From Candidatus Pacearchaeota archaeon (GTDB taxonomy: Archaea > Nanobdellota > Nanobdellia > Pacearchaeales > UBA284): a DNA stretch of 64,000 nucleotides. A program made the position numbers and the translations under genes. The notes under the pieces are model-generated. The model did no database searches, was not told where the DNA came from, and worked only from the letters and a program-made list of their open reading frames with translations. How positions within the stretch are numbered: the stretch's first letter is position 1; the number at the start of each line of letters is the position of its first letter. Where the stretch lies: positions 3,587 to 67,586 of the forward strand of contig JAWANM010000001.1 in NCBI GenBank assembly GCA_038895375.1. The letters are read 5' to 3'. Shown here piece after piece: positions 1 to 64,000 of this stretch.

Positions 1-542
1 TCGCGATAAGGAAACAACAACAATCCTTTTTCTCTTAAAAGTTTTTGACCCATTTCTTTTACAAGAGGCAAATGCTCTTTGGAGACGCCTGCTGTGAAAA
101 AAATCCTGTCATAGGTTTGATTCCATATTGGGTTTTCTTTGTCGAGAGCATCACCCACCACGAATCGAATTTCAAATCGTTTTCTAAACTTTTTGTCCAA
201 ATGAGCTATAAAATTGTTTATGTTTTTGATAGCATTCTCTGTTAAAGGTTGAAAAATTTCTATAGTTGTGACTTGTCCAGGATAAACAAGCCAAGAAACA
301 AGAGCAGCATGATAGCCGGTATTTGTTCCGACTTCGAGAACATCGAGCCCGGGCCTGAGTTCGAGTTTTCTCAACATTCTCGCGATTGTCGTAGGTTGAC
401 TTATTGTCTGACCGAAAGCAATATGCTTGGCCTCATCGCTATAAGGATCGTCCTTAACAAAAAATTTTCTATCAACAATTCTAAAAGCTTGTTCGATTTC
501 TTCCGGCAATCCGGGGTTGTTAATTTTTATCGATTTTATCAT
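1..542 (-). CDS. pcm: Protein-L-isoaspartate O-methyltransferase (partial, runs off window start)
   Basis: Manual minus-strand translation from ATG at 542: MIKSIKINNPGLPEEIEQAF...GQTISQPTTIARMLRKLELRPGLDVLEVGTNTGYHAALVS. This is the PIMT SAM-binding motif. Not in the ORF track because the ORF is open at the window edge. Confidence 0.7.
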   Translation of the reverse strand, partial: MIKSIKINNPGLPEEIEQAFRIVDRKFFVKDDPYSDEAKHIAFGQTISQPTTIARMLRKLELRPGLDVLEVGTNTGYHAALVSWLVYPGQVTTIEIFQPLTENAIKNINNFIAHLDKKFRKRFEIRFVVGDALDKENPIWNQTYDRIFFTAGVSKEHLPLVKEMGQKLLREKGLLLFPYR

Positions 543-747
543 CAATTCCAATTCGTTTTTTACTGGAACGAAAATTTTTTTCTGAATCTTGCTTTTTTTT
601 GTTTTTTTCTTCCTAGATTTTATTTTTCTATGTTTTCTCTTCTTTTTGCTCTTTTTCATAAAGATTTTAAAAACAAAATGGTTAATAAAGTTTCTGTTTC
701 ACGAAAAGCCACACAACATTTAAATAGAAACAAACTCTAAGCCAACT

Positions 748-1983
748 ATGAACAAATTCGTAACAACCATAGTAGTAGTGACGCTTTTAATAATCGGAAT
801 TGTAGGAGCGGCATTTTTTCTTTATCCTTACGAACCGAAAAAACCGCCGAGAGCAGACGATAGCGATTCAACGCTACATGGCATTCAAGAAGTTGTTGGC
901 TCGAACAACAAATTCGCTTTTGAGTTGTACTCCAGAATGGCCAATTACGAAGAAAATGTTTTCTTTTCTCCTTACAGTATTTATGCTGCTCTGGCAATCA
1001 CTTATGAAGGTGCAAAAGGAAGAACTGCCGAAGAAATCAAAAAAGTTTTCCATTTTCCGGAAAGCAGAGTATTGAGACCAAATTTTGCAGCAATCTACAA
1101 TTCTTTAAATGAAGAGCAAAAGAATTGTGAGCTTAAGACAGGAAACGCCTTATGGATACAAAAAGACCATCCTTTGCTTGAAGATTATAAAAGCAGAGTA
1201 GAAAAGTATTATGGCGCTAAAGCAGCCAACCTCGATTTTACTAAAGAAGAATCGAGACAAATGATTAATAATTTTATCGAAGAGCAAACAAACGGCAAAA
1301 TCAAAGATCTTATACCTAAAGGTTCTTTAGATCCAACAACTAGATTGGTTATTACAAATGCTATCTACTTCAAAGGAACCTGGTTATGGGAATTCGATCC
1401 AAAAAATACAAGAGAAATGGACTTCAAGGTAAACCAAACAAAAGTGGTAAAAGTTCCTATGATGTGTATGAAGCCAGATAAACCAAGATTCAACTATGCC
1501 GATCTAGATGATTTACAAATACTGGAGTTGCCTTACAAAGGAGAAAAAATTTCTATGCTGATTTTATTGCCGAAAGAAAATCTCGAAAGGATTGATTTAA
1601 CAGCAGAAAAAATTGAAGAATGGAAAAGTAAGATGGAAGAAACCAAATTGGACAGTATCTGCATACCAAAATTCGAACTTAAAACTAAATATTTGATGAA
1701 CGACCATCTCAAAGAATTGGGGATGCCTACCGCCTTTACTATAGAAGCGGATTTTTCTGGCATGAGTAAGGAAAAACTCTTTATCAATTTTGTAATTCAT
1801 CAAGCATACGTTAAAGTTGACGAAAAAGGAACAGAAGCGGCTGCAGCAACCGCAGTTACCATGGTGATGGCAACACCAAAAATGAAAGAATTCAAAGCAG
1901 ATCGTCCATTTATTTTTATAATTCAAGAAAAAATTACAGGAAATATTTTGTTTATAGGAAAGATAGTCGACCCTACGAAATAG
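748..1983 (+). CDS. Serpin (serine/cysteine protease inhibitor) with N-terminal TM/signal anchor
   Basis: SPYSIYAALAITYEGAKGRTAEEI and ITNAIYFKGTWLWEFD motifs. Hinge/reactive-centre loop DEKGTEAAAATAVTMVMATPK..RPFIFIIQE. N-terminal hydrophobic segment. Confidence 0.85.
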   Translation: MNKFVTTIVVVTLLIIGIVGAAFFLYPYEPKKPPRADDSDSTLHGIQEVVGSNNKFAFELYSRMANYEENVFFSPYSIYAALAITYEGAKGRTAEEIKKVFHFPESRVLRPNFAAIYNSLNEEQKNCELKTGNALWIQKDHPLLEDYKSRVEKYYGAKAANLDFTKEESRQMINNFIEEQTNGKIKDLIPKGSLDPTTRLVITNAIYFKGTWLWEFDPKNTREMDFKVNQTKVVKVPMMCMKPDKPRFNYADLDDLQILELPYKGEKISMLILLPKENLERIDLTAEKIEEWKSKMEETKLDSICIPKFELKTKYLMNDHLKELGMPTAFTIEADFSGMSKEKLFINFVIHQAYVKVDEKGTEAAAATAVTMVMATPKMKEFKADRPFIFIIQEKITGNILFIGKIVDPTK

Positions 1984-1987
1984 CGCT

Positions 1988-3211
1988 TCATCCAAGTTTC
2001 CTTTCAATTCTTAAAAGTTCATGCAGTTTTGCAAATCTTTCTTTTCCAAGAATTCCTGCTTTGATTATAGGAATTTGCCATCCTACTGCGAAGTGCGCTA
2101 GAGCATTATCGGAGGTTTCGCCAGAACGATGTGAGATTATGGGTATTAAATCATGCTTCCTCGCAAGCTCAACAACTTTTTTTGTTTCAAGCAAGCTCGC
2201 TACTTGATTCGGCTTTATTATTATAGCATTAATTGCTTTAAGCTTGATTGCTTTCTCTGCACGCTCTAAAGAAGTGCATGTCAAATCGTCACCACAAACC
2301 AAACAGTTCGTTGTTCTTGTTAGGGCAGCAAAATAATCAAAAGCTTCTTCATGAAAAGGATCTTCGACATAGAAAAGATTGTATTTTTTGATAAGCTCTT
2401 CAATGTATTGCTTCTGTTCCTCGTTTGTCAATGCCTTTTGTTTCTTTTTTTCGCTGAAATTTTTGTATTTGTAGTGCTTGGCTTGCCACAAAGAGTTTGC
2501 AGCAATATCTACTCCGAGCTTTAACTTTATATTGAATTTTTCTTTTATTTTGTCTCTAACTTCTAACATAATTTCAAGAACTTTTTCATTGTCAAGCGTG
2601 GCGGCCAAAGCGTTTTCATAAGTTAGGGTATTGTGCCATGTTTTATCTTTTTCTTTGAGTAAAGCTTTTGCTTCTTTGTATGCCTGAAGATTGATAAAAT
2701 AAGCATCGGAAAAGTTTTTTGTTTCTGGCATGATCAAAAATTCCTGAAAATCTGTTTTAAGTTCTTGTTCTGTGTGTTTACCGCCTCCGATGCAATTTCC
2801 TAGAGGCATTGGCATTTCGATTTTTTTCTCACCTGCAAGAAACTGCCATAGTTCTTTTCCTTGAGAAAAAGCCATGGCTTTCAAAACAGCAGTCTCTAAA
2901 GCGTAGAGAGCGTTTCCTCCGATGAGCGAAAAATCTTTAGTTTTGTCAAACTTTCTTACAAGTTCCTCGATTTTTGCAAGATCCTCAAAGGTTTCAAAAG
3001 TCAGTTGTTGTATAGGCTTTTGAAGCGCATTTATTACTCTAACTGAAAAGTCTATGCCTCTAATCGAAAAAGCCCTGACTTCATGCTTGCCTTTGCTCGA
3101 GCCTTCTGGAGCGCTAGCCTCAAAAGTTTTTTCCGTCTTGACAGTGACTGCAATCGTTTCTTCGTTTTTACTATTAAGAATTTTTCTCGCAAATACCTCC
3201 TTTATTTGCAT
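1988..3211 (-). CDS. eno: Enolase
   Basis: C-terminal SHRSGETSDNALAHFAVG motif. 407 aa. Adjacent to rpoK, a conserved archaeal neighbourhood. Confidence 0.9.
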   Translation of the reverse strand: MQIKEVFARKILNSKNEETIAVTVKTEKTFEASAPEGSSKGKHEVRAFSIRGIDFSVRVINALQKPIQQLTFETFEDLAKIEELVRKFDKTKDFSLIGGNALYALETAVLKAMAFSQGKELWQFLAGEKKIEMPMPLGNCIGGGKHTEQELKTDFQEFLIMPETKNFSDAYFINLQAYKEAKALLKEKDKTWHNTLTYENALAATLDNEKVLEIMLEVRDKIKEKFNIKLKLGVDIAANSLWQAKHYKYKNFSEKKKQKALTNEEQKQYIEELIKKYNLFYVEDPFHEEAFDYFAALTRTTNCLVCGDDLTCTSLERAEKAIKLKAINAIIIKPNQVASLLETKKVVELARKHDLIPIISHRSGETSDNALAHFAVGWQIPIIKAGILGKERFAKLHELLRIERKLG

Positions 3212-3241
3212 AACTATTTTCAGAAAAAGTTATATAAAAAC

Positions 3242-3541
3242 TTAACTTTCCTCGCTTGAAGTTTTTTCGCTTTCGACTTTCCTCGAAGGTTCTTCTTCGA
3301 TGAGCTCTTTTATTTCTTCTTTAAACTCTACTTTTCTAGGTTTTGGACGTTTCACTGTTATAGGTAAAACTCCAGCTTCAAATTCGGCTTCAGCTATTTT
3401 AATCGGATCATAACGCATTTCCTCTAGTTGTTCTTTACTCAACTTTATTAGTATGGGAGCGTTTGCACTAATCTGCAAAGCACGAGCTCCCAAAATTCTT
3501 GCAATCTCGTACTTCGTATATTTTTCTTGAACTTTTTTCAT
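3242..3541 (-). CDS. rpoK: DNA-directed RNA polymerase subunit K (Rpb6 homolog)
   Basis: [27 protein letters not shown] matches the Rpb6/RpoK core. Acidic C-terminal tail. Confidence 0.75.
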
Positions 3542-3568
3542 TTTTATTGATTCTTAAACTTTATTTCT

Positions 3569-4378
3569 TTATTTGCTTTTAAATTTAATTTTTTCTCGAA
3601 GTTTTTTACCTTCTTTTACCAGAGTTTCTAAAATGTCTAACAATTTTTCTATTTCGATTGCTTCTTTACCATCTTTAAGCAAGCCGTGAATTATCGGTTC
3701 TTTATCGTAAACGACAGAAACTGTAAGCTGAAGAGTTGAAGCTTCTTGTTCTTCAGAACAAGGATCTAAAACAAAGGAATCGCCAATTTTATAAGCCGTT
3801 ATCGTTACAGGAGGCTCGTTCAGAGGAAGTTTTTTCTGCGTCAAACTGCCGAATTCTATCTTGCCGTTTTCGAATTTTGGAAATTTTGTGTCTAAAAGCG
3901 CGAGAACGCCTGCAAGAGCGCTCGCATCGATAAGATTGCCATCGTCATTCAAAGCGTAAATATCTAAAAAGATTGCCCAAACTAGCTTTCCTTCCTCTAT
4001 GCACAATTTTTTGAAATCGATAAATCCAGACTCGCGAATAGCTCTATCTACGATTCTAGCCAATTTTACAGCATCTATGTCTGGCGGACCCAACTCGAAT
4101 TTTTCCGAGGCAAGCGGATGAAGTTCTGCATCCACTATAAGTATACCCTCGTCTGGCGTATCAGGAAAAGGTTCGAGAACTTCTAACTTCGTTCCTGCTA
4201 TTACTTCTGTTTCTCCTATTCTTACACGTACAGAACCTTCTGCCTTGGAAGAAACGTTGAACTCTATAAAAATGTCTCTAAATTCATAAGGTTTTCTGGC
4301 ATCAATTCTTCTTCCCTTTTCAAGCAATTCACAAATTTTCTCTTTGGTCAGATTTGAAAGCTCCATTTTATTCAGCAA
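3569..4378 (-). CDS. rrp42: Exosome complex component Rrp42 (RNase PH-like, inactive)
   Basis: RNase PH fold signature R.DGR...E.R.I....V.....GS. Last gene of the Rrp4-Rrp41-Rrp42 order. 10-nt overlap with rrp41. Confidence 0.8.
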   Translation of the reverse strand: MLNKMELSNLTKEKICELLEKGRRIDARKPYEFRDIFIEFNVSSKAEGSVRVRIGETEVIAGTKLEVLEPFPDTPDEGILIVDAELHPLASEKFELGPPDIDAVKLARIVDRAIRESGFIDFKKLCIEEGKLVWAIFLDIYALNDDGNLIDASALAGVLALLDTKFPKFENGKIEFGSLTQKKLPLNEPPVTITAYKIGDSFVLDPCSEEQEASTLQLTVSVVYDKEPIIHGLLKDGKEAIEIEKLLDILETLVKEGKKLREKIKFKSK

Positions 4379-5087
4379 TCTTTTTAAGCGCTTGTTTTTG
4401 TATTGTTTCCAGTTTCAAACAAACTTTTTTTCCAAGTTCTAAAGCTTCTTTAAGCTCTGAAAGAGTTATATGACCATCGAGATGTAACAAAGAAAGTTTT
4501 TTCGAGCGCGGAAGAAATGCTAAGGCTATATCTGTAGCTGCTTTGATCTCTTTTCCATCTTTCTTTATTTTGTATTGCTCTTCATCATGGCTAAGATCTA
4601 CAACAATAGCATTGCCGACTTTGCCAACAGAAACTGCAGTAACCAGTTCGCTCATAGGAACGCCTGCAGAGGCCAAAGCCATCGAAGCAGCGTTTATAGC
4701 AGCGCATCTTGTAGAAGCATCTGCTTCGAGAATTTCAACATAAACATCGATTACTGTATTTGGAAAAGGTTCAAGGAGTACTGCCGGCTCGAGCGCTCTC
4801 GTAATTTCATCTGAAATCTCCAAACTTCTACGGCTTGGACCAGGTCTTTTTCTTTCTGCTACAGAAAAACTTATCATGTCATAATAACATCTAAGTATTG
4901 CTTTTTTCGGATTTTGTAAATGCTGCGGATAAAGCTGTCTAGGTCCATAAACAGCTGCTATAGCTTTACTATTGCCAAAAGCAAAAAAAGCAGATCCGTC
5001 TGCTCTCTTAATTACATTTATTTTTGCTTCTATTTTTCTCGTTTCATCAAAAGCTCTACCATCGGGTCTATTGAATTTTTCGCTCAT
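4368..5087 (-). CDS. rrp41: Exosome complex exonuclease Rrp41 (RNase PH)
   Basis: RPDGRAFDETRKIEAKINVIKRADGSAFFAFGNSKAIAAVYGPR. 4-nt overlap with rrp4. Confidence 0.85.
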   Translation of the reverse strand: MSEKFNRPDGRAFDETRKIEAKINVIKRADGSAFFAFGNSKAIAAVYGPRQLYPQHLQNPKKAILRCYYDMISFSVAERKRPGPSRRSLEISDEITRALEPAVLLEPFPNTVIDVYVEILEADASTRCAAINAASMALASAGVPMSELVTAVSVGKVGNAIVVDLSHDEEQYKIKKDGKEIKAATDIALAFLPRSKKLSLLHLDGHITLSELKEALELGKKVCLKLETIQKQALKKIAE

Positions 5088-5767
5088 TTTTTCTTTGCTT
5101 TCCTTAAAAATTCTTTTACATGATCTGTTAAGCCTTCTATAAAAGGTTTTTCAACAATAATTTTTATAGCTTCTCTTGCAAGCATTTCTTCTTCTATGCT
5201 TGGGCCTTTGATCCATATTAAACCATTTTGTCCTACGATTATGCTACAGTTAGTTTCTTGTTTTACTGTCGTAACCATGCTGCCTTCTTTTCCTATAATT
5301 CTAGGTACTCTTGTCGGGTTTACTCGCATCAAAAAGCCGGAAGTTAATTTTTTGCATGTCCTATCTTTCATTGTCAGTTCTACGCTTCTAGTCTTAATAC
5401 TTCGAACTTTGCTTACTATAATGTCGTTAACATCATAATACTCTGACAAATCTTTCTTATTTACATATCCTGCACATTCTGTTATCGGCAAAAAACCGAG
5501 ATGTGGCGACAATATGTCTACAATCCATCCATTGAAAGTAATGTCTATTACTTGTCCTATTACGGTGTTTCCGACTCTAGGTATATAAGTACCACTCAAA
5601 GGAATTACTTTAACAAGTTTGTCTGTTTTTTCTAGCAAACCAAATCTTAAAGCTACTATGTCTTTTCCTTCTCTTCTCGTTCCTTCACCGGGTAAAAAAT
5701 CTTGACCCGATGCGAGAATTTCACCGGGAACTACAATTTCTCCTCTAAGCTTCTCTTTCTTTTCCAT
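5084..5767 (-). CDS. rrp4: Exosome complex RNA-binding protein Rrp4 (S1 + KH)
   Basis: S1 domain (IPRVGNTVIGQVIDITFNGWIVDI). KH domain (VPRIIGKEGSMVTTVKQETNCSIIVGQNGLIWIKG). Confidence 0.85.
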   Translation of the reverse strand: MEKKEKLRGEIVVPGEILASGQDFLPGEGTRREGKDIVALRFGLLEKTDKLVKVIPLSGTYIPRVGNTVIGQVIDITFNGWIVDILSPHLGFLPITECAGYVNKKDLSEYYDVNDIIVSKVRSIKTRSVELTMKDRTCKKLTSGFLMRVNPTRVPRIIGKEGSMVTTVKQETNCSIIVGQNGLIWIKGPSIEEEMLAREAIKIIVEKPFIEGLTDHVKEFLRKAKKK

Positions 5768-5996
5768 TTTCTTCCTCGATTTTTGATGCTATTTTAATCA
5801 ATTCGAAAAAATTTGGTAAAAATAAAAGCAAGCGCCATCTTGAGTGCGGCGGTGCAAACTTGTTTATCCATTCATAAAAGAAAAAATTTTTTTCCACCCG
5901 GACCTTGATTTCTCTATTCTGCTCTTCTTCGATTTCCTTCAAAAGTTTTTCTATAAAATTGTCTTGAATTGTTTCTTCATAATTCATTTTCTTCAA
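5745..5996 (-). CDS. Hypothetical small protein (83 aa), possibly spurious
   Basis: ORF fills the rrp4-SBDS gap and overlaps both neighbours (23 nt and 4 nt). Low-complexity K/E/F-rich sequence. No recognisable motif. Confidence 0.2.
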   Translation of the reverse strand: MKKMNYEETIQDNFIEKLLKEIEEEQNREIKVRVEKNFFFYEWINKFAPPHSRWRLLLFLPNFFELIKIASKIEEENGKEREA

Positions 5997-6676
5997 GATT
6001 TAATTTCTTCGGTAATTGCAGATCCTTTTGTTAAATTGTTTAATTTATTATAAAATTCGAATTGCATTCCAGCCGGCAAATCAAGAATACATTTTAAAGA
6101 GCCATCGTTGAGCCATTCCTCTTTCTCTTTTCTGAATTTTTGTAAAAAAGAATATACTTGAGCTGTATATTGTGCCGGGACTGTAACGCTGATTTTTTTT
6201 GTTGCAATTTTTATTGGAATCTTTTTTTCGAGTTGTTTTAGTATGGCCAAAGCTTGTTCCATCGTGTCTCGATCATCTATTTTAACTCCTATCTCTTTGA
6301 TTGTATTTTCGAGCAGCGTTAACGTGTATGGCATATTCGTCCTTGGGTCTATACAATTTTTAGCTAGAAAATCTAGAATTTGCTTTAATTTTGCTTCTCT
6401 CGCTTTATCTCTGTACTCTTGCGGCAGTTGTATTTCCCCCTGCTTCAAAATCTTTGCAGCAATTTCATAAATGTCTTGAGTTCCAAAAGCTGTTTTCAAA
6501 TCATTGGAAGAAGCCCTAAGACCTTTTTTGTGATCTGTAAATATAACGTCTGTTACGAGAATTTCTCTAATAGCACCAACATCAAGTTTTCCTTTTTTGA
6601 ATTCTAATGCTTTATCACAATCAACAAGTATTTCAAAAGATTTATTTTTAACTCTTAATTTTGCGATAGTATCCAT
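5993..6676 (-). CDS. sdo1: Ribosome maturation protein SBDS/Sdo1
   Basis: VTDVIFTDHKKGLRASSNDLKTAFGTQDIYEIAAKIL is the SBDS N-terminal (FYSH) domain. Canonical position between psmA and rrp4. Confidence 0.8.
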   Translation of the reverse strand: MDTIAKLRVKNKSFEILVDCDKALEFKKGKLDVGAIREILVTDVIFTDHKKGLRASSNDLKTAFGTQDIYEIAAKILKQGEIQLPQEYRDKAREAKLKQILDFLAKNCIDPRTNMPYTLTLLENTIKEIGVKIDDRDTMEQALAILKQLEKKIPIKIATKKISVTVPAQYTAQVYSFLQKFRKEKEEWLNDGSLKCILDLPAGMQFEFYNKLNNLTKGSAITEEIKS

Positions 6677-6685
6677 TTTGAAGAA

Positions 6686-7408
6686 TTACTTTACATACTT
6701 GCTAAGCTGTTCCGGAGACAATTTTTTTGTTTTTTGATCTGATTTGGTAACATAATAAACGTCAAATCTTAGAAGATTGAAAGCCTTGCCGAGAATTTTT
6801 TTGAAAATGTTCAATGCCAATTTTATTCCTTGTTCTATTGTCATGCTTTCCTTATAAGACTCTCTCAGCATTTCAATGATTTTATCATCATTCTCGCCTA
6901 TGGCCGTAGCTTTATAACAAAAATAATTTCCTGTAACTTCACTAACGAAAAGTTTGACTGTTTCGTCTGTATTGACCCCGGCAATCATTATCTTTGTTCC
7001 GAAAGGCCTAACTCCGCTATATTGAGTATAAGCTTGTTTTATGTTTGCTATTTCCTTCATAACGCTTTCGACATCTATAGGCTCTTCGTAAGTTATTTTA
7101 TGCTGTTGTGCAAGAACTTGTGCTCTTTCTATAAGAATTCGAGCATCGCTCAAAACGCCTGCTGCACTAGCAATAATATGATCATCAACTTGATAAATTT
7201 TCATCGAAAATCCGGAATCCATCAGAGGATCGACAATTCTTTTATCTGTAACTATTAGCACGCCATCGCTGCAAACCATACCGATGCTTGCACTTCCTAG
7301 TCTTACTGTTTTTTCAGCATACTCTACCTGCAGCAATCTGCCTTCTGGCGAAAAAAGAGTGGCTGCTCTATCATAACCCATAACTTGATGTTGCATCTCA
7401 AAAGCCAT
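6686..7408 (-). CDS. psmA: Proteasome subunit alpha
   Basis: GYDRAATLFSPEGRLLQVEYA alpha-subunit N-terminus. 240 aa. Confidence 0.9.
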   Translation of the reverse strand: MAFEMQHQVMGYDRAATLFSPEGRLLQVEYAEKTVRLGSASIGMVCSDGVLIVTDKRIVDPLMDSGFSMKIYQVDDHIIASAAGVLSDARILIERAQVLAQQHKITYEEPIDVESVMKEIANIKQAYTQYSGVRPFGTKIMIAGVNTDETVKLFVSEVTGNYFCYKATAIGENDDKIIEMLRESYKESMTIEQGIKLALNIFKKILGKAFNLLRFDVYYVTKSDQKTKKLSPEQLSKYVK

Positions 7409-7537
7409 TTTAAAAATCGTTTAATTATTTTTTCTTTCCTTTACCTTTTACTCTTATTAAAAAAGAGAGATGATTTATAAAGGTTTCTATATAGCGCTTT
7501 CTAAAAGTCAAGAAAATAAAGCACGAGTTTAAAATTG

Positions 7538-7555
7538 AAAGCTCCGAGGAGCTTT
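7538..7555. promoter_or_regulatory. Perfect 8-bp inverted repeat AAAGCTCC-GA-GGAGCTTT in the divergent psmA / pilin-cluster intergenic region, followed by T5
   Basis: Read directly from the sequence. Could be an operator site or a hairpin. Confidence 0.3.
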
Positions 7556-7623
7556 TTGCTTTTAAATAGCATGCATAAAAAAACTTTTAAACTTATGAAG
7601 CGATAACTAACAAAAGAGGGAGA

Positions 7624-8142
7624 ATGAAAAAAGCACAAGCAATGGGTGTTCCTTTTCAGCTTATCTTTTCCTTAATACTTGTAGCTGCTGTAATCGTTTT
7701 TGGTTTTTTTGCAATAAGAATGTTTTTGCAGAGAGCAGAACAAGCAAAATTTGGGGTTGCTTTTAAAGAATTTGAACAAGAAATACAAAGCGTTTGGCAA
7801 GAAAGCGGTGAAAGCAATAAAACAATAAGCGTGCTTGTTCCGAAAAAAGTAGAAGCTGTTTGCTTTGTGAACAGAAGCGCAAGCTGTAGAGATCCTTATG
7901 GAATTTACGATTTTTGTAATTCAATAAATTTATATTCTAGTAATAAAGAAAATTTTTTCTTTTATCCTCTTGGAATAGCAGAGCAATACAATAGCAAATC
8001 GGCATGGTCTTTATTGTGTCAAGATCATTCTTGTGTAAAACTAAGCAGCGTACAATGTTTTTTCAAAAATGAAAGAAATGAAGTAAAAATTAGATTGGTA
8101 AAAGAGTATGGAGATCCTCTAATTAAGCTTTACTCTGCCTGA
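7624..8142 (+). CDS. Class III signal peptide (archaeal type IV pilin-like) protein, Cys-rich
   Basis: N-terminus MKKA|QAMGVPFQLIFSLILVAAVIVFGFFAI fits the [KR][GA]|Q plus hydrophobic-stretch prepilin pattern. GGGAG RBS 6 nt upstream. 9 Cys in the mature part. Confidence 0.55.
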   Translation: MKKAQAMGVPFQLIFSLILVAAVIVFGFFAIRMFLQRAEQAKFGVAFKEFEQEIQSVWQESGESNKTISVLVPKKVEAVCFVNRSASCRDPYGIYDFCNSINLYSSNKENFFFYPLGIAEQYNSKSAWSLLCQDHSCVKLSSVQCFFKNERNEVKIRLVKEYGDPLIKLYSA

Positions 8143-8156
8143 AGCTTTGATCAAAA

Positions 8157-9074
8157 ATGAATAAAAAAGCTATAGAATTTGCATGGATCTTTTCGATTAT
8201 CATAGGTGCTATCGTCTTGTTTCTTGCTTTTTACTTTGTCGGCTCGCAAATATTTTTGAAAGAAAAAACAGAAGCTACCGAACGAGCGCATAGTCTTGAC
8301 ATATTGTTCAATCCTTTCGCTTATCTTGGTGCAATGGGTGCTGTTACTGCTAAGCCGATAGAATTGCAAAAAACAGCAAGCCTTGAGTTTGATTGCTTTG
8401 CAGAAGGACTCGGAAGTAATGTGATAATGGTTGATTCTGGCTTGCCGAGAAGCGTATATGACAAGTATATTTTTGCAGAAAATTTTCGTGCAAAAAAAAT
8501 ACAAACAATAAGCAAAGCTTTTTCAATGCCGTGGCGTGTTGCCGATTTGATTTTTGTTTTTCCTTCAACAAAAGAGTATTGTTTTGTAAGAGCTCCACAA
8601 AAACTAAAACAAGAGCTAGAACTGCTTAACATTACAAACATAAAACTAGAAAATTCGATAGAAAATTGCGAGGAAAATGCTACAAAAGTTTGTTTTTCAA
8701 GGCTAGAAAGTTGTGAAATAAAAGTTAATGGCTTAGAAGCAGATTATTCAAAAGGTTACGTTGAAAAGCAAAACAAAAAATTGTATTTTGCTGGCGATGA
8801 TTATGCTTTAATGCTAGGAGCTATTTTTTCTAGTAAAGAATTGTACGATTGTAATGTTAAAAGAATCGCTTCAAGGCTTGAAGCGCAGATTGAAGTTTAT
8901 GAAGAAAAAAGAAGAATGATGGCACAAAGATGCACAAGCATGATAAATTTGGAGCGTTTAGAGCAAAAAGCATCACGGCTTCTCGCGAATGTAAATGAAG
9001 AAAATATGAATGCTTTGTATGATGCAGCTAAAGAAATTGAAAATTTAAACTCTTATGATTGTCCTTTGTTTTAA
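8157..9074 (+). CDS. Class III signal peptide (pilin-like) protein
   Basis: MNKKA|IEFAWIFSIIIGAIVLFLAFYF. Rest predicted extracellular. Confidence 0.5.
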   Translation: MNKKAIEFAWIFSIIIGAIVLFLAFYFVGSQIFLKEKTEATERAHSLDILFNPFAYLGAMGAVTAKPIELQKTASLEFDCFAEGLGSNVIMVDSGLPRSVYDKYIFAENFRAKKIQTISKAFSMPWRVADLIFVFPSTKEYCFVRAPQKLKQELELLNITNIKLENSIENCEENATKVCFSRLESCEIKVNGLEADYSKGYVEKQNKKLYFAGDDYALMLGAIFSSKELYDCNVKRIASRLEAQIEVYEEKRRMMAQRCTSMINLERLEQKASRLLANVNEENMNALYDAAKEIENLNSYDCPLF

Positions 9075-9546
9075 AATGCTTAGAAAAACTCAGTTCAAGA
9101 TACAAGAAATGGCGTTTGTTTTGCTTGCAGTAGTCTTGCTTTTCGGACTTATTTTTGTATTTTTTGCGAGATTCGAATTTGCAAGAGTTAGACAGCTAGC
9201 AGAAAAAACAAGAGAAGAAAGAGTAATAACTCTTGTTAGAAGTATAGCATCTATGCCAGAGCTGAGATGTTCGGGAAGTATTGTAAAGACAAGCGAAGCT
9301 GCTTGCCTCGATCTTGACAAAGTTCGTGCATTCAATGAAAGCTCGGCTTTAAGAGAAAGATATAAAAAATTATGGACAAGCAGCTATATTACAGAAGTCG
9401 TTGTTCAAGAGATTTATCCTTCGAATAAAGTTTATTATGTTTATAAAGGGCAAGCAAGCAATTTAAGCTATTTTAGCTTTTTTCCTTTATGCTCTCAAGA
9501 AAATTGTAGTTTGGCGAGATTGAGCGTTGGTATAAAGATAGACTGA
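9055..9546 (+). CDS. Pilin-like/N-terminal TM protein
   Basis: N-terminal ..KIQEMAFVLLAVVLLFGLIFVFFA hydrophobic helix. Overlaps the upstream gene by 20 nt. Cys-containing ectodomain. Confidence 0.4.
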   Translation: MIVLCFKMLRKTQFKIQEMAFVLLAVVLLFGLIFVFFARFEFARVRQLAEKTREERVITLVRSIASMPELRCSGSIVKTSEAACLDLDKVRAFNESSALRERYKKLWTSSYITEVVVQEIYPSNKVYYVYKGQASNLSYFSFFPLCSQENCSLARLSVGIKID

Positions 9547-9556
9547 AAGTTGAAAA

Positions 9557-10039
9557 ATGAAACGTAAAGCACAGGAAGAGATGATGGGTTTTTTGATAAT
9601 TGTTGTAATTGTAGTAATAATAGGTCTTGTTTTTCTTGCTTTTTCATTAAGACAAAAAACAAAAAGCGTTGAGCAACATAAAATGCAGGCAGATGATTTG
9701 CTTCAGGCGGTGCTTCTTTATACTACCGACTGCAAAAAAGATTATATGCTGAATGTAAGAGAACTCATCAGAGAATGCAATACTAATGAAGGAAATTGTG
9801 ATGATCAAACAAGGATGTGCGAAAAACTGAACGAAACTTTAGGAAAACTTCTAGATAAAGCCTTGGGCACTAAAATAGAGAATGCTTTTATTCATGGCTA
9901 TTGCCTTGAAATAAACAGCTCAAGATACTTGAAAATAGAAAAAGGCAACTTGACTGGAAATTATTTTAGCTCTGTTGTTCCTATACCTGTTGGCTATAAT
10001 GCTGAAGCTATTGTTAGATTAAGGTTATATCATGGCTAA
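9557..10039 (+). CDS. Class III signal peptide (pilin-like) protein, Cys-rich
   Basis: MKRKA|QEEMMGFLIIVVIVVIIGLVFLAF. Mature part has 8 Cys (TDCKKD..ECNTNEGNCDDQTRMCEKL..GYCLEI). Confidence 0.55.
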   Translation: MKRKAQEEMMGFLIIVVIVVIIGLVFLAFSLRQKTKSVEQHKMQADDLLQAVLLYTTDCKKDYMLNVRELIRECNTNEGNCDDQTRMCEKLNETLGKLLDKALGTKIENAFIHGYCLEINSSRYLKIEKGNLTGNYFSSVVPIPVGYNAEAIVRLRLYHG

Positions 10040-10121
10040 ATTGTTTTGCTTTGTTCAGATTGGCGTTAGTTCTCGAATGTTCATTAGCTTTGATATTTTG
10101 AAAGCCGAGTAGCTTTAGTGC

Positions 10122-10616
10122 TTAAATGTTTATAGATAAATTTAGTTTGTTGACTTGTAGCACAGGTTTCAATTTTTCGCGTTTTTTTTCACGAATCCTT
10201 ACAAACTTAATTAAACCGAACTTTTCAAGAAGCATCAAGTCTTGCTTTACTGCTTTAAAGTTTCTTCCTGAAATTTTAGCAAGCTTATAAATAGAATCTG
10301 GTTTTTTTGTTTTTATTAAATACAAAAGTCTTGCTTTTTCATTGCTCAATAAAGCCCTGATGTCTTGAAGCTCTATTTTCGGTTGAGGCAAATGCACAGG
10401 AGGTATGCTTTTTGTAACTTCTTCTAGTTTTTCTGTTACTTTTGTTCTCAACTTTTTAAAAGTTGGAACCCATAAAGCAAGAGGTGTTTGCTCTAAAACG
10501 CTTGAAATACGTCCTTTTTTAATTTGCTCTTCTTGTTCTTGCTCTTTTTTCTTATCTTTAAAGCCTAGAGTTATGGTTAAATTTTTTACTCTTTCCATCT
10601 TCGTCGTAAATTTCAA
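10122..10616 (-). CDS. Winged-helix (ArsR/MarR-like) transcriptional regulator
   Basis: C-terminal region IRALLSNEKARLLYLIKTKKPDSIYKLAKISGRNFKAVKQDLMLLEKFGLIKFVR is a typical wHTH. Convergent with the pilin cluster. Confidence 0.55.
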   Translation of the reverse strand: MKFTTKMERVKNLTITLGFKDKKKEQEQEEQIKKGRISSVLEQTPLALWVPTFKKLRTKVTEKLEEVTKSIPPVHLPQPKIELQDIRALLSNEKARLLYLIKTKKPDSIYKLAKISGRNFKAVKQDLMLLEKFGLIKFVRIREKKREKLKPVLQVNKLNLSINI

Positions 10617-10772
10617 AGATAATTTGCTTTTTAAATATTATGCTTTCGAATTATATATATTTTTCTTACATATATGGTAAAAAAGAACATATATTTTCAG
10701 CAAAAAATTAAATCATTTTTAAAAGTTTTTCTTGTATTAAAAGTGATGTAACTCTAGCATGGAAGCATAAGC

Positions 10773-10780
10773 TTTATAAA
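10773..10780 (+). promoter_or_regulatory. TATA-box-like TTTATAAA upstream of the S-layer gene (would give a ~115-nt leader)
   Basis: The motif CTTTATAAA recurs upstream of the r-protein operon (48678) and the RNase P RNA (21361). Confidence 0.3.
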
Positions 10781-10920
10781 CAATCCCCTAAAAAGAGGAT
10801 TGAAATAAAGCATTTAGCGAAAGCTTTTTAAAGGGTCTTTGCTTGATGTTAGCATAAATGCTGGCCAGCGTTTCAATTCTGAAACGCGTAATTTGTAATT
10901 TATTGAAAGGAGGTTAGAAA

Positions 10921-13158
10921 ATGAAATTACTTAAAAAGATAGCACCTATTGCTGTCGGAGCAGTTTTAGGACTAGCAACTATGGGTAGCGCGATAGCAGC
11001 AGATCTAGGAACATGGAAAAACAACTTCCCAGCAGCAAACACGGTTGTTGTTGCTTACGATAGTGATGCTGCAGCCATCGCAGAAATTGCAAACTACCTA
11101 GGCCTAAGAGGCGGGACAACAATAACCGGTGAAAGCTGGGGATTTGAAAAATCAACAAACAAACTCAACTTAGGAGAAAACTTAAGTGAGATAAGACCTA
11201 CAATTTCAAAAGAACAACTGCCAACAATTCTTGCAGAAGGTACTTACTGGGACGAAGAAAATAATGAGCACAAGTATACGCAAAAAATAACAGTAGGCGA
11301 TCTCACATTAACGCACTTCCAGGATTATGACTACAAGGACAACGAACCTACACTCGGCTTTAAAATAACAGATACCAGCTCTATCTTGAATTACACCCTT
11401 ACATTCAGCGGAAGCGGACCTGAAATAGGAGACATGAATGGAACATCAATAGAAATGCTTGGTAGAGAGTTTTTCATCAGCAAAGCTGAGGCTGGAAAAA
11501 TAACACTATTAGAAACATCAACAAGAGCTACAATAGAAGAAGAGGAAACAGCTACTGTTGGAGGAAAAACAATAAAAATTAATTATTTCGTTGAAGATGG
11601 GAAGAAAGTATCTTTAATTGTTAATGGAGAGGAGACCAACCCTATAGAAGCAGGAAAAACATACAAGCTTCGTGACGGAACTGTTGTCGGAGTAAAAACA
11701 ATAATATTTGACAGAAGAGAAGGCCGTAAGAGTAAAGTTGTAGTAACAGTGGGAACAGGAAAAATAGAGCTTATCAATGATACAGAAGTAAAAATTAATG
11801 ATAAGACAGTATATGGTTTAAAATCATACATTGATGTACCCAGTAGCAATTTGAAATCGATAACTCTTGAATGGATAGCAGACGATGATTATTACATCGG
11901 GGCTGGTGACGAGCTTGTAATGCCTGGACTTAAGGCATTAAAGCTCATGATGACAGAAATGGTGTTCCCAGCAGGAGAAGACATAACAATAAAAGGAGAT
12001 GGAAGAAAAGCCAAGCTTGAGGTTCCGATAAAAGACGGAACAGCAAATATTGTTCTTTTAGAAGGTGATGGTACAAACTGGACAACAATCGGAGAAGAAG
12101 GTAGGGTATTAAAGACGACTCTTGGAAATGCGCTTATCGACCTAACTACAAGAGATAGGTTCTTCACAACATACATAAACGGTGAAGAAGGAGAATCTTA
12201 TTATTGGGAAGTGGAAAGCTTCGACACAGACAACAACAAAGTAACATTTAAAACATTAGTAGGAAGTAAAAGCTGCACTGTCGCAGAAGGTGATGATTGT
12301 GAAGTTGGCGAAGTTTCCTTCACAGTCACGGGCCTAAATGCAACTGCTAAAAAGGTGAACATAACCGCAGGTGAGTACGTCAATTTCCACACAATAGTGT
12401 CCAGCAAAGGAGCTCTTTTCTACCTTCCACAAACGGAAAATGGGAGTATATGGGGTTATCTAAATTCCTCAAACCCTACGGGATGGGTCTTAGGAATGTA
12501 CGAAGAGGACAAAGAAGGATACATTGGCTTCGGAAACTGGACAGCGTTTTTATTCGGATTTAATGACGATGGAAAAGCGACTGTTGCTGATGTAGATAGC
12601 GAGAAATGGGCTGGTGAAGGGATGCTAAAGAAAGGTGAAGACACTGAGATTGGTTATGTAGAATCGCCACTAGCGACAAAAGTTGTTTATGAAACTGGTG
12701 GAAGGCAAGATTATGCAATTGTAACATACTATGGCGAAGAGGTTTATGGAAATGTGTTCATTGCAGGAGCTGGTGCAGCAGCGGGTGGTGGAGAAGTTGC
12801 AATAACATACCCTGAGTTGACAGAAAGCATGAAAGCAACAAAGAACATCATAAGCATTGGTGGTTCTGGAGTCAACCCATTCAGCGCAGAGCTATTGTTC
12901 GGCTCACCTACGCTTGTTTATGGAAGCGACTCAAGATGGGTGAGCGCTACAGGCGTTGATGGTGTTGGCAAGGCGCTTGTTCAGCTATATCAAGGTACAT
13001 CAGCATGCCAGAAAGTTTGCTTGCTTGTAGCAGGATTCGAAGCAAGCGACACATTGAAAGCTGCAAGATTCTTAACAACAAAGGCTGATGAGTTGGCAGG
13101 AAAAACAAAAGCTGTGCTCGACACAACAGGAGACACTGCAAGCGTAATAACAACCTAA
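10921..13158 (+). CDS. S-layer / major cell-surface protein (secreted, 745 aa)
   Basis: Signal peptide MKLLKKIAPIAVGAVLGLATMGSAIAADLG. GGAGG SD at 10909-10913. GC content and codon usage differ from neighbours (highly expressed look). T/S/G-rich beta-type composition. T-rich terminator 13180-13230. All antisense ORFs inside are spurious. Confidence 0.6.
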   Translation: MKLLKKIAPIAVGAVLGLATMGSAIAADLGTWKNNFPAANTVVVAYDSDAAAIAEIANYLGLRGGTTITGESWGFEKSTNKLNLGENLSEIRPTISKEQLPTILAEGTYWDEENNEHKYTQKITVGDLTLTHFQDYDYKDNEPTLGFKITDTSSILNYTLTFSGSGPEIGDMNGTSIEMLGREFFISKAEAGKITLLETSTRATIEEEETATVGGKTIKINYFVEDGKKVSLIVNGEETNPIEAGKTYKLRDGTVVGVKTIIFDRREGRKSKVVVTVGTGKIELINDTEVKINDKTVYGLKSYIDVPSSNLKSITLEWIADDDYYIGAGDELVMPGLKALKLMMTEMVFPAGEDITIKGDGRKAKLEVPIKDGTANIVLLEGDGTNWTTIGEEGRVLKTTLGNALIDLTTRDRFFTTYINGEEGESYYWEVESFDTDNNKVTFKTLVGSKSCTVAEGDDCEVGEVSFTVTGLNATAKKVNITAGEYVNFHTIVSSKGALFYLPQTENGSIWGYLNSSNPTGWVLGMYEEDKEGYIGFGNWTAFLFGFNDDGKATVADVDSEKWAGEGMLKKGEDTEIGYVESPLATKVVYETGGRQDYAIVTYYGEEVYGNVFIAGAGAAAGGGEVAITYPELTESMKATKNIISIGGSGVNPFSAELLFGSPTLVYGSDSRWVSATGVDGVGKALVQLYQGTSACQKVCLLVAGFEASDTLKAARFLTTKADELAGKTKAVLDTTGDTASVITT

Positions 13159-13179
13159 AGCAAAGGTGCTAAATAATAT

Positions 13180-13230
13180 TGTTTTTATTTTTTGATTTTT
13201 GTTTTTTCTTTTTATTTTTAATAAAGTTGA
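13180..13230 (+). terminator. Oligo-T tract cluster (archaeal-type terminator) downstream of S-layer gene
   Basis: ttgtttttattttttgatttttgttttttctttttattttt. Confidence 0.45.
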
Positions 13231-13372
13231 TAAAAAGCCGGCTGCTAAAATAAAATTTTCAACAAATTAAACAAAGTTTCTTAATTTTTGACTATTCAAT
13301 TTTCAAATCTTAATTTTTGAAGGAAGCTGTTTTTTCTTAAAATTTATAAATCAATGCTTTTTAGAAATCATC

Positions 13373-13993
13373 ATGCTTAAGCCACTGGAAACAAAAGAAG
13401 CGAGAGAAAAAAGAATAAGAAGGCAAAATACAATTTTTGGCATTGTAATCGCGATTATTATGATAGCTGGAACAATCGGCTGGGCAATAACAAGTCGCGA
13501 AACAGAAAAACAACAAAGCTACAATGGATTCAAATTCAAAAATAATGAAAATTTTTGGCAAACGACCATCAAAGTTTATGGACAAAACTTTTTACTACAA
13601 ACAAGTTTTTTGCCTCAAGAAGTCGAAAGCGTTGCTAGCAATTTAGAAACGCTAAGTTTGGAAAAATTTTTAGGAAAAGTTGTCTTTTTTGTTGCTTTCT
13701 CTGCTTCAGAGCTACAAGCAGCACAAGAACTTGCAATAAATTTACAATATTTCGTTGTAAGAATGCAAATGGCTTGTTCTTCGGAGCATGCCAACGAAAG
13801 TTTTTGTTTAGAAAAGCCAATCAAAAGCTGCGACGATGCTGATCTGGATACTGTAATTATACTTTTAGAGGAGTCGAACGAAACAAGAATAGATTTTGAA
13901 AAAGGTTGTTTAAGAATTTCTGGAAAAGAAACAGAAATTATAAAGGCTGCTGACAAAACTCTTTTTGTTGCTTTCGGAATAATGAAAGGCTAA
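13373..13993 (+). CDS. Membrane-anchored hypothetical protein (N-terminal TM, extracytoplasmic domain)
   Basis: Basic N-terminus then TM IFGIVIAIIMIAGTIGWAI. No motif recognised. Confidence 0.4.
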   Translation: MLKPLETKEAREKRIRRQNTIFGIVIAIIMIAGTIGWAITSRETEKQQSYNGFKFKNNENFWQTTIKVYGQNFLLQTSFLPQEVESVASNLETLSLEKFLGKVVFFVAFSASELQAAQELAINLQYFVVRMQMACSSEHANESFCLEKPIKSCDDADLDTVIILLEESNETRIDFEKGCLRISGKETEIIKAADKTLFVAFGIMKG

Positions 13994-13994
13994 A

Positions 13995-14594
13995 ATGAAA
14001 GGAAAAAAGATATTTATTTTTTTACTGCTAATCGCTATATTCTTTGCTTCAGTTTTTTTCTTGAAAAAAGAAATTTCCGACCTTTCCGAGCCTAATTTTC
14101 AATACAAGAGCTTGGAATTTGTAAAAACAAATTTGGACAACTTAACGCTCTATGCAACAAGCGTCTTGCTAAAAAACAATGGTATAAGCATGCAGACTTT
14201 TTACTTTAGAAACGACCCTAGAAAGCTCGGTAAAATTCCTTTCGATGCAGAAATGAACATAACAAAAAGAGGCTATGTTTCTTTTACGCCACAAGCTCTT
14301 GATTGTGAAGAAGTAAACATTGCTGCTTGGAACATTGGATATTTTTTTGCTCGAATCGGAACCGAAATGAAAGCAGGAGTTACAGAAAAAACAGAAAAAA
14401 GCAATGCAACAATAATTAATTGTTCGAGCAGCGATAGAGAAATGATTGTAATTTTGAAGGCACAAGCTAAAAAAACAAAAATTTATCAAGATAAGGAAAA
14501 TAAGAACTGCATCATTATCGAGGCTAAAGAATGCAGGCTAATCGAAGCTACAGAAAGATTGATTCTAGAAGTGCTTTTGAAGCAAAAAGCATAA
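13995..14594 (+). CDS. Secreted hypothetical protein
   Basis: Signal/TM MKGKKIFIFLLLIAIFFASVFFL. Abuts the upstream gene with a 1-nt spacer. Confidence 0.4.
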   Translation: MKGKKIFIFLLLIAIFFASVFFLKKEISDLSEPNFQYKSLEFVKTNLDNLTLYATSVLLKNNGISMQTFYFRNDPRKLGKIPFDAEMNITKRGYVSFTPQALDCEEVNIAAWNIGYFFARIGTEMKAGVTEKTEKSNATIINCSSSDREMIVILKAQAKKTKIYQDKENKNCIIIEAKECRLIEATERLILEVLLKQKA

Positions 14595-14655
14595 GCATTT
14601 AAGCTTGAAAAACAAAACTAGAAAACTTTTAAACTCTTTTCTCTTGCTTTATTAT

Positions 14656-14754
14656 GCCGGGATGGCCCAACTGGTACGGCGCAGGCCTTGAGAGCCTGTT
14701 GGACGCAAGTCCTGTCAGGGTTCGAGAACAAGAATCGAAAATCCCTGTCCCGGC
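14656..14754 (+). tRNA. tRNA-Ser (anticodon TGA) with a 15-nt insertion (putative intron) in the T-loop
   Basis: Acceptor GCCGGGA/TCCCGGC. Anticodon stem CAGGC/GCCTG with loop CTTGAGA. Long variable arm GGACGCAAGTCC. T-stem CAGGG/CCCTG encloses 22 nt (TTCGAGAACAAGAATCGAAAAT) instead of 7. Confidence 0.6.
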
Positions 14755-14755
14755 G

Positions 14756-15352
14756 TTATTTTTCAGAAAAAATAGTGTATTTTGCAATGTAGTTCTTTTC
14801 TTTCTTTAAGATAACTTCAAGATTTAGATCTTTTTCTTTGTTTTTAACTTTGCCAGCAAAGCTAACTTTATTTACTTTTTTAAAAATAGGTAGAAGATGA
14901 ATCTCAAGAATGATGCTGGCAGAAGGAAAAACTTTAGAAAAAGAGACAACTTTAGAAGTGAGCTCTTTTTTATATTTAATTATACCGACTGGAAAATATT
15001 TTTCTTTAAATTCTATTAGATAAAGATTGTTTTTTGTCGTAACATAAGGAATTTTTTCCATGCTTTTATTAAAAATTTTAATACCATATTTATCGCTTAT
15101 CTCTTGCAACTCTCTAAAGGAAAAAGAACAAACATACACTTCTTTCCAGTTTTCTTTATTTTTTCCTTTTTCATTAACAAAATTTATCAATTTTTCATAA
15201 ACATCTTTCTCGAGATCGAAAAAAACATTAAGCTGAGAACAGCAATGCAAAATGAGATCTACATCTTGATCTCTAGAAAATTCTGAGAAGGCTTCGCTGA
15301 TTTTTCTATAAATATCTGCATATTCTGCTGAAATTATATTTGCGCTTATCAT
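14756..15352 (-). CDS. Hypothetical protein (198 aa)
   Basis: ORF only. No recognisable motif. Confidence 0.35.
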   Translation of the reverse strand: MISANIISAEYADIYRKISEAFSEFSRDQDVDLILHCCSQLNVFFDLEKDVYEKLINFVNEKGKNKENWKEVYVCSFSFRELQEISDKYGIKIFNKSMEKIPYVTTKNNLYLIEFKEKYFPVGIIKYKKELTSKVVSFSKVFPSASIILEIHLLPIFKKVNKVSFAGKVKNKEKDLNLEVILKKEKNYIAKYTIFSEK

Positions 15353-15442
15353 TTTATTTTTTTCTACTTTTAATTTAGAAGCTAGATTTAGAAATGAGCA
15401 AAGAAAAAATTTATAAATTTTTCTAAAGCCAATGTTTGAATA

Positions 15443-17104
15443 TTATCTTTTACCGAGTAGTTTTTGTTTTCTTCTTATGCGTGCAATCATAATAATTATG
15501 CCAAGCAAAGCAACAATTACGCATGCAACAATAACAACAAGCCATCTCCATAATTCTGCTTTACCAAACTTTTTCTCTAAGATACTGCATTCTTTTGTTT
15601 CCTCTGGTTTTCTTTCTGCTGTGCCGCAATTATTCAAATCGATGCATGTTCTTGTTTTTACACCATCTACGCAAGAGCTCCAAGCAGTGCAATTCCAATT
15701 TGGTTCGCATTTACTCGGCTCTGAAATTGCTCTTAGCATTAAATCGACTTTGTTGTTGCTTATGCTCAAAACAGTTATTGAAAAATCATTTATGTTGTTC
15801 GCGTTCAAATCAAATTCTTTTGTTTCATTGATGTAAATAGTAGCAACAATCGAGTTGATTTCCAGAGTTGTTGAATTGCTCGTTATGTTCTTTACGGTAA
15901 TTATATGACTTTCATTACCAAGAGTAAAGTTGATTTTCTCGTCTTTTGCAACATTGTTTATAGTTTTGTTTGTTCCTGTTATGTTGCCAACGTCGTGTAT
16001 TCGAGCGGGGTTGCATTCTTTAGTATTGACATTACAGCCATAAGTGCAATATTCTATTGTTCGCCATGCATTGTTGATGCATTTTTGTAAAGCATCTCCG
16101 GAACATCTTTTTGCATTTTCAGTACATACTGTACCGCTTTCGCCATTTTCGCTTGTAGAAGACTTTATAGTTATACTCCATTTTTCAGAGCTGTCCGAAT
16201 TGCCAGCATAATCATAACACCTAACCTGCCATTCATAAGTGCCTCTTTCGAGTTCTATATCTGAAAATTCTTGCTGTGTACCATTTTCTATGCTAGTATC
16301 TGTTTGTCTTAAGCTGCCATCTATATACAAAGAACAATTCTTAATGCCAAAATTATCTGTAACATTGTACTTGAAATCTATGGTTGTTGAAGTTGTATTA
16401 TAATTGTTTGTCGGCGACTTTAAATGCACTTCTGGCTTTGTTGTGTCTATTGTCAAAGTTCTGTTGCTCGAGAAGTTACAATTGCCAGCAGCATCACAAG
16501 CTTGACAAGCCCATAAATAGCGTGCGTTTGCGGCTAAGCTCTGTGCAAATGTTGTTGTATTGTTTGTTCCTGAAACATTGCTCGAGTTTTTTGCACCCCA
16601 GCCAAACCAATTGCCGTAAAGCGTTATGTTACTCAAATTGTAATTGTCTTGAGCTGTACAATTAAAAGTTATGTTTGTAGTTGAAAAATTGGCATAAGCG
16701 ACTGGCGCGTTTAACATTATATTTGGTGCTGTAGTATCGTTTACTTTGAGTTCTAATGCAATGTTCCAAGATCCTGTTGCATTAGTGATAGTTATTGTTA
16801 AATTATAATCTCCAGGCTCTGAAACTGTGACGTTAAACCAAAAATGTTCAATAGAGTTGTTCATAACAAGACCGTCTTTTTCCCAGCTTAACACGCTTGA
16901 GGTGTTAGAAAAATTTGCTTCAGCAACACTGCTACCATTGGAATCTGCAATAAATATAAAGCCATCAGGCAAAGTTATATTAACTTGAGTTATATTTGAT
17001 TCTTCTGTTTCGTAACTATTGTTTATTGAAATATTAATCAAAGATGAAACGTCTTCGTTGATTGAATTTTCTTGTAGCCAAGCAGAATATTCCGCAAAAG
17101 TCAT
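15443..17104 (-). CDS. Cell-surface protein with C-terminal TM anchor and N-glycosylation-sequon-rich Ig-like repeats; signal peptide out of frame (see finding)
   Basis: C-terminus WRWLVVIVACVIVALLGIIIMIARIRRKQK (TM plus basic tail). Shares a ~75-aa block with the giant protease (NCTAQDNYNLSNITLYGNW...WACQACDAAGNC). A 45-codon ORF starting at 17171 encodes a signal peptide in another frame. Confidence 0.6.
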   Translation of the reverse strand: MTFAEYSAWLQENSINEDVSSLINISINNSYETEESNITQVNITLPDGFIFIADSNGSSVAEANFSNTSSVLSWEKDGLVMNNSIEHFWFNVTVSEPGDYNLTITITNATGSWNIALELKVNDTTAPNIMLNAPVAYANFSTTNITFNCTAQDNYNLSNITLYGNWFGWGAKNSSNVSGTNNTTTFAQSLAANARYLWACQACDAAGNCNFSSNRTLTIDTTKPEVHLKSPTNNYNTTSTTIDFKYNVTDNFGIKNCSLYIDGSLRQTDTSIENGTQQEFSDIELERGTYEWQVRCYDYAGNSDSSEKWSITIKSSTSENGESGTVCTENAKRCSGDALQKCINNAWRTIEYCTYGCNVNTKECNPARIHDVGNITGTNKTINNVAKDEKINFTLGNESHIITVKNITSNSTTLEINSIVATIYINETKEFDLNANNINDFSITVLSISNNKVDLMLRAISEPSKCEPNWNCTAWSSCVDGVKTRTCIDLNNCGTAERKPEETKECSILEKKFGKAELWRWLVVIVACVIVALLGIIIMIARIRRKQKLLGKR

Positions 17105-17224
17105 GGGAAAAAGAAGTAAAAATAATAATGCTAAAGAAAATGCAAAAGTAAAAATTAAATTTTTTTTTCATTTGCATCACCTTTTTAGCTTCAAAGCAAG
17201 TGCATGCTAAAAATCTTTCGTTTT

Positions 17225-20200
17225 TTATTTTCTTTTCTTTTTGAAAACTGCAAAGAAAATGGTAATAATTAAAGCCATCGCAACCAAAATTAAAACAATA
17301 TAAAGAGTTGGGAAAGAAACTTTTCTAGCTTCTTCTTGCTTTTCTTCTGCTTTGCCTTGAATTTTTTCTTCTCTAACTAGTGGCTCCGGCAGCTCCGGCA
17401 GTGTTATGTTTGTTATGTTTGTTTGATTTGTTGGGCCAATGTTTATAGTGCTAGCTCCGCCACCAGCGCCACCACCAGCACCGCCGCCAGCGCCGCCACC
17501 GCTGCTAGGAGAGTAATACATAGGAGCAAAGATGCTTGAATTAGCTATACTAACGTTTCCAGAATAAACATAATTGTGTTCTGTGTCGACTCCGCTGCTT
17601 GCAAGCTCGCTCCAAGAGCCATTATAAGCAAACATTTTCAAACTAGTTTCATCACTGATTTCTCTTTCATTATAGCTCATATTAAGATAGATCCACGAGC
17701 CTACTGATGCTGCAATTACATTGACAAATTTACCAATGTTTCTATAATTTCTCGGGTCTGGTGCTGGTGCTATTGTCTTGTTCAAAGCAATATTTTCTGA
17801 TATAAAGTTTATTGTTTCTTCCAAGCCGATATCAAAATAAGAGACTATATTGTTTGTTGAGTTTAGTGAAACAAATGCAAAAAATTGATTATTTTTCGAC
17901 TCGTCATCAATTAAAATGTTGTTATTGCTAGAAGAGTTAATAAATAAACCAATCTGATTATTGTTTGTTTCAGTTGAAATAATATAATTATCGCGACTAA
18001 ATCCTAAAAGAATACCAAATTCATTTGAATTGGCCTTTGTATTAAAAATACTGTTTTTTGAAGAAGAAAGAACTCCAATGCCTACATAATTATCATTAAA
18101 AGAAGAATTTGTTATGTTGTTGTGGTTAGAATTAAAAAGAGCCAAACCAAAATAATTACCGGAAGAATTGATTAGATCAAAAGTTGTATTTTCAGTTGCT
18201 AAAACAAGCAAGCCATTATTATCAAGACTCTCAGATCCAGCAATGGTTATGTTCTTAAGTGAAGAATTATCGGCATTGCATAAAATTAATTCTGAGAGAG
18301 TTTCATTTTCTAAGGTTACGCTAGAATTATAGAATTTTATTTCTCTGTCGCCAGAACCCGTGTTATTTTCTATAATATTATTACAATAAGTGTCAATATT
18401 AGCATAACCAATCAAATCGAACAAATTATTTTCTCTTATTATATTATCGATGATAACATTATTTTGACCATCTTCAAGATAAAGGCCATAATCATTATAT
18501 TCAAAAATGCTATCATTAATATTGTTGCCATTAGAATCTTCTAAATAAATTCCATAATAATTTCCAGAAGAATTAATCAAAGAAAAATTAGAATCATTTG
18601 TATAATAGACAAATATGCCATTGTTTTGCAAGTAATCTGAGCCGATAACAGTTACATTATAAATTGAAGAGCTATCGGCATCACACAAAATAAGTTCAGA
18701 AAAAATTTCGTCGCTTAAGTTAACACTTTCATTATAGAAGGCAATAGCTCTATCGCCAGAACCAGTAACATTTTCAATAAAGATACGATCACAACTAGAA
18801 TCTGATAAGCTATTAAACCCTACATCTTGCTGTAAGTTATCTTGAACATTGCAATTGCTTATGTTTATACTTAGCTCGCCGCTGACAGGAAGATCATAAA
18901 TATAAATGCCTGTACTAAAATTAGAAATTGTCAAATTAAAGATAGTTATATTTCCACCTTGAGCAGTGTTTATTCCGTAACCTGTGCTATTGCCAGTGAT
19001 GCTATAGCCGGCGCCATTAATTGTTATGTTATTTGAACCAATTGTGAAGCAAGTTCCATTGCTCTGTAAGTTTCCATTTAAAGTGCATGATTCATAAATT
19101 CTATCGCCACATGTATAAATCATGCCGCTTTCTGCAACACAGCCATAAGGAATTGTTAAAGTTCTATTGTTTGAAGCAAAAACACAATTTCCAGCAGCAT
19201 CACAAGCTTGACAATTCCAAACATAGGTTCCTGAATCAAGAATTTTTTCAAAAATTACTGGTATTGCATTTTCTGGCGAGCTATTGGTTTCGTTAGCGTG
19301 CCAGCCACCAGACCAATTGCCATAAAGAGTTACATTTGTTAAATTTACATTATCAGAAGCAGTACAATTAAATATAATATTTCTTGAGTTTGAAGTAAAG
19401 TTATCTTGTGGTTCGTTTAAAATAACTGTAGGTTCTCCAGATATTACGATTAAAGTTCTTGTTGTTGAAATGTTGATTATTCCTATATTTTCTTCCCAAC
19501 ACTGAATTTTCCAGTTGTAAATTCCTTCTTTACTAAGATTGTATGTTATTGTAGTAAATGTATTATTTTCTGCAATAGTTGTATTAACAATGGTGTTGTT
19601 TATTATTAAATCGCATGTCGCATTTGTTGCATTTTTATTTATCGTTGTAAAATTAAAAGTTATTAAAGAATTGTTTGTTATATAACCATTCTCTGGCGAG
19701 TTTAACAAGATGCTCGGCTTAAAGTTCGGCGCATTAACCACATGAGGATACTCGACTTCTACACCAACGCCGCTACAATTAAACCTTATATAAATATAAC
19801 CATTATCGCCCCATCCTGCTCCCCAGCTGTTTTTGACAATCCAATAACTAGTATTTATGTTTCCTGTATCATTATAACCCACAAGCAAGACGCCATGATT
19901 TAAATCAGACCAATTTTGTGGTATATTGCATGTACTATCATTGAACAAACCACCAGAATAGTTGAACCACGCACTGGTAGCTTTAACACCTATAATAATT
20001 GGACCATTATCTATCAATAATTGTTTGAGTTCTTCATTTGATAAAGGGACGGTAACATTTGGATAATTACTTATGTTGACGTTTGTTGTAAAATTAGTTA
20101 TGTTCCACAATCTGGTCGCATAATCTGAACATCTGTCTGAGCATATAGCGTTAGAACAGTTTCCTCCAGTATGGTAAACACATGATGTAGAGCAATTAGA

Positions 20201-21061
20201 ATTGGAGCAATTGCAATTCGTACCATCAACGTAATTAAAACAATTTTCGTCACTTATACCATCCCTCATAATAAAATCAAGGGCAACATCCATCCAACCA
20301 CCACAACAATTCTCATACGATCCATAATAAGGATCTGTGTGGCAGTTAGAAACAAGGTACTCTTCTGCAAGGTCAGGATTTAATCTTGAATTGTTCTGAT
20401 TAATCTCATACTTGGCCTCGAGAGAGGCTATAGTAGAAAAAGCCCAGCAAGAACCGCAAGAACCTTGATTCTTAACAGAAGTAAGCCATCCATGAATTTC
20501 GTCAAAAAATGTAAAATTATATTTGCTATAGTTTGTTCCATTCGGAGGATTGCGCCAGTCCCAATAAGGAAAATCAGAAGCATTATAAGTTTTAACTGGA
20601 ATTTCTTTGATTAATAATTTTGTATCCTCTCTAGATTCTTCAAAAAAATTCTCTTTAAAACTTTCTCTTGCTCTATTCTCTGCATAAATACATTTAGAAG
20701 ATTTTGTCAAGTCTAATAGCTCATTAACGGGAATTTCTTTCATAATTTTTTTACCTGTTTCGTTAGATGGAACAATACAAAAAGCCATGCCATTTTTGCT
20801 TTTAAGCTCATAGCCATGCTTAGAACAGTAAGAAAATTCCTTGCCGCATTCGCCTCTCAAAAAAGACCATTCTTCGCATCTTTCTTTATTTGGCATCACA
20901 CAAATGCCTTTCTGGCCTAAAGCAGTTTCTACAATTTTATATTCATAACCCAATTCGCTACAATAAACTGCCGCAGGGTTTGGTAATGCAGAAACATAAC
21001 TTGTAAGAAAAATTAAAGCGAATATCACAAAGATAATCAAAAAAAATCTTGAGATTCTCAT
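17225..21061 (-). CDS. Giant membrane-anchored surface protein: signal peptide, DUF333-like modules, papain-family (C1) cysteine peptidase domain, Ig-like/beta-helix repeats, (GGGA)n linker, C-terminal TM
   Basis: NPAAVYCSELGY..GICVMPNKERCEEWSFLRGECG (DUF333). QGSCGSCWAFS (C1 catalytic Cys), LNHGVLLVGY (His), IVKNSWG (Asn). Right-handed beta-helix-like repeats (NITIFNLTISNFSTGIYIYD...). GGGAGGGAGGGAGGGAS. C-terminus LYIVLILVAMALIITIFFAVFKKKRK. Confidence 0.75.
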   Translation of the reverse strand: MRISRFFLIIFVIFALIFLTSYVSALPNPAAVYCSELGYEYKIVETALGQKGICVMPNKERCEEWSFLRGECGKEFSYCSKHGYELKSKNGMAFCIVPSNETGKKIMKEIPVNELLDLTKSSKCIYAENRARESFKENFFEESREDTKLLIKEIPVKTYNASDFPYWDWRNPPNGTNYSKYNFTFFDEIHGWLTSVKNQGSCGSCWAFSTIASLEAKYEINQNNSRLNPDLAEEYLVSNCHTDPYYGSYENCCGGWMDVALDFIMRDGISDENCFNYVDGTNCNCSNSNCSTSCVYHTGGNCSNAICSDRCSDYATRLWNITNFTTNVNISNYPNVTVPLSNEELKQLLIDNGPIIIGVKATSAWFNYSGGLFNDSTCNIPQNWSDLNHGVLLVGYNDTGNINTSYWIVKNSWGAGWGDNGYIYIRFNCSGVGVEVEYPHVVNAPNFKPSILLNSPENGYITNNSLITFNFTTINKNATNATCDLIINNTIVNTTIAENNTFTTITYNLSKEGIYNWKIQCWEENIGIINISTTRTLIVISGEPTVILNEPQDNFTSNSRNIIFNCTASDNVNLTNVTLYGNWSGGWHANETNSSPENAIPVIFEKILDSGTYVWNCQACDAAGNCVFASNNRTLTIPYGCVAESGMIYTCGDRIYESCTLNGNLQSNGTCFTIGSNNITINGAGYSITGNSTGYGINTAQGGNITIFNLTISNFSTGIYIYDLPVSGELSINISNCNVQDNLQQDVGFNSLSDSSCDRIFIENVTGSGDRAIAFYNESVNLSDEIFSELILCDADSSSIYNVTVIGSDYLQNNGIFVYYTNDSNFSLINSSGNYYGIYLEDSNGNNINDSIFEYNDYGLYLEDGQNNVIIDNIIRENNLFDLIGYANIDTYCNNIIENNTGSGDREIKFYNSSVTLENETLSELILCNADNSSLKNITIAGSESLDNNGLLVLATENTTFDLINSSGNYFGLALFNSNHNNITNSSFNDNYVGIGVLSSSKNSIFNTKANSNEFGILLGFSRDNYIISTETNNNQIGLFINSSSNNNILIDDESKNNQFFAFVSLNSTNNIVSYFDIGLEETINFISENIALNKTIAPAPDPRNYRNIGKFVNVIAASVGSWIYLNMSYNEREISDETSLKMFAYNGSWSELASSGVDTEHNYVYSGNVSIANSSIFAPMYYSPSSGGGAGGGAGGGAGGGASTINIGPTNQTNITNITLPELPEPLVREEKIQGKAEEKQEEARKVSFPTLYIVLILVAMALIITIFFAVFKKKRK

Positions 21062-21381
21062 TTTTTAAAATCTCCTGGTTTACATTCTCCTCGATAATAA
21101 GCCCATTCTTCGCATTTCGAACCATCTGGAAAAATGCAAACGCCGTACTGGCCTTTTTCGTTTTCTCTAATTTCAAGAGTTCCATTATTTTGAATGCAAT
21201 AAACACTTGCCGGATTTGGTATTGACTGATTTGCTTTTTTTTCTTTATTTGAATTCAAGAATTTTAGCATTACCAAAACTAAAGCAAAAACTAGAACTAA
21301 AGTCGTGAAAAGCAAAATTTTTTTCATCTTGCCTCTTTTCGAAAATAGAAATTTTCTGCATTTATAAATTTTCTCGATCAA
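21058..21381 (-). CDS. Small secreted DUF333-domain protein
   Basis: Signal peptide then NPASVYCIQNNGTLEIRENEKGQYGVCIFPDGSKCEEWAYYRGEC. Stop overlaps the start of the giant gene (ATGA). Confidence 0.6.
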   Translation of the reverse strand: MIEKIYKCRKFLFSKRGKMKKILLFTTLVLVFALVLVMLKFLNSNKEKKANQSIPNPASVYCIQNNGTLEIRENEKGQYGVCIFPDGSKCEEWAYYRGECKPGDFKK

Positions 21382-21414
21382 TAAATTTTTAAACTTTTTT
21401 TTATTAATTGTATT

Positions 21415-21740
21415 GCAGTTGAGAAGTTGGCTCTCCGGAAGGAGGAAGGTCCGCTCACCCCATCAAATTTTTGATGGAAGTGGCCGGCTTTCGCAAGAAA
21501 GCTTGCCGCGAGGCAAAGCTCTGCCACAGAAACGACACAGCTCTTGCTGAGAAATGAAGCTTGCGCAGATCTTTGAAGCAAGAGATTTGATGAAACGCCT
21601 CGAAAGAGGGACGCAAAAAATTTTTGCGTCGGCAACTCGGCCGGTGCAACTCGCATTCGCGAGGCTTAGTAGGATGCCAACATGGTCTGTTTGAAGCCAA
21701 AACTTCAAAGACCAACAAAAAGCGGCCTATTCTCAACTGC
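21415..21740 (+). ncRNA. rnpB: Structured GC-rich ncRNA, most likely RNase P RNA
   Basis: 340-nt GC-rich island with no coherent ORF. Termini form a perfect 10-bp helix (GCAGTTGAGA 21415-21424 / TCTCAACTGC 21731-21740). P3-like hairpin CUCC-GGAA-GGAG followed by GAAGGUCCGCUC (like CR-I GGAAAGUCCGGGCUC). ACAAAAAGCGGCCUAU near the 3' end (like CR-V ACAGAANCCGGCUUA) can pair with GGUCCGC (P4). Followed by hairpin GCTCGG-CTATC-CCGAGC plus TTTT. Confidence 0.6.
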
Positions 21741-21744
21741 ACTG

Positions 21745-21768
21745 CTCGGCTATCCCGAGCAGCTTTTC
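21745..21768 (+). terminator. Hairpin (GCTCGG/CCGAGC) plus T4 immediately after the ncRNA
   Basis: ctgctcggctatcccgagcagcttttcg. Confidence 0.4.
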
Positions 21769-21810
21769 GAAAACAAAAATTTTTTATATTTTGAAAGCTG
21801 AAACTTAAAC

Positions 21811-21966
21811 ATGGCAGAAGAAATTACAATACCTGCATCAAGCGGCGGATTGATAAGATATGGTGAAGAGTATGAAACAAAATTCAAGTTGAAACCTGCA
21901 CATGTAATAGCTCTTATCATAGCGATCATAGCTTTTGAACTTCTTTTAAGAATCTTCAAAGTATAA
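21811..21966 (+). CDS. secG: Preprotein translocase subunit Sec61-beta (SecG), 51 aa
   Basis: Manual translation: MAEEITIPASSGGLIRYGEEYETKFKLKPAHVIALIIAIIAFELLLRIFKV. The SSGGLIRY motif plus C-terminal TM is diagnostic. Below the ORF-track size cutoff. Confidence 0.75.
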   Translation: MAEEITIPASSGGLIRYGEEYETKFKLKPAHVIALIIAIIAFELLLRIFKV

Positions 21967-21992
21967 TTGATGATAAAAATTTTATATCTCAA

Positions 21993-22406
21993 ATGCTTCT
22001 CTTTTTTATGAATTTTGAGAAAGCCGAGATTTTTTTAAAAGCAGCCGATCATCTAGCTTATGTCACCTATCCTTTAACTAAAGATAAAAATTTGTTGAAG
22101 AAAATTTTTGAAAATCTAGAAGCTAGCATTGAAAACATTCTTAATTTTTCTGAAATAAAAGAAGAAACTATAAAGAAAGAGTTTTCTAGGATGCTTGACG
22201 AAAAAGAAATAAACAAACTTCTAGAAATGGCAGAAATTTTAAAAAGAAAGAAAAGTTCTACTGTAGAATTTTTAAGAAAAAACCAACTTGTATGGATGGA
22301 TGAAAACTTAAAGTCGAGCGCAATAAGTTTGGAGGAATTGAAAGAATATATTCGATTGACCAAAAAAATATTGATAAAATTGAAAACCGATAAGTATATA
22401 AAATGA
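21993..22406 (+). CDS. Hypothetical protein; paralog of next gene
   Basis: Shares the pattern AEHL.YV....K....L..I.E.....I with the 22463 ORF. Confidence 0.35.
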   Translation: MLLFFMNFEKAEIFLKAADHLAYVTYPLTKDKNLLKKIFENLEASIENILNFSEIKEETIKKEFSRMLDEKEINKLLEMAEILKRKKSSTVEFLRKNQLVWMDENLKSSAISLEELKEYIRLTKKILIKLKTDKYIK

Positions 22407-22462
22407 GATTGCTATGTATTTTGTTTTCAAAATGTTAATAGAGAATTAAAAAGGATTCTAAA

Positions 22463-22909
22463 ATGAAAAATTTATTGAAAGAGATTAAGCGCGAACAAAA
22501 AATGGCAGAACATCTTTTTTATGTTAGCTTAAAATATACAAAAAGCAGCGATGTAATTTTAAATTTAATACAAAAATGGGAAAAAATTATGGAGCTTTGT
22601 ATAGAATTGCTCTTGAAGAAAGCCAAGAAAAAGAAACAAATTTCTGTCATACCAAGTGCGCCAAAAGCGAAAGAGCTTCTTGTAAGGCAAATTTACAAAG
22701 AACTGGAAGAACCTTTAAATCTTTATGCTTTATTTAGAAAAATGCCGAACCTTGAAAAGATAAGAGAGCATGAATTTAGAAAGAACGTTGCCATTCGCGT
22801 GCTCGATCAAGGCAAAGAAATAGAAATCAACATGGAAAAATTGAAGAAATGGTATGAGCTTTTCAATGAAACAATTAAATTCTGCGAAAAAGTTTATGCA
22901 AGTAAATAA
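22463..22909 (+). CDS. Hypothetical protein; paralog of previous gene
   Basis: Tandem duplicate. No motif recognised. Confidence 0.35.
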   Translation: MKNLLKEIKREQKMAEHLFYVSLKYTKSSDVILNLIQKWEKIMELCIELLLKKAKKKKQISVIPSAPKAKELLVRQIYKELEEPLNLYALFRKMPNLEKIREHEFRKNVAIRVLDQGKEIEINMEKLKKWYELFNETIKFCEKVYASK

Positions 22910-22988
22910 GCTAAAGCATTGTCTAAGGATTCGTAACAGCACATGCAAATCAAGTTAAATTTTTAAATGTAAATGCTTAAATAAAAAC

Positions 22989-23753
22989 ATGAAAAGAGGA
23001 AAAGTTATTGTGATAACCTCCGGAAAAGGAGGAACCGGAAAAACCGTGACTGCAATAAATCTAGCTGCTTCTCTGCATGCTCTTGGAAAAGATGTTATAC
23101 TTGTAGATGCTAACTTGACTACTCCAAACATAGGTCTGCATCTGGGCGCGCCGATTGTTCCCGTTGCGTTGAATCATGTATTGCAAGGTAAAAAAGATAT
23201 AACCCAAGCTATATATCAACATCATTCTGGGCTAAAAATTGTGCCTTCAAGCATTTCAATAGATGCTCTTAAAAATGTAAAGCCCGAAAATCTTGAAAAA
23301 GCAATAAAACGCTTGAAAGACTTGGCTGAAATAATAATCTTAGATTCTTCAGCAGGCCTTGGAAGAGAAGCTTTAACTGCTATACAACAAGCCGATGAAA
23401 TTTTTATTGTTACCAATGCTGAAATGCCGGCTGTAGCAGACGCTTTGAAAACAATAAAGCTTGCAGAAAAGCTGAGAAAAAAAGTTTCTGGAGTCATCGT
23501 TACAAGAAAAAAAGGTAAAAACGAAATGAAAATTAAAAACATATCTTATTTGCTTGAAAAACCAATAATAGGCATTGTTCCAGAAGACGATTCTGTTTCT
23601 GAGGCTATTATGTTGCGCGACATTCTTGTAAATATAAAACCAAAAAGCAAAGCAGCAAAAAGTTATAAAAGAATTGCGGCACGCATCGTCGGCGAGAAAT
23701 ACGAGGAGCCAAAAAGTTTTTTTGCAAGCTTATTCAGTTGGATTAAAAGATAA
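22989..23753 (+). CDS. minD: MinD/ParA-family P-loop ATPase
   Basis: Deviant Walker A VITSGKGGTGKTVTAINLA. 254 aa. Confidence 0.8.
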   Translation: MKRGKVIVITSGKGGTGKTVTAINLAASLHALGKDVILVDANLTTPNIGLHLGAPIVPVALNHVLQGKKDITQAIYQHHSGLKIVPSSISIDALKNVKPENLEKAIKRLKDLAEIIILDSSAGLGREALTAIQQADEIFIVTNAEMPAVADALKTIKLAEKLRKKVSGVIVTRKKGKNEMKIKNISYLLEKPIIGIVPEDDSVSEAIMLRDILVNIKPKSKAAKSYKRIAARIVGEKYEEPKSFFASLFSWIKR

Positions 23754-23846
23754 AAAATTTAAATTTTTGATTGGTAAAATTATTTAGATTTTACAGAATT
23801 CTCAACTCAAAAGATTTTTAATCTATTCTATTCTTGAATTATATAT

Positions 23847-23918
23847 GGTGGCTGTAGTATAATGGCAATACGCACGGCTGTGGCCCGTGAGACCTGGGTT
23901 CGATTCCCAGCTGCCACC
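23847..23918 (+). tRNA. tRNA-His (anticodon GTG) with encoded G-1
   Basis: G-1 then acceptor GTGGCTG/CTGCCAC (one U-U mismatch). D-stem GTAT/ATAC. Anticodon stem CACGG/CCGTG, loop CTGTGGC. T-arm CTGGG-TTCGATT-CCCAG. Discriminator C pairs with G-1. Confidence 0.8.
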
Positions 23919-23931
23919 CTTCCAAAATAAA

Positions 23932-25080
23932 ATGATGCCTGTGAAAGGTTTTCGCGACTTTACAGAAGAAGAAGCGTTAAAAAGAGAAAAAATTAAAGAA
24001 ATCATAATAAAAAAATTTAAAACTTATGGTTTTGAGCCTGCAGAAACGCCTATAATCGAATATGAAGATTTTGCAAAAAAAGAACAATTCGAGGAAACTA
24101 TAAGCGAAATTTTCAAGTTGAAAGACAGAGGCAAAAGAAATCTTGCATTGCGCTATGAGCTTACATTTCAACTTAAAAGAATTGCAAAAAACAAAAAGCT
24201 CCCGTATAGAAGATATCAAATAGGAGAGGTTTTTCGTGACGAGCCTGTTTCTGCTAACAGATTCCGACAATTCACTCAATGCGATATTGACGTTGTTGGC
24301 TCGACAATAAGAGACGAAGCTGAAATTTTAAAAATTTTTTCTGAAATTTTGGAGGAATTAAAAATCGATGCAACAATTGTAATCAACAATAGAAAATTGT
24401 TGGACGAAATTTTGGAAGAGCAAGGAATTGAAAAGCAAAACAGAGAAAAAGTGATCAAAGAGCTCGACAAACTCAATAAGCTACCAGAATCGGAAGTTAA
24501 AGAGAATTTAAAAAAATTCAATGCAGAAAAGCTAATCGAGATAGTAAAAAAACCAAAAAAATTTTTCGAAAAATATTCTGCCTTCAAAGAAATAAAAGAG
24601 TTACTAAAGTATTGCAAAATTTTTAAAGTCAAGGTGAAATTTTTGCCTTCTTTAGCGAGAGGTTTGGCTTACTACAACGGAAATATTTTTGAAATTTTCA
24701 CCAAAAAAATGAAAGAAAGCATTGCGGGCGGAGGTTCTTATCTGATTGAAAAAATTCAAAGTACAGGCATTTCTTTTGGTTTAGAAAGATTGAGCTCGTT
24801 GGCAAAAGTTCAAGTAGAGGGTGTAAAATGTTTGATTATTTCTATAGGGCAAGAAAAAGAAGCCATAGAGCTTGCACAAAAATTAAGAAAAAAGCAAATT
24901 TCTTGTTTTGTTATGGACAAAATTTATAAAGCTGTAGAATACGCTAATGCAAAAAAAATCCCTTATGTAATTTTCGTAGGAAAAAAAGAGCTCGAAAAAG
25001 AAAAGTTCAAACTGCGAGACATGAAAACCGGAGAAGAAAAACTTCTTACACTAAACAAACTGCTTGAATTTCTTTCTTGA
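23932..25080 (+). CDS. hisS: Histidyl-tRNA synthetase
   Basis: MMPVKGFRDF..YGFEPAETPIIEYEDF and the motif-2 region RYQIGEVFRDEPVSANRFRQFTQCDIDVVG. True start is at 23932; the ORF-track start 23887 lies inside tRNA-His. Confidence 0.85.
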   Translation: MMPVKGFRDFTEEEALKREKIKEIIIKKFKTYGFEPAETPIIEYEDFAKKEQFEETISEIFKLKDRGKRNLALRYELTFQLKRIAKNKKLPYRRYQIGEVFRDEPVSANRFRQFTQCDIDVVGSTIRDEAEILKIFSEILEELKIDATIVINNRKLLDEILEEQGIEKQNREKVIKELDKLNKLPESEVKENLKKFNAEKLIEIVKKPKKFFEKYSAFKEIKELLKYCKIFKVKVKFLPSLARGLAYYNGNIFEIFTKKMKESIAGGGSYLIEKIQSTGISFGLERLSSLAKVQVEGVKCLIISIGQEKEAIELAQKLRKKQISCFVMDKIYKAVEYANAKKIPYVIFVGKKELEKEKFKLRDMKTGEEKLLTLNKLLEFLS

Positions 25081-25088
25081 AAATCTAC

Positions 25089-25517
25089 TTAAGCAGATGC
25101 TGGAGACGCTGCTCTTACTAAGGCAATTATTGCTCCTATAATAGCAAGCACAGGACCAACAACAAAGCCGGCCGGTGGTATAAGCAAAGCTATTATCGAA
25201 AAAACTAGAAGCGTTAGACCTGCTGCCAAGAAATTTTTTTTCAGAGTTGCTGCAACCACAAAAAGAACGAAGCCGCAAACAATGTTTATTATTCCAAGAT
25301 CGCCAAGATTCCACCATGTAAAAGCTTCCAGTTTCCAAGAAAGTAAAGAGCCAAGAAGCCACAAAATCCCTGCAAGCAAAGTAATTATGCCTCCGGTTAT
25401 GCCTAGCAAGTGTATTGCTGTAACCGGTTGTACAACTTTTTTTTCCACTTTTAACTCTTTTTTTTCTACTTTTCTAGCTTGAGTTTTTTTGCTGACTCTT
25501 TTTGTTTTTTTTGCCAT
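25089..25517 (-). CDS. Small integral membrane protein (3-4 TM) with basic N-terminus
   Basis: Hydrophobic segments ITGGIITLLAGILWLLGSLL, IVCGFVLFVVAATL, GLTLLVFSIIALLIPPAGFVVGPVLAIIGAIIALV. Confidence 0.4.
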   Translation of the reverse strand: MAKKTKRVSKKTQARKVEKKELKVEKKVVQPVTAIHLLGITGGIITLLAGILWLLGSLLSWKLEAFTWWNLGDLGIINIVCGFVLFVVAATLKKNFLAAGLTLLVFSIIALLIPPAGFVVGPVLAIIGAIIALVRAASPASA

Positions 25518-25550
25518 GCTCTTTTAAAGCAATTGAAGTTTAAAAATGTT

Positions 25551-26219
25551 TCACTCGGCGCTTAGAATTATTTTTTCAATTTCTTGATTTGATATTGAGC
25601 ATCCTTTGAATTTCAAAGCATAAAGCATGGCTTCGATTATTTTTTGCTTCGGAGCATCAAAATTTATAATCTTTTTATTCAAAGCGATCAAGACAAGTTC
25701 GCTAGAGCGAATGATGTTTATATTTTGAAAAAAATTATAATTTTCTCTATGAGCCTCGATTTTTCTATGCAATTTTTTTTCTAATAGCCTATGCAAGTTA
25801 TTCGGTGCTTCGCATAGCATTCTAGTAGTTCTTTCGTCTATTACTATCGCTTTTTTTTCTGCTCTAAGAATTTTGTATAAAGCAATACAAGAAGCCTCGC
25901 CTTCATGAATCAGCCTGACAAACTCGTTATTGGCTTTAAAAGTTTTATTTGCTTTTTCAAGAATTTTTTGTTTTTCTTTTTCTAAAAAAGAATCATCTGG
26001 ATAAATAGTTAAAATTCCTTTATCGATTAAATTTTTGATCATCAAGGCTTCCAAAGCAAAGCGATTTGTTTCTAGAGATTTATCGATGAGCTCTTCTTTT
26101 ATTGTTTTGGTAAGATAAAAATCTCCACCAAAAATTTTTTTCAAGGGTTCTAAAGTATAGAGCAAGTCGTTCAGAGCTAAAGAAATTATTGCGCTCGAAT
26201 CAAAAATCAGTGCTTTCAT
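25551..26219 (-). CDS. PIN-domain nuclease-like protein
   Basis: MKALIFDSSAIISLA N-terminus (Asp in strand 1). Further acidic positions (VIDERT). 222 aa. 4-nt overlap with the upstream HTH gene. Confidence 0.5.
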   Translation of the reverse strand: MKALIFDSSAIISLALNDLLYTLEPLKKIFGGDFYLTKTIKEELIDKSLETNRFALEALMIKNLIDKGILTIYPDDSFLEKEKQKILEKANKTFKANNEFVRLIHEGEASCIALYKILRAEKKAIVIDERTTRMLCEAPNNLHRLLEKKLHRKIEAHRENYNFFQNINIIRSSELVLIALNKKIINFDAPKQKIIEAMLYALKFKGCSISNQEIEKIILSAE

Positions 26220-26776
26220 CTGAACAAAGATTCTGCAAGTTTAATTCTTTTTTCTATAGGCAAAGTAATCGACAAGTCTATATCTGCTATTCCAGTAAGA
26301 CCAACGTATTCTGCAAGTTCCCATTGTGTAATTCCAAGTAGTCTTGCAGTTTCCGCTCTGGAAATGCCATGTTCGTAAATTCTAGAAGCCTTGTTTATTG
26401 CAGCTTTTCTAAAAACCTCTAAAATGTAAGTTTTCAACTTTGAACTTATTTTCTCTGTTTCTTTCCTTATGTTTATCATTTGCTCTCTAAAAGCCTCAAC
26501 ATTATCTTGTTCTAGAGCTTTTATGGCTCTATCTAAAAATTTCAGACATGCTCTAATAAAGCTTCGCCATTCGGGATATTCTCTGTAGTTCTGACGTTCA
26601 AGAATTTTGCTTAAAGTATAGATTGTAACTGCAAGCATAACAGCATCGGGATCTTTATAGATAGAAGCCGAGTGAATTGTTCTGTTCGACATATTTTTCA
26701 ACAAAACAATATCTCTTTCTTTTATTGCTTTTTTTGCATTTCTTAAAACTTTTAGAACGTTCTTTTTCTCTATCAT
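26216..26776 (-). CDS. Helix-turn-helix domain protein (C-terminal HTH) co-transcribed with PIN gene
   Basis: C-terminus GISRAETARLLGITQWELAEYVGL is a classic HTH. Confidence 0.45.
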   Translation of the reverse strand: MIEKKNVLKVLRNAKKAIKERDIVLLKNMSNRTIHSASIYKDPDAVMLAVTIYTLSKILERQNYREYPEWRSFIRACLKFLDRAIKALEQDNVEAFREQMINIRKETEKISSKLKTYILEVFRKAAINKASRIYEHGISRAETARLLGITQWELAEYVGLTGIADIDLSITLPIEKRIKLAESLFR

Positions 26777-26808
26777 TAATTCATAAAAAACAATGTTTTT
26801 TTTAAATG

Positions 26809-28611
26809 TTACTTTCCTTTTTCTATTATCTCTGGTCTTAAAATTTCTTTGTATAGATCTAAAACATAATCCGGAAAGCTAACATCTTCATCTCCTATTT
26901 TTTCTCCATACAACCATTCTCCAATTACCGAATAGCCCTCAACACAAACTATTCTTTCAAAATATTCTTTATCGTTTTTTGGCTTATAATGTTCTTCCCA
27001 TGCTTTGAGCCTTTCTATGAGTTTTTCTCTAGTTCTTTTCTGCGCTTCGGTCAGTTGCTCATCTTTCATAAATTTTCTCATAGCTTGCTCCACTTCTTTT
27101 TGCTTTCCTTTTTGCCTAAAAAAATGATGTAAAATTTCATGAACAAGAATAGTATCATCCAAACCTTGTCTTGTTATTTCTATGGTTGCTGAAGAAGAAT
27201 AATAAACACCACTATAATAAGGAATTTTAGCTCTTAGATCTGTAACCCGGATCTTAGAAGGAATTTTATGTATAACTTTTTCTTCAAACACTTCTCTTTT
27301 AACAGAATCTATCTCTTTTTTTAGAAAAATGGGAGCAATATCTATTACGACCATTCCTTCAGGAGCGGAAAAAATAGTTCTACCAACTATCTTTTCATCA
27401 ACTTTTATTTCGACTATTTTTCCTTTGGCTTCAATTTTTCTCACTAGAACCTCTCCTCTTTTGTGAAGGATGTCTTTCTTCTCATGAAGCCTATATACTT
27501 CTAGGAAACTTGGAGTAATTTTGGTTGGTTTACCATCATAGAATTCTATTTCTTCCCCATTTACAACAATTTGAAGATTGGCTTTGTCGCTAACCAACAA
27601 AGTTTTCGTTATTCTATCAAAGAAAACTGCTCCATTGTTTTTTAGCTCCTGGTCTTCAAATTCTTCGAGTGTTCTCACCGAAGATAAAAAATAAAAATTC
27701 TCGCCTTTAATTTTTGTTCCATCGATTTCGAGCTCGCCATCGATAATTTTAAGGTCGTCCCCTATTGAAAAAGAAAGAAATTTTCCATTCACGCTTTTAA
27801 TGTAACTCCTTGATTCCTTTACAGCTTCTGTGAATGGAAAAAGAATCATGCATCCTTTTTCAAAATTATTTAGCCCTCCAATCGCCTCAAAAACAACTTC
27901 TTTTTTTGGAATAAACTTGAAAGAATCGAATCCTTTCGATATCTCTATAGATTCTTTTGGGAAAAAAATAAATTTACTATGATTTATTTCAAAAAAGCCG
28001 CCTTTATTTAAGCTTATTCCTAAATTGCAAAAGGGCAAAAGTGTTCTGCTATTGTTACCAAGAATAGCTTTTAATCGAATCTCGCTAAGTTCGTCAAATT
28101 CCAACGGGCTAAAAAAGATATACTCTACATCGCTTTTATTGTTAATTTGTATGCTATAGCATATGTTATCCGTAAAATAATTTGAATCAAAAAGAAAGAT
28201 TTTTTTGAAATAAATTTTCAATCCTTTGTCTACCAAAACTGTTATATTTTGGTGTTGTATATCTATCACGCAATCAAAAAAATAAATTTTTTCAGAAGGT
28301 TCTGCATAATAATACAGAATTTCGAGTGTTGGTATGATGCGATCTATTTTTATTTCTGTACTAAAAAAACTTGTCTTAATTCTGGCTTCGCTAACGTTGA
28401 TCAAAATTATTCCATCTATTCCGCCTTCGATTTTGTCTACTTTTTCAATTTTTCCTTTAACTAAAAAATAATGACCACTAGAAAATTCTACTTTTTCACC
28501 ATTGCTATAGTTGCCATCATGATAAATGTCTTGTGCGAAAGTTTCCGTAAGGCTTGCTATAGCAAAAACTATCGCAATTAACAAAATTGTTTTATTCATT
28601 TTCGACGGCAA
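26809..28611 (-). CDS. Secreted 600-aa protein with C-terminal HExxH (putative zinc metallopeptidase) domain
   Basis: Signal peptide MNKTILLIAIVFAIASLTETFA. Beta-rich body. TILVHEILHHFF motif near the C-terminus. Confidence 0.45.
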   Translation of the reverse strand: MPSKMNKTILLIAIVFAIASLTETFAQDIYHDGNYSNGEKVEFSSGHYFLVKGKIEKVDKIEGGIDGIILINVSEARIKTSFFSTEIKIDRIIPTLEILYYYAEPSEKIYFFDCVIDIQHQNITVLVDKGLKIYFKKIFLFDSNYFTDNICYSIQINNKSDVEYIFFSPLEFDELSEIRLKAILGNNSRTLLPFCNLGISLNKGGFFEINHSKFIFFPKESIEISKGFDSFKFIPKKEVVFEAIGGLNNFEKGCMILFPFTEAVKESRSYIKSVNGKFLSFSIGDDLKIIDGELEIDGTKIKGENFYFLSSVRTLEEFEDQELKNNGAVFFDRITKTLLVSDKANLQIVVNGEEIEFYDGKPTKITPSFLEVYRLHEKKDILHKRGEVLVRKIEAKGKIVEIKVDEKIVGRTIFSAPEGMVVIDIAPIFLKKEIDSVKREVFEEKVIHKIPSKIRVTDLRAKIPYYSGVYYSSSATIEITRQGLDDTILVHEILHHFFRQKGKQKEVEQAMRKFMKDEQLTEAQKRTREKLIERLKAWEEHYKPKNDKEYFERIVCVEGYSVIGEWLYGEKIGDEDVSFPDYVLDLYKEILRPEIIEKGK

Positions 28612-29308
28612 AATAAAATTCCCATATTCTATTGTCTATCATCGTTGAATTGTCAGCAATTCTATAAATTATAGTATTTTCATCAAAAATTAGCGGACTT
28701 ATAATAACGCTATAGTTTTTTTGCAAATCGAATAGAAGCTCCAAGTTGATTTTTCCAGGATCTGCCTTAACATTTTCTGCAATTGTCTTGCTTATGTTTA
28801 GCATCTTATCAAAATCTATATTTTTTCTTTCATAATAAACTTCAAACAAGGTTTGTTCCTCGCCTTTTTTCATTTTTACAGGAATTGCTACTTTTATCAA
28901 ATTGTTCAACTCTATTTTAGGATCGCTCATTTGCAGTTCGAATCTGCTAAAATTTGATTCTATTGCTAGAATCCTTCCGGTAATTTCTTTTTTTATTTCT
29001 TCTTTCACGCGATTTGAAGAAGGGACTATGACTTTTTTGTTATAATAATAATATGGAATAAAATGAAATTGCATTTGTAAGAACTTTTCAGATTTCTCGC
29101 TATAACCTCCTTGTAATCCTAGCAATAGCAACGCACCGTCGACTTCGTAAGCCAGCCTTTCTTGTAAAAAGTTTTTTGCTAAAGTAATTTCTTCGGAAAG
29201 AGTTTTGGTTTTGGAATGACTTCTATAAACGAACCACCCAATAAGACCGGCAATAACAATTGAAATTGCAATTACAATGAATAACGTAACTTGGCCTCTT
29301 TTTTTCAT
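28592..29308 (-). CDS. Membrane-anchored hypothetical protein (N-terminal TM); 20-nt overlap with downstream HExxH gene
   Basis: MKKRGQVTLFIVIAISIVIAGLIGWFVY. Confidence 0.4.
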   Translation of the reverse strand: MKKRGQVTLFIVIAISIVIAGLIGWFVYRSHSKTKTLSEEITLAKNFLQERLAYEVDGALLLLGLQGGYSEKSEKFLQMQFHFIPYYYYNKKVIVPSSNRVKEEIKKEITGRILAIESNFSRFELQMSDPKIELNNLIKVAIPVKMKKGEEQTLFEVYYERKNIDFDKMLNISKTIAENVKADPGKINLELLFDLQKNYSVIISPLIFDENTIIYRIADNSTMIDNRIWEFYFAVENE

Positions 29309-29388
29309 AATAATTAAAAATCAAAATATATTTAAATTTTTTATTACTCGATTGAAATATTTAAATTTGCTAAAAGATTTTAGTTAAG

Positions 29389-30111
29389 ATGACAAAGACA
29401 GAAGCGCTTTACCTTGAAGACAGTTATTTGAAAGAATGGCAAGCACAAGTTGTTGAAGTTTTTGGAGACAAACAACAGTTTGTTGTTCTAGATAAAACAG
29501 CTTTTTACCCAAAAGGCGGTGGTCAGCTTAACGACAAAGGCAAAATTATTCGTGACAACAATGAAGAATTTGAAGTGATTAATGTAGAGAATTCAAACGG
29601 CAAAATAGTTCACGAAGTAAATAAGCCAGGGCTTAAAGTAGGAGACAAAGTTTTCTGCATTTTAGATTGGCAACGTAGGTATAAAATGATGAGAATGCAT
29701 ACGGCTGCACACATTATTTCAGGTATAATCGAACAAGAATCTGGAGCACTTATTTCTGGAAATCAACTAGACTTGGATAAAAGTAGAATTGATTTTAATC
29801 TTGAAATTTTCGACAAAGAAAAATTAAAAGAATATATAGAGAAAGCAAACGAGATTGTTTCAAAAGATTTGAAAGTAAAAATTTATTTTTTGCCTTATGA
29901 TGAGGCAATTAAACAAAAAGAACTTTTCAAATTGCTAAAAGGTTTCGATAAAGTAGTAGAGCAAATCAGAATTGTTGAAATCGAAGGATTTCAAAAGCAA
30001 GCGGATGGCGGAACACATGTTGCTAAAACAAGCGAAGTCGGAAAAATAATTTTTCTCGGAGCAGAAAACAAAGGGGCGAAAAAAAGAAGAATTTATTTTA
30101 CAGTTGAATAG
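29389..30111 (+). CDS. alaX: Alanyl-tRNA editing protein AlaX (AlaX-M type)
   Basis: TAFYPKGGGQLND N-domain. HTAAHII (HxxxH). QADGGTHV (second zinc motif, with Asp where Cys is usual). Confidence 0.7.
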   Translation: MTKTEALYLEDSYLKEWQAQVVEVFGDKQQFVVLDKTAFYPKGGGQLNDKGKIIRDNNEEFEVINVENSNGKIVHEVNKPGLKVGDKVFCILDWQRRYKMMRMHTAAHIISGIIEQESGALISGNQLDLDKSRIDFNLEIFDKEKLKEYIEKANEIVSKDLKVKIYFLPYDEAIKQKELFKLLKGFDKVVEQIRIVEIEGFQKQADGGTHVAKTSEVGKIIFLGAENKGAKKRRIYFTVE

Positions 30112-30186
30112 ATTAAAAAATTTTCTATTTAAAAGAATAAAAGAGGGTCGGATTCAGAAGAACTTAAAAAGGTCTTTTAACTATTA

Positions 30187-31656
30187 TTGAATATAAAAAC
30201 AAACATAAAAATGGAAAAAGATCAAAAGCAAGAAAAGAGAAAGGATCTAGGGCTGAAAGCCAAAAAAGAAGAAGCCGAATGGTTTGCTGAATTGCTACAA
30301 AAAGCAGAACTAATTTCTTATACCCAAGTTTCGGGATGTTATGTTTTAAGACCGAGAGCTTATGCTATTTGGGAACAAGTTCAAAAATATCTTGATGAGA
30401 AACTAAAGAAGGATGGTGTAAAAAATGTTTATTTTCCTTTGTTAATTCCAGAATCGCTTCTAAAAAAAGAACAACAACACGTCAAGGGATTTGAGCCAGA
30501 AGTTGCCTGGGTAACAGAACACGGCAAGAAAAAATTTGAAGAAAAACTTGCAATCAGGCCGACCTCGGAAACTATAATGTATGCAAGCTATGCTAAATGG
30601 ATTCGTTCGTGGCGCGATCTTCCGTTAAGGCTTAATCAATGGTGTAATGTAATTAGATGGGAATTCAAAAACCCAATTCCTTTGATAAGATCGAGAGAGT
30701 TTTTATGGCAAGAAGGGCACTCTTGTTTTGCGAGCAAAGAAGAAGCTGAAAAAGAGGCTGCAAAAATTTTAGATATTTATGCTAAAACTTATGAAGAAAT
30801 GTACGCCGTGCCTGTAATCAAAGGCAGAAAAACAGAAAAAGAGAAATTTCCTGGAGCTGAAAGAACTTTAACTTTAGAAGTTTTCTTGCCTTCTGGGAAA
30901 GCGGCACAGGCTTGTACTGTTCATAACTTGGGACAGAACTTTGCAAAAGTTTTCAACATTAAATTTAGAGACAAAGACGAGAAAGAAAAGTATGTATGGC
31001 AAAACTCGTGGGGCCTTTCGACGAGAAGCATGGGTATAGCAATAATGATGCATTCTGATGATAAAGGCCTTGTTTTGTCGCCAAAAGTAGCAGATCCTCA
31101 AATTGTTATCGTTCCTATTTTCAAGGAAGAGGAAAAAACGAAAGTAATAGAAGAAGCCGAAAAAATAAAGCAAGAATTGAAAGAGTTTAGAGTCGAACTC
31201 GACACCAGGGCTTTTACACCGGGCTATAAGTTTAATGATTGGGAAATGAAGGGAGTTCCACTCAGAATTGAAATAGGTCCAAAAGACTTGAAAGCTAAAC
31301 AAGTTGTTCTTGCAAGGCGCGACTCTGGAAAGAAAGAAGTTGTAAAAAGAAATAAACTAAAAAAGAAAATTTCTGAAGTTTTAGAAGACATTCACAATTC
31401 GCTTTACAAAAAAGCTGAAGACTTTCTAAAAAAAAGCATTGTTAGAGTTTCCAAAATGGATAAGTTGATTGAAGCCATAAAGAATAAAAAACTTGCCAAA
31501 ACAGAATTTTGTGGCGCGCAGGAATGTGAGGACTGGATTAAAGCAAAAACTCAAGGAGCCAAAATAATTTGTATTGTAGAAGAAAAAGCCAAGGGAAAAT
31601 GTGTTTATTGCAATAAAGTTGCAAATCACGTTGTTTATATAGCAAAAAGTTATTGA
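30187..31656 (+). CDS. proS: Prolyl-tRNA synthetase (archaeal/eukaryotic type)
   Basis: EWFAELLQKAELISYTQVSGCYVLRPRAYAIWEQV..IRPTSETIMYASYAKWIRSWRDLPLRLNQWCNVIRWE. Start may be the internal Met at 30211. Confidence 0.85.
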   Translation: MNIKTNIKMEKDQKQEKRKDLGLKAKKEEAEWFAELLQKAELISYTQVSGCYVLRPRAYAIWEQVQKYLDEKLKKDGVKNVYFPLLIPESLLKKEQQHVKGFEPEVAWVTEHGKKKFEEKLAIRPTSETIMYASYAKWIRSWRDLPLRLNQWCNVIRWEFKNPIPLIRSREFLWQEGHSCFASKEEAEKEAAKILDIYAKTYEEMYAVPVIKGRKTEKEKFPGAERTLTLEVFLPSGKAAQACTVHNLGQNFAKVFNIKFRDKDEKEKYVWQNSWGLSTRSMGIAIMMHSDDKGLVLSPKVADPQIVIVPIFKEEEKTKVIEEAEKIKQELKEFRVELDTRAFTPGYKFNDWEMKGVPLRIEIGPKDLKAKQVVLARRDSGKKEVVKRNKLKKKISEVLEDIHNSLYKKAEDFLKKSIVRVSKMDKLIEAIKNKKLAKTEFCGAQECEDWIKAKTQGAKIICIVEEKAKGKCVYCNKVANHVVYIAKSY

Positions 31657-31758
31657 AACTCAAGTAAATTATTTTTTATTTGCGCTTTCCATAAGCTTCC
31701 TGCAAGTATTGATGGTAATAGCTTAATACAATAACCTAAAAAATTTTAAAGATTGAAA

Positions 31759-31974
31759 CTATTCTTCGTTTTCTTCAATTTCTTCGGCTTTCTCCATTTT
31801 TTCTTCAGGCTTTTTTCTTGTTATGCCTTTCTTTTTCATGAAGCACTCGCTGCAATAAACCGGTGTACCTTCCCTAGGCTTAAATGGAACTTCTGCTTCT
31901 TTACCGCATTCGCTGCAAGTAATTTTGTGCATTCTCCTGAAATTTCGAAAGCCTCGTCTAAAAGCAAACGGCAT
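31759..31974 (-). CDS. Small zinc-ribbon protein (CxxC...CxxC) with acidic tail
   Basis: CSECGKEAEVPFKPREGTPVYCSEC. Confidence 0.45.
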   Translation of the reverse strand: MPFAFRRGFRNFRRMHKITCSECGKEAEVPFKPREGTPVYCSECFMKKKGITRKKPEEKMEKAEEIEENEE

Positions 31975-32125
31975 TTCAAAAAACCTCCTATTTATTTTTT
32001 AAATTCCATAAGAAGTCTTGACCCTCCTTATCTTGCTCTAACCTCAATATAGTTTATAAATCTTTTGTTCATGCTCTTGGCTTCGATTCAAAAAAAAATT
32101 TAAAGATGGTTTTTTATAATCAACA

Positions 32126-32728
32126 ATGGAAAAAGTTATAGCACAGGGAGCAGAAGCAATTCTTTTAAGGAAAAACAAATCACTTGAAAAAAAGCGTATT
32201 AAAAAAAGTTACAGACATAAAGAGCTAGATCTTTTTTTGCGAGCCTCCAGAACAAGACGCGAGGCAAGACTGCTAGAAAAAGCCGCAAGTCTTATTCCCG
32301 TACCGAAAATCAAAAAATTAAGGAAGTTTGAAATAGAAATGGAATTTCTTGAAGGAAAAAAGCTGAGCGAATGGCTGGACAAGTTTCCGAAGGAAAAAGC
32401 ATTCGAAATTTGCAACGAAATCGGCATGAATATAGCAAAATTGCATGCAAACAATATTATCCATGGAGACTTAACAACTAGCAACATGATTTATAAAGAC
32501 GGTAAAGTTTATTTTATCGATTTCGGTCTCGGCTTTCATTCAAGCAGAGTAGAAGACAAAGCTGTCGATCTATACTTGCTAAAACAAGCATTGAAATCGA
32601 AACATTTTAAAAGCTGGAATAACTATTTTGAAGAGGTGATAAAAGGATATAAATGGCAAGGTTCAGAACAAGTTTTAAAACAGCTAGAAAAAGTTGAGAA
32701 GAGAGGAAGATACAAAGGAAAAAAATAA
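32126..32728 (+). CDS. bud32: KEOPS complex kinase Bud32 (Kae1-associated, RIO-like)
   Basis: IAQGAEAILL..RTRREARLLEKAA..NIIHGDLTTSNMIYKDGKVYFIDFGLG. Confidence 0.8.
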   Translation: MEKVIAQGAEAILLRKNKSLEKKRIKKSYRHKELDLFLRASRTRREARLLEKAASLIPVPKIKKLRKFEIEMEFLEGKKLSEWLDKFPKEKAFEICNEIGMNIAKLHANNIIHGDLTTSNMIYKDGKVYFIDFGLGFHSSRVEDKAVDLYLLKQALKSKHFKSWNNYFEEVIKGYKWQGSEQVLKQLEKVEKRGRYKGKK

Positions 32729-32778
32729 AAATGTTATCAAACATGCTTAAAAGAAAAATAAAAAATAAAAATTAGCAA

Positions 32779-33477
32779 ATGAAAGTTGCAATTTTATTTT
32801 CTGGAGGAAAAGATAGCGTTTATGCTATAGAGTACGCTATGCAAAGAGGCTGGAAAATCAAATATTTATTGTCTTTCAAACCTAACAGAACGGACTGCTA
32901 TTTGTTTCATTTTGCCGGCGTTGAGGCAACACCAAAAATTGCCAATGCAATCGGGCTTAAACATATATATGCTGCTTGCGATGTAGCAGATCCTGAAAAG
33001 GAAGCAGAATTGGTTCGTAAAATCGTTTCTAAAAATCGCGTTGACGCTTTAATTCTAGGCGGTGTCGGACTTCAAGAAACACAACTGCGCGCATTACAGC
33101 ATGCCTTGATGCCTTTAAGAATAGAAGTTTTTGCTTCGCATGCAGGCTATGATCATGAAGAAATCATGCAAGAGATGATAAAAAAAGGTTACGACATAAG
33201 GATTTCTCAATTTGCAGTCGAAGGCCTAGGAATGGAATGGCTAGGGAAAAAGTTGGACGAGCAAGCATTCGAAGATTTAAAAACAAGAGCACAGAAATTT
33301 GGATTTCATGTTGGCGGTGAAGGAGGTCATTACGATACTATAGTGTTGGATGGACCTATATTCAAGAAAAAACTACACATCGAAGCCGAAAAAGTTGAAG
33401 AATCCGAATACAGCGGATACATTAAAATCAAGAATGCAGAGCTTATAGAGAAAAGCGAGATAAAATGGGTCGTATAA
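32779..33477 (+). CDS. dph6: Diphthine-ammonia ligase-like PP-loop ATPase (Dph6/MJ0570 family)
   Basis: MKVAILFSGGKDSVYAIEYA PP-loop. ~230 aa MJ0570-type. Confidence 0.6.
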   Translation: MKVAILFSGGKDSVYAIEYAMQRGWKIKYLLSFKPNRTDCYLFHFAGVEATPKIANAIGLKHIYAACDVADPEKEAELVRKIVSKNRVDALILGGVGLQETQLRALQHALMPLRIEVFASHAGYDHEEIMQEMIKKGYDIRISQFAVEGLGMEWLGKKLDEQAFEDLKTRAQKFGFHVGGEGGHYDTIVLDGPIFKKKLHIEAEKVEESEYSGYIKIKNAELIEKSEIKWVV

Positions 33478-33647
33478 AGTCGCTGGTTATAAAAAAAACT
33501 GCAAAAAAACTTTTTGAAGAACACGCGGATCTTTTCACAGACAAATTCGAAGAAAATAAGCAAATAATTCAGAAACTTGTAGAGTGCGATAAAAAAACAA
33601 GAAACAAAATTGCAGGCTATATAACAAAACTAAAAAAGCAAAAATAA
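33465..33647 (+). CDS. rps17e: Ribosomal protein S17e
   Basis: MGRIKSLVIKKTAKKLFEEHADLFTDKFEENK...RNKIAGYITKL. Confidence 0.8.
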   Translation: MGRIKSLVIKKTAKKLFEEHADLFTDKFEENKQIIQKLVECDKKTRNKIAGYITKLKKQK

Positions 33648-33727
33648 ATAAAAAGCAGAAAAGCGATCATGCTAAGCGATTGCTTAGGACAAAAACAAAA
33701 AATAAAATAAAGTTGTGGAGGTAAAAA

Positions 33728-34018
33728 ATGGCAGAAAAAGATGAGAATGTGGTTTTTATAGGAGGCAAACCATTTATGAACTACGTGACAGGAGTTGTAA
33801 TGCAGTTTACAACAAAAGGAGCGAAAGAAGTGACAATAAAAGCAAGAGGGAAGTTTATCAGTAGAGCAGTAGACGTAGCAGAAGTTGCAACAAAAAGATT
33901 CTTGAAGGATTTCGGAGTTTCGGTGAAAGACATAAAAATTAACAGCGAAGAATTTGAAAACAAAGAAGGCAAAAAAGTGAACGTAAGCACAATCGACATA
34001 GTTTTGGCAAAGAAGTAA
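33728..34018 (+). CDS. albA: DNA/RNA-binding protein Alba
   Basis: [43 protein letters not shown]-rich terminator follows (34044-34078). Confidence 0.85.
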
Positions 34019-34178
34019 AGCAACAACACCAAGGATAGTAGCTTTGGTTTTTTATTTTTTCTTTTTTCTTTTTTATTAGTCAAGCTTGATTTTAAAATCG
34101 TAAAAAGATTGCTTAAAGATTCTCATTGCTCTTCAGAAAGAGCGTAACTTTTAAAATGATAGAGTTCTTTTAAATTTT

Positions 34179-34252
34179 GGCTGTGTAACTCAGTTGGTTA
34201 GAGTGCCGCTCTCATAAGGCGGATGTCGAGGGTTCGAATCCCTCCACAGCCA
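34179..34252 (+). tRNA. tRNA-Met (anticodon CAT; elongator Met or Ile2)
   Basis: Acceptor GGCTGTG/CACAGCC. D-stem ACTC/GAGT. Anticodon stem CCGCT/GGCGG, loop CTCATAA. T-arm GAGGG-TTCGAAT-CCCTC. Confidence 0.8.
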
Positions 34253-34261
34253 TAAGCAAAG

Positions 34262-34915
34262 ATGAAAAAATTAATGCTTATCTTGTTATTGCTTATCCTT
34301 TTTACTTCTGGCTGCATAACGCAACAAACAACAAAGCAAGAAGAAAAGACAACACTGGAAAAGGCGATTGTTACAAAAATTATCGATGGCGACACAATCG
34401 TTATTCAAGGAGGAAAACATGTAAGATTGTTAGGAATAGATGCTCCAGAAAAAGGCAAGCCATATTATTTTGAGGCTAAAAATTATTTAGAAAGCAAGCT
34501 ATACTTGAAAGAAGTTCTTCTAGAATCGGATGTTGAAAATGAAGACCAGTACGGCAGGCTTTTAAGATGGGTATGGTTCAACGACTCGCTTATTAATGTC
34601 GAGCTCGTGGAAAATGGTCTGGCCATCGCAAGCTTCTATAAAGATATGAAATATAAACAAGCAATTATCGAAGCAGAAAAATTTGCTTCTGAAAATAAAA
34701 TCGGCTTATGGTCTTTGTCAAAATCAAACACAGACGCTTGTGTCGCTCTCGGATGTCCCGAAGGGACTGTTTTTGTAGCTTCAAAGAATTCCAAAAAGTA
34801 CCATAGATGCGATTGCAAATGGGCAAAAAAGATCAAGCCAGAAAATCTTTTATGTTTCAAAAGCAAAGAAGAAGCTGAAAAAGATCACGAACCTTGCTCG
34901 AGTTGCAACTTTTAA
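34262..34915 (+). CDS. Secreted staphylococcal-nuclease-like (thermonuclease) lipoprotein-type protein with Cys-rich C-terminal extension
   Basis: Signal ending LFTSGC. IIDGDTIVIQGGKHVRLLGIDAPE (SNase active-site region). C-terminus ACVALGCPEG..YHRCDCKW..EPCSSCN. Confidence 0.75.
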   Translation: MKKLMLILLLLILFTSGCITQQTTKQEEKTTLEKAIVTKIIDGDTIVIQGGKHVRLLGIDAPEKGKPYYFEAKNYLESKLYLKEVLLESDVENEDQYGRLLRWVWFNDSLINVELVENGLAIASFYKDMKYKQAIIEAEKFASENKIGLWSLSKSNTDACVALGCPEGTVFVASKNSKKYHRCDCKWAKKIKPENLLCFKSKEEAEKDHEPCSSCNF

Positions 34916-34938
34916 TTTTTCATAAGTCGATATTTTTC

Positions 34939-35011
34939 ATGCCCCTTCTGGGAGTCGAACCCAGATCTCAGCCTCCGCAGGGCTGCATTCTATCCTGTTA
35001 AACTAAAGGGG
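34939..35011 (-). tRNA. tRNA-Arg (anticodon GCG)
   Basis: Minus strand: acceptor GCCCCTT/AAGGGGC. Anticodon stem CAGCC/GGCTG, loop CTGCGGA. T-arm CTGGG-TTCGACT-CCCAG. Confidence 0.75.
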
Positions 35012-35064
35012 CTAAGAAAAAAAGGCTTCGAGACTTTTATAGTTTTTGTTATTTTCTCTTGACC

Positions 35065-36279
35065 TTAAATCAACTTTTTTTGCTTATCCGACTCGAGAAT
35101 TAATTCACCATATTTGCCATCATAACCCGGCTTAACTTTAATCTTTGCTTCTCTATTTTTTATAATTGCATTTGCAATTTTTTCAGAGGTTACTTTTACA
35201 AGTTCATTAAAAGGAACATTCAAAAGAATGTTGAATTCGTTTTCAAATGCTTTGATTAAAGCGTTGTACTCTCGCCAAACTTTTTTTGTTGTTAGCGTTG
35301 ACTGCATTATTGTTGAAATCAACTCATGTAAAGGCAACAAAGTTTTGAAAGGCCTTGCATTTTGTGGCTTGAAGCCTTCTTCGCGATCTGCCAGTTCTTC
35401 GACGCGATGCAAGACGCCTATCGTCAAAGGTTTTTTGCATACGGGACATTTGTTATTAAGCTTTACTGCTTCTTCCGGAGAGCAAGAAAATTTACAGAAT
35501 CTATGACCATCGAAGTGATACTTGCCATAAGCAGGAGGCGTTTCTATTGTAAAAGCAATTTTCTTTTCCCTTATCGATTCGATTATTTCTTTATAAGTTA
35601 ATTTCTTTAGCTCAAAAACAGTGGCTTCTCGACCGAGACGCCAAGGCCAATAGCTATGCGAATCTGAAAAAGAAACAATAGCATATTTATCAAGCATGCT
35701 CAAACGCCAATTCATTGCAGGATCTGAAGACATGCCCGTTTCGAATGCATGAATGTAGTTTGTTTTATCTTGAAAAGCTTCTTCCATGCTATTGAAGCCT
35801 GTTGCAGAACCGAAGATTCCAAACCAAGACGTCCATACATGGGCCGGAATTATTTCTATGTCTTTAGAAATGCTCATCATTTGTTCGACAAATTCATAGC
35901 AGGGAATATTGAAAATGGGTCTTCCGTCATAATCGACTCTACCATGTTTTCTTAGATAATCTGTAATTTGTTCGACAATCTCAAAACTAGGAGCTAACAA
36001 AACAAGATGGACCCTTCTCTCTTTATTGTTTTGCTCATAAATTAAAGATACTTCATTTTGTAACAGAAAATGAAATCCTGTTTTTGTTTCTAGAATTCCT
36101 TCTTGCTCTTGCAATTCTCTTTTCAACTCTTTGAACCATTCTGGATGTGAAAAATCGCCAGTGCCAAGCAAATCTAAACCTTTGATTCTGGCCCACTTTT
36201 CTAGATTCGCGATTGTAATATCATGCGAGGTTGCTCTGCTAAATCTTGAATGAATATGCAAATCAGCTATACATTGCAT
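35065..36279 (-). CDS. endQ: Endonuclease Q (PHP-domain 5' endonuclease for deaminated bases)
   Basis: MQCIADLHIHSRFSRATSHDITIANLEKWARIKGLDLLGTGDFSHPEW PHP N-terminus. C-terminal zinc finger CPVCKKPLTIGVLHRVEEL. ~400 aa as in Pyrococcus EndoQ. Confidence 0.65.
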   Translation of the reverse strand: MQCIADLHIHSRFSRATSHDITIANLEKWARIKGLDLLGTGDFSHPEWFKELKRELQEQEGILETKTGFHFLLQNEVSLIYEQNNKERRVHLVLLAPSFEIVEQITDYLRKHGRVDYDGRPIFNIPCYEFVEQMMSISKDIEIIPAHVWTSWFGIFGSATGFNSMEEAFQDKTNYIHAFETGMSSDPAMNWRLSMLDKYAIVSFSDSHSYWPWRLGREATVFELKKLTYKEIIESIREKKIAFTIETPPAYGKYHFDGHRFCKFSCSPEEAVKLNNKCPVCKKPLTIGVLHRVEELADREEGFKPQNARPFKTLLPLHELISTIMQSTLTTKKVWREYNALIKAFENEFNILLNVPFNELVKVTSEKIANAIIKNREAKIKVKPGYDGKYGELILESDKQKKLI

Positions 36280-36345
36280 TTTTGAATTTCAATATATACT
36301 TTTCACGATAAATTTGTTTAAATATTATTTGGTCTTTTATAGACC

Positions 36346-37038
36346 ATGCCAGAAGAAATTATTTTAAGCTCAAAAAGTGAAGATTTTTTTAATTTTGAAA
36401 ATTGCATTAAAACTATGAATTGCATTACAAACCCCGTTACAGAGAAGATTGTCGTTGATATAAATGCTAAAAACAGATGGTTTCTTTTCAATTTTGGAAT
36501 GCTTTTCGCGTATTTGCATTATTTTCCAAATAAAAAAATAGTCTCGGCAAAAAAGATAGAAAGAACTCCATACAAAAGCTTTGAAAATGTTCTTATTAGC
36601 ATAATTGAAAAAATTCAGCCATTGCAAAATTATAAAATAAATCAAAAGAAAGCATTCATAATAAGTCCTGTAAGGGAAACGCAAGACAAAATAACAAATT
36701 ATTTGAGATACTATAAATCGAAACTGCTAGAAAAAAATTTCGAGATGGTTCATCTTCCAATAGACGACACCAATCAAATGGACCCTATAGGAATAAACAT
36801 TTGCAGAAACAACTTGGAGGCAGCAGCAAGTTCCGGAACAATAAAAGTATTCTATCAAAAAAACAGTCTTGGAAGTGTTTTTGATTTAGGGATGATTTTT
36901 ATGTTGAAATACTATATCGACTTAAAAATTTATCCTAATGAAAAAAGAAAAATTGAAATTATCAATCCATTCAACTTAAGCAACGGAAATTACGAGAAAT
37001 TTTTATTACAATTAACAAAAAGAATAGGAAAAACATAG
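36346..37038 (+). CDS. Hypothetical protein (230 aa)
   Basis: ORF only. Confidence 0.35.
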   Translation: MPEEIILSSKSEDFFNFENCIKTMNCITNPVTEKIVVDINAKNRWFLFNFGMLFAYLHYFPNKKIVSAKKIERTPYKSFENVLISIIEKIQPLQNYKINQKKAFIISPVRETQDKITNYLRYYKSKLLEKNFEMVHLPIDDTNQMDPIGINICRNNLEAAASSGTIKVFYQKNSLGSVFDLGMIFMLKYYIDLKIYPNEKRKIEIINPFNLSNGNYEKFLLQLTKRIGKT

Positions 37039-37063
37039 TTTGAATTGCAATTATATTTAAAAA

Positions 37064-38542
37064 TTGTTGGCATTAAAATTAAAAATGAAAAGTCCGTATG
37101 TAATGCTTTATGGCTTCAATGTAGATGTTCTACATTTAAAGTACAGATTAAAAAAAGATTCTCTTCTTAAAAACAGTAAACAACTTAATTTGATTATCAA
37201 CAAAGTTTCTCCTGCAGTTATTGCTACAGCTTGCGCAGGCATAAGCCATCAGGAAAAAAGTTTTTCTTGGCTTAGAAAAAAATATAGAAATCTTGATAAG
37301 TTGATCGGCTTGGATAAAAAGCTTGTTGAGATGGGGCATTCCTCTATAGTCGAACACATGTTTTTTAATTTTGATGTTGTCTTGAGCAGGCTTGCTGTGG
37401 AGTTCTTGGAAAGCCATAGATTGGCAAGCTACACCGAAAAATCACAGAGATTTACCGAAGTTGATTACAATGCTTTTTATTTGCCATCTGAACATCAAGA
37501 TTTTGTTTCTCTTTTCAAAAAGCAAATTGAGCTATACAAAAAAGCTTTAGACTTGTCGAGAAAGCAACTAAAAGAAAAATTTGGAGAAAATTGGAAAAAA
37601 TACGATAATAAGGCCAAAGAAGACTCAAGATTTGTTTTGCCTCTGGCAGTTTTAGCTCCTTTAAATTTTAGCGTGAATGGACGTGAATTAGAATATATCA
37701 TTCAAAAGGCAAATTCTCACTCTTTACCAGAAATAAAAAAATTTGGTGAATTGCTAATTAAGGAATTGAATAGCAAAGTTCCTTGGGCCATGCACTTAAT
37801 CAAGCATACAGAAAAAGATGTTTATTATGAAAAAAATAAACAACTGGAAGAAGTTGTAAAGAGCTTGGCCTTGTATCAAAATTGTCAACAAAATACTTCT
37901 ATTGAAGTAGAAAAAGACGCCGACGACAAAATAATTGCTGCTCTTATTTTTGAAAATGCTCAGATCTCGTATGAAAAAGCTCTTGATTTTGTAAAAAAAC
38001 AAGATCAAAAGCTAAAATTTGAAATTGTTAGAAAAGCCTTAAAAAACATGGAAATGTATCATAGACCTCCGAGAGCTTTTGAAATTCCTTATGTAACTGT
38101 ATCTACTGCAATATCTGCTTCTTGTTTTGCCCAACTAAAAAGACATAGAATGCTTACGCTTTTGGTACAGCCCTACGATCCTAGCTTGGGATACACTATT
38201 CCGGAATCTATACATGAAATCGGTCTTGCAAAGGAGTATCTCGAATTAATGGAGCAATCCTCGGAATTGCTTTTCAAGCTTAGAAAGCAAGAGGATCCAG
38301 AAGCGGAATATGTAGTTACAAATGGCCACAAAAGAAGGGTGATTATTAAAATGAATTTTAGAGAGCTCTATCACTTTTCTAGATTAAGACAAGACAAGCA
38401 TGCTCAATGGGAAATTAGGAACCTAGCAAACGAAATTGTTGATCGAGTTAAAAAAGATATGCCTATAACGACAATTCTTCTTGGCGGCAAACACGAATTC
38501 CAAGACATCAAAAAATTGTTTGAAAAATATGAACAAATCTAA
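37064..38542 (+). CDS. thyX: Flavin-dependent thymidylate synthase ThyX-like, double-length
   Basis: N-half HSSIVEHMFFNFDVVLSRLAVEFLESHRLASYTEKSQRF is the ThyX signature (SHR..S....SQRF). C-half has a degenerate second copy (LKRHRMLTLL). 492 aa. Confidence 0.5.
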   Translation: MLALKLKMKSPYVMLYGFNVDVLHLKYRLKKDSLLKNSKQLNLIINKVSPAVIATACAGISHQEKSFSWLRKKYRNLDKLIGLDKKLVEMGHSSIVEHMFFNFDVVLSRLAVEFLESHRLASYTEKSQRFTEVDYNAFYLPSEHQDFVSLFKKQIELYKKALDLSRKQLKEKFGENWKKYDNKAKEDSRFVLPLAVLAPLNFSVNGRELEYIIQKANSHSLPEIKKFGELLIKELNSKVPWAMHLIKHTEKDVYYEKNKQLEEVVKSLALYQNCQQNTSIEVEKDADDKIIAALIFENAQISYEKALDFVKKQDQKLKFEIVRKALKNMEMYHRPPRAFEIPYVTVSTAISASCFAQLKRHRMLTLLVQPYDPSLGYTIPESIHEIGLAKEYLELMEQSSELLFKLRKQEDPEAEYVVTNGHKRRVIIKMNFRELYHFSRLRQDKHAQWEIRNLANEIVDRVKKDMPITTILLGGKHEFQDIKKLFEKYEQI

Positions 38543-39474
38543 GTTTGATTTGTTATACAATAAGTTTCCTCATGAAAATTTCTTACTAGGAAAACTTCTT
38601 TTAATATTTTTATAATCTCTTCCTTTACTTTTTTGCTTTCCTGCTCTGAAAGGCTATAGATCATAAAAGGCTTATTATAGTTGCCTGCTGTAAAAGTTTG
38701 CCACTTTCTCAAGTTAAAAGAATAGCAATATAAAGTTATTGGATTTTTCTGCAAAATTTTGATAAGAGGCTCGTTGTAAGGCCACAAATCTTTCGATGTA
38801 ATCAAATCGCAACAAACTTTGAAAATTTTCCTCACATCGCCATCACAAGAAATTCCAACAAGCGGCTCGCCAAAAGCAGAGTCTATTAAAGCTGCCACGA
38901 ATTTTTCATCGGTATGCAGATCTTCATATACTTTATGATAAATTTTTTTCTCACACTTAGAAGGCTTAAATTTTTTCATCGAGCCTTTTTCAGTAAGAAT
39001 TTCTATAATTTCTACTAAAGCGCTATAACGTTCTTTACTTTTTGGATTGTATATTTTTCTTTTCGCTTCTTTTACCAATTCATTAGCTAAAAAGCAAAGG
39101 TCATTAAAAATTTTTTTATTATAGCTAGGCTCGTTCAATTTTCGACGATATTTTATCCTAGGATTTAAGTTTTTTTCAAGCACATTGAGATATTTGGCTT
39201 TTTCGCTCAATATTTTAGAAAAGCTATAAAGCTCGTCAACAGTGCTGTCGATTATTTTTACATTGTGCAAGCTTAACAAGTTTAGAGCCATGCATATTTT
39301 ATTCTTTGCATTATCCAATTGTTCGTGATCCATTTCTTTGTAAAGTCGTGCTTTATAAAAAGTGCGATAAAAACTTTGTGGTACGATAATAAGACTAGAA
39401 GTTTCTAATAAGAATTCTTGTTCTCGATTCATTATCCTTTCAAGATTCGAAATGCTTGTATTACAAACTTCCAT
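38539..39474 (-). CDS. Hypothetical protein (311 aa)
   Basis: ORF only. 4-nt overlap with thyX on the opposite strand. Confidence 0.35.
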   Translation of the reverse strand: MEVCNTSISNLERIMNREQEFLLETSSLIIVPQSFYRTFYKARLYKEMDHEQLDNAKNKICMALNLLSLHNVKIIDSTVDELYSFSKILSEKAKYLNVLEKNLNPRIKYRRKLNEPSYNKKIFNDLCFLANELVKEAKRKIYNPKSKERYSALVEIIEILTEKGSMKKFKPSKCEKKIYHKVYEDLHTDEKFVAALIDSAFGEPLVGISCDGDVRKIFKVCCDLITSKDLWPYNEPLIKILQKNPITLYCYSFNLRKWQTFTAGNYNKPFMIYSLSEQESKKVKEEIIKILKEVFLVRNFHEETYCITNQT

Positions 39475-39562
39475 ATCTCAATGAGAACAAAAAAATTTTT
39501 AAAATTTTTGAAAGACTTTAAGTTATAGTAAAATATTTTAATTTCCAATTTTTTATTGTTCT

Positions 39563-40255
39563 ATGAAAATTTTCGTTGGTACTAGCGGTTGGTTTTATAG
39601 CTGGAACAAAGAGAGAAGCCTGGAATGGTTTGTCAAAAATTCTGGTTTGAATGCTGTTGAGCTTAATGCATCTTTTTACAGATTTCCCTTTCCGAATCAA
39701 GTAAAAGCATGGGCCTCTAAAGCTAAAAGCTTAAGATGGACAATCAAAGTGAATCGTCTAATTACGCACGTACATAAATTCAATAAAGAAGCTACAAAAA
39801 TTTGGAAAAGATTTTATGAATTGTTTGAACCTTTAAATCCTTGTGTAGACTTTTATTTGTTTCAATTGCCTCCTAGTTTTGTCGATATCGAAAAAGCGCT
39901 CGAGTTTGCAAAAAAAATAAAACTGAAAGAAAGGTTTGCTTTGGAGTTGAGAAACAAAAAAATAATTGAAAATTTAAAAGAAAAAGAAATAGAAAAAATC
40001 AATAAAAGAGTTACTCTCGTTTCTTTGGATTCGCCAGATTTTAAAAACAAAATTTTTGCAGGCAAAATTATTTACTTAAGAATGCATGGAAGAAATTTTT
40101 GGTATCGTCATAATTATTCTGAAAAAGAATTGAAAGAAATTGCAAACACAATAAAAAAAATCGAGCCGGAAAAAGTTTATGTTTTCTTCAACAATAATCA
40201 TGACATGCTAAACAATGCAAGACTAATGTTGAAGTTGCTACAGCAAAATTTTTAA
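39563..40255 (+). CDS. DUF72 family protein
   Basis: MKIFVGTSGWFYSWNKE..FYRFPFPNQVKAW, typical DUF72 N-terminus. Confidence 0.7.
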   Translation: MKIFVGTSGWFYSWNKERSLEWFVKNSGLNAVELNASFYRFPFPNQVKAWASKAKSLRWTIKVNRLITHVHKFNKEATKIWKRFYELFEPLNPCVDFYLFQLPPSFVDIEKALEFAKKIKLKERFALELRNKKIIENLKEKEIEKINKRVTLVSLDSPDFKNKIFAGKIIYLRMHGRNFWYRHNYSEKELKEIANTIKKIEPEKVYVFFNNNHDMLNNARLMLKLLQQNF

Positions 40256-40279
40256 TGTCTTCTTTATTTCTTTATCTAT

Positions 40280-40362
40280 GCCGCGATGGCCCAACTGGTA
40301 CGGCGCACGCTTGGAGAGCGTGTTTCCGAAAGGATTTCCAGGTTCGAATCCTGGTCGCGGCG
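40280..40362 (+). tRNA. tRNA-Ser (anticodon GGA), intron-less
   Basis: Acceptor GCCGCGA/TCGCGGC. Anticodon stem CACGC/GCGTG, loop TTGGAGA. Variable arm TCCGAAAGGA. T-arm CCAGG-TTCGAAT-CCTGG. Confidence 0.8.
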
Positions 40363-40365
40363 TTT

Positions 40366-41178
40366 TCAGGCTTTTCTAAAAAGCTCTACAAGCTCTTTGA
40401 ATTCTTTTTCTAGAGGTTCTGTATTCAGAAAGTCGGCAAGTTTTGCATTGCGCAATCTAAAGTGCAGATCACTAAGAAGTTCTCTCAAAGTTTTCGGCTT
40501 GTATTTTTTCTCATACTTCTTCAAATAAATAAAATTGTTGACTGTAATTGTGATCAAAAGTATAAACAAAATTGACGCTGCGATTATTCCACCAAAATCC
40601 CAAAGAGTCAGGCTCCCTAAAAAAGAATTTTTAAACACGATTAGCGGATAAGGAAAAACGAAACTAATAAAGCTAAAGGTTATTAAGATTAAACGACATT
40701 CGCTCGGGCCAAGCTTCCCATAAGAAATTCTAAAAGTGTTCTCTATATAAGTCATCAAAAGAACATTGATGGTTATCATAAAATAAAAAGCAATTATAAG
40801 CAGAGCTATTGAAAATTTAAGCGCAGAAAGACCTAGGCCTAAAAAAATGAAAAGAATTGCAAACATATCAGCTATATGATCGGCATAAAATCCTTGCTTG
40901 CTAACTACTTTTTTATATCGGGCTACTTCTCCATCCAAAGCGTCGGCAATCCAAAATACAAAAGCGAAAAAAATCGCACCCAAAAACCAAAGTTTATTGT
41001 AATTCGTAAGATAAAAACAAAGACCATTCAAAAAAGCGCTTATCAATGCTATAAAAGTTAATTGCATCGGTGTAAGTATCTTTGAAACTTTTGGAGCAAG
41101 TCTCGGCCATATTTTATTTTCTATAGGCCTTAAAAAAGATTCTTGTATCTTTTTTTCTTGTTTTTCCTTTTTTTTCAT
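40366..41178 (-). CDS. CDP-alcohol phosphatidyltransferase family membrane protein with C-terminal soluble extension
   Basis: WIADALDGEVARYKKVVSKQGFYADHIAD matches D..DG..AR........G...D...D. Confidence 0.75.
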   Translation of the reverse strand: MKKKEKQEKKIQESFLRPIENKIWPRLAPKVSKILTPMQLTFIALISAFLNGLCFYLTNYNKLWFLGAIFFAFVFWIADALDGEVARYKKVVSKQGFYADHIADMFAILFIFLGLGLSALKFSIALLIIAFYFMITINVLLMTYIENTFRISYGKLGPSECRLILITFSFISFVFPYPLIVFKNSFLGSLTLWDFGGIIAASILFILLITITVNNFIYLKKYEKKYKPKTLRELLSDLHFRLRNAKLADFLNTEPLEKEFKELVELFRKA

Positions 41179-41228
41179 AAAAGCATGAAAACGAATATAT
41201 TTATAAATTCATCTTAACTAAATAAAAA

Positions 41229-41768
41229 ATGGAACTCGAGAATTTGCAAAAAATAATAAAAAACAAACTAAAAAATTTGAAAGAATTGAAAAAAATTCGT
41301 TTTTCTTCCAATAAAAAGATGGTCTTTTTGCCAGGTTGTTTTGACGTTCTTCATCCAGATCATTTTCTTCTTTTTGCATGGGCGAAAAGCCTTGGAGATT
41401 ATTTGGTTGTTGCAACTAATTCCGATGCTTCTATAAGAAAATTAAAAGGAAAAAACAGACCTGTTGTACCGTTAAAGCAAAGAATAATCATGCTCGCATC
41501 CAATGGTTTTATAGATTATATAATTGTCTTTAAAGAAACCAACACTGTAAAGCTGCTGAAAGCATTGAAGCCACAAGTATATGCAAAAGGATCGGATTAC
41601 GTTCTCGACAAATCTTTTCTGAAAAAAAACGATAAAAGAAAAGTAATGAATCAAGAAGAGAGAAAAATAGTCGAATCTTATGGAGGGGAAATTAAATTTA
41701 GACCGGGTTCTTTCAACTATTCCACAACAAAACTTTTGAAAAAAATACAAACTTTCTTCAGAGATTAA
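41229..41768 (+). CDS. Cytidylyltransferase-like (HxGH nucleotidyltransferase; TagD/RfaE-domain-II-like)
   Basis: FLPGCFDVLHPDHFLLFAWAKSLGDYLVVATNSD..GKNRPVVPLKQRIIML..VKLLKALKPQVYAKGSDY. Confidence 0.65.
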   Translation: MELENLQKIIKNKLKNLKELKKIRFSSNKKMVFLPGCFDVLHPDHFLLFAWAKSLGDYLVVATNSDASIRKLKGKNRPVVPLKQRIIMLASNGFIDYIIVFKETNTVKLLKALKPQVYAKGSDYVLDKSFLKKNDKRKVMNQEERKIVESYGGEIKFRPGSFNYSTTKLLKKIQTFFRD

Positions 41769-42592
41769 CTTTCTAAAAGTCTCTCTATTTCTTCCTTAAA
41801 GTCTTGAGAAAAGCTTATGCCTTCTTCTTTTAAGCGAGCCAAAAAAGCGCTCTTTTCTAGCAACTCCCTCAAAGACATTTCTTTATAGCTTTTTTTATCT
41901 ATTTTGTTCAAATATTTCAAATTTTCTACAACACAAACCACTAGCATGTAAAATAAAAAAAACAAGCAAACAATTCCGGCAAAATCGAAAAGCGTTATCT
42001 GTGTTGTTTTTATGTTGAATAAGTAAAAAGGAAATTTGGGCAAAAATAAAGAAACCATGCTGAAGCCAAACAATATTATTCTTCCTTCTGTTCCTCCCAA
42101 GCCACAATAGGCTATTTTATACTTTCCTTGTGTATAAACTGCGAGAGCTGTGCTAATTAGAAGAAGCAAATAAAAGATAATTAAGCCGAGAGCAATCGGA
42201 AGCTTTAATAAAGGCGACAAACCAAGGCCGAACAGCATTGCTGTAACGGCAAAAGCATCTGAAAAATGATCAACATAATAACCATATCTTGGTCTTTGAA
42301 TTTTTCTGTATCTTGCAACTTCGCCATCAAAGCTATCTCCGAACCAATTTAAAAACAAAAAAATACAACTGCCTATAAGCCACCATTTGCTAAAATTTGT
42401 TAGGTAATAGCTTATGCCAACTAAAATAGCAGAAACAACGGAAATTAAAGTCAACCTGTCTGGAGTTAAAAAACCTGGAAGACGAGAAACCCATCTTTCG
42501 ATAATTTTCCTTTCTGTTTTATAAAAAATACCACCTTCTCTTTTTTTGTCTGCTTTTTTTATCTTTTCTTTTAATCTCTTTATTTTTTTCAT
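41765..42592 (-). CDS. CDP-alcohol phosphatidyltransferase family membrane protein (paralog of 40366..41178)
   Basis: NWFGDSFDGEVARYRKIQRPRYGYYVDHFSDAF. Same architecture with a C-terminal extension. Confidence 0.75.
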   Translation of the reverse strand: MKKIKRLKEKIKKADKKREGGIFYKTERKIIERWVSRLPGFLTPDRLTLISVVSAILVGISYYLTNFSKWWLIGSCIFLFLNWFGDSFDGEVARYRKIQRPRYGYYVDHFSDAFAVTAMLFGLGLSPLLKLPIALGLIIFYLLLLISTALAVYTQGKYKIAYCGLGGTEGRIILFGFSMVSLFLPKFPFYLFNIKTTQITLFDFAGIVCLFFLFYMLVVCVVENLKYLNKIDKKSYKEMSLRELLEKSAFLARLKEEGISFSQDFKEEIERLLES

Positions 42593-42640
42593 AAAAGTTA
42601 AAAAGCACTTGGCTTTTTAATCTTTCTAGTCGAAGCAAAA

Positions 42641-43279
42641 TCAAATTAGATTGTAATCTAAAAGTTGATTTTCAAGATTCAAGCCAGGACATGCTGTATT
42701 GAGCCATGCCAAATCTGGCCAGTTTTCGAGTTGCTCTGGAACAAAATTGTCCATCAAAAACAAGTAAACTTTTCCGCCTTTTTTTTCCAATCTTTTTTTA
42801 ATTTCTAAGGCTTCTCTCAGCTTGAGCTGGCCCGGCTTAATTGAAACAAGTATCCCTTTTTTGTCTGAAGAGAGAAACTTAACGTAAGCTGCTTTTTGTC
42901 TTGCTTTAATCTTGTTTATTTCCTCTTGATCAAGCTTATAAAATTGCGAGCTATTTGGATTAAAAACAAAAATCGGTTTTTTAAGAGAAAGAGCAAGCAG
43001 CATAGGATGAAAATTTCCTGAACCTATGTAAAGAAAACAAGAAACTTTATCCTGAAGCTTTAAAGCAGCTTCAAGCTTGCAGCCAAGAATTATACCTTCT
43101 CTATACACAAAAACTTTCTTGCCTTTTTCTTTGAATATAAAATAAAATTTTTTAAGCAAATACGAGAATTGTATTGTAGTAATCAAGCCAACTTTTTTAG
43201 GAAGCTTTTTAGCTATTTCTTCAATTGTTTCTTTAGAAATAAAAATTTTTTGCCGTGCTGGAATATAGAGAATTTTCAT
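42641..43279 (-). CDS. dph2: Dph2-like (diphthamide synthesis radical-SAM-like) protein, short two-domain form
   Basis: FLYIGSGNFHP, GILVSIKPGQLKLREALEIKKRLEKKGGKVYLFLMDN and ACPGLNL resemble the C-terminal two domains of archaeal Dph2. No room for an N-terminal domain because the SepF stop abuts the start. Confidence 0.4.
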   Translation of the reverse strand: MKILYIPARQKIFISKETIEEIAKKLPKKVGLITTIQFSYLLKKFYFIFKEKGKKVFVYREGIILGCKLEAALKLQDKVSCFLYIGSGNFHPMLLALSLKKPIFVFNPNSSQFYKLDQEEINKIKARQKAAYVKFLSSDKKGILVSIKPGQLKLREALEIKKRLEKKGGKVYLFLMDNFVPEQLENWPDLAWLNTACPGLNLENQLLDYNLI

Positions 43280-43669
43280 TTATTCTTTCTTTTCGCCTGC
43301 TGGCTTTGCTGTAGTTTCGCTTTCTCCTTTGTAGATTTCGACAAAAGAAGGAGTTGCTACAATAATATTCTCTCCAAATCCTGCAATATTTCCTTCCAAA
43401 GCATCTACAGTTTTCTTGAGTTTTGCTATTGCTCTCTTCAATTCAACAACATCTTTGCTTTTCAATGGTTTGATGTCTATAATAGCTATGCTATAGCCTT
43501 CTCTCAATACTTCAAGAATTTTATTGGTATCCTCAAAAGTTTTAAGAATGAAAGGCCTTATAAGAATTTTAGCTTTCTTTGTCTCTTTACCTGTTTCTAT
43601 TTCAAGATAATCTGCCTCACTCGGCTCTTCTTTAGCTCCAAAGATTTTTTTGAAAATAGACATTTTCAA
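43280..43669 (-). CDS. sepF: Cell division protein SepF (DUF552)
   Basis: YSIAIIDIKPLKSKDVVELKRAIAKLKKTVDALEGNIAGFGENIIVATPSFVEI. Confidence 0.7.
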   Translation of the reverse strand: MKMSIFKKIFGAKEEPSEADYLEIETGKETKKAKILIRPFILKTFEDTNKILEVLREGYSIAIIDIKPLKSKDVVELKRAIAKLKKTVDALEGNIAGFGENIIVATPSFVEIYKGESETTAKPAGEKKE

Positions 43670-43707
43670 TTTTAGTTTTCAGTTTTCTTGAGTTTATAAA
43701 TTTTTTG

Positions 43708-44052
43708 CTATTTTTTTTCAACTTTTAACTTGTTCAAAATTGACGATCTTGCTTTTAAAATTTTTTCTCTAAGCTCTTTTTCTTGATTTTCTATGGCTTT
43801 AATTCTAAGCTCCAAAATTTCTGCTTTTTTCTTCAACTCTTTCTCGAGCTCTGCTTTGTCTGCTTTGAACATAACAGATCCTATAATTTTGTAAGTTTCA
43901 TTATCCTTAAGCTTTAAAAGTTCTTGCAGGGCATTGTTTGTTTCAAGCAACTCTAGATTGAATACTTGCTTTTGCAAGATTAAATTTTGAAGAGCTTGCT
44001 CTGTAAGCTGCAATTGCTCTAGTGTTAATTTTTCCTTTTCTGCTTTTTCCAT
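43708..44052 (-). CDS. pfdB: Prefoldin subunit beta
   Basis: Coiled-coil EQLQLTEQALQNLILQKQ..YKIIGSVMFKADKAELEKELKKKAEILELRIKAIE. Confidence 0.75.
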   Translation of the reverse strand: MEKAEKEKLTLEQLQLTEQALQNLILQKQVFNLELLETNNALQELLKLKDNETYKIIGSVMFKADKAELEKELKKKAEILELRIKAIENQEKELREKILKARSSILNKLKVEKK

Positions 44053-44053
44053 T

Positions 44054-44191
44054 TTATATGGCTTTAACTTTCTTGATGGCTTTTCTTGGCTTGAAAAATA
44101 TCTTGCTACCGCAATAAGGGCAAGAAAATCTCGTCTTCAAAACTTTATCAGATACCTCTTTACCGCATGAAAAGCATTTATAAACTGGCAT
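44054..44191 (-). CDS. rpoP: DNA-directed RNA polymerase subunit P (RpoP/Rpc10), 45 aa
   Basis: Manual translation MPVYKCFSCGKEVSDKVLKTRFSCPYCGSKIFFKPRKAIKKVKAI (CxxC...CxxC). Immediately upstream of pfdB and downstream of rpl37ae, as in the conserved archaeal cluster. Confidence 0.7.
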   Translation of the reverse strand: MPVYKCFSCGKEVSDKVLKTRFSCPYCGSKIFFKPRKAIKKVKAI

Positions 44192-44245
44192 TTTTCTATT
44201 TTCTTTAATTTATAAGTTTATAAACTTATGGGTCATTGTAATGCT

Positions 44246-44461
44246 TTAAGCTGTAAGAAAGTAAGCATTTGAAGTGAATTTTCTTTCGCAAGCTTTGCAA
44301 ATCCATAGTCCTTTGGCCAGTCTTTTAGCTTGAAGCTTTTTGCAATATGGACATTTTTGCTTTTTTCTTTGCTTTTCTTCTATTTCAGACCATTTCGCTC
44401 TAACCCTGGCTCCATAACGCGGTCCGAATTTGCCTGCAATATTTCTCTTTACTTTTTGCAT
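44246..44461 (-). CDS. rpl37ae: Ribosomal protein L37Ae (eL43)
   Basis: IAGKFGPRYGARVR..IEEKQRKKQKCPYCKK..KGLWICKACERKF. Confidence 0.85.
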   Translation of the reverse strand: MQKVKRNIAGKFGPRYGARVRAKWSEIEEKQRKKQKCPYCKKLQAKRLAKGLWICKACERKFTSNAYFLTA

Positions 44462-44494
44462 TCTAAACCTAAAGCTAAGAGGTTTTTAAAATTA

Positions 44495-44598
44495 TGGGGC
44501 TGCCCGGATTTTCATTTGGAATTTTGAACCGGGGTCTCGAGTGTTCTTGGATTTTTCTCCCAAGACTCGGGTACTAAACCAAGCTATACTACAGCCCC
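44495..44598 (-). tRNA. tRNA-Pro (anticodon TGG) with two introns: ~15 nt in the anticodon loop and ~14 nt in the T-loop
   Basis: Minus strand: acceptor GGGGCTG/CAGCCCC. D-stem GTAT/GTAC. Anticodon stem CGAGT ... ACTCG with loop CTTGGGA followed by insertion GAAAAATCCAAGAAC (contains UCCAAG complementary to the anticodon loop). T-stem CCCGG/CCGGG encloses 21 nt TTCAAAATTCCAAATGAAAAT. 104 nt total, 75 nt after removal of both inserts. Confidence 0.6.
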
Positions 44599-44642
44599 TT
44601 AAGAGTAAAGCAAAAATATATTTAAAAAGATTATTTCATTCG

Positions 44643-45254
44643 CTATTTGGCAGTTGCAGTTGCAGTTTCGGCAGCTTTTGCTTTTTTCTCCTCTAGCTCC
44701 TTAATGAGGCTTTCTTGTTTCTTCTTTACTTGCTCGAAATCCTGAGCAAGCTTTTTTATTTTATCTTCAGAAGCCTTTTCTTCTTTTCTCGCTATTAAAT
44801 CATCATAAATGCCTTGATCTACTTCTTGAATAACTTCCTTCGGTTCTTTACTTTCAACAAGAATGCCTAATGAAACACAAGAACCTAAAACGGACTTAAC
44901 GGCTGCTTTGAAATTTCCTACAAACATGTCTTTTTCTTTAATTTTTGCTATCTTGATTACAAGCTCTATCGGAATGTTGGCGATTTTAATTTTATTTGGC
45001 ATCGGCGATCCTTTCTCTATTCCTATCTCTTTTTTCAACAATTCTGAAGTAGAAGGAGTCAGAACTCTTACTTTTATGTTTTTAGCTTTGTCTATTTCTA
45101 GCACTACAGGAACTTTCATTCCAGAAAACTCACGAGTAGCATTGTTGACCTCGGCAATAACTTTTCCTATGTTTATTCCCAAAGGCCCGAGTTTTTGAGA
45201 AAGCGCAGGGCCCGGCTTCATTTCGCCTGCATCGACAAGCAATTTGATTTCCAT
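44643..45254 (-). CDS. rpl11: Ribosomal protein L11 (uL11) with K/E-rich C-terminal extension
   Basis: LLVDAGEMKPGPALSQKLGPLGINI..FSGMKVPVVLEID..TPSTSELLKKEIGIEKGS. Confidence 0.75.
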   Translation of the reverse strand: MEIKLLVDAGEMKPGPALSQKLGPLGINIGKVIAEVNNATREFSGMKVPVVLEIDKAKNIKVRVLTPSTSELLKKEIGIEKGSPMPNKIKIANIPIELVIKIAKIKEKDMFVGNFKAAVKSVLGSCVSLGILVESKEPKEVIQEVDQGIYDDLIARKEEKASEDKIKKLAQDFEQVKKKQESLIKELEEKKAKAAETATATAK

Positions 45255-45296
45255 CAGAAAATTAAGGGAATTGGTTTTTAAAACTTTTCTTTAAAA

Positions 45297-45617
45297 TTAA
45301 GAAACGGGACAAAAAACTTTGCAGTCATTGCTCACTTCTGGCACACAAGAGCTTGCAAAACATAAAACTTCTATGCCTGTATTTGTTCTTTTTATCTTTC
45401 CTTTTTCTCTACAAAAATCCCATATTTCGCTATAAGATTTTTCATAACAATTTTCTATACATAAGTAAGCCAAAGGATTTCTTTCAATGCAACTAAGATT
45501 GGTTGCTTTCCACCTTCCGTTTTCAACTTTTTCCCATTTCGTTTGCTTTTCGCAATTAAGACCGCTAATAGCTATAAAAAGAAATGCTAAAAAAATTATA
45601 AAAGTAAAGAGTTTCAT
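45297..45617 (-). CDS. Small secreted Cys-rich protein (10 Cys)
   Basis: Signal MKLFTFIIFLAFLFIAISGLNC. Spaced cysteines through the mature part. Confidence 0.4.
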   Translation of the reverse strand: MKLFTFIIFLAFLFIAISGLNCEKQTKWEKVENGRWKATNLSCIERNPLAYLCIENCYEKSYSEIWDFCREKGKIKRTNTGIEVLCFASSCVPEVSNDCKVFCPVS

Positions 45618-45662
45618 TTGTTCTTAAATGCATAAATATTTTAAATTTTTTTAAATAAGCAT

Positions 45663-45938
45663 TTATAAAATTTCTACTTCGTCATTGATTGCCTGCCCTG
45701 GCAAACCTTTTTCAAAAACAGCACGCAAAAGACCTTTATTGCCGTGAGTCGAAGTTATAATTCCATGAATTTTCTTACCGGAAGGGCTTTTCCACACAAC
45801 TTTTTTTCCTAAAAAAGATTTCGCCTTTTCTTTATTGGCAATGCCATCTACTTCTATTATAAAATGTCTAGGCTTATAAGTGTGCTTGCCTCTTCTAAAG
45901 CTTACGACCTTGCCTTTCATTCTTTTAAGAAAAAACAT
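45663..45938 (-). CDS. rpl35ae: Ribosomal protein L35Ae (eL33)
   Basis: GKVVSFRRGKHTYKPRHFIIEVDGIANKEKAKSFLGKKVVWKSPSGKKIHGIITSTHGNKGLLRAVFEKGLP. Confidence 0.8.
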   Translation of the reverse strand: MFFLKRMKGKVVSFRRGKHTYKPRHFIIEVDGIANKEKAKSFLGKKVVWKSPSGKKIHGIITSTHGNKGLLRAVFEKGLPGQAINDEVEIL

Positions 45939-45965
45939 ATTTTTAAAAATCTTGCTAACAGCTAA

Positions 45966-47813
45966 TTAAAAAATAATTTCGAAATCTCCCAAATGTTTTT
46001 TCAATGCAAAAATCAATTGCGGCGTAATCTTTTTGCTTGCTTTCTTCTTAAGATAAGAGTTTAGTTCTTCAGTGCTTGAATCTTGAATCTTATCGCCTGT
46101 TATTTTTTTAATTTTTTCTGACTCTACATCTGGAACCAAAAATGCTACGTTGTCAAAAATGAATAAATGACCTTGTTTCTTTATTTTTTTATCTTGCTCT
46201 TTAGCATAATAAATTATGTCTGCTTTATTTTTTTGCGAATCTATAAATTCTTGTCTCTGAATGTATTCGAGCAAAGCCGTTGAAAGTTCATGCACTGCTT
46301 TATGCATATTTGCTATATCGTGCTTGCTAATTTTTCCTTTTTTATGCTTCTTTACTATTTCCAAAATTTCCTTAAGCAAAATTAAATTCCTTCTGGAGAT
46401 TTTGTTTTTATCTACAAGTTTCTTTTTGAATACTTCTAAAAGCGAGCTTTCTGGAGTTTCACCTATAAGAGGTTTAAGAAGCTCTTTAACTTGAACGTAC
46501 TGTTGTTTTATTTCTCTACTTGCTATTTTCTCTTCTATCTGCTTCATCAGTTTCTTAAGTCTTTCTATGTATTCGGAAACCTCTTCAAGTAGTTCATCTA
46601 TATCTTTTCCTGTTATTTCTAACTTAGAAGTATGCTCGTATTTTTTGTAAAGGTTTACAATTTTCTCAAGAATTTTTACATATTTTTCCTCAAGAAGCTT
46701 TTCCTTTTCTACAAGAATTTCTTGCATCAGAGTTACTGTTTCTCTAGGCGTTGGAGGGGCCAAGCCATAAAGCATTAAAACGGCTTGACTCGGTGTTATA
46801 ACACCCCACCATATATCTTCTAAAACAATATCGTTGAGTTTACGTTTTACATTTTCTGCAACTTTCTCGCCGAGAGACATAAACAAGTCTATGGCTTCTG
46901 GGCTTGGTTTTATTTTTCCCATTTTCAATAGCAATTTCCATGGCATAAAAGCTCCTCTATCGTAAAGCGGAACACCATCACGAATAAAAGTAAAAATTAC
47001 AGGATGCGCATCTTTTACAGCTTCCCAGAATTCTGTTAAGATGTAAACTTGCACGTTCAATTTATTTTTAACTCCAGCCTGTTCTGCAGCCTCGACAGCA
47101 TAACTCCATATAATGGCTCTCAACTTTTCTTTGAGCTCATACCTTGACATTCTCTTGACATCTGTATCGTCTATAACAAGATACACATCGACATCGCTTG
47201 TTTTTTTTGCGGTTCCTCTAACCAAAGAGCCAGCTATAACATAGCTTACCACATATCTCTCAAACTTGGCAAGACACATTCTTTTGTGGATTGTTGCAAG
47301 CCTCAAGGCTGCTAAAAAATCTTGCGAATCGTGCAATGGAAAAGAAAGTGCATAGCTATCTATAAGTTCATACTTGCCATCAAAACAAGCTTCCCATACC
47401 ATCGATCTTGTCTTGATGTGCAACCAGATTCTAGGCCTAAAGTCTTTAACAAGCGCTATAGCTTCTGCCTTTACAACCGGAAGCTCCTTGAGTTTTTCGT
47501 CTGGCAAAATTATGAGCAAATGTATCAATCTCTCATCTTCTCTTTCTTTGATAACTTCTTCCTCTTCCTCTAAAATTTTAGAAGCAAAAGGAGGCAAAAT
47601 TCCTATCGATTCGACAAAAGGAAATTTCTTAAGAAGCTCTTTTTTAAATTCTTGTAATTTGCCTTTCGTCTTCTCGATTTCTTTTTTAACTTCTTCTGGG
47701 ATTCTTTTCTCAAAATCTTTTAAATCTTGAACATTAAAGCCTTGTAAGCTAGACTCTTTGCTTTCGTCTTTTTGCTTTTCCTTTTTCTCTTCAGGCATAG
47801 CTTTCCAAGGCAA
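45966..47813 (-). CDS. Large (615 aa) Pol-beta-superfamily nucleotidyltransferase-domain protein with long helical C-terminal region
   Basis: Central GS..RGT motif plus the acidic pair IAGSLVRGTAKKTSDVDVYLVIDD. No signal peptide. K/E-rich coiled-coil-like C-terminal half. Confidence 0.5.
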   Translation of the reverse strand: MPWKAMPEEKKEKQKDESKESSLQGFNVQDLKDFEKRIPEEVKKEIEKTKGKLQEFKKELLKKFPFVESIGILPPFASKILEEEEEVIKEREDERLIHLLIILPDEKLKELPVVKAEAIALVKDFRPRIWLHIKTRSMVWEACFDGKYELIDSYALSFPLHDSQDFLAALRLATIHKRMCLAKFERYVVSYVIAGSLVRGTAKKTSDVDVYLVIDDTDVKRMSRYELKEKLRAIIWSYAVEAAEQAGVKNKLNVQVYILTEFWEAVKDAHPVIFTFIRDGVPLYDRGAFMPWKLLLKMGKIKPSPEAIDLFMSLGEKVAENVKRKLNDIVLEDIWWGVITPSQAVLMLYGLAPPTPRETVTLMQEILVEKEKLLEEKYVKILEKIVNLYKKYEHTSKLEITGKDIDELLEEVSEYIERLKKLMKQIEEKIASREIKQQYVQVKELLKPLIGETPESSLLEVFKKKLVDKNKISRRNLILLKEILEIVKKHKKGKISKHDIANMHKAVHELSTALLEYIQRQEFIDSQKNKADIIYYAKEQDKKIKKQGHLFIFDNVAFLVPDVESEKIKKITGDKIQDSSTEELNSYLKKKASKKITPQLIFALKKHLGDFEIIF

Positions 47814-47898
47814 ATGAAGTTTTTAAAGGTTTGCAAAAAAATAAACAAAAAGAATAAAAACCTTTGCTTTTTATTAAAAGCAAAACACAAGGGCCTGT

Positions 47899-47971
47899 GG
47901 GCCTGTGGTCTAGTGGCTATGACGTCTCCCTTACGCGGAGAAGGTCCTCGGTTCGAATCCGAGCAGGCCCA
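47899..47971 (+). tRNA. tRNA-Val (anticodon TAC)
   Basis: Acceptor GGGCCTG/CAGGCCC. Anticodon stem TCTCC/GGAGA, loop CTTACGC. T-arm CTCGG-TTCGAAT-CCGAG. Preceded by an 8-nt direct duplication of its own 5' end (GGGCCTGT). Confidence 0.85.
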
Positions 47972-47978
47972 TGATAAA

Positions 47979-48656
47979 ATGTTTATAAAAAAATTGTTCG
48001 AAGGCGAAATAGACGAATCAGTGCATAAGCAGTTCGTAAGATTTGGAAAAGGTAGCTACAGCTTGAGAGCGATAATAAATGTAAGAAAAAATGACAAAAT
48101 TAAAGTTACGACAAGTTTTGAATTGGCCAACGACTTGGTCGGATTTGTTTCAAATCTTGCAGAAAAATTTTCGATTAACGGAATAATTCTAAGCAAAGAG
48201 CCTATTCAAGGCCTTGAATTCAAAAAGAAAAATATTCTTTCTTGTGAAATCAACAAAGAAATAAAAGCTAAAGATCTAAAAGAGCTTTCTACCAAAGCTT
48301 ATGCAACGCTTCTCGATTGTAGCGCTCAAGGAATTTCGCTAAAGATGAAGAAAAAACTGCCAAGACCAAAAAAAAGCGCAGAACTAAAAGTAGACGACAA
48401 GTTCTGCATGCTCGAGCTTGATAAGAAGTTTTGGGAAAAATTTCATGAGGATTTCTTGTTCGATTTGCCTCACGAGTTTAAAAAAGCAAGAATAGAACAT
48501 ACTTATATAATCGAAGAAATAATCATTCCAAAAGAAATCCAAAACGAAAAAGATTTTGAAAAAATAAGATTGATGGCAAAAAGAAAAGGAAAAATCATAA
48601 GGAAAATTGTTGTCGATGGAAAAGAAATCATAAAAGAAAAGCATTTCGAGGCTTAA
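47979..48656 (+). CDS. Hypothetical protein (225 aa) upstream of the r-protein operon
   Basis: Start reassigned to the Met at 47979. The ORF-track start 47772 would run through tRNA-Val. Confidence 0.4.
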   Translation: MFIKKLFEGEIDESVHKQFVRFGKGSYSLRAIINVRKNDKIKVTTSFELANDLVGFVSNLAEKFSINGIILSKEPIQGLEFKKKNILSCEINKEIKAKDLKELSTKAYATLLDCSAQGISLKMKKKLPRPKKSAELKVDDKFCMLELDKKFWEKFHEDFLFDLPHEFKKARIEHTYIIEEIIIPKEIQNEKDFEKIRLMAKRKGKIIRKIVVDGKEIIKEKHFEA

Positions 48657-48677
48657 ACACCCCTGTTTGCCGTAATC

Positions 48678-48685
48678 TTTATAAA
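48678..48685 (+). promoter_or_regulatory. TATA-box-like TTTATAAA upstream of rpl3 (candidate r-protein operon promoter)
   Basis: The same CTTTATAAA-type motif recurs at 10771 and 21361. Confidence 0.35.
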
Positions 48686-48750
48686 TTAATTTTCTTTCTA
48701 TTTTCAGTTATTGCGAGAATGAAAATAAATAAATTAACGACAAAAACGAA

Positions 48751-49734
48751 ATGGGAAAAATACACAAACCTAGAGCCGGTAGTTTACAATTCTGGCCAAG
48801 AAAGCGTGCGAAGAAGCAATTACCTAGAGTAAACTGGAAGGCCATTGAAAAAAAGCATAGCGGACTTCTCGGTTTTATTGGCTATAAAGCCGGAATGCTT
48901 AGCGCAATAGTACAAGATTTGACTCCGGATAGCATGACTAAAAACAAGCAAATAATCCTACCATGTACTGCTTTAGAAGTTCCTCCGATTAAAATCTTAA
49001 GTGTAAGGTTTTATAAAGAAACCCCTTTCGGCTTGAGAGTTGCAACAGAGGTGCTCGCCGACAATCTCGATAAAGAGTTGAAAAGGAAAATAAAAATACC
49101 AAAAGAAAAAGAAAACGCTAAAGAAAAGCTGGAAAGTTTAGAAAAAGAGCTCAACAGTTATGCTTCTATAAGATTGCTTGTCTATAGTTTGGTCAAAAAA
49201 ACAAAAATAAAAAAAACTCCAGACATTGCCGAAATCGGTCTTGGAGGCTCGATTCAAGAAAAATTTGAATTTGTTAAAAACAACATCAACAAAGAACTCA
49301 GCTTCAAAGATTTTTTCAAAAAGAATCAACTTGTTGATGTGCGTGGTGTTACAAAAGGAAAAGGACTTGCAGGACCGGTGAAAAGATTTGGAATTTCGCT
49401 TAAAGCTCATAAAACAGAAAAAGGAAGGAGAAGACCTGGAAGTTTAGGACCATGGCATCCTGCCAGAGTAACTTTCCGCGTAGCTCAAGCCGGTCAACTA
49501 GGCTTTTTTACTCGTGTTAGTTACAATCAAAAAATAATCGACATAGGGAAAGGTGAAGACTTGCATAAAAGCATTCCTTTCTTCCATCATTTCGGAAAAA
49601 TAAATACAGATTATGTAATTATCAAAGGCTCTGTCCAAGGGCCTCCAAAAAGAGCCATTCTGCTGACAATGCCTCTTAGAGAAACAAAAAAAAGAAAAAA
49701 AGAAAATTTTGAAATCATTAAAATATTAAGATGA
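48751..49734 (+). CDS. rpl3: Ribosomal protein L3 (uL3)
   Basis: MGKIHKPRAGSLQFWPRKRAKK.. Confidence 0.9.
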   Translation: MGKIHKPRAGSLQFWPRKRAKKQLPRVNWKAIEKKHSGLLGFIGYKAGMLSAIVQDLTPDSMTKNKQIILPCTALEVPPIKILSVRFYKETPFGLRVATEVLADNLDKELKRKIKIPKEKENAKEKLESLEKELNSYASIRLLVYSLVKKTKIKKTPDIAEIGLGGSIQEKFEFVKNNINKELSFKDFFKKNQLVDVRGVTKGKGLAGPVKRFGISLKAHKTEKGRRRPGSLGPWHPARVTFRVAQAGQLGFFTRVSYNQKIIDIGKGEDLHKSIPFFHHFGKINTDYVIIKGSVQGPPKRAILLTMPLRETKKRKKENFEIIKILR

Positions 49735-50501
49735 AAGTAAAAATTTATCCAAGCGAAAGAGAAATTGAATTGCCCCAAGTATTTGAAACTCCGGTAAGAG
49801 AAGATCTCATTTGGAAGGCTACAATTACTGGAGTTAAAAGACAACCATATGGTGCTTATCCTTTAGCAGGAAAACAATCTTCAAGCGGAAAACAAAGACA
49901 TGCAAGAAGAAGATGGAAGTCTCTCTATGGAAGAGGTATATCGAGAGTTCCTAGAAAATTTCTAATTAAGAAAGGTGAGTTTTATTATATGATAGGAACT
50001 TTCATTCCAGGAACACGTGGCGGCAGAGAAGCTCATCCTCCAAAAGCTGTAAGAAAAGAAAAAAAGATGAATAAAAAGGAAAAAATCCTTGCTCTGAAAT
50101 CTGCAATTGCAGCAACTGCCTCGAAAGAATGGTTTGAAAAGAAATATAAAAAAACAAGAATCAAATGTGAGTTGCCTATAATTATAGATTCGACAATACT
50201 AGAAAAGAAAAACAAAGAAATCGTTCAATTTCTCGAAAAACTTCTAGGAATTAAAATCAAGAAAAAAAGAAAGATAAGAGCAGGAAAAGGAAAAATGCGA
50301 GGAAGAAAATACAAAAAAAGTTATTCTTTACTTTTAGTTCTTGGAAAAAAAGAAAAGAAAAACCTTAAAAATTATGGAATCGAAACCGTACAAGTCGATA
50401 AGCTAGGAGTAAAGCACCTTGCTTCTGGAGGAATTCCCGGTAGGCTTACTGTTTATACAGAAAATGCTATAAAAGAACTTGAAGAAAGATTTGAAAAATG
50501 A
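49731..50501 (+). CDS. rpl4: Ribosomal protein L4 (uL4)
   Basis: Position after L3. 4-nt overlap. Archaeal L4-like sequence. Confidence 0.85.
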   Translation: MKVKIYPSEREIELPQVFETPVREDLIWKATITGVKRQPYGAYPLAGKQSSSGKQRHARRRWKSLYGRGISRVPRKFLIKKGEFYYMIGTFIPGTRGGREAHPPKAVRKEKKMNKKEKILALKSAIAATASKEWFEKKYKKTRIKCELPIIIDSTILEKKNKEIVQFLEKLLGIKIKKKRKIRAGKGKMRGRKYKKSYSLLLVLGKKEKKNLKNYGIETVQVDKLGVKHLASGGIPGRLTVYTENAIKELEERFEK

Positions 50502-50743
50502 TATTGATAGAACCTGTAACAACGGAAAAGGCTTTGAGGATGATAGAATTGGAAAATAAGATAGTGTTTGTTGTAAAAAGAGATGCGAAAAAACAAGAAA
50601 TAAAAAAAGAAGTAGAAGAAATTTTCAATGTTAAAGTAGAAAAAGTAAATGTTCATATAAAGAAAAATAAAAAAATAGCTTTCATAAAATTGAAAAAAGA
50701 GACTCCTGCAATAGATGTTGCAACAAAACTTGGAATAATGTAA
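50498..50743 (+). CDS. rpl23: Ribosomal protein L23 (uL23)
   Basis: KALRMIELENKIVFVVKRDAKKQEIKKEVEEIFNVKV. Confidence 0.85.
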   Translation: MILIEPVTTEKALRMIELENKIVFVVKRDAKKQEIKKEVEEIFNVKVEKVNVHIKKNKKIAFIKLKKETPAIDVATKLGIM

Positions 50744-50744
50744 A

Positions 50745-51452
50745 ATGGGAAAAAGAATTATACAACAAGCAAGAGGACATGGAAGTTTAACCTATCGAAC
50801 AAGAAAAAAAGCTTTTAGAATTAGCGTTAGCTATCCTCCTTTAGAAGCAAAAGGAAGTGCAACAGTTTTAGAAATAATCAATTCTCCAGCATATAGTGCG
50901 CCTGTAGCGAAAATAAATTTCCAAGGAAAAATTTTTTACAATATTGCGGCCCAAGGCCTTGAAGAGGGTCAAGAAATAAAAATCGGGGAAAATGTTCCTG
51001 CCGAGCCCGGTAACGTGGCTTTCTTAAAAGATTTGCCCGTCGGAACAGAAGTGTTCAATATAGAAACTTTTCCAGGAAGCGGTGGTAAACTTGTAAGAGC
51101 TAGTGGAATTTGCGCTAAAATCACTAAAAAAGAAAAAGATTCTGTAATCTTATTGATGCCTTCAAAAAAAGAAAAGAAAATGTCGCCAAACGTGAGAGCA
51201 ACAGTAGGTGTTATTGCCGCAGGAGGCCGAGTAGAAAAGCCTTTTGTGAAGGCTGGCAAAAAGTTTTATAAAGTAAAAGCAAGAGGAGGAAGAGTTTGGC
51301 CTAGAACGTCTGCAGTAAAAATGAATGCCGTCGATCATCCATTTGGTTCTGGAAGAGGTAAAAGAATTAAAAGCAAAATTGCTAAAAGACATGCTCCTCC
51401 TGGAGCGAAAGTAGGCCATATAAGGCCTAGAAGAACTGGAAGAAAGAAGTAA
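50745..51452 (+). CDS. rpl2: Ribosomal protein L2 (uL2)
   Basis: ..[18 protein letters not shown].. Confidence 0.9.
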
Positions 51453-51453
51453 A

Positions 51454-51840
51454 ATGGTAAAAGAATTTTTATTCCGGGGTAAAACGCTCGAAGAACTGAA
51501 AAAAATGGATCTGAGAGAGTTCGCTAAATATTTAAAATCGAGACAAAGAAGAAGCGTGCTTAGACAATCGCACTTGATTGAAAAGTTTTTGAAAAGAATT
51601 GAAAAGAAAAAAGCAAAAGGCAAGCCAATAAGAACGCATTTGCGTGATTTAATAATAGTGCCGCAAATGGTCGGCTTGACAATATACGTTCACAATGGCA
51701 AAGAGTTTATTCCTGTAAAAATAAATGAGGAAATGCTAGGCCATAGGCTTGGCGAGTTTGCTTTAACTAGAAAACAAGTCAAGCACGGAGCTCCTGGAAT
51801 AGGCGCCACAAGAAGCACTGCGTTCTTGTCTGTTAAGTAA
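51454..51840 (+). CDS. rps19: Ribosomal protein S19 (uS19)
   Basis: [43 protein letters not shown]. Confidence 0.9.
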
Positions 51841-51842
51841 AA

Positions 51843-52346
51843 ATGGAACAAGAAAAAAAAGAAATCGCTGAAGAGAAAAGCAAAGAAGAAAAAAAAGAAA
51901 AAGTTGAAGAAAAAAAAGCAGAAGCTGAAGAAAAGAAAGCAAGAGTTCATGTAAAAGACGCTCCAATATCAACAAAGCACTCTGTTGCGATATGTCGTTT
52001 CATAAAGAATAAAAATCCTCAAGAAGCGATAAAGTTGCTAGAACAAGTCATCGAGCAAAAAATCGCTATACCTATGAAAGGCGAACTGCCGCATAGAAAA
52101 ATAAAAATAAAAGGCCAAAGACCCGAAGGAAGATATCCTAAAAAAGCAACAAAAGTTTTCATTAAAGCCCTTAAAAATCTGATAGCCAACGCAAAAGTAA
52201 AAGCACTAGATCCAGAAAAGCTTTACATTAGTCTCGCAAAAGCAGACAAAGCTTCAAGGCCGATAAGAGCAACAAGACTTGCCTTCGGTGTTAAACGTTT
52301 CAAAAGAACACATATTTTGATAGAAGCAAAAGAAAAAGAAAAATGA
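51843..52346 (+). CDS. rpl22: Ribosomal protein L22 (uL22) with K/E-rich N-terminal extension
   Basis: ISTKHSVAICRFIKNKNPQEAIKLLEQV. Confidence 0.85.
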   Translation: MEQEKKEIAEEKSKEEKKEKVEEKKAEAEEKKARVHVKDAPISTKHSVAICRFIKNKNPQEAIKLLEQVIEQKIAIPMKGELPHRKIKIKGQRPEGRYPKKATKVFIKALKNLIANAKVKALDPEKLYISLAKADKASRPIRATRLAFGVKRFKRTHILIEAKEKEK

Positions 52347-53008
52347 TCGAAAAAAAATTTGTAGAAGCAAAGAAACAAGAATTTGAAATCAAAGAGTTTA
52401 TAAGAAACAAATTTGGCAAAGGCAAAATAAGCGAAATAAAGTTAGAAAGAACACCCATAGGAGAAAAAATAATAATTACCACACCAAAAAAAGGACTTGT
52501 GCTAGGAAAAGCTTATGAAAATATTCAAGAGCTTGTGAGTACCTTAAAAAAGAAATTCAAACTGGAAAATCCGCAAATAGAAGTCGTAGAAATAGATCCT
52601 GAATTTGATGCACAAACAATAGCCGATCGAATTGCTTTGGCTTTAGAAAGATTCGGTCCTTTGAGCTTTAAGCTAATAGCCTATAGAGAGCTAGAAAGAT
52701 TGGCAAAAGCAGGAGCACTCGGAGCAGAAATAAGGTTGAGTGGAAAATTGCCAAGCGAAAGAGCAAAGTCTTGGCTTTTTTCTTTCGGATATCTGAAAAA
52801 AACAGGGGAAACGAGATACATTGTTAAGAAAGCAAAAGCTGTTGCAGAAACGAAGCCAGGAATAATAGGAATTAAAGTAGCAATAGTCCCTAAAGATACT
52901 AAAATACCAGACAAGATTGAAATAAATTATGAAGAGCTTAATAAAATAAGGAAAAAAATAGAAGAATTGGAAAAATTAGAAAAAAATGGCAATAATAAGA
53001 AAAAGTGA
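52343..53008 (+). CDS. rps3: Ribosomal protein S3 (uS3)
   Basis: KH domain. Position in operon. Confidence 0.85.
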   Translation: MIEKKFVEAKKQEFEIKEFIRNKFGKGKISEIKLERTPIGEKIIITTPKKGLVLGKAYENIQELVSTLKKKFKLENPQIEVVEIDPEFDAQTIADRIALALERFGPLSFKLIAYRELERLAKAGALGAEIRLSGKLPSERAKSWLFSFGYLKKTGETRYIVKKAKAVAETKPGIIGIKVAIVPKDTKIPDKIEINYEELNKIRKKIEELEKLEKNGNNKKK

Positions 53009-53174
53009 ATTGAGAGCTATGTCTAAAGAAGAACTCGAAGAAAAATTGAAACAGCTAAAATTAGAAATTTTAAAAATAAAAAGTAAAAAGGGACAAACAC
53101 CTAGTGGAACTAAAAAAATTAAAGAAATTAAAAAAACCATAGCTAGAATTTATACTAAGTTGAAAGAAAAATAA
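52986..53174 (+). CDS. rpl29: Ribosomal protein L29 (uL29)
   Basis: MAIIRKSELRAMSKEELEEKLKQLKLEILKIK. Confidence 0.85.
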   Translation: MAIIRKSELRAMSKEELEEKLKQLKLEILKIKSKKGQTPSGTKKIKEIKKTIARIYTKLKEK

Positions 53175-53175
53175 G

Positions 53176-53466
53176 ATGGAGATATGTCCTAGATGTGGTT
53201 TGCCAAAAGAAGCTTGCAGTTGCAGTGCTCTAGAGAAACAGCAGCAAAAAATAAGAATTTCAACAGTAGAGAGAAAGTTTAAAAAGAAAGTTACAATAAT
53301 CGAAGGAATATCTCAAGACATAAAAAAGATAGCCAAACAATTGAAAGAAGAACTTGCATGCGGAGGTACTGTCAAAGACAATAGAATAGAATTGCAGGGA
53401 GATCATGAAAAAAAAGTAAGAGAGAAACTGATAAAGCTTGGATTCAGTGAGGAAAATATAGAATAA
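53176..53466 (+). CDS. sui1: Translation initiation factor SUI1 (aSUI1/eIF1 homolog)
   Basis: N-terminal Cys cluster (CPRCGLPKEACSC). ..ACGGTVKDNRIELQGDHEKKVREKL. Confidence 0.8.
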   Translation: MEICPRCGLPKEACSCSALEKQQQKIRISTVERKFKKKVTIIEGISQDIKKIAKQLKEELACGGTVKDNRIELQGDHEKKVREKLIKLGFSEENIE

Positions 53467-53511
53467 AAAATAAAAAAGAAAAAATAAAGGAAAAAGTTAA
53501 ACAAAGGTAAA

Positions 53512-53808
53512 ATGGAATATACATGTAAAGATAAAAAATGTCCTTTCCATGGAAAGCTTAGTACAAGAGGACGAATCTTCAAAGGGACGGTAAAAAAGAT
53601 ACACGATAGTAGAGCAGTAGTAGAGTTTACAAGATTTGTGTATTATAAAAAATATGAAAGATACGCTAAAGCAAAAACAAGATTGCATGCACATATTCCG
53701 GCATGCATGCTAAAAGACATAAAGCCTGGCGACACTGTAAAAGTTTCGGAATGCAGGCCTTTAAGTAAAATAATACATTTTGTCGTTATAGAAATAGTGA
53801 AAAAATGA
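53512..53808 (+). CDS. rps17: Ribosomal protein S17 (uS17)
   Basis: CPFHGKLSTRGRIFKGTVKKIHDSRAVVEF. Confidence 0.85.
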   Translation: MEYTCKDKKCPFHGKLSTRGRIFKGTVKKIHDSRAVVEFTRFVYYKKYERYAKAKTRLHAHIPACMLKDIKPGDTVKVSECRPLSKIIHFVVIEIVKK

Positions 53809-54206
53809 AAGCCGTAGCAGCAAGAATAACAAAAGCTCTGAACCTTGGAAGTCTGGTGGAAGTAGTCGACAATAGCGGAGCAAAGCTAGCGAGAATTGTT
53901 GCAGTTAAAAAAGGAAAATCTAGAAAAGGAAGACAAATAGCATGCGGAGTAGGGGATCTTATAAAAGTTAGCGTTAGAGAAGGAGCAAAAGAATTAAGAA
54001 AGCAGGTCTTTTGGGCAGTAGTTGTTAGACAAAAAAAAGCTTATAGAAGAGCTACTGGCGAAAGAATAGCTTTTGAAAGCAATGGTATTGTCTTGCTAAA
54101 AGACGAAGACGGCAATCCGAAAGGTACTCAAATAAAAGGGCCTATCGCTAAAGAAGCCGCAGATAGATGGCCTTTTGTAGCTAAAATTGCAAGTATGATT
54201 GTTTAA
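53805..54206 (+). CDS. rpl14: Ribosomal protein L14 (uL14)
   Basis: ..LGSLVEVVDNSGAKLARIV.. Confidence 0.9.
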   Translation: MKAVAARITKALNLGSLVEVVDNSGAKLARIVAVKKGKSRKGRQIACGVGDLIKVSVREGAKELRKQVFWAVVVRQKKAYRRATGERIAFESNGIVLLKDEDGNPKGTQIKGPIAKEAADRWPFVAKIASMIV

Positions 54207-54573
54207 AATGAAAGAATTTTCACCGAAATGGATTGCGAGCAAAAACAGAAAAAAACAAAGAAAGTATAGAGCCAAAGCGCATAAAAAATTAAGGCATAAG
54301 ATGATGAGTATAAATTTGAGTAAGGAATTAAGAGCGCGTTTCAAAAGAAGAAGCATTCCGCCTAGAAAAGGAGACTTGGTTAAAGTACTACGTGGAGAAT
54401 TCAAGAATAAAGAAGGCAAAATTGTCAAGGTGGATATGAAAAAATACAGGGTTTATATAGAAGGAATTCAAAAAACAAAAAAAGATGGAACAAAAATCAA
54501 TGTTCCTTTTAGACCGTCAGCATTACAGATAAAAGAACTAAATCTTGAAGATAAAAGGAGAATAAAACAATAA
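54199..54573 (+). CDS. rpl24: Ribosomal protein L24 (uL24)
   Basis: KOW: KGDLVKVLRGEFKNKEGKIVKVD. Confidence 0.85.
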   Translation: MFKMKEFSPKWIASKNRKKQRKYRAKAHKKLRHKMMSINLSKELRARFKRRSIPPRKGDLVKVLRGEFKNKEGKIVKVDMKKYRVYIEGIQKTKKDGTKINVPFRPSALQIKELNLEDKRRIKQ

Positions 54574-54574
54574 A

Positions 54575-55243
54575 ATGCATCTAAAAAGACTTGCAATCCC
54601 AAAATCATGGCCTCTGCCAAAGAAAGTCGCAAAGTTTGCAGTAGTTCCAAAAGGAAAAGCGCTCAGCACGAGCATAGCTTTGGCTGTATTTTTAAGAGAC
54701 CTTTTGAAAGAAGTCAAAACTTTCAAAGAAGCAAAGAAAGTAATTAAAGAAGGCAATATAGAAGTTAATGGAAAAGTTGTAAAAGACGAAAAGTTTGCTT
54801 TAACGATTTTCGATAGAATTTTTATAAAGAAATTGGATAAGTATTTTACAATTCATTTGAACAAAAAAGGTAAAATTGAAGTAAAGGAAATCGATAAAGA
54901 AAAGTATCAATATAAGCCATGCAAAATAATAGGAAAAACTATTTTGAATAAAGGAAAAACTCAACTGAATCTCTACGATGGCTGGAATCTTATAGTTGAA
55001 AAAAACGATTTCAAGGTTGGTGATACTATAATTGTAAGAGTAAAAGACAAAAAAATAGAAAAAGTCTTACCGCTAACAAAGAATGCAAAAGTTTTCATAA
55101 TAAAAGGAAAAAACGTTGGAAAAATCGGAAGAGTTTTAGAAATAGGGGAAAAAGTAAAAATTAAATTTGAAAATGAAATAAAAGAAATTCCAAAAGAAAA
55201 TTTGTTTGTTATAGACGAAAATGAACCCGATGAGAGAAATTGA
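54575..55243 (+). CDS. rps4e: Ribosomal protein S4e
   Basis: MHLKRLAIPKSWPLPKK. Confidence 0.85.
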   Translation: MHLKRLAIPKSWPLPKKVAKFAVVPKGKALSTSIALAVFLRDLLKEVKTFKEAKKVIKEGNIEVNGKVVKDEKFALTIFDRIFIKKLDKYFTIHLNKKGKIEVKEIDKEKYQYKPCKIIGKTILNKGKTQLNLYDGWNLIVEKNDFKVGDTIIVRVKDKKIEKVLPLTKNAKVFIIKGKNVGKIGRVLEIGEKVKIKFENEIKEIPKENLFVIDENEPDERN

Positions 55244-55715
55244 ATTGGAAAAAGTTGTACTGCATTGTAGTACTGCTGATCAGCAGAAGCTAGAAAGATA
55301 TATGAAACTTTTAAAATTGATTTCAGGAAAAAAGCCTGTAAAGACTTTGGCAAAAAAAAGAATTCCTTCTTTCAAAATTAGACCTGGTTTGCCTATAGGA
55401 TGTAAAGTTACATTAAGAAAAGAAGAAGCAAAAAAAATCTTGAAACTAGTGCTTACTGGTGTAAAAGAAATAAAAGAAGAACAATTCGGTCCTGGTTATT
55501 TAAATTTTGGAATTAAGGAATATATTGATATTCCGTCTCTACAATTTCAAAGAGATATAGGGATTTTGGGTTTTGATGTAAGCGCTGTTTTGAGAAGAAA
55601 AGGTTTCAAAAAAGAAGGCAGAAAAAAATGTAAAATAGGAAAAAAGCATAAAATAACCAAAGCCGAAACAATAGAATTTTTCAAAAAAAATTTCAATATA
55701 AATTTGAAAACTTGA
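55221..55715 (+). CDS. rpl5: Ribosomal protein L5 (uL5)
   Basis: Position in operon. L5-like sequence. Confidence 0.85.
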
Positions 55716-55719
55716 AAAA

Positions 55720-55950
55720 ATGACGGCAAGCGATTGGAATAAAATTTTGAAGCAGCTTGAAGCAAAACCTGCTATAAAAGCAAGATTTTTAAAATTCTGC
55801 AAGCCAAAAGAAAGAAAATTCGGAATAGCTGCCAAAAGATGTGTAAGATGCGGTCGATTTGGTGCACACTTAAGCCAATACAACTTGCATTTATGCAGAC
55901 AATGTTTTAGAGAAATAGCCGAAGAACTCGGATTTAAAAAATATAATTAA
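55720..55950 (+). CDS. rps14: Ribosomal protein S14 (uS14, zinc type)
   Basis: [25 protein letters not shown]. Confidence 0.85.
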
Positions 55951-55951
55951 A

Positions 55952-56335
55952 ATGATACGCGACTGGTTGTCCGCTTTGTTGAACGATATAACGAATTGCA
56001 AAAAGGCTGGAAAAAAAGAAACGGCGATTGTTTGCGATTCTAAACTATTGTTAGAAGTGTTAAAAATAATGAAAGAAAACGGCTACATTGAAGACATACA
56101 AATAGAAGATGAAAAATTCAAAAAAATAAAAATCAAAATAGGAAAATTAAACGAATGCAGAGCAATAAAACCAAGATTTTCTGTTAGAAAAGACGAATTT
56201 GAAAAATACATTAAAAGATTTTTGCCTGCTCGTGATGTAGGTATTTTAATTGTTTCAACGAGTAAAGGCGTAATGACGCATAAAGAAGCAATAGAAAAAG
56301 GTTTGGGCGGCTGCTTGCTTGCCTATTGTTTTTAA
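55952..56335 (+). CDS. rps8: Ribosomal protein S8 (uS8)
   Basis: Position in operon. S8-like sequence. Confidence 0.85.
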   Translation: MIRDWLSALLNDITNCKKAGKKETAIVCDSKLLLEVLKIMKENGYIEDIQIEDEKFKKIKIKIGKLNECRAIKPRFSVRKDEFEKYIKRFLPARDVGILIVSTSKGVMTHKEAIEKGLGGCLLAYCF

Positions 56336-56888
56336 AATGAAAAAGTGCATAGAAAAAGTTCTTGAAATACCGGAAGACGTGATTGTTAAAATTGAAAACA
56401 ACACAGTCATAGTAAAAGGACCTCTTGGAGAGTGCAAACGCGATTTTCAGTTTAGAGACATTGAAAAAAAAATAGAAGATAGAAGATTGATTTTGAAAAA
56501 AGAAAAAGCAACAAAAAAAGAAAAAAGAATAATGCATGCAATCGCTTCACATATAGACAATATGATTAAAGGTGTAAAGAAAAAATACGAGTATGTGTTA
56601 GAGATATGCTCTATACATTTCCCGATGAACGTAAAAGTAGAAGAAAATAAAATAATAGTCAAAAATTTTCTCGGAGAAAGAAAAGAAAGGATAATCGAAT
56701 TGCTTCCAGAGGTAGAAATAGAAATAAAAGGTAATAAAATATTTGTAAGATCTGTAGATAAAGAAAAAGCCGGAAGACAAGCTGCTTTAATTGAAAGTAT
56801 TTCAAGAAAAGTTCCACGAGACAAAAGAGTTTTCCAGGACGGAATCTGGATAATAAAAAAAGAAAAAGGTAAAAGGGAAGAAAAATGA
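56319..56888 (+). CDS. rpl6: Ribosomal protein L6 (uL6)
   Basis: Position in operon. L6-like sequence. Confidence 0.85.
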   Translation: MPIVFKMKKCIEKVLEIPEDVIVKIENNTVIVKGPLGECKRDFQFRDIEKKIEDRRLILKKEKATKKEKRIMHAIASHIDNMIKGVKKKYEYVLEICSIHFPMNVKVEENKIIVKNFLGERKERIIELLPEVEIEIKGNKIFVRSVDKEKAGRQAALIESISRKVPRDKRVFQDGIWIIKKEKGKREEK

Positions 56889-57223
56889 AGAAAAGAAAAC
56901 CAAAGTTTGTGAGAAAAGATAGCTACAGAATTTCAAGACTTGGGAAAAGAAGAAAAAAGAAATTGAAGTGGAGAAGACCTAAAGGAAGACATAGTAAAAT
57001 AAGAGAAAAAAGAAAAGGATACTTAAAACAACCTTCAATAGGTTATGGCTCGCCAAAACGTTCGCATGCCAAGCTCATACATAACTTGAGCGAGCTTGAA
57101 AGCTGCAAAGAAAATGAAGAAATAATCATAGCGCACGTAGGAAAGAAAAAAAGGAGAGAGATTATAAAAAAAGCTTTAGAAAAAAAAATCAAAATTCTAA
57201 ATTTAAAGCCAGAGGAAAAATGA
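56885..57223 (+). CDS. rpl32e: Ribosomal protein L32e
   Basis: Position in operon. K/R-rich. Confidence 0.8.
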   Translation: MKKRKPKFVRKDSYRISRLGKRRKKKLKWRRPKGRHSKIREKRKGYLKQPSIGYGSPKRSHAKLIHNLSELESCKENEEIIIAHVGKKKRREIIKKALEKKIKILNLKPEEK

Positions 57224-57648
57224 AAACCCTAAGAAGCCAAAGAAGGATGGCGGCACAAATACTTAAAGTAGGCATTAATAGAGTATGGTTCGATCCAGAA
57301 AGACTGCAAGAAATAAAAGAAGCTGTAACAAAACAAGACATTATAGATTTGATAAAAGACAAGGCTATTAAAAAAAAGCCTGCAAAAGGAAGAAAAAAAA
57401 GAGCCCATAAGAGAAGAGTTGAAAGAAAAAGAAAAGGAAGAAGAAGAGGTAAAGGTAAAAGAAAGAAAACTGTAAAAAAAAGAAAGCAAAATTATGTAAA
57501 AAAAATAAGAAAATTAAGAAGATATTTGAAAGAACTAAAAAAAGTGTTGCCGAAAGAGGAATATAGAAAACTTAAAAGATGGGTAAAAGGCGGTAAAATT
57601 CGTGAAGTTAAAGAATTGATGGCGTTTAAAAATGAGAATAAAATATAG
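57220..57648 (+). CDS. rpl19e: Ribosomal protein L19e
   Basis: MKTLRSQRRMAAQILKVGINRVWFDPERLQEI. Confidence 0.85.
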   Translation: MKTLRSQRRMAAQILKVGINRVWFDPERLQEIKEAVTKQDIIDLIKDKAIKKKPAKGRKKRAHKRRVERKRKGRRRGKGKRKKTVKKRKQNYVKKIRKLRRYLKELKKVLPKEEYRKLKRWVKGGKIREVKELMAFKNENKI

Positions 57649-58126
57649 AAGAAGAAGGGAGGGAAAAACAGATTATAAGGCAAGATTGGCCATGCTCAAG
57701 TCTGGCTTATTGAGACTTGTCGTAAGAAAAAGCAATCGCTATATAATTGCTCACATAGTTAAAAGTATAGAAGCCCAAGACTACACTCTTGCTTATGCTA
57801 ATTCGAAAGAACTTAAAAAGTACGGATGGCCGCTCGGTTTTAAAAATCTTGCAGCTTCCTATTTAACCGGTTTTTTACTAGGTAAAAAATTTATAAAGAT
57901 ATATCCTGAAGCCAAAAATCAAAAAATGATATTGGACATAGGTCTACAAAGATCGACGAAAGGCTCGAGAATATATGCTTGCGTTCAAGGCATGCTCGAT
58001 AGCGGTATAGAAGTTTTATGCAAAAAAGAAATGCTGCCCGGCGCTAGAGTGATGATGGAATATAAAAATAAAAAAATTAAAGAGATTTTAGAAGAAGTAA
58101 AAAAAGAAATAGAAAAAAATGAATGA
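57632..58126 (+). CDS. rpl18: Ribosomal protein L18 (uL18)
   Basis: Position in operon. L18-like sequence. Confidence 0.85.
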   Translation: MRIKYRRRREGKTDYKARLAMLKSGLLRLVVRKSNRYIIAHIVKSIEAQDYTLAYANSKELKKYGWPLGFKNLAASYLTGFLLGKKFIKIYPEAKNQKMILDIGLQRSTKGSRIYACVQGMLDSGIEVLCKKEMLPGARVMMEYKNKKIKEILEEVKKEIEKNE

Positions 58127-58874
58127 AAAGCAAGAAAACGAGGAGATGGAAATAGAAAAAATTGAAGAAACAGGAACAGAGGAAAAAGCCGAAGAAAAAA
58201 AAGCAACCGAAGAAGAAAGAGAAAGAGAAGAAAAACTAAAAGAATGGAAACCAAAAACAGAGCTAGGAAAAGAAGTTCTTGCAGGAAAAATTAAAAGTAT
58301 AGACGAAATTTTGGATAAAAATTTAAAAATCTTTGAACCAGAAATAGTGGATTTTCTAATGCCGCAATTGGAAATTGAAATAATAAACATAGGACAAGCA
58401 AAAGGAAAGTTTGGCGGTGGTAAAAGAAGGCCTTGGAGACAAACACAGAAAAAAACTGCCGAAGGCAATGTTCCGACCTTTTCTTGCATGTGCGTTGTTG
58501 GCGATAAGAATGGACATATAGGCCTTGGCTACGGAAAAGCAAAAGAAACGGTTCCTGCCAAACAAAAAGCAATACGAGAAGCCAAACTCAATATGTTTAG
58601 AGTAAAAAGAGGTTGCGGAAGTTTTGATTGTACTTGTAAAGAGCAGCACAGCATTCCCATGAAGGTCGAAGGAAAAGAAGGCAGTGTAAGAATTGTTTTG
58701 ATGCCGGCTCCTCGTGGTACAGGCCTGGTTGCGGACGATGAATGCAAGAAAGTTTTTAGGCTTGCTGGAATAAAAGATATCTATACTAAAAGTTATGGAC
58801 AAACAAGAACTAAAATAAACATGATAAAAGCTTGTATTGCTGCTTTAAAAAAACTTACGAAAATAGCAGAATAA
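58119..58874 (+). CDS. rps5: Ribosomal protein S5 (uS5) with acidic N-terminal extension
   Basis: ..VVGDKNGHIGLGYGKAKE.. Confidence 0.85.
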   Translation: MNEKQENEEMEIEKIEETGTEEKAEEKKATEEEREREEKLKEWKPKTELGKEVLAGKIKSIDEILDKNLKIFEPEIVDFLMPQLEIEIINIGQAKGKFGGGKRRPWRQTQKKTAEGNVPTFSCMCVVGDKNGHIGLGYGKAKETVPAKQKAIREAKLNMFRVKRGCGSFDCTCKEQHSIPMKVEGKEGSVRIVLMPAPRGTGLVADDECKKVFRLAGIKDIYTKSYGQTRTKINMIKACIAALKKLTKIAE

Positions 58875-58875
58875 A

Positions 58876-59313
58876 ATGAAAATAGCTGTAATAAGAATTA
58901 GAGGCCTGGTTGGTGTAAGAAGAGAAATAAGAGAAACTCTCGACAAGTTGAGACTGAGGAAAAAATTTGTATGCGTTATTGTTGACGATACAAAAGAAAT
59001 TATGGGAATGCTAAAAAAAGCACAAAATTATATAGCTTACGGCGAGATAGACGAAGAAACACTTAAAGAGCTCATAATGAAACGTGGTAGAAAGCCTGGC
59101 AATAAGCCTATAGAAATAGGAGGAAAAAAGCTTGAAGAGTTTATTAAAGAATTTTTACAAGGCAAGAAAAAATTAAAAGATCTTGGAATTAAACCTTTTT
59201 TTAGATTGCATCCTCCAAGACAGGGGTTCAAGAAAAGCATTAAATTGCTTTACCCAAAAGGCGTTCTAGGCTATAATCCTAAAATAAAAGAATTGATACG
59301 AAGAATGTTGTAA
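58876..59313 (+). CDS. rpl30: Ribosomal protein L30 (uL30)
   Basis: MKIAVIRIRGLVGVRREIRETLDKLRL. Confidence 0.85.
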   Translation: MKIAVIRIRGLVGVRREIRETLDKLRLRKKFVCVIVDDTKEIMGMLKKAQNYIAYGEIDEETLKELIMKRGRKPGNKPIEIGGKKLEEFIKEFLQGKKKLKDLGIKPFFRLHPPRQGFKKSIKLLYPKGVLGYNPKIKELIRRML

Positions 59314-59314
59314 A

Positions 59315-59749
59315 ATGAAAAGGAAAAGAAGCAAACGTTCTAGACTTCGAGGAAGACGAACTTGTGGTTATGGTCATAAGTTTAAGCATAGAGGTAAAGG
59401 CTCAAAAGGCGGTAAAGGTATGGCCGGCACTGGAAAAATGGCCGGTCATAAAAAAACTTTTATCTTGAAGTATATGCCAGATTATTTCGGTAAGAAAGGT
59501 TTTAAAACAAAAAAAGAAAAACTAGAAGCAATAAATCTTGAAGAAATAAAAGAAAAACTTCAAGATTTTCTTGAAAAAGGAATTGCAAAAAAAACTCCAG
59601 AGGGGATAGAAATTAATTTACCAAACTACAAAGTACTTGCTTCTGGAAAAATAGATTCTGGTTTGATTATCAAAGCTTCGGGCTTTTCCGAAAAAGCCAA
59701 GGCTAAAATTATCGAAGCCGGAAGTAAAGCTGAAATTATAAAAAAATGA
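59315..59749 (+). CDS. rpl15: Ribosomal protein L15 (uL15)
   Basis: Position in operon. L15-like sequence. Confidence 0.85.
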   Translation: MKRKRSKRSRLRGRRTCGYGHKFKHRGKGSKGGKGMAGTGKMAGHKKTFILKYMPDYFGKKGFKTKKEKLEAINLEEIKEKLQDFLEKGIAKKTPEGIEINLPNYKVLASGKIDSGLIIKASGFSEKAKAKIIEAGSKAEIIKK

Positions 59750-61158
59750 GTTTTTTTAAAAAGCTCTTGACTGTTCTGCCTGAAGTAAAAGTACCTGTTG
59801 AAAAAAGACTTGGTTTTGCAACAAGACTGAAATGGACTTTACTCATGCTTGTTGCTTTTTTTGTTCTTTCTGCAATTCCTTTGTATGGATTGACAGCAAA
59901 TGCTCTTGCAGAATTTGAATATCTTTCAATTATATTGGGCGCAAGTTTTGGTTCGTTAATGTCTTTAGGTATAGGTCCGATAGTTACTGCTTCAATAATC
60001 TTACAATTACTTGTCGGTTCAAAATTACTTACTATAGATATGACAACAAAAGAAGGTAAACAGTACTACAATGGATTGCAAAAACTTCTTGCAATTTTTT
60101 TTACGATTTTTGAGGCTTTTATCTATATATCGATGGGCGGCTTGACTGGTCGTAGCGGCTTGCTTTTTATACAGCTTTTCATCGGCGGCTTACTGGTTAT
60201 TTTTATGGACGAAGTTGTTAGCAAGTATGGTTTCGGTTCTGGAGTTGGATTGTTTATCGTTGGCGGAGTTGCTTCTCAACTCGTAATTCGCGCATTCGGC
60301 TTCTTGAGCAAAGTTAGATTTCCATGTCCTCCAGATGCTATTAATTGTGTACCTAAAACTGTAGTCACAGTCAAAGCAGTTGGTAAAGTTCTTGTTTTCT
60401 TTGCTTCTCTTATTAGTGCTAACACAACAGGAGCCTTGGCTGCTCTCGTTGCAATTCTTGCTACAATCTTGATTTTCGTAATAGTTGTTTATACACAAAG
60501 CATAAAAGTAGAAGTCCCTTTATCTTTCGGAAGAATTAGAGGTTTAAGCATAAGATGGCCTCTTCCTTTTTTCTATACAAGCAACATTCCTGTAATTTTA
60601 ACAGCTGCTTTGCATGCTAACATAACTCTATTTGCAACTCTTGCTCAAAAATGGACGGGTCACGCAACATGGCTGGGAAGTTTTATGAATGGCATTCCTG
60701 TTTCTGGATTGGCTTTTTGGATATCTGCTCCGCCTGGAGGCTTGATAGAACATATTATTAAAGGATCTTTTACACCGATAATGCTAGCACAATCTTTGGT
60801 TTATATTTTGTTTATGGTTGCTGGCTCTGTAGTGTTTGCAATATTTTGGGTTAAAACCTCTGGAATGGATGCAAGAAGTCAGGCTGAAACTCTTGTTAAA
60901 AGCGGCTTGCAAGTGCCAGGCTTTAGAAGAGATCCAAGAGTTATAGAAGCATTGCTTTCAAGGTATATAATGCCGCTAACAATAATGGGAGGAGCTGCTG
61001 TAGGGTTGCTAGCTGCTGGAGCCGATATCTTGGGCGCGTTAGTTAGAGGCACCGGTATTTTGCTTGCAGTTATGATACTTTACAGGATGTATGAAGACAT
61101 CGCACAACAGCATGCTTTAGACATGAGCCCGGCTGCGAGAAAATTTATTAAAATCTGA
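59746..61158 (+). CDS. secY: Preprotein translocase subunit SecY
   Basis: 470 aa, 10 TM. Canonical position after L15. Confidence 0.9.
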   Translation: MSFFKKLLTVLPEVKVPVEKRLGFATRLKWTLLMLVAFFVLSAIPLYGLTANALAEFEYLSIILGASFGSLMSLGIGPIVTASIILQLLVGSKLLTIDMTTKEGKQYYNGLQKLLAIFFTIFEAFIYISMGGLTGRSGLLFIQLFIGGLLVIFMDEVVSKYGFGSGVGLFIVGGVASQLVIRAFGFLSKVRFPCPPDAINCVPKTVVTVKAVGKVLVFFASLISANTTGALAALVAILATILIFVIVVYTQSIKVEVPLSFGRIRGLSIRWPLPFFYTSNIPVILTAALHANITLFATLAQKWTGHATWLGSFMNGIPVSGLAFWISAPPGGLIEHIIKGSFTPIMLAQSLVYILFMVAGSVVFAIFWVKTSGMDARSQAETLVKSGLQVPGFRRDPRVIEALLSRYIMPLTIMGGAAVGLLAAGADILGALVRGTGILLAVMILYRMYEDIAQQHALDMSPAARKFIKI

Positions 61159-61173
61159 ATCCTTTGAAGTAAA

Positions 61174-61653
61174 ATGAGTTTCATAACTGTTTTCGTGCAA
61201 AAGAATCCTTTGATAAGCGTCATTGTTTTTTCATTCATCATTACCTTTTTCCTAACTCTTCTGTACAAAAAGCTTGTGGATCAAAATAGACTTCAAGAAA
61301 TTAATGAAAAACAGAAACAATTGCGTGAGCAATTGAAACAATGCAATGATCAACAAAAAGCGATGGAAATTCAAAAAGAAATGATTCAATACAGTGTTGA
61401 AAGCCTTAAAATGTCTTTCAAACCGATGATAATTAGCTTTATCCCTATGATAATAGTTCTAGGACTCTTGAACAAACTTTATAAAAGCTTAAATATAAAA
61501 ACAATTCTTACTTTGTTTAATAAGTTAGAATTGAATTGGTTTTGGATTTATATCATTTTTAGCTTTATTTTTAGCCTCATCCTGCAGAGAGTAATGAAAA
61601 GTAAGCCTAAAAAACAAACAGAAAGTAAAACAAAAGATTTAAAAACAATCTAA
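61174..61653 (+). CDS. DUF106-family membrane protein (archaeal YidC/Oxa1/EMC3-like insertase candidate)
   Basis: TM, K/Q-rich coiled coil, TM-TM topology. Located directly downstream of secY, where DUF106 proteins sit in the conserved archaeal secY-(adk)-DUF106 arrangement. Confidence 0.5.
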   Translation: MSFITVFVQKNPLISVIVFSFIITFFLTLLYKKLVDQNRLQEINEKQKQLREQLKQCNDQQKAMEIQKEMIQYSVESLKMSFKPMIISFIPMIIVLGLLNKLYKSLNIKTILTLFNKLELNWFWIYIIFSFIFSLILQRVMKSKPKKQTESKTKDLKTI

Positions 61654-61656
61654 AAA

Positions 61657-62058
61657 ATGAAAGAACAGAAAAAATTGGAGCAAAAAATTTTAGAATTCAA
61701 TGCCCTAGAGCTTCAATTCAATGAGCTCGAACAATATCAGGCTTTTGTAGAAAAGCAAATTGCAGAGCTTAAAATTTTAGAAAATTCTTTAGAAAAATTA
61801 AAAGAAATTAAGCAAGACACAGAAATGTTTAGTCCAATTAGTCAAGACGTTTTTTTAAGTTCAAAACTAAAAGAAAATAAAAAAGTTTTAGTGAACATTG
61901 GCGCCAAAGTTTTTGTCAAAAAAACAATCGAAGAAGCAAAAGAAAGCGTTCGTGGAAAGATAGAAAAATTGGAAAAGCTATATGAAGAATTGACAAAAAA
62001 AATAGAAGAAACAGCATCAAGGCTTCTGCAATTAGAAGAAGAAATTAAAAATGTTTAA
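61657..62058 (+). CDS. pfdA: Prefoldin subunit alpha
   Basis: Coiled coil, central VLVNIGAKVFVKKTIEEA hairpin, coiled coil. Confidence 0.7.
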   Translation: MKEQKKLEQKILEFNALELQFNELEQYQAFVEKQIAELKILENSLEKLKEIKQDTEMFSPISQDVFLSSKLKENKKVLVNIGAKVFVKKTIEEAKESVRGKIEKLEKLYEELTKKIEETASRLLQLEEEIKNV

Positions 62059-62707
62059 TTTTTGACAAGCATTTAGGCAAAAAAGATATGTCTTTAATTA
62101 TACAATCTGCTCCTTGCTTTTTTAGTTCGGCCTTTTTTGCTTTTCCTGTTAGTACTGCGATTGCTATTGCTTTTGCTCTTTTTGCTGCAATAACATCATA
62201 AACAGAATCGCCAACATGAATATCTGAACTAACGTTTGCAAGTTTTTTTGCTTTGAAAATTTCGTCTGGCCATGGCTTTGGCTTCAAGTTTTTTGACTGC
62301 TCGGCGCAAACGATAAAATCAAAAACTTTTACAGGAATCTTTGCAGCTTCCAATAAAAGCTTGGCCTGCGCTTTAGAGGAATTAGTAACCAAGGCTAGCT
62401 TGTATTTTCTTTTCAAAAATTTTAATGTTTCATAAGCTTTCTCCATAGGCTTAACAAACTCGACTGTTTTTTTCAAAAATTTGTGTTGGTCTCTCACTAT
62501 TTTTTCTACAATGCTTTTCTTAAGTTTCGGTCTTAAGGCTTTGACTATCTCGTAACTATGTCTTCCATCGATAAGCTTCTCTATATCTTGTAGTCTAATG
62601 TTAATGCCATGCTTTTGAAATGCTTGCTTAAAAGCTAGAGCGTGTGCTTTGGTTGTTTTGACTAAAGTTTGATCTAAGTCAAAAGTTATTAACTTTTGTT
62701 TTTTCAT
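62045..62707 (-). CDS. HAD-superfamily hydrolase
   Basis: MKKQKLITFDLDQTLV (motif I DxDxT). ..GDSVYDV (motif IV). Confidence 0.75.
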   Translation of the reverse strand: MKKQKLITFDLDQTLVKTTKAHALAFKQAFQKHGINIRLQDIEKLIDGRHSYEIVKALRPKLKKSIVEKIVRDQHKFLKKTVEFVKPMEKAYETLKFLKRKYKLALVTNSSKAQAKLLLEAAKIPVKVFDFIVCAEQSKNLKPKPWPDEIFKAKKLANVSSDIHVGDSVYDVIAAKRAKAIAIAVLTGKAKKAELKKQGADCIIKDISFLPKCLSKIKHF

Positions 62708-62708
62708 C

Positions 62709-63557
62709 TTACTTTGAAAACAAGAAAGGATAGTTTTTTTCTAGCTCGCTTACAAAAGTTTCCGGCTTAAGAATGCCAAGCTCTGAAATAATTCCTGTAA
62801 TAAGTTCAGAAGGAATTTCCTCGAAAATAACATTGTTGATTTTCAGTCCCTTGGGCTTGTTTTTCCAGACCTCGCTTGCTTTTCTTGTTTCAAGTTTTTC
62901 TATTTTTCCGAGAGTTGTTTTTGGATCGAACTTCCAAGAAAAAGTACAGGCATAACAAGGCACTTCATATTTGTGAGCCATTTCCGCCATCATCTTGTTT
63001 CCTATTTTATTTATAACACTTCCTGTAGAAGTTATTGCATCAACACCAAACAAAAACAAAGAAGCCTTTTTTAAAGCCAAAGTAGCTGCAGAATCGACAA
63101 ACATAGTTACAGGAATTTTCATCTTCAAAAGCTCTTTTGCTGTAATACGGCCTTGAAAATTTGGACGCGTTTCTGTATTGTAAACTTGAAAACGCTTTCC
63201 TTGCTGTTTTGCTTCTTTCAAAATCGAAATAACGGTACTGCTATGACAATGTAAAAAAATTATCATGCCATTCTCTATTCTAGAGGCTCCTATCTTTGCT
63301 ATTTTCTTTCGTGCATTGTCCATTATTCTTAAAGTTTCTTCGACGCCTTCACGAATATCTTGAAAAGAAAGAGCATATTTCAGACAATTGTTAAGACAAG
63401 GTTCTGTAGGTCTTAAACTCATCAGCTTTTTAACTGACTTTGGATCGTTTTTCAACAACAAAGCTCGAAGTGCTGCTCTTGCGATTTGTTCCGCTCCTTG
63501 AATTTTCAAAGTTTTAATGTCACGACATATTTTTTCAAACTCTTTTTCCTTTTGCAT
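62709..63557 (-). CDS. eIF-2B alpha/beta/delta family protein (aIF2B / ribose-1,5-bisphosphate isomerase-like)
   Basis: IQGAEQIARAALRALLL N-terminus typical of the e2b2 family. Confidence 0.6.
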   Translation of the reverse strand: MQKEKEFEKICRDIKTLKIQGAEQIARAALRALLLKNDPKSVKKLMSLRPTEPCLNNCLKYALSFQDIREGVEETLRIMDNARKKIAKIGASRIENGMIIFLHCHSSTVISILKEAKQQGKRFQVYNTETRPNFQGRITAKELLKMKIPVTMFVDSAATLALKKASLFLFGVDAITSTGSVINKIGNKMMAEMAHKYEVPCYACTFSWKFDPKTTLGKIEKLETRKASEVWKNKPKGLKINNVIFEEIPSELITGIISELGILKPETFVSELEKNYPFLFSK

Positions 63558-63643
63558 GCAAATAAAAAGAAAGAATGTTTTTTAAATTTGTTGTTACTGA
63601 ACCAAAAATAAAACTTATAAACTACCTTTTCGTTGAAAAAGAT

Positions 63644-64000
63644 ATGCTAGAAACAATAGTGATGCCAAAAAAAGCAGAAAGAAAGCCATGGGAAATGTTT
63701 TTTGTTGGTTTTGTTTATGCAGCCATAGCCGTTCTTTTAGCCAATTTCTTATTTTTGAAAAATCCTGCGTTAGAACAGTATGCTAGCATCTTCATTTTAC
63801 TTTTTGTGGTTGTTTTTTCCTTGCCTTTTATGTATCATCTAATCAAGAGAGAAGAAAAAAAAGATGAAAGAATAGAGAACGAGAAAATATTGATAAAAGA
63901 ACATGGCAAAGCCATAGCTGCTTTAATGTTTTTATTTTTAGGATTCGTCACTGCTTTTTCTTTACTCTATCTTGTATTGCCAACAGACATTGCCAACATA
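63644..64000 (+). CDS. Membrane protein, partial (runs off window end)
   Basis: MLETIVMPKKAERKPWEMFFVGFVYAAIAVLLANFLFL..; multiple hydrophobic segments. No stop within the window. Confidence 0.35.
   Translation, partial: MLETIVMPKKAERKPWEMFFVGFVYAAIAVLLANFLFLKNPALEQYASIFILLFVVVFSLPFMYHLIKREEKKDERIENEKILIKEHGKAIAALMFLFLGFVTAFSLLYLVLPTDIANI

Follow-up and report, generated by a model that had tools for sequence, protein, structure and literature searches.

The locus at 44495..44598 on the minus strand of the window (the whole 64-kb stretch of DNA analysed here, with positions counted from its first letter) is very probably a functional tRNA-Pro(UGG) gene of a very small, uncultivated archaeon of the Pacearchaeota/Woesearchaeota kind (DPANN), with its own TATA-box promoter and a 104-nt precursor that holds two short, protein-spliced introns. 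The DNA of the window is archaeal and includes an RNase P RNA (21415-21740) as well as a prolyl-tRNA synthetase (ProRS) gene at 30187-31656; its G+C content is 33.8%. The features of the locus are as follows.

44495..44598, minus strand: pre-tRNA-Pro(UGG), whole gene, 104 nt; G1 at 44598, discriminator A73 at 44495, CCA not encoded; assigned from the sequence, the ARAGORN call after in-silico splicing and orthology.
44617..44626, minus strand: TATA-like box TTTAAATATA, 19-28 nt upstream of G1 of tRNA-Pro; putative archaeal promoter, read from the sequence.
44559..44598, minus strand: exon 1, with the 5' strand of the acceptor stem, the D arm, the 5' strand of the anticodon stem and loop positions 32-37 (CUUGGG; anticodon UGG, G37).
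44544..44558, minus strand: intron 1, 15 nt, AGAAAAAUCCAAGAA; canonical position 37/38; CAAG pairs with C32-G35; 3' bulge AA↓C38 (arrows mark predicted cuts); bulge-helix-bulge (BHB) geometry assigned by hand.
44523..44543, minus strand: exon 2, with C38, the 3' strand of the anticodon stem, the 4-nt variable region, the 5' strand of the T stem and T-loop positions 54-59 (UUCAAA).
44509..44522, minus strand: intron 2, 14 nt, AUUCCAAAUGAAAA; non-canonical position 59/60 in the T-loop; UGAA pairs with U54-A57; 3' bulge AA↓U60; exact interval from a BHB scan; absent from six orthologues, same site in the relative L002.
44495..44508, minus strand: exon 3, with U60, the 3' strands of the T stem and the acceptor stem, and A73.

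The minus-strand sequence of 44495-44598 (GGGGCTGTAGTATAGCTTGGTTTAGTACCCGAGTCTTGGGAGAAAAATCCAAGAACACTCGAGACCCCGGTTCAAAATTCCAAATGAAAATCCGGGCAGCCCCA, 104 nt) was parsed by hand as GGGGCTG TA GTAT AGCTTGGTTTA GTAC C CGAGT CTTGGG (AGAAAAATCCAAGAA) C ACTCG AGAC CCCGG TTCAAA (ATTCCAAATGAAAA) T CCGGG CAGCCCC A, where the inserts stand in parentheses. The acceptor stem is formed by GGGGCTG and CAGCCCC, the D arm by GTAT and GTAC, the anticodon stem by CGAGT and ACTCG, and the T stem by CCCGG and CCGGG; the anticodon loop reads CTTGGG...C, the T-loop TTCAAA...T, the variable region has 4 nt and the discriminator is A. The original prediction had given these coordinates, this length and the full set of normal tRNA-Pro stems, and all three proved exact on the sequence and on the ARAGORN reading of the spliced form. 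Its assignment as tRNA-Pro(UGG) agrees with the same ARAGORN reading, with the anticodon UGG, G37 and discriminator A73, and with orthology to the tRNA-Pro(UGG) of relatives.

In the unspliced state, the gene received no ARAGORN call in the 64-kb window, with or without the intron option, and no Rfam match either at the gathering score or at E<=1; kilobase-long 'intron' calls returned by ARAGORN at a lowered threshold were regarded as noise. When both inserts were removed, ARAGORN reported a tRNA-Pro(tgg) of 75 nt whose cloverleaf is perfect and whose four stems are all intact. This is the 75-nt product that had been foreseen, and it is nearly identical to the tRNA-Pro of L001, the closest Pacearchaeota genome. 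Removal of one insert alone gave nothing or a wrong call. One of these, a 'tRNA-Ser(tga)' for the Pro gene spliced in the T-loop only, was rejected, since ARAGORN had shifted the intron by 2 nt in the 5' direction, to a place within the anticodon (after U34), and the call is contradicted by the BHB geometry and by L001. The anticodon assignments of ARAGORN are unreliable on intron-containing input, and identities were settled by hand parse, BHB geometry and orthologues. The ordinary tRNAs that ARAGORN found in the window number five (His, Met, Arg, Ser-GGA and Val). A mechanical ORF at 47772-48656 (plus strand) overlaps the tRNA-Val gene at 47898-47972; the real protein start is probably the ATG at 47979, and no Pfam match was obtained for the protein read from there (225 aa tested).

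The silence of the standard tRNA finders could also be explained by a decaying pseudogene, i.e., a former tRNA-Pro with two insertions, the function of which is supplied by another genomic copy, and the view is limited to 64 kb of the genome, so that a second, intron-less tRNA-Pro(UGG) could exist beyond it. Against this, the four stems and the conserved positions are intact once the inserts are removed, the inserts obey BHB geometry and are not random, and the promoter box common to the other tRNA genes of the window has been kept. A TTTTAA(A/T)-like box lies about 20-30 nt upstream of all seven tRNA genes of the window (7/7), the two interrupted ones included. Short T-runs are seen downstream of both interrupted tRNAs and are less evident after the other five.

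The lengths of the two inserts (about 15 and 14 nt) and their placement at the canonical anticodon-loop site and in the T-loop had been anticipated correctly, as judged from the prediction tools and the orthologues. The complementarity between UCCAAG and CUUGGG and between UUCA and UGAA, also pointed out beforehand, is supported by folding. In intron 1, the helix CUUG/CAAG is followed by AA↓C and stacks on the anticodon stem, the 5' site being placed in GG↓A. The helix of intron 2, UUCA/UGAA, is followed by AA↓U and stacks on the T stem, with the 5' site in AA↓A, which gives position 59/60. Both 4-bp helices and both 3-nt 3' bulges are present in the unconstrained minimum free energy (MFE) fold, with pair probabilities of 0.85-0.95 for the helix of intron 1 and 0.62-0.73 for that of intron 2, and the MFE of the pre-tRNA-Pro has a z-score of -3.0 against shuffles. 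Owing to a run of A residues, every register from 56/57 through 59/60 would yield the product UUCAAAU; the BHB rule picks 59/60, with cuts at A59↓A and A↓U60.

A 4-bp central helix with a 3-nt bulge at the 3' site, stacked on the exon helix h, was thus found for both Pro introns. The second 3-nt bulge and the intron helix h' of a strict hBHBh' motif were found for neither, the h' helices being only 2 bp long and costing about +4 kcal/mol when forced. In intron 1, h' would consist of a G-C and an A-U pair over an AAAA loop; it is unstable and competes with the 6-bp extension CUUGGG/UCCAAG. In the MFE fold, this helix has grown to 6 bp and the 5' site then falls at the helix end, outside any bulge. 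Folding of the junctions, proposed as a check with the original prediction, therefore bore out the 4-bp helix with its 3-nt 3' bulge at both introns but not a stable 5' bulge with h'. Because the 2-bp h' helices are energetically unfavourable, both introns would be best described, on the basis of the modelled folds, as relaxed hBH (bulge-helix-loop) motifs, the type that had been proposed for them. The relaxed hBH motif is a recognised sub-class of the BHB motif (PMC3239211; PMC4090602). Intron duplication was weighed as the source of a TCCAA (UCCAA) motif common to both Pro introns and dismissed; in intron 1 the motif is forced by the pairing with the anticodon loop, and the likeness is regarded as coincidental.

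Comparison with related genomes was made through the neighbouring genes. The L11 protein of the window is 76 and 73% identical to its counterparts in two Candidatus Pacearchaeota MAGs (L001 and L002, respectively) and about 50-56% identical to those of other Pace- and Woesearchaeota, and the gene order L11, tRNA-Pro(TGG), L37ae is kept in relatives. In L001, an intron-less tRNA-Pro(TGG) occupies the matching slot between L11 and L37ae. Apart from one indel in the D-loop and one substitution in the variable loop, it agrees with the predicted spliced product, and its junction sequences, CTTGGG↓CACTCG and TTCAAA↓TCCGGG, are equal to the predicted spliced junctions; removal of the inserts at the predicted sites thus yields a canonical cloverleaf that matches L001 at both junctions. 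An intron-less tRNA-Pro is also present in L005, L006, L010 and L011, those of L005, L010 and L011 standing at the matching syntenic position, as in L001. The canonical intron alone was found in the tRNA-Pro of three further genomes (L004, L008 and L013). The tRNA-Pro of L002 has introns at both 37/38 and 59/60, of 47 and 41 nt. Its exons differ from those of the window gene at 1 of 75 positions; the introns are alike only in their helix-forming ends, the remainder being unrelated. The longer homologous introns (those of L002 and of the locus L096) hold an internal hairpin. Many redundant matches of the BHB pipeline on 60 genome loci merely cut long canonical introns in two and were discarded.

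Since L002 keeps the exons and the pairing ends of the introns at 73% L11 identity, these parts appear to be under selection and the rest not. Conserved exons, positions and pairing ends with free interiors are, as far as sequence comparison goes, the pattern of functional spliced introns. For the pseudogene reading, this is a serious difficulty: the gene stands in a conserved syntenic slot where relatives keep tRNA-Pro(UGG), and in L002 both positions are occupied in near-identical exons, though L11 is only 73% identical. With stems intact, promoter box present and synteny kept, none of the marks of a pseudogene was found. An assembly or sequencing artefact, e.g., a chimeric join or duplicated k-mers within the tRNA gene, might be suspected in what is evidently a metagenome-type assembly, the more so as the public gene index has no entry for the exact L11 protein of the window. 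However, the inserts are no repeats of the adjoining sequence, two different genes of the window have a like architecture, an independent assembly (L002) has introns at matching sites, and dozens of unrelated metagenome contigs carry 59/60 introns (see below). As the orthologue pattern fits functional spliced introns, an artefact is considered excluded for practical purposes and a pseudogene very unlikely.

The same comparison bears on the possibility that the T-loop insert is retained, so that the mature tRNA would have an enlarged T-loop with a small extra hairpin and the anticodon intron alone would be spliced. Transfer RNAs with non-canonical arms do occur in nature, according to the accessible part of one report (PMC7609411). 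Yet a 21-nt T-loop would abolish T54-A58 and the contacts between D-loop and T-loop that are needed for the L shape, among close relatives the insert ranges in length from 14 to 41 nt or is absent, and only features of the endonuclease motif are conserved, namely the 4-bp helix, the AA↓U bulge and covariation with position 57. Retention is thus held to be highly improbable, and removal of both inserts is the preferred reading.

A scan of the SPLITS type was run on the window, in which all 3-4-3 BHB geometries (4-bp helix, 2-bp outer helix, intron of 8-120 nt) were enumerated, the intron was removed and the remainder was passed to ARAGORN. On both strands it returned two genes only, tRNA-Pro (intron 44509-44522) and a tRNA-Ser(TGA) at 14656 (plus strand); two shuffled windows treated in the same way gave zero genes. 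The recurrence of the T-loop architecture in tRNA-Ser(TGA), which had been noted from the sequence, was in this way recovered with an exact 59/60 intron. Its features are the following.

14656..14755, plus strand: tRNA-Ser(UGA), class II, 100 nt; anticodon loop intact and without an intron there; long variable arm; found by the BHB scan.
14727..14741, plus strand: intron of tRNA-Ser(UGA), 15 nt, AACAAGAAUCGAAAA; position 59/60; CGAA pairs with U54-G57; 3' bulge AA↓U60; h' impossible.

The T-loop context of this gene reads UUCG AG↓A ACAAGAAU CGAA AA↓U, in a register equal to that of the Pro gene. Position 57 and its partner in the intron change together, from A-U in the Pro gene to G-C in the Ser gene, i.e., in a compensatory manner. 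The gene was missed by ARAGORN, and its Rfam tRNA match is weak, sub-threshold and limited to the 5' part (25.6 bits). ARAGORN labelled it 'Pro(tgg) i(37,11)' in the BHB scan, a misreading of the long variable arm which the hand parse and the BHB geometry rule out. Since ARAGORN and Rfam overlook both interrupted genes, tRNA-Pro(UGG) and tRNA-Ser(UGA) would seem to be missing from a genome of this lineage.

The occurrence of 59/60 introns elsewhere was surveyed in metagenomes with the pattern CCGGTTCAAA-N(8-38)-TGAAAATCCGG, which gave at least 120 matching stretches. A stem test, i.e., a 7-bp acceptor helix within 330 nt upstream together with a paired 49:65, was passed by 70 of the 120 matches listed, and about 68 of them look like real, full tRNA genes with 59/60 introns and perfect acceptor and T stems. 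Two matches (L118 and L172) passed the stem test, yet are unlike tRNAs. About 50 of the 120 matches listed are without a perfect 7-bp acceptor helix within 330 nt upstream, and most of those that were read are chance matches in coding sequence; at least L083, L106 and L112 are real tRNA-Pro genes which the test missed, being incomplete or split by a 3/4 intron. Among the matches listed, the metagenomic 59/60 genes include tRNA-Pro (UGG, CGG and GGG anticodons) as well as Ser-, Tyr-, Leu- and Phe-like genes, identified by eye since ARAGORN proved unreliable on spliced sequences as well, and many of them carry further introns. When the fetched loci were scanned without a forced pattern, more 59/60 introns were found, with UUCG/CGAA (L096) and with UUCG/CGAG and UUCA/UGAG (two in L134). 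In all of these, AA↓U60 comes directly after the helix. Position 57 and its partner in the intron covary throughout, as A-U in UUCA loops and as G-C in UUCG loops (the Ser gene of the window, L096 and two in L134).

Further disrupted genes were observed in the same material. In two metagenomic contigs (L106, Ga0233425_10045475, and L112, ORJL010358461.1), the acceptor stem of tRNA-Pro(UGG) is by hand parse apparently split at 3/4 too. The inserts, read by hand as GGG↓...↓GCTA or GCTG, have a convincing helix (AATG/CATT or CATG/CATG) and a bulge AA↓G, and the gene of L106 would carry three introns, at 3/4, 37/38 and 59/60. Other metagenomic loci (L105/L149, L160, L161 and L101/L108/L135/L176) combine a 59/60 intron with inserts in the D-arm or D-loop region. 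Several metagenome contigs have more than one interrupted tRNA, and L134 has three with T-loop introns; no likeness between the introns of different genes on one contig was seen in the window or in L134, and no case for intron transposition is made. A Candidatus Aenigmatarchaeota MAG (L040, about 270-380, plus strand) contains a tRNA with about 35 nt inserted in the D-arm (tgggccgatagatcaatggtaga[...]atcgccaccttggca...); this would make a further non-canonical intron position in DPANN. In addition, tRNA-Leu(UAA) genes with anticodon-loop introns of about 50-60 nt were seen in L029 (about 3230-3350), L036 (about 2100-2240) and L040 (about 2980-3120). These introns hold GATGATGA-like and CTGA-like elements, reminiscent of box C/D guide RNAs hosted in tRNA introns.

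The survey gives an indication that 59/60 introns may be very common in environmental archaeal tRNA genes. The orthologous tRNA-Pro(UGG) genes of closely related Pace- and Woesearchaeota have zero, one or two introns, and metagenomic ones have up to three (3/4, 37/38 and 59/60, by hand). It could be that the 59/60 T-loop site is a major, fast-turning-over intron hot spot across uncultivated archaea, above all in tRNA-Pro, a reading that is put forward tentatively and with more doubt than confidence. If it is true, these genes would form a natural series for tracing the gain and loss of protein-spliced introns, and a small homotetramer-type EndA would routinely handle relaxed motifs in the T-arm and the acceptor stem.

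The processing of the window gene can be proposed by analogy. In each intron, four nucleotides would pair with the four loop nucleotides next after the stem, so that the anticodon stem and the T stem are each extended by a 4-bp helix. The 3' splice site would then lie in a 3-nt bulge 3' of the helix (AA↓C38 and AA↓U60) and the 5' site 2 nt past the helix on the opposite strand, in a bulge or a loop (GG↓A and AA↓A). This would be the BHB geometry as measured by the archaeal splicing endonuclease EndA, here in the relaxed hBH form. EndA would cut the pre-tRNA-Pro at four sites, two per motif, an RtcB-type ligase would join the three exons, and CCA would be added after exon joining. The native fold and the modification of the T-loop (T54/Psi55 region) would presumably be possible only once intron 2 is gone.

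An EndA gene was sought by tblastn in the 64-kb window and in 1.3 Mb of fetched loci with an approximate M. jannaschii EndA query, a weak search that found none, and no Pfam match to EndA was obtained among ten candidate (unassigned) ORFs of the window. For RtcB, too, neither the 64-kb window nor the 1.3 Mb of fetched loci yielded a gene, which is a weak negative. EndAs of broad specificity are of three types, (alpha-beta)2 with a CSL, epsilon2 with an ASL and alpha4 with an L3 loop. It is reasonable to suppose that the EndA of this lineage has relaxed specificity, as suggested by the hBH-like motifs and by the accessible part of a DPANN survey (PMC5829648). That part of the survey, rather than the genome in the window, would predict an alpha4 EndA with an L3 loop.

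Other genes of the window were noted as well. At 45966-47813 (minus strand), two genes upstream of tRNA-Pro, a protein of 615 aa is encoded, whose sole match is a weak NTP_transf_2 nucleotidyltransferase domain (E = 1.9e-5); the long remainder is unassigned and rich in lysine and glutamate. The gene at 17225-21061 (minus strand) encodes a secreted protein of 1278 aa with DUF333, a papain-family cysteine protease and right-handed beta-helix (NosD-like) repeats; a small ORF directly upstream of it (21058-21381, minus strand) appears by eye to start with a DUF333-like segment. A 492-aa protein encoded at 37064-38542 (plus strand) has two Thy1 (ThyX) stretches; it is about double the length of a normal ThyX and resembles a tandem fusion.

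The tRNA-Pro gene of the window is a clear further case of a phenomenon that has been described before and is to be expected in this lineage. Introns at 59/60, multi-intron DPANN tRNAs (in ARMAN-2) and, according to the accessible part of the literature, disrupted tRNAs of Pace- and Woesearchaeota have already been published. What the window gene adds is a set of locus-matched orthologues with and without introns, covariation at the pair between position 57 and the intron, and the indicated commonness of 59/60 introns. Since it can be set beside an orthologue that lacks introns at this locus and beside a relative whose introns at like sites are different, it is a well-controlled case for the tolerance of T-loop introns in DPANN. 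It constrains what the splicing endonuclease of the lineage must recognise and reveals no new mechanism.

The statement in the original prediction that multi-intron tRNAs with T-loop introns are known mainly from Thermoproteales understates prior knowledge, as 59/60 is a listed non-canonical position of archaeal tRNA introns (PMC4090602) and was described in 2011 for ARMAN-2, a DPANN archaeon in which tRNA-Cys has a 59/60 hBH intron and tRNA-Pro(GGG) has introns at 53/54 and 59/60 (PMC3239211). The epsilon2 EndA of ARMAN-2 has broad specificity and cleaves relaxed motifs (PMC3239211). ARMAN-2 thus shares with the Pro gene of the window the DPANN superphylum, the 59/60 T-loop position, the hBH motif on the T stem and more than one intron per tRNA gene. 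It belongs to another phylum and the tRNA species are different, the partner intron lies at 53/54 rather than at the canonical 37/38, and its EndA is a three-unit epsilon2 enzyme, whereas the accessible part of PMC5829648 would predict alpha4 with an L3 loop for the lineage of the window.

Among the Thermoproteales, the tRNA-Pro(UGG) gene of Pyrobaculum islandicum is interrupted at 25/26, 37/38 and 56/57 (Sugahara et al. 2007, cited through PMC4090602). The likeness to the window gene extends to the isoacceptor, to a canonical and a T-loop intron in one gene and to BHB or relaxed-BHB junctions, but the T-loop position is 56/57 instead of 59/60. Fast intron turnover between related species is also shared with the lineage of the window. 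[quoted passage not shown] The canonical archaeal 37/38 BHB intron resembles intron 1 in its position, in the 4-bp helix on 32-35 and in the 3-nt 3' bulge adjoining the anticodon stem, and it differs in that h' of intron 1 is only 2 bp long and unstable.

The closest survey is that of Kaneta et al. 2018 (PMC5829648), the accessible part of which covers tRNA predictions for one Pacearchaeota and one Woesearchaeota genome, among others. There it is reported that tRNA genes are disrupted markedly more often in multiple DPANN lineages with L3-loop alpha4 EndAs, and that gaps in the tRNA sets of DPANN point to unidentified disrupted genes. The window gene is in keeping with the larger share of non-canonical and multiple introns described in that part for DPANN with L3-loop EndAs; the survey, to the extent that its text was accessible, gives proportions per genome, without this gene, the recurrence of 59/60 in tRNA-Pro or a comparison of orthologues with and without introns.
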